A DNA stretch of 14,973 nucleotides, counting the filler, from Acidimicrobiia bacterium (GTDB lineage Bacteria > Actinomycetota > Acidimicrobiia > Spongiisociales > JAHEDJ01), in NCBI GenBank assembly GCA_029210695.1. It is 2 parts of 2 records of this genome, joined end to end, with 100 filler letters (N's around TTAATTAATTAA, not from the genome) between each part and the next. Parts side by side here need not be neighbours in the genome. Positions count along the whole stretch, not along the records: positions 1 to 7,499 come from JARGFH010000098.1; 1 more part is not named here. One strand, 5' to 3'. Position numbers and translations under genes: made by a program. Of this stretch, positions 1-14,973 are shown in pieces. The notes below the pieces were generated by a model. It had not been told where the DNA came from and did not search any database. It worked only from the letters and a program-made list of their open reading frames with translations. Within the stretch, counting starts at the first letter, position 1; the number at the start of each line of letters is the position of its first letter.

Positions 1-861
<861 letters not shown>

Positions 862-1025
862 GACATGGGCCTCGCGGAACCTCGCGATCTCTCGATGAGT
901 GCGCAGCAGGTCACCGAGGTCGCGGACAGGTGCATGGACCGCCAGACCGCCGAGGCGGGTGTGCAGCCTGAACTGGTAAGTCGGCTCGATGCCAAGTGGC
1001 GAGGGGTCAGCAGCCCAAGGGGACC

Positions 1026-1727
1026 TCAGAGGAACGCTATCGGACCTGGGGGCATGCAATATCCCCGTTCCCCTAGAACCGCGACGAAGATGTCGGGATC
1101 CCGCACATAGCGATCGATGTCGCCGGTTGAAGCAAGCGCAACGAACAGGGCACAGGATCGCGCCTGACAGTTCAGCGACCGCTTCGGATTGAACTCGATG
1201 TCGGTGAATCCCTGGAACCCGGACAGCTCGGAGAGCAGGGCAGGCCGCTCGCCCCAGAGCTCGAGCAGCGCTCCGATGTACAGCCAGTCGTAGAACACTG
1301 TTTTGGGTTCGAGCGGCCACGTTCGCCCCTCGTACATAAAGGCGACAAGGGCTTCCGAATCGTATTCGCGTGCCGCCTTCTTTGCCTCGGCCCCGGAGCG
1401 CGCCTCGTAGATCTCAGTATGTTGACCAGACGCGGCAAACACCTTCGAACCTTGGAAAGCCGACTCGAGCGGAATACGCCGATCGAACTCTCGAAAGGGA
1501 ACGTGGAGATTGAAAGCGCTCAATCGTGCCCCGAGAGCACGAGGAGATTTACTGGAGACTTCGAGGAGAGGTTCCCTCCCCAGATGGATGACAGCAGCCC
1601 GGTGCAGCGAGTCGATGTTCTTGCGTTTCTGGACGAGCGCGAATCCTGGATGCCACTCAAACTCGACCATCCGCTCAGCTACAAGAGCTCCCGTCGGGTC
1701 CGGTATGAACACTGGTCGTTTAGCCAC
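1026..1727 (-). CDS. darG: DarT1-associated NADAR-family antitoxin (DarG1/DUF6977-like ADP-ribosyl hydrolase)
   Basis: Family motifs MAKRPVFIP, F.WHPGFA..QK.KNI..LH, LEVSSKS...LG..LSAFNL, ESAFQGSKVF, WPLEPKT.FYDWLY, FTDIEFNPKRSLNCQARSCAL. GTG start at 1727 follows GGAGGTAGGTGA, 4 nt after the darT stop. 233 aa. Confidence 0.85.
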   Translation of the reverse strand: MAKRPVFIPDPTGALVAERMVEFEWHPGFALVQKRKNIDSLHRAAVIHLGREPLLEVSSKSPRALGARLSAFNLHVPFREFDRRIPLESAFQGSKVFAASGQHTEIYEARSGAEAKKAAREYDSEALVAFMYEGRTWPLEPKTVFYDWLYIGALLELWGERPALLSELSGFQGFTDIEFNPKRSLNCQARSCALFVALASTGDIDRYVRDPDIFVAVLGERGYCMPPGPIAFL

Positions 1728-1731
1728 GTTC

Positions 1732-2430
1732 TCACCTACCTCCCCAGAACGATCCGCAGCTAGGGTCGGTCTCGACGCTGGAAGCGATCCTGCCGGCGAG
1801 GGCTCTCGGGTCAAAGAACTCCGGGCAAATCGCGAGACCTAGCTCCGGCACGCTAAGGCCGAACTCACTGAGCTTCCATCTCTCCCGCTTCGCCTGAGCT
1901 TCGTCTCGAACGACCACACACCGGACAAGGTCGAGGGGAATGCCATCAAGCACGAGCACCTCAGCCTGATTGTCGGTGGGACAGGAGGCGAGATGCGTGA
2001 GTCCTCTGCCGATGCGCCCCGTCGGTGTGAAGTTCTCGAACATTGCGTCGAACCCATCCTTACCTTCTGCGATGTACCTACCGTGCTCCGTTGCAGCGTT
2101 GACGGGACAGAACAGTGTATTGCTCCACCAGAGCGGATCGGGCTCGATCAAGAGCACGATCCAGTCCTTGAACAGTGGCTCTCTTGCCTGGACTAACTTG
2201 AGATACCAGGCATTCGGGTATTGCACCGAGCATGACACATGGGTCTTGTGACCGTCCAGCCGCATGTGGTCGTTCGGGTAGTAGATCGCGAGCTCGTCCT
2301 GGTCCAAACGACTGGTAGCGACGATCTCACCCATCTCGACAATGAACGGAAGCGTCATGGAGCGCGTGATATGACACAGGCGAGTGATGCCTCTTGCGTC
2401 CACCTTGCCCTGAATCGGATTCGCTGTCAT
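1732..2430 (-). CDS. darT: DarT (DUF4433) ssDNA ADP-ribosyltransferase toxin, DarT1 type
   Basis: LCHIT, ND..RLDG...HVSCSVQYPN.WY, W.VL.I.P, F.P.NAA, and PTDNQAEVLV...IP with the catalytic Glu in QAE. Lies directly upstream of a NADAR gene. 232 aa. Confidence 0.88.
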   Translation of the reverse strand: MTANPIQGKVDARGITRLCHITRSMTLPFIVEMGEIVATSRLDQDELAIYYPNDHMRLDGHKTHVSCSVQYPNAWYLKLVQAREPLFKDWIVLLIEPDPLWWSNTLFCPVNAATEHGRYIAEGKDGFDAMFENFTPTGRIGRGLTHLASCPTDNQAEVLVLDGIPLDLVRCVVVRDEAQAKRERWKLSEFGLSVPELGLAICPEFFDPRALAGRIASSVETDPSCGSFWGGR

Positions 2431-3806
2431 TGGATAGACCGTTCTTCGAAGAGGCCCGGATCCACGGGAAGCAGTTGAGACTTCGTCCCGACATAGCTGA
2501 TCGCAAGATTGGTTCGGGCCCTGGTAACACCGACATACAGCAGGCGTAGGTCCTCGGCTCGAGCCTCATCGACACCAAGCGCATCCGATGCTTGCGGGTC
2601 TGGGAGATGATCGCTGCTGCAGTGCGCAATGTGCACGCTGTCGAACTCAAGACCCTTCGCTGCATGGAGCGTTCCGTAGTAGATACCGTCTGGCGCGAGG
2701 CCGTTCAGGTTCCTATCGAGCTTCTTGGCTCCTGACGGAAGGATCGATGCGAGGCGCTGCCTGTCTCCAACGGTCCGAGCCAACACGGCCACGTTGCCTT
2801 GGGATGCGAATCTCTCCACATTGGCAGCTATGCACCGGCTCTCCGCATCGACCGTGGCACAGTGAGTGAGAGTGGGAGCAGGTCCGTCCTGGCGTGCTGG
2901 CGTCAGTGGGCGGAGATCATCCACTTCGAAACCGGGAAGCACCGCGATTGCCCCAGCTACTGCCGAGATCTGCTTCGTGTTCCGATAGTTGCCGTCCAGC
3001 TCCCACAGTTTCGAGACGCTGAGCCCTGCCGATCTCCATGACATACGGTGCCCGTAGATCTGCTGTGCATAGTCGGCGAAGACCGTCACGGAACCGTCGT
3101 CAGGAATGATCTGGCTCGCTGCTCGCAGTACCTCCGGCGGGAAGTCTTGGGCTTCGTCTATCACGACATGCTTGTAGGGAAGGCGCGCCTTCCCATCTCT
3201 CAACGCGAGGTGAAGTCGATGCGGCATGTCTTGAAGGTCGTAGTCGTACCCTGCCTCACCCCGAACGCTGAGATACGAGATGTAGATGTCGAACATCGTC
3301 CCGCGATCGGCTCGCATGAGACGGGCGGAAGCTCGGCCAACGCGGTCCGCCTCTACGTAGGCAGCCTTGTCCTCGATGCCATGTCCCGCGATCCATGCGA
3401 ATTCATCGACAAAGAAACGCGTCGGGCGGCCTGCAAGCCGATGGGTCGGATGCGATTGCTTGAAAGCGCTGATCGCCTGCTCCTGCAGTCGCTTCATCGC
3501 CCACGCGTCATAGAGATCAGTGGCCCCCGTGGCCGCGAGAGCGTTGCGCCCGACCGTATGGAGTGTCAGAACGTCCACAGACGGCCCCGCCGGACCGACA
3601 AGTTGCGCCAGGTACTTGGTCAGCGCCTGCGTGTAGGTCACGAGTAGCACGCGCCCCGCATGATCGAGCCCGGAGTCGGCCAGATACCGAGAACGAAGCA
3701 CCGCCACTGTCGACTTACCGCTGCCCGCGGAACCAAGAACTACGTAGTGCCCCTCGGTGGGCAGATACAGCACCTCACGTTGCCGGCCTTTGGGCTTGAT
3801 CTCCAT
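2427..3806 (-). CDS. UvrD/Rep-like superfamily 1 helicase (compact, 459 aa)
   Basis: Walker A GSAGSGKS, Ia VTYT..L, Walker B VIDEAQD, III DYAQQIY, IV NYRNTKQI, V TLHAAKGLEFD, VI LLYVGVTRAR. ATG at 3806 follows GGAG. The stop overlaps the darT start (ATGA). Confidence 0.9.
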   Translation of the reverse strand: MEIKPKGRQREVLYLPTEGHYVVLGSAGSGKSTVAVLRSRYLADSGLDHAGRVLLVTYTQALTKYLAQLVGPAGPSVDVLTLHTVGRNALAATGATDLYDAWAMKRLQEQAISAFKQSHPTHRLAGRPTRFFVDEFAWIAGHGIEDKAAYVEADRVGRASARLMRADRGTMFDIYISYLSVRGEAGYDYDLQDMPHRLHLALRDGKARLPYKHVVIDEAQDFPPEVLRAASQIIPDDGSVTVFADYAQQIYGHRMSWRSAGLSVSKLWELDGNYRNTKQISAVAGAIAVLPGFEVDDLRPLTPARQDGPAPTLTHCATVDAESRCIAANVERFASQGNVAVLARTVGDRQRLASILPSGAKKLDRNLNGLAPDGIYYGTLHAAKGLEFDSVHIAHCSSDHLPDPQASDALGVDEARAEDLRLLYVGVTRARTNLAISYVGTKSQLLPVDPGLFEERSIQ

Positions 3807-3952
3807 CGGACTCCATAGAACGCTCGCATCCAGGTTCGACGCATGGTACAAGCGCCCGTGTCGACTCCTCCTGAGGAAGGGGGAGGCCACGTTCGCGGAC
3901 GAAACCCGGCGTCGCTGCAAGAGAACGTTCTGGTGCACGTGCACAAGCTCGA

Positions 3953-3997
3953 TAACACTCTGGTGAGAGGGTTACTGACACTCTGGTGACAGGGTTC
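3953..3997. promoter_or_regulatory. Two tandem 19-bp repeats, the first within a near-palindrome; candidate operators
   Basis: ACACTCTGGTGAGAGGGTT (3955-3973) and ACACTCTGGTGACAGGGTT (3978-3996) match at 18/19 with a 23-bp period. TAACACTCT-GGTG-AGAGGGTTA (3953-3974) is an inverted repeat with one mismatch. Located in the divergent intergenic region. Confidence 0.6.
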
Positions 3998-4001
3998 GCG
4001 C

Positions 4002-4040
4002 GGATGCTTCCTCTCGTGGACACAAAGAGAGGAGGCTTCC
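4002..4040 (+). promoter_or_regulatory. Hairpin sequestering the Shine-Dalgarno of the sigma-like gene
   Basis: GCTTCCTCTC (4006-4015) pairs with GAGAGGAGGC (4027-4036, one G:U), extended by GGA/TCC after a U-U mismatch, ending at the ATG at 4041. Confidence 0.55.
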
Positions 4041-4790
4041 ATGGGGCCGAGATCGCCGGTGAGTGCGTCGCAGACTGAGTTGCTCCGGCGGCTCGACGCC
4101 GATTGGCGAGTACTCGCCGGATCTCGGCTGATGCGAGATCGCATTCAGTCCTGGGCCGCCGGTGATGAGCGGTTGACGTTCGATGACGGTGACCAGCTTG
4201 TGGCGGCGGCCCAGCGGCGGGATGCTGCGAGTTGGGCGGATCGGGACAAGGTTCTCACCGCTCTCCTTCAACGTGCCACCAACGACGCCATCGCCAGACG
4301 CGCCGCGCTTCAGGTGGTCTTGCCGGGTGTGAAGAGCCTGATCAACGGGATTCGGGGTTGGGATGTCGAGGAGCGGGCCGCCCGGGTCGTGGCGACGGCG
4401 TTGGATGTCATCTCTTGGTGCGCCACCGAGCCGGCGGGGACGCCGCCGAGTTTCCGCATATACACGAACACGAGGCGACGCGTCCTGCGGTCGGCTGTTC
4501 GGGCACGATCTGAGCCGGTGGTGTTCGTCGACGACTACTCGTATCTCGAAGCCAGCGACGACACGCCGGATGGCAAGCCCGAGGCTCAACAGATCGACGA
4601 GTTCGTCGAGTGGGTGCGGCAACGAGCGCGGGTTCGCGACGACGCTGCCCGTCTGGTGGTGATGACCCGGATCGCTGGTGTCTCGGTGGATGAGGTGGCT
4701 GCGGCCCAAGAGGTTGATCCCCAGACGCTTCGTCAGCGCCGTCTGCAAATGGAGCGCCGGGTGCGACAGAGCCCCGTTCTTTCCCGATGA
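4041..4790 (+). CDS. Sigma-70/ECF-like regulatory protein with C-terminal region-4-type HTH
   Basis: Strong SD GAGGAGG. Region-2-like segment (RDKVLTALLQRA..DAIARRAALQVVLPGV) and HTH segment (ARLVVMTRIAGVSVDEVAAAQEVDPQTLRQRRLQMERRVR). First gene of the transfer region. Confidence 0.65.
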   Translation: MGPRSPVSASQTELLRRLDADWRVLAGSRLMRDRIQSWAAGDERLTFDDGDQLVAAAQRRDAASWADRDKVLTALLQRATNDAIARRAALQVVLPGVKSLINGIRGWDVEERAARVVATALDVISWCATEPAGTPPSFRIYTNTRRRVLRSAVRARSEPVVFVDDYSYLEASDDTPDGKPEAQQIDEFVEWVRQRARVRDDAARLVVMTRIAGVSVDEVAAAQEVDPQTLRQRRLQMERRVRQSPVLSR

Positions 4791-4894
4791 GATCTCACTC
4801 GTTCAGAGAACGCGGCGCGTTCGTCCCCATCGGCTGCCCCATACATCCGCGACCGGGCGATCAGGCCCTCGTCGCCAACGGAAGGGAGAGAGCA

Positions 4895-5200
4895 ATGCAA
4901 GCCCACTGGCCACAGCAGCCCGACGACCGACTCGGTGACCGGGACGTCCAGGCCATGACGGAAGGCCAACTCGACAGCGAGATCCGACTCGGGATGGACG
5001 ACTGGTGTGACTTGCTCGACGACCTGCTGAACACCGGCGGGATGCTTCCGTCCAGGGACTTGGCCGGCCGCGTGGTGAGCTTCTTTGAGGACGGCTATTG
5101 GCGGGCCGAGGACGCCCGGATCGAGGCGCTACGTCGTCAGATGGTCGACCGCGGCCGCCGACGGTGCTGCGTTTCGGGCCGGTCGAGAGGCATTCGATGA
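4895..5200 (+). CDS. Hypothetical protein (101 aa)
   Basis: ATG at 4895 follows GAAGGGAGAG. The stop overlaps the tcpC start (ATGA). Confidence 0.6.
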   Translation: MQAHWPQQPDDRLGDRDVQAMTEGQLDSEIRLGMDDWCDLLDDLLNTGGMLPSRDLAGRVVSFFEDGYWRAEDARIEALRRQMVDRGRRRCCVSGRSRGIR

Positions 5201-6114
5201 CCGTCGACAACCCTCAGGAAGCGCTCCCCCGTGGGAGGTATCGCCGCCGCGAGATGAGTCCGCTGCTGACCATCCGGGCTGTCCAGGTCGTCTTGTGGAT
5301 GCTCGTGATCTCCGGCCCGGTGGCGGCGCTCTTGGTGGCGAACCGGGTGTCGTCGATCGGTGACAGCCTCGATACCCTTGGTGCGTCGACCGCCGTCGAG
5401 GTGCCACCCGACACGTCCGGGGTGGAGGGCTTCGCCGAGTTGTTCATCGCTGCCTACCTCGGTGCAGGCGAGGACACGATCGATGCTCTGGATCCGTTCC
5501 TGGTCGACGTTGCCCTGGACAGCGTCGAGACCGGATCGTGGAGGGCGGTCAGGACGACGAGCCTCGGGGCGCAGGAGGTCTCCCCCGGCTACTACGCCGT
5601 GGTGGTCGCGGCAGAGGTTGTCGCCTCCGACCCCGAGTCTGGTGACCAGCCCGTGGGAGTCCGCTACTTCTCGGTCGGGGTTGCCGAGACGACGACCGGG
5701 TGGGTCGTCGTCGGGCTACCCGCGCTGATCCCACGGCCGGCGAGGGTGGCGGCACCTGAGCTTCTGATCGGACGCTTTGACGGTCTCGACGTTGCGCCGG
5801 GTTTGGAGGAGATGCTGCCCCGTTTCCTCGCTGCGTTCCTGACCGGCGCCGGGGAGCTGACCCGATACGCCTCTCCGTCCTCACCCATCGTTGCGGTGCA
5901 GCCACCGCCGTTCACCAGCGTCGAGGTCCTCCGCAGCGGTCTGGTCGAGACACCGGACGGATCCACCGAGGTCGCAGTCCTGGTTCGCGGCACGGATGCG
6001 GACGGCCGGACCCAGATTCTCGAGTACGCCCTGGTGGTCGAGCAGCGAGATGGCCGCTGGGAGGTGTCCCGACTGCTGCCCGCACCCACCCTCAAGCAAC
6101 CCGAAGCCAACTGA
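5197..6114 (+). CDS. tcpC: Conjugal transfer protein, TcpC/Tn916 Orf13 family (VirB8-like)
   Basis: N-terminal TM helix, then GFAELFIAAYL, YYAVVVAAEV, YFSVGV...W.V.GLPALIP and a second domain beginning FLAAFLTG.GELTRY. ATG at 5197. 305 aa. Confidence 0.8.
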   Translation: MTVDNPQEALPRGRYRRREMSPLLTIRAVQVVLWMLVISGPVAALLVANRVSSIGDSLDTLGASTAVEVPPDTSGVEGFAELFIAAYLGAGEDTIDALDPFLVDVALDSVETGSWRAVRTTSLGAQEVSPGYYAVVVAAEVVASDPESGDQPVGVRYFSVGVAETTTGWVVVGLPALIPRPARVAAPELLIGRFDGLDVAPGLEEMLPRFLAAFLTGAGELTRYASPSSPIVAVQPPPFTSVEVLRSGLVETPDGSTEVAVLVRGTDADGRTQILEYALVVEQRDGRWEVSRLLPAPTLKQPEAN

Positions 6115-6126
6115 GAGGAGATTCGA

Positions 6127-6396
6127 ATGATCGAAACAGCAGAAACCGTGGTCGGGAACCTGACCAACCTGGCGATTGGGGCGGCGGTGTTGATCGCCAT
6201 CGGCATGATCTTGTGGTCGTGGCTGGTGAAGCGGACCGTCTCGGCCGTGATCGGGGTGATCATCCTGGCCGCCATCGTCCTGTTCGCCATCAACGCCACC
6301 GACTGGCTTCAGCAGAAGGTGGCCGAGGACGTCGGTGCCCTCGCACCACCCGCCCATATGGTCGTAGCCGTCCCGCTTCCCGACGCGATGATCTGA
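6127..6396 (+). CDS. Small two-TM conjugation protein (TcpD/VirB2-like position)
   Basis: SD GAGGAG, two hydrophobic helices, located between tcpC and the tcpE-like gene. Confidence 0.65.
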   Translation: MIETAETVVGNLTNLAIGAAVLIAIGMILWSWLVKRTVSAVIGVIILAAIVLFAINATDWLQQKVAEDVGALAPPAHMVVAVPLPDAMI

Positions 6397-6406
6397 GGGG
6401 CGCGCG

Positions 6407-6829
6407 ATGGACGTCGATGTCTACCACTCGTATACCCAAGCGCTGCGCCATCCGGTCATCATCGGGCACGTCGCCGGTTGGCGGCTGCCGTGGGCCCTGT
6501 CGGCGTCACAACTCGGCGCGGTCGCCGGGATGAGCGGGTTGATGTTGGTAACCCGACCTCTGTGGGCGCATCTCGGTTCGATTGGCAACCTGGGGGTGTT
6601 CACTGTGGTGGTCGCCGGGGTCGGGTGGGCGGTGAGGCATTGGAGGATCGAGGGTCGCTCCCCGTTCCTGGTTGCCGCCGGCGTGGCGATGGTGTTCTTG
6701 TCGTCCGGATGCCGGCGGGGTGTACGCAACGGAGCGCCGGTTTCTCAGGCACGGCCGACTCGCGGAAATCCGGTTGGAACGGTGATCCGGTGCGCATCAG
6801 CGACCCAACGGAGCCGCACCGATGGCTAA
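6407..6829 (+). CDS. TcpE/VirB3-like conjugation membrane protein
   Basis: YT.ALRHP.IIGHVAGWRLPW.LS..QL, two TM segments, then RIEGRSP. Directly precedes and overlaps the VirB4-like gene. Confidence 0.65.
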   Translation: MDVDVYHSYTQALRHPVIIGHVAGWRLPWALSASQLGAVAGMSGLMLVTRPLWAHLGSIGNLGVFTVVVAGVGWAVRHWRIEGRSPFLVAAGVAMVFLSSGCRRGVRNGAPVSQARPTRGNPVGTVIRCASATQRSRTDG

Positions 6830-7499
6830 CCCGCTTCCGGTTCACAGCATCGCCGGCCATCTGGTGTGGGGCACCGATGGGGCGGTGTGGGCGTGCTTCG
6901 AGGTGGAGCCGTTCGCCTATGCGCACCGTTCGGTTCGGGACGCCCGGGGGGTGCATTCCCGCACCACCGCCGCCCTCCTGGCGCTCCCGGCCCACTCGCT
7001 GATCCTCTCGATCTCTCACGGCCTGTCGCGGGAGGAACTCGAAGACCGGATCCGCGGCACGGGCGACCTGATTCGGCCGCCTGGCTGGGCGGGCACGGCC
7101 CGGCGTGTTGCAGACCGACTCGCCGCCGAGCCCGTGCATGAGCGCCGCTGGTACCTCGCCCTTCGCCTCCCCGACTCCCGCGGCGGTCGCCGAATGATAG
7201 ATCGCATCCGTGCTGCGTCGACGGAGGTGGCATCGGCATTCGGTGCCCCATCGGCCCCTCCAGGACCTGGACGGCTGGCAATGTTGACGTCACAGGCGAG
7301 TCTCCTGGCAGACCAGCTCTCGCAGCATCTCGGTATCCGACCGCTCGACGCAGGGGAGGTCCGCTGGCTCTATGAGCGGGCGGTGCTTCGTGGTCTCCTC
7401 GACCCGCCTCTCCCCCGACCGGGCACTGGCAGCGATCGTCTATCGGTGGTCCGACTCGACCGTGACGCCATCTATTTCGAAGGTGGTTGCCGTACCGAC
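6822..7499 (+). CDS. VirB4/TcpF-like conjugation ATPase, N-terminal part (truncated by the assembly gap)
   Basis: P...IAGHLVWGTDGAVWACFEV and ERRWYLALRLP resemble actinobacterial ICE VirB4 N-termini, and the operon position fits. Walker motifs would lie beyond the gap and are not seen. Confidence 0.6.
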
Positions 7500-7599
7500 N
7501 NNNNNNNNNNNNNNNNNNNNNNNNNNNNNNNNNNNNNNNNNNNTTAATTAATTAANNNNNNNNNNNNNNNNNNNNNNNNNNNNNNNNNNNNNNNNNNNN
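7500..7599. other. Artificial contig-joining spacer (44 N + TTAATTAATTAA + 44 N)
   Basis: Exactly 100 nt, symmetric, with a six-frame stop linker at 7544-7555. Confidence 0.97.
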
Positions 7600-7764
7600 G
7601 TGCCACGAACCCTGCCACAGCGGGGATCGTCCGGCAGGAGACCAAGTCACCAAATCCGCGACGGACCACTAGAAGAAGGGCCGATTGGTCCCCTGAACGG
7701 TCATCCGGACCCTGTGCTCCGATTAACAGACGTGGCAACGTGGCGGAGTAGTCGGGAGGTCTGG

Positions 7765-8649
7765 TTGCTTTCGCTGGTTGACCTTCACAAGCGGTTTGGC
7801 AATGTAGTGGCGCTGGACGGCGCAGGCTTCGACGTGGCGCCCGGACGGATCGTCGGATTCCTCGGACCGAACGGCGCCGGCAAGACCACGGCGATGCGTT
7901 GCGTGTTTGGCCTCGTCGATCCCGATGCCGGTTCGGTGACCTGGAATGGCACACCCGTCGACCATCGCGACCGCCTCACATTCGGCTACATGCCGGAGGA
8001 ACGAGGGCTTTACCCCAAGATGAAGATCGGGGAGCAACTCGCCTATTTCGGCCGGCTTTCCGGGCTCAGCCGGTCGGATGCCGCCGCCGAAGCGTCCATC
8101 TGGCTCCACCAACTCGGACTCGCCGATCGCTCACTGTCCAAGTTGGAGGAGCTGTCGCACGGCAACCAGCAGCGCGTCCAGCTGGCAGCTTCGCTCGTCC
8201 ACAGGCCAAGACTGGCGGTACTCGATGAGCCATTCGCCGGTCTCGATCCACTCGGAGTCGAGGCAATGGCCGACATCCTGCGCCGGCTCGCCGACTCAGG
8301 CATGGGCGTCGTGTTCTCGAGCCATCAACTCGACCTCGTCGAGGACGTGTGCGAGGACGTCGTCATCATCGACCACGGTCGAGTAATGGTCTCGGGAATC
8401 CTCGAGACACTCAAGAGCCGATCCGAGTTCCTCCACCTCGAAGTGACCGTCAACGGACACGAGTGGAAGCCGCAGAGTGCCGGAGCACAGTTCCTCGGCA
8501 ACGCTCGCGGAAGCAATCGGTACCTGATCGACCGTCAGACCGACCTCGCCCAGCTCCTCGAACAGGCGCAGGCCGACGGAACGGTTACGAAGTTCGCGGT
8601 TGAACCACCCCGGCTTTCCGACATCTTCAGAGAGGCGGTGCGGCGATGA
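7765..8649 (+). CDS. ABC-2 type exporter ATP-binding subunit (NatA-like)
   Basis: Walker A GPNGAGKT, GYMPEERGLYPKM, signature LSHGNQQR, Walker B VLDEPFAGLD, H-loop FSSHQL. TTG start at 7765 follows GGAGG. Confidence 0.93.
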   Translation: MLSLVDLHKRFGNVVALDGAGFDVAPGRIVGFLGPNGAGKTTAMRCVFGLVDPDAGSVTWNGTPVDHRDRLTFGYMPEERGLYPKMKIGEQLAYFGRLSGLSRSDAAAEASIWLHQLGLADRSLSKLEELSHGNQQRVQLAASLVHRPRLAVLDEPFAGLDPLGVEAMADILRRLADSGMGVVFSSHQLDLVEDVCEDVVIIDHGRVMVSGILETLKSRSEFLHLEVTVNGHEWKPQSAGAQFLGNARGSNRYLIDRQTDLAQLLEQAQADGTVTKFAVEPPRLSDIFREAVRR

Positions 8650-9833
8650 ACACTTTCCGCCAGATCCTCCTCGTCGCCTCACGCGACTTCCTGCAACGTG
8701 CCAAGAGCCGCGCCTTCCTGGTGTCGATGGTTGTCATCATCGGGCTCGTTGCCGCGGTCGGGCCACTCATGACAATGGAGATGCGTGATGCGCCAGCCTA
8801 CGAAATCGGCCTGGTCGGAACCCGACCGGGCGGACTCGAAACTGCGCTGTCCGAATCCGCCGGGGCGTTCGACAAGACGGTCGACCTCACCTCATACCTG
8901 AATACCGGTGAGGGCGAAGCCGCCATCGCCGACGATCGCGCCGATGTTCTCATCGTCGACGGCATCGAACTCGTCTGGAACGAGCGACCATCGCTGGAGC
9001 TAGCTTCGATCATCACGGCCGCCGTCCAAGGCATCGACCGCCGGCAAGTTATCGCCGATCTCGGCCTCAGCACCGGCGAAGCCGCCTCACTGCTCAGCCC
9101 GCCACCGCTCGATTCCCGCACGCTCAACGAACCCGACCCGGAGGCAGGGCCGAAACAGGTGGCAGCCTACGCAGGTTCGTTCATCCTCTACATCTCGATC
9201 CTGATGTTCGGACAGTTCGTGATGATGGGAGTGATGGAGGAGAAATCGTCCAGGGTGGTCGAGGTTGTCCTGTCACGGGTCCGACCACATGAGCTGCTGG
9301 CCGGCAAAGTTATGGGTATCGGCGTTCTCGGCCTCGTGCAGCTCATCTTGTTGGGCGGCGCCTCGCTGCTCATGGTGAGCATGTTCGATATCGCCGACGT
9401 GGACCTCGGAGCGCTGAGCATGCGAGTGCTGCTCTGGATCGTCTTCTGGTACTTGCTCGGCTTTGCGTTCTTCAGCGTCGTCTATGCGGCGATCGGAGCA
9501 ACGGTGTCGAGACAGGAAGATGCCCAGAGCGTCGGGATGCTCCCGGTGATGCTGCTCCTCCCCGGCTACTTCGTTTCCCTGGCGGCACTCGAGAACCCGG
9601 ACGGCACATTGGCGACGATCGGGTCGATGGTTCCTCCGCTCTCGCCGCTCGTCATGCCCATTCGCGCCTCGCTGACCGACGTTCCGTCTTGGGAAATGCT
9701 GATCTCCATCGCGCTGGTGGTCGCAGCAACCTACTTGCTGATCCGGCTGGGTGGGCGCGTGTACAGGGGTTCGATACTGAGAATCGGTGCCAAGGTTCCC
9801 CTCCGGGAGGCGTGGAGGTCGGCCGGCCAGTAG
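8646..9833 (+). CDS. ABC-2 type exporter permease (NatB-like)
   Basis: ATGA overlap with the ATPase. One N-terminal TM, an extracytoplasmic domain, GVMEEKSSRVVEVVLS...LLAGK, and multiple C-terminal TMs. Confidence 0.92.
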   Translation: MNTFRQILLVASRDFLQRAKSRAFLVSMVVIIGLVAAVGPLMTMEMRDAPAYEIGLVGTRPGGLETALSESAGAFDKTVDLTSYLNTGEGEAAIADDRADVLIVDGIELVWNERPSLELASIITAAVQGIDRRQVIADLGLSTGEAASLLSPPPLDSRTLNEPDPEAGPKQVAAYAGSFILYISILMFGQFVMMGVMEEKSSRVVEVVLSRVRPHELLAGKVMGIGVLGLVQLILLGGASLLMVSMFDIADVDLGALSMRVLLWIVFWYLLGFAFFSVVYAAIGATVSRQEDAQSVGMLPVMLLLPGYFVSLAALENPDGTLATIGSMVPPLSPLVMPIRASLTDVPSWEMLISIALVVAATYLLIRLGGRVYRGSILRIGAKVPLREAWRSAGQ

Positions 9834-9881
9834 GAGAGCCCGTTCCCTGCCTACCATGGACTGATCACCAGGAGGAACGAC

Positions 9882-10898
9882 GTGATGGCAGGGGTACGAT
9901 CGAGGATCACCGGAGTCGGCGGTTTCGTCCCCCCCAGGGTCGTGACCAACGAGGACCTGGCGCAGTTGATGGATACATCGAACGAGTGGATCGTCGAGCG
10001 CACCGGCATCCATCAACGCCACTGGGTTGATCCCGAGACCACCACATCCGATTTGGCGCTCGAAGCCGCCAACGCTGCGCTTGCGTCGGCCGGAGTCGCC
10101 AACGAGGACGTCGACATGTTGATCGTTGCGACGCTCAGCTCCGACCATTTCTTCCCGGGCACCGCCTGTTTCCTCCAGACGAAGATGGGGATCAGCGAGA
10201 TTCCGGCCCTGGACATCCGCCAGCAGTGCACCGGGTTCGTCTTCGCAGCATCGATCGCCGACCAGTTCATCCGGACCGGCATGTACCGCACGGTGCTGGT
10301 GATCGGTGCAGAGATCCACTCGAAAGGTCTCGATATCAGCGACGAAGGACGAGACGTCACCGTCCTGTTCGGGGACGGCGCAGGCGCCGTCGTCGTGGAA
10401 GCCACGGAGGCCGGAACTTCGAACGATCCGCAGATCTTCTCCACCCATCTGCATGCCGATGGCACCGGCGCCAAGGACCTGTGGGTCCCTTCTCCCGGGA
10501 TGGCCTTTCCGGATGGGCTCGTGACCCACGCCCACCTCGACCGCGGCGACCAGTACCCACAGATGAACGGGAGATCCGTCTACGTGAACGCAGTGAAGCG
10601 GATGTCGGAAGGCATAGGAGAAACCCTGACGGCCAACAAAGTGACGATCGATGACGTCGACCTGTTCTTCTTCCACCAGGCAAACCTGCGGATCAACGAG
10701 GCAGTCGCCCAGCGGCTCGGGATCCCGACCGAAAAGGTCTACAACACGATCCATAAATACGGCAACACCACCGCCGCCACGATTCCACTCGGTATGCGAG
10801 ACGCCGTCGAAGACGGCACGCTCCAACCCGGCATGCTGGTGGCGGTCGCCGCCTTCGGAGGCGGCTTCACCTGGGGTTCGATGCTGCTCCGCTGGTAG
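9882..10898 (+). CDS. fabH: 3-oxoacyl-ACP synthase III (KAS III)
   Basis: DTSNEWI.ERTGI..R, catalytic triad Cys (QQCTGF), His (FHQAN), Asn (YGNTTAA), LFGDGAGA, AFGGGFTWG. SD AGGAGG. The start could be GTG 9882 or ATG 9885. Confidence 0.93.
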   Translation: MMAGVRSRITGVGGFVPPRVVTNEDLAQLMDTSNEWIVERTGIHQRHWVDPETTTSDLALEAANAALASAGVANEDVDMLIVATLSSDHFFPGTACFLQTKMGISEIPALDIRQQCTGFVFAASIADQFIRTGMYRTVLVIGAEIHSKGLDISDEGRDVTVLFGDGAGAVVVEATEAGTSNDPQIFSTHLHADGTGAKDLWVPSPGMAFPDGLVTHAHLDRGDQYPQMNGRSVYVNAVKRMSEGIGETLTANKVTIDDVDLFFFHQANLRINEAVAQRLGIPTEKVYNTIHKYGNTTAATIPLGMRDAVEDGTLQPGMLVAVAAFGGGFTWGSMLLRW

Positions 10899-10901
10899 GC
10901 G

Positions 10902-11645
10902 TCAAACTAGGCCCCCGCCGTGGCGACCGGCGCCCTTCTCAAACCGCTCCGAGCCCTCGGCGGCGAGGTCGAGAACGCCCAGGCCGTGCAGGCGTTCGAT
11001 TTCCAGACCTTCTGCGAGCGGCCGCCCCAGCCCTTCGAGCATCGCCATCCGGTCGGAGCGAACCGTCGGCTGGGGAAACGCCGCAATGGTGGCGGCCAAC
11101 TCGAGCGCCGCCGCCACCGCAGTGCCGTCCGGGACCACCCGGTCGGCCAGTCCGATGCGCAGAGCTTCGCCGGCATCTACCGGCCTACCGGTCAGCACCA
11201 GGTCCATCGCCCGCGACAACCCGACCAGACGCGGCAACCGCTGGGTACCGCCATCCACCAGCGGCACCCCGAAGCGCCGCTCGAAGCACCCGAAGACCGC
11301 CCCCTCCCCCGCGACCCGCAGATCGCACCAGAGGGCCATTTCGAGGCCGCCCGCCACGCAGTATCCCTCGACCGCCGCAATCGTCGGCTTCGAGACGGTC
11401 ATTCTCGTGAACCCGAGGAACCCCTCGGGACGGTCGACGAGGTCGAAGTCTTTGAGGTCGGCGCCGGATGAGAACACACCCCCGGCGCCGGTGAGAATGC
11501 CCAGGCACGCCTCCTCATCGGAGTCGAATCGAAGCCAAGCGTCACCCAGCAACTCGGCCGTCTCCAGGTTGATGGCGTTGCGCCGATCGGGTCGCTCGAT
11601 CGAAATCAGTGCCACGTTTCCTCGTGACTCATAGCGAACCGGCAT
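10902..11645 (-). CDS. Enoyl-CoA hydratase/isomerase (crotonase family)
   Basis: I.RPDRRNAIN, FSSGADLK, KPTIAAVEGYCVAGGLEMALWCDLRVA, ERRFGVPLVDGGTQRLPRLVG. ATG at 11645 follows AGGAGG. Confidence 0.92.
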   Translation of the reverse strand: MPVRYESRGNVALISIERPDRRNAINLETAELLGDAWLRFDSDEEACLGILTGAGGVFSSGADLKDFDLVDRPEGFLGFTRMTVSKPTIAAVEGYCVAGGLEMALWCDLRVAGEGAVFGCFERRFGVPLVDGGTQRLPRLVGLSRAMDLVLTGRPVDAGEALRIGLADRVVPDGTAVAAALELAATIAAFPQPTVRSDRMAMLEGLGRPLAEGLEIERLHGLGVLDLAAEGSERFEKGAGRHGGGLV

Positions 11646-11988
11646 CGAAACCTCCTGTGCCTGCCATCCTGCCACGGTCCCATCCCCACCGACGGAAATC
11701 CCCGGGCATCGATCCGGTGATTTCCTCGTGTCTTCAGGGGGGCTTCGGAGCGCCCCTGAGGTGGGGATGCCAAGCCGCCAGATAGGTGGCATCCACCGAT
11801 AGTGCCGTGCCTGCCATTGGGATACGGTCGACCTTTGACGACTCAACAATCAAACCCACCAAAAACGATTGCCCGCGGATCGCGCCGGCGCGATGCTGTC
11901 TATAGGCCCGTTCAACGGGCGGAAGCAACGAGGTGGGGGCACAGACGTGCCTAGCTCCGCCCGGGGAACCGGTCGGAAGGAGGGCGTG

Positions 11989-12237
11989 ATGACGCTCACA
12001 CGTGAGGCTCCCGTCGAGACCGCGGAAGCGGTCCGGGAGCAACTACCACCGGCCCACGTATCCTCGACGATGAGGAACCTGGCGCTGTTATTGATTGCGG
12101 TTCTAGCCATCACCGCCGGCATCGTTTTGGCGCTCGTGCTGATCGACTCGGAGCCGGCCGAAGTCCACGACTCGTGGATGAACCTGCCCGGTGCGGTCCA
12201 GACGGTGGAGATTCATGACTCCTGGGTGAACGGCTAG
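11989..12237 (+). CDS. Small single-TM protein (82 aa) with duplicated E[VI]HDSW[MV]N motif
   Basis: SD AGGAGG then ATG at 11989, TM helix LALLLIAVLAITAGIVLALVLI. The two motif copies differ largely at synonymous positions. Confidence 0.75.
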   Translation: MTLTREAPVETAEAVREQLPPAHVSSTMRNLALLLIAVLAITAGIVLALVLIDSEPAEVHDSWMNLPGAVQTVEIHDSWVNG

Positions 12238-12251
12238 CCGGCCATCCCACA

Positions 12252-12303
12252 CGTTTTTGCGCGGCAATGTCTCGCCGGACCCGGCATTTGCCGCGCAAAA
12301 ACG
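12252..12303. repeat. Perfect 16-bp inverted repeat (REP-like element)
   Basis: CGTTTTTGCGCGGCAA (12252-12267) and TTGCCGCGCAAAAACG (12288-12303), with a 20-nt spacer containing GCCGG/CCGGC. Confidence 0.8.
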
Positions 12304-12441
12304 GTCGTCGCACGATCCCGACGCCGCGTAGTGTTGATGCGAAGCGAAGGGGGACGTCGTGGATGCGCAACTCCAATCGCTCTGCCACGGCACGCGAATC
12401 AACAAACTTCCGTTGAGCAACCCGACTAGCGGGCGAGGGAC

Positions 12442-13794
12442 ATGATGAGGCCTCCGACCCTCGAACGGCCTCACCGTCCGGCAGTTTCGAGACAGCCTGC
12501 CCGGGTCTGGCCCATCCTGGCATTCTCGGCGATCGTTGTGCTGCTGGCCACCAACGCCCTCGCCTGGTATCTGCTCTTCCAAGACGAGTCACCAACCGAC
12601 CAGCCAACGGCAAGTTCCCTCGCCCCCACGACGACGGTGACCCTTCCGACGATTACAGGCGCACCACTGATCATCGATCCCGGTGATCTCGGGGTGTACG
12701 GGCGGAACGACTTCAGGGGCAACATAGCTCTCACCGGCGAGACCAACGGAGGATTCCGAAACCTCGCGGGCAGCTACTGGGAGCCCGTCCGACCAGGGGG
12801 CTTCTTCGGGGCGGACCCCATCGCGTACGGGCGGTTTCTCTACGTGGTGAGCGCCACCCACGACGTCGTCTACGCCGTCGACCAGACCAGCGGAGTCATT
12901 CGATTCACCATGCAGACCAACGGCCGGATGCAGACCGCACCGGCGGTCGGGCAGTTCACCTATTCGACCGGGCCGGAGGGAACCAGTGAGACGGCCACCC
13001 GCCTCATCGCGGTCAGCGAGGACGGCACCGTGTACTCGCGCAACGCGCTCGGCGGAGGAAGTTCACAACACTGGCAGATGAATCTGGGATCCGACGTGTC
13101 GGCGGCACCACTCATCGCCGACGACAAGATCATCGTGGCGACTGAATCAGGATCTGTCATCGCGGTCGGAGGCGACCACGAGATCGTCTGGCGCTACCCG
13201 GTCCCCAATACCTACGTTTCGCCGTTCTTTCACACCCCGGCCATCTCCGACGGAACTATCTACGCGGCGGACGACAACGGCCGCCTCCATCTGATCTCGC
13301 TGAGCAACGGAGAGCCGATTTGCACCCCAATTGCCACGGGCATGCGCCCCTCGAGTCATCCCGTCGTTGCCGATAATCAGGTGATCATTCCGACGGACGG
13401 GTCCATCCTGGTGATCCCTACCGACCGGTGCAACGCGGCACCTCGCCTGATCGTCGACCAGATCGACTCTCCGCTCTCCCCCGCCTACGCAGACGGAACG
13501 GTCTACGCGGCTGAGAACTCCTTCCTGATGGCCTGGGATCTCGATACCCTGGCTGCGAACGTCTGGGACGGACCATTCACTGCCGGGAGCCGCATCACGA
13601 CCCCTCCGACCGTTGCCGAAGGCGTCGTGTATTTCGGCACACAAGACGGAACGGTCTACGCAGTCGATTCAGAGACCGGCTCTGCCTTGTGGCAGTTCAA
13701 AGTTGGAGATTCCATCTTCGGCGGCCCGGTGGTCACGACGAACGGCATCTTTGTGATCACCGCCGACGAGATCATCTCGATCGCCGGCGGCTGA
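12442..13794 (+). CDS. Membrane-anchored PQQ-like beta-propeller repeat protein (BamB/AfsK-type repeats)
   Basis: N-terminal TM, Thr/Pro-rich linker, and repeats such as VYAVDQTSGVIRF, SAAPLIADDKI, TPPTVAEGVVYFGTQDGTVYAVDSETGSALWQF. Confidence 0.88.
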   Translation: MMRPPTLERPHRPAVSRQPARVWPILAFSAIVVLLATNALAWYLLFQDESPTDQPTASSLAPTTTVTLPTITGAPLIIDPGDLGVYGRNDFRGNIALTGETNGGFRNLAGSYWEPVRPGGFFGADPIAYGRFLYVVSATHDVVYAVDQTSGVIRFTMQTNGRMQTAPAVGQFTYSTGPEGTSETATRLIAVSEDGTVYSRNALGGGSSQHWQMNLGSDVSAAPLIADDKIIVATESGSVIAVGGDHEIVWRYPVPNTYVSPFFHTPAISDGTIYAADDNGRLHLISLSNGEPICTPIATGMRPSSHPVVADNQVIIPTDGSILVIPTDRCNAAPRLIVDQIDSPLSPAYADGTVYAAENSFLMAWDLDTLAANVWDGPFTAGSRITTPPTVAEGVVYFGTQDGTVYAVDSETGSALWQFKVGDSIFGGPVVTTNGIFVITADEIISIAGG

Positions 13795-13864
13795 CCGCAG
13801 ATGGCAACAGGCGACAGTCAAAGGCTTTGGGCAATAGGCGATGGTATCCGACTTGGGAACCGGA

Positions 13865-14500
13865 TCAGTCGACCCGCCTGAACAGGCCGTAGAGGAAATG
13901 CTGTGTACCGCCGGCCGGCGTGGCGTGCAGCTCTTCTTCGAACGTCACCGGATGGAACCGGCCTCCGAGGGCGGCGGCGAGACTCTCGGGGCCGTAGCGT
14001 CGAACCGGTAGCCCGCTGCACATGTACGGTCCCTGCAAACCGAACGTGGCCATAACAACGTGGCCCTGCTCTGCGAGGTTCGACTCCATGGTTCTCATAT
14101 ACCGGTCGCGCTCGTCATCCTCGGTGAGGAAATGGAACACAGCCCGGTCGTGCCAGAGGTCGAATCGTCGGTCGCCGCGGTAGGTGCCCACATCGCCCTC
14201 GATGAGCGTTACGCACTCACGGGCTCCCTGGAGCCTGGCTTCGACGTGCGTCAACGCGGCGCCGGAGATGTCGACTACGGTCACATCGCGGTACCCGCGC
14301 TCGATCAGGGCATCACACAACAGGGAAGATCCGCCGCCGATGTCGACGATGCGCTGGAACGGCTCTACTCCAGACCGTTCGATGCGACCCAGCGAGAGGC
14401 GGGGCATCGGCTGAAACCAGGTGAGCTGGTCGGGATCTCGCTTTCGATGAACGGCATCCCAGTGATCGGGTCCGGCCCCCAGGTGCTGTCGAGATTCCAC
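13865..14500 (-). CDS. Class I SAM-dependent methyltransferase
   Basis: HW..V......LTWFQ, IVDIGGGSS.L.D.L, VTVVDISGAAL, FDLWHDRAVFHFL, ATFG..GP..CSGLPV.RY. Confidence 0.9.
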   Translation of the reverse strand: MESRQHLGAGPDHWDAVHRKRDPDQLTWFQPMPRLSLGRIERSGVEPFQRIVDIGGGSSLLCDALIERGYRDVTVVDISGAALTHVEARLQGARECVTLIEGDVGTYRGDRRFDLWHDRAVFHFLTEDDERDRYMRTMESNLAEQGHVVMATFGLQGPYMCSGLPVRRYGPESLAAALGGRFHPVTFEEELHATPAGGTQHFLYGLFRRVD

Positions 14501-14547
14501 CGGGACATTGTTTCACACCGCTCCGCAGTTGTGGCCCGAAAGGCGCG

Positions 14548-14889
14548 TCAGATTCCGGCGAACGGGCTCGCCTCACCGACCTCGGTGCCGCAGATCTGGC
14601 AGTTCCCGATGCCTTCGACGACCACAGAATCGCAACTCGGACAGCGGAGGCGCTGGCGAAATGCTCGCCCATCCTCGGTTCCGTCGACCTGGTCCATCGC
14701 CCGTATGCGCTCGTCGAGTTGCTCCTTGGTGAACCCGGACTCTTCGAGGAGCGACCACATTGCCTCTACCACCATGACCAGCCGATCGAGTCGATCGTTT
14801 ACATCGTGCAGCTTGGAGGCCGGGCCTTGATTGAAGGAGTTGGCTGATGCCGCCATCCCGGCGGCCCTTCCAGCCTGCCGCGAGCCCAT
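14548..14889 (-). CDS. Hypothetical protein with C-terminal zinc ribbon (CPSC...CQIC)
   Basis: Helical RLDRLVMVVEAMWSLL, D..DGTEDGR, and two CxxC pairs. The frame stays open to the window edge, so the start may lie upstream. Confidence 0.75.
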   Translation of the reverse strand: MGSRQAGRAAGMAASANSFNQGPASKLHDVNDRLDRLVMVVEAMWSLLEESGFTKEQLDERIRAMDQVDGTEDGRAFRQRLRCPSCDSVVVEGIGNCQICGTEVGEASPFAGI

Positions 14890-14973
14890 GACATAACCGG
14901 CGCTTCGGAATTGAGCGGGGTGTAGGGGTTCCCGGTTGATTAGGAGGGCTCTGCCAATCTGATGGTTACTACG

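Follow-up and report, generated by a model that had tools for sequence, protein, structure and literature searches.

The window, the whole stretch of 14,973 nucleotides of Acidimicrobiia DNA that was analysed, carries three closely packed genes on the minus strand. The first, a darH-like gene (ATG 3806 to stop 2427), encodes a UvrD-like SF1A helicase of 459 aa that appears to be devoid of the 2B domain. It is followed by darT (ATG 2430 to stop 1732), which encodes a DNA ADP-ribosyltransferase toxin of 232 aa belonging to a helicase-linked lineage, and by a gene for a NADAR antitoxin of the DarG1 type (GTG 1727 to stop 1026, 233 aa). The ATG of darT overlaps the TGA of the helicase gene as ATGA at 2427–2430, and the GTG of the NADAR gene starts 4 nt past the DarT stop. 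Codon-position GC agrees with all three reading frames. An upstream GTG start for the helicase at 3944 was disfavoured, as family alignment A1 begins at ATG 3806; a TTG start for NADAR at 1814 was rejected, as the family alignments begin at 1727, and the N-terminus of the protein aligns with the G. lovleyi NADAR from residue 2 onward. The three-gene helicase-darT-NADAR operon described in the initial annotation is thus real, its coordinates, overlap, short gap and protein families all being borne out, the last by Pfam profiles for each of the three products.

The intergenic region upstream (3807–4040) is common to the operon and a divergent gene at 4041–4790. It contains a tandem 19-nt direct repeat (3955–3973 and 3978–3996; repeat family D4, 95% identity), which is a possible operator. 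A consensus scan of positions 1–4200, of little informative value in a high-GC genome, revealed no sigma-70-like promoter. One terminator-like site was found in the same interval, within the NADAR gene, and this count is below that in shuffled sequences.

The helicase matches the Pfam families UvrD-helicase (1.5e-14) and UvrD_C (3.7e-19). Its motifs include Walker A GSAGSGKS (K31), Walker B DEAQD (D217/E218), Q248/Q249, R275, G385 and R429; Walker A, Walker B and motifs III–VI are invariant among the 30 family members of alignment A1. The family is tight, with members of ~460 aa. Among 8000 sequences scored, 2797 matched at E≤1e-3, and the best 120 matches are 42–82% identical. UvrD, PcrA and Rep were the best fold matches of the AlphaFold model (pLDDT 82.7), with E 1e-19, TMq 0.65 and TMt 0.49, and ~200 target residues were left unaligned. 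Motif IV (YRN, 274–276) and motif V (379–389) are just ~100 residues apart; the helical 1B insert (~101–203) is present in the model and the 2A insert is absent. The model, rather than residue-level superposition, thus assigns 2B as the missing domain. With PADLOC v2 models the helicase scored on C3a187 (1.3e-23) and GajB (7.4e-19), in keeping with a likeness to GajB of Gabija, to NERD+UvrD candidates and to BREX-embedded UvrD. Gabija was rejected, as the GajB models match the helicase core only and no GajA/TOPRIM gene is present among the neighbours, and a NERD-UvrD system was rejected as no NERD partner lies nearby. A search of phage genomes with the helicase returned two matches only, at 22% identity, in Vibrio phages.

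The second protein matches the DarT family PF14487 (6e-16), and its sole match in the PDB is DarT1 of E. coli C7 (8BAQ, 2e-17). Q155-A156-E157 aligns at the position of the catalytic E152 of the C7 enzyme, and H20, R57, D59, S68, N111 and E157 align with C7 H17, R52, D54, S63, N104 and E152. With H20, R57, D59, N111 and E157 conserved, the active site is intact. In C7 DarT1, N104 coordinates guanine and M71 is essential (PMC11543638). The equivalent of the former, N111, is retained in the window DarT, and Y76 stands where the C7 enzyme has M71. Given the substitution of this essential residue, guanine specificity of the window DarT is not assured.

NADAR of the window matches the NADAR-DarT1 profile PF22397 over 211 of its 212 positions (2.8e-75) and the G. 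lovleyi NADAR 8BAT at 2.8e-49. The motifs E88-x6-K95 and D176-x-E178 are identical to those of 8BAT in the alignment and, judged by spacing, are probably equivalent to E88/K95/D171/E173 of the C7 protein. By sequence this is an ordinary DarT1-associated NADAR. No match to it was found in the phage genomes searched.

The gene neighbourhoods of relatives were compared. Helicase, DarT and an ADP-ribosylglycohydrolase (ARH) occur in this order at each of the six loci inspected at which the helicase matches at family level, spread over four phyla: Rhizobium (L001), Oscillospiraceae (L002), Streptomyces (L081), Ralstonia (L082), Rhodococcus (L083) and S. tsukubensis (L084). The 4-nt helicase/darT overlap of the window recurs at each of the six, and the arrangement is therefore not due to chance. 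A conserved, translationally coupled unit with a dedicated helicase, as first proposed, is supported in that all close relatives inspected have a member of the helicase family immediately ahead of darT. In a contig profile search with the helicase alignment (two patterns, one of them a generic UvrD motif; 80 loci considered), only L001 (1e-95) and L002 (6e-71) among the 80 loci listed belong to the helicase family. The contig of L003, 3.6 kb long and coding for a 533-aa relative, leaves no space downstream, and the other 77 were left out.

Among plasmids, 33 records matched the helicase at E≤1e-20, and darT adjoins it in seven (H1–H6 and H17). Inspection of seven among the remaining 26 (H7, H8, H12, H22, H23, H24 and H29) showed no adjacent darT; plasmid helicases at 26–31% identity sit in other systems, with no darT adjoining in the seven inspected. 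The link to darT is therefore specific to the ~460-aa helicase family. A NADAR homologue is present in 29 plasmid records, and the helicase is adjacent to it in none of them; one of the 29 also matches the helicase, 7 kb away. The four plasmid NADAR loci that were inspected are all two-gene darT-NADAR loci. Matches to helicase, DarT and NADAR share longest contigs of equal size (3334, 11122 and 15727, matched by eye), as do matches to DarT and NADAR (2824 and 2675, also by eye). Synteny read from these equal-sized contigs suggests that the helicase-darT-NADAR operon is common to three to five close metagenomic relatives. The arrangement is a rare variant.

A system of helicase, DarT and antitoxin has already been characterised and named DarHTG (Liu-DS3; NAR 2026, PMC13069673). 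It comprises a UvrD-like helicase, DarH, that has no 2B domain, together with DarT and DarG3, an antitoxin resembling ADP-ribosylglycohydrolases. Mutants in the helicase ATP-binding residues and in the DarT active site served to validate it against T4 and T7 in E. coli; defence, which also needs the DarT active site, was lost when the helicase ATP-binding residues were mutated. The statement in the initial annotation that no characterised DarTG system with a coupled helicase was known does not hold in view of this description. The presumed novelty of the architecture does not hold in full either, since the helicase-DarT core is part of a named system, which the initial annotation itself had given as grounds for refutation. 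The window operon resembles DarHTG in gene order and in a UvrD-like helicase seemingly without 2B, and both its helicase and its DarT have homologues in the helicase-DarT-ARH operons, the helicase at 35–41% identity. The difference lies in the third gene, which encodes not an ARH-like DarG3 (an ARH fold of ~550–600 aa) but the much shorter NADAR of PF22397. A tblastn search of the window with six ARH proteins gave no credible ARH remnant; the best match (E 0.004) was on the wrong strand inside darT. The window helicase was compared with the characterised E. coli DarH by architecture and description only, and on these it appears homologous; E. coli genomes searched by blastn with the operon of L002 gave no match.

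Other ADP-ribosylating systems share some of these features. DarTG systems are toxin-antitoxin pairs; DarT1 modifies guanine at N2 and NADAR reverses that modification (Mol Cell 2023, PMC11543638). DarTG1 has an antitoxin of the same family as that of the window, and the window DarT active site resembles that of DarT1, the guanine-coordinating Asn included. However, DarTG1 consists of two genes and no helicase at the inspected plasmid loci, whereas the window has three coupled genes, and the window DarT falls in a separate clade of a midpoint-rooted tree. DarTG2, the pair of DarT2 and the macrodomain DarG, is alike in having a single-stranded DNA ADP-ribosyltransferase toxin of the same superfamily together with an enzymatic antitoxin. 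It differs in that Pfam detected no macrodomain in the window, a search of solved structures gave no match to DarT2 at E≤1, and the base-coordinating residue is Asn in the window DarT but His in DarT2.

The locus is probably a toxin-antitoxin/anti-phage module of the DarHTG family, carried as cargo by an integrative conjugative element, in which DarG3 has been replaced by NADAR and the helicase serves as a motor for DarT. DarT would be the effector, ADP-ribosylating bases in single-stranded DNA, with guanine N2 the likely target by analogy with DarT1. NADAR would act as an enzymatic antitoxin that strips ADP-ribose off host DNA in uninfected cells. The start/stop overlap would allow the DarH-type helicase to be made in fixed proportion with DarT, and by analogy with E. 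coli DarHTG it may be needed for defence. Driven by ATP, it is proposed to load as a motor onto intermediates of phage replication or recombination, where it would expose or track single-stranded DNA for DarT. The base specificity of DarT, the precise role of the helicase and defence by the window operon itself we infer.

The helicase could alternatively belong to the antitoxin or repair side: instead of sensing phage or supplying single-stranded DNA to DarT, it would limit self-toxicity or assist in the clearance or bypass of ADP-ribosylated DNA. UvrD-type helicases have a role in excision repair. In ietHAS the helicase is antitoxin-like and an ietH mutant is cytotoxic, as stated in the DarHTG report (PMC13069673). 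The ATP-binding mutant of DarHTG, however, lost defence, and no toxicity is reported in the available part of that paper. Translational coupling in the window is to the toxin gene and not to the antitoxin gene, and helicase and DarT remain together where the antitoxin differs. A role on the antitoxin side is unlikely.

That a DarTG1 system captured a helicase independently, DarT and NADAR being the old pair and the helicase the newcomer, agrees with the typical DarT1-associated NADAR, with a DarT1 as the only solved structure matching the window DarT, and with the retained Asn. The ancestry of DarT and the helicase argues against it. The window DarT is 40–47% identical to helicase/ARH-linked DarTs and 25–28% to two-gene DarT1s; among plasmids its best matches are helicase-linked DarTs (1e-44), the NADAR-linked DarT1s reaching only 4e-13 to 2e-6. 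In a midpoint-rooted tree in which three two-gene DarT1s were kept, it groups with the helicase-linked DarTs, apart from the two-gene DarT1s, with split support of 99/95. Y76 is the residue of the helicase lineage and M that of DarT1, and the helicase is related to those of the ARH operons, with the same overlap. The helicase and DarT thus probably belong to the DarHTG lineage, with NADAR as the newcomer. The earlier reading of the locus as a tripartite DarTG1 variant is accordingly turned round, and independent capture of a helicase by a DarTG1 is highly improbable.

As the helicase family occurs with ARH at all six loci, DarT belongs with helicase-linked DarTs and NADAR is of the ordinary DarT1 type, a DarHTG-lineage system in which ARH was replaced by NADAR accounts for the operon. 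In a small clade, the ARH-fold DarG3 that usually accompanies this helicase and DarT would have given way to a NADAR taken over from a DarTG1 system of two genes. That the swap ran from ARH to NADAR is likely but falls short of proof, given the midpoint rooting of the DarT tree and the long branch of one outlier linked to ARH (L084).

Homologues of the conjugation genes tcpC and tcpE lie near the operon, which is ~1 kb or less from the element end. A tRNA-like stretch, a tRNA remnant, was scored by Rfam, and ARAGORN found no tRNA. The operon is carried as cargo close to the end of an integrative conjugative element. Relatives are found on plasmids, some beside other toxin-antitoxin pairs, and in defence contexts such as BREX. 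It is highly improbable that the operon mainly serves the conjugative element for addiction or stability and gives no meaningful phage defence: the position beside Tcp-type genes, the toxin-antitoxin nature of DarTG systems (PMC11543638) and the plasmid relatives would suit such a role, but DarHTG (PMC13069673) and DarTG1 (PMC11543638) both defend against phages experimentally, some relatives sit among defence genes, and the two roles are not mutually exclusive.

With the helicase-DarT core already published, the locus reveals no novel type of defence. It is of value for comparison, in that the antitoxin of DarHTG appears exchangeable for the NADAR of DarTG1 with the coupling of helicase and toxin preserved. 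NADARs reverse guanine-N2 ADP-ribosylation, and the guanine-coordinating Asn is retained in the window DarT; on that basis the swap predicts guanine specificity for the DarTs of DarHTG, the guanine modification being undone by an ARH-fold enzyme. It is a tentative proposal, held with somewhat less than even confidence, that ARH (DarG3) and NADAR, unrelated hydrolase folds, can stand in for each other as antitoxins of a single DarT lineage with a coupled helicase, that the DarTs of DarHTG act specifically on guanine and that DarG3 proteins are DNA guanine-ADP-ribose hydrolases. If true, the ARH-fold DarG3 would form a second class of such hydrolases, one not recognised so far, and the window clade would be a natural experiment with the helicase-DarT pair as a stable core and the antitoxin as a replaceable cassette. 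Annotation models for two-gene DarTG systems would probably miss or mislabel the operon (PADLOC v2 models gave only a weak DarT match, 7.5e-5, and none for NADAR). The 233-aa NADAR may offer a minimal antitoxin for dissecting the role of the helicase.

Three intact, tightly packed genes lie on the minus strand at 3806-1026. The helicase gene runs from an ATG at 3806 to a TGA at 2427 (459 aa; the start fits a 30-member helicase alignment), darT from an ATG at 2430 to a TGA at 1732 (232 aa; residue 6 is the first to align with E. coli C7 DarT1) and the NADAR gene from a GTG at 1727 to a TGA at 1026 (233 aa; alignment with the G. lovleyi NADAR begins at residue 2). The helicase stop and the darT start share the bases ATGA, four bases separate the darT stop from the NADAR gene, and all three reading frames agree with codon-position GC. 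Pfam HMMs assign the products to UvrD-type helicase, DarT and NADAR-DarT1. The helicase-darT-NADAR arrangement and the family assignments of the initial annotation were confirmed.

The helicase had been proposed as a dedicated third component without known precedent. Synteny with darT in the family loci bears out its dedication, but a precedent exists. The helicase-coupled system DarHTG, as described in the accessible part of PMC13069673 (NAR 2026), combines the helicase with DarT and the antitoxin DarG3, which is similar to ADP-ribosylglycohydrolases (ARH); by that account, <0.5% of E. coli genomes carry the system, and it is commonest in Thermodesulfobacteriota and Bacteroidota. DarT1-NADAR is treated as a two-gene system in the accessible text of PMC11543638 and PMC11125620, and a coupled helicase is not mentioned for it in the accessible text of these two, PMC9503650 or PMC12945103. 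No description of a helicase-DarT-NADAR operon was found in the literature searched; subscription papers and tables S4-S6 of PMC13069673 could hold one. Whereas DarHTG has the ARH-like DarG3, a DarG1-type NADAR takes its place in the window, and the locus is a variant of the DarHTG kind. It is modestly interesting, mainly for a testable prediction on DarHTG chemistry.

The genomic neighbours of helicase relatives were examined in two collections. A genome scan with the helicase alignment was dominated by the generic UvrD motif; among the 80 loci in the matches listed, only those of Rhizobium paknamense (L001) and an Oscillospiraceae MAG (L002) were family members. In both, the helicase is followed by DarT and then by a 544-578-aa ARH protein (PF03747). 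In the plasmid collection, 33 records had a helicase match at E<=1e-20, and darT lies directly downstream in seven: Streptomyces sp. NBC_01220, Shinella, three Ralstonia, Rhodococcus sp. WAY2 and S. tsukubensis. The third gene is an ARH in all four records read (L081-L084: Streptomyces, one Ralstonia, Rhodococcus and S. tsukubensis); the '600-aa cytosolic protein' of Ralstonia is 40% identical to the Rhizobium ARH. The 4-base overlap of helicase stop and darT start is present in all six family loci, as in the window. The expectation that helicase homologues adjoin darT therefore held at all inspected family-level loci but not among more distant helicases: in seven inspected of the other 26 plasmid records (all 26-31% identity), darT was never beside the helicase, and these loci carry larger helicases in other defence-like settings.

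Some further arrangements were seen. The ARH protein of L001 has a glyoxalase-like domain at its C-terminus, and a DUF6119 protein (10175-11779 of that locus, 1.1e-130) follows the operon. An Azospirillum ramasamyi plasmid (L090) has a different helicase-DarT pairing, with, in order, a DUF1998 protein, a NERD/DEAD-box helicase and DarT, and no hydrolase between DarT and a Tn3 transposase. In a BREX island of a Nostoc sp. C052 plasmid (L089), the gene order is AAA protein, DarT fusion (531 aa), ARH, pglZ.

The window helicase matches UvrD-helicase (1.5e-14) and UvrD_C (3.7e-19) in Pfam. NCBIfam gave only sub-threshold matches for it and for DarT, and PADLOC v2 gave helicase-core matches (NERD+UvrD candidate, 1.3e-23; GajB, 7.4e-19). 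Its family is sharply defined, at ~460-465 aa, and spans many phyla: at least 2797 of 8000 candidates scored matched at E<=1e-3, and the best 120 matches show 42-82% identity, with 97-100% of the query aligned. The window helicase retains Walker A (K31) and Walker B (DEAQD, 217-221) as well as the SF1 motifs after them, none of which varies in 30 family members. In the AlphaFold model (mean pLDDT 82.7, pTM 0.79), the first RecA-like domain carries a helical insert (~101-203) and the second lacks any large one. In Foldseek, UvrD, PcrA and Rep rank first (E ~1e-19; TM 0.65 by query, 0.49 by target), with ~660 alignment columns for 459 residues. The protein is thus a UvrD-like core minus a ~200-residue domain, which fits absence of 2B. 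No exonuclease domain was seen in the Pfam search of this protein. The NCBI pipeline labels many 2B-less UvrD-like helicases '3'-5' exonuclease' (L081, L084, the plasmid loci L094 and L095, and other RefSeq plasmid records).

The window DarT matches PF14487 (6e-16) and, weakly, PADLOC v2 (7.5e-5). In tblastn against plasmids it is closest to helicase-linked DarTs (Ralstonia, 44.7% at 1e-44; Shinella, 42.7% at 2e-44), while plasmid DarTs adjoining NADAR genes score only 4e-13 to 2e-6. A maximum likelihood tree was built from 38 sequences, with a midpoint root only and one Xanthomonas sequence dropped (a short, misaligned CDS). With this rooting, the window DarT and all helicase-linked DarTs are split by a branch supported at 99/95 from five other DarTs, three of them the two-gene DarT1s, and the window DarT falls within an 11-member clade (98/99). 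One ARH-linked sequence sits on a long branch.

Among solved structures, only C7 DarT1 matches the window DarT (2e-17), and DarT2 gave no match at E<=1. The conserved residues H20, N53/D54, R57, D59, S68, N111 and E157 correspond to H17, N48/D49, R52, D54, S63, N104 and E152 of C7, of which N104 is the guanine-coordinating Asn in the accessible text of PMC11543638. The same text gives Met71 as essential in DarT1; the window DarT differs in having Tyr76 at the equivalent position. Tyr/Phe is typical of helicase-linked DarTs there, and Met of two-gene DarT1s.

The NADAR is the odd part of the operon. It matches the Pfam family NADAR-DarT1 (PF22397, 2.8e-75) over 211 of 212 profile positions and the G. 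lovleyi NADAR at 2.8e-49; PADLOC v2 gave nothing for it. NADARs on 29 plasmid records are 37-48% identical to it, and the four inspected are all plain darT-NADAR pairs without a helicase. One of the 29 is also in the helicase list, where a 673-aa BREX-embedded helicase lies 7 kb off. No ARH remnant was detectable in the window. A BREX island on a Deinococcus sp. NW-56 plasmid (L092) contains, in this order, brxC, a UvrD helicase, a methylase, HNH, a 456-aa DarT fusion, IS3, NADAR, an HsdR-N gene and pglZ.

Relatives in the protein databases were paired by eye on the listed size of the longest source sequence. The closest form a small group: the same sizes (3334, 11122, 15727) recur for helicases P0004-P0006 (82%, 72% and 65% identical to the window helicase), DarTs P0244/P0246/P0249 and NADARs P0126/P0128/P0129. 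Sizes 2824 and 2675 are common to DarT and NADAR matches, again by eye, and the DarT/NADAR pair P0307/P0213 (size 2248) may be a further case. Beyond the close group, 10 of 109 more distant listed DarTs share a size with one of 117 more distant listed helicases; by eye, none of the 119 listed NADARs does.

The evidence best supports a conserved functional core of helicase and DarT, accompanied by an exchangeable hydrolase as antitoxin. The toxin DarT would modify single-stranded DNA with ADP-ribose, probably at guanine N2, since it retains the Asn typical of DarT1 and is paired with a NADAR, and enzymes of this class have been shown to reverse such a linkage. NADAR would keep host DNA clean until infection. 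Helicase ATPase is needed for defence in the relative DarHTG, according to the accessible part of PMC13069673. The main alternative is that the helicase limits self-damage. We favour a helicase that would generate substrate or target DarT at phage replication intermediates, since the helicase and toxin genes are coupled and remain together when the antitoxin is exchanged.

Downstream of the operon, a minus-strand tRNA-like stretch lies at 24-116 (Rfam RF00005, 37.3 bits), where ARAGORN called no tRNA. Its 3' part reads as a CAT anticodon loop, T-arm and acceptor end, and its 5' part does not; this would fit a copy of the attachment site that remained after the mobile element integrated. Between it and the NADAR gene, a minus-strand frame at 118-861 corresponds to no more than the C-terminal ~215 residues (~655-873) of proteins of ~870-883 aa (best match 1.2e-40, 44% identity; among 1.84 billion representatives, 15 matches at E<=1e-3), two of four long matches having an N-terminal PHP domain. 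This gene appears truncated, and the cassette occupies the place of its 5' two-thirds. With the conjugation genes on the other side, these features place the cassette in a rearranged spot at a mobile-element edge. On the Streptomyces plasmid, a PHP-domain gene precedes the operon.

On the other side, the plus-strand gene at 4041-4790 has a weak ECF-sigma/HTH-like match (8.2e-4, under the Pfam cut-off). Conjugative-transposon proteins are encoded next on the same strand, TcpC-like (5098-6114; 4.4e-11) and TcpE-like (6407-6829; 3.3e-5, also under the cut-off). Housekeeping-type genes (ABC transporter, FabH, enoyl-CoA hydratase and others) follow. GC falls to 0.51 at 7501-8000, which may mark a boundary. 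Where the helicase gene and the gene at 4041-4790 diverge, the intergenic region holds a tandem 19-nt direct repeat (3955-3973 and 3978-3996; 95% identity, 4-nt spacer), possibly an operator.
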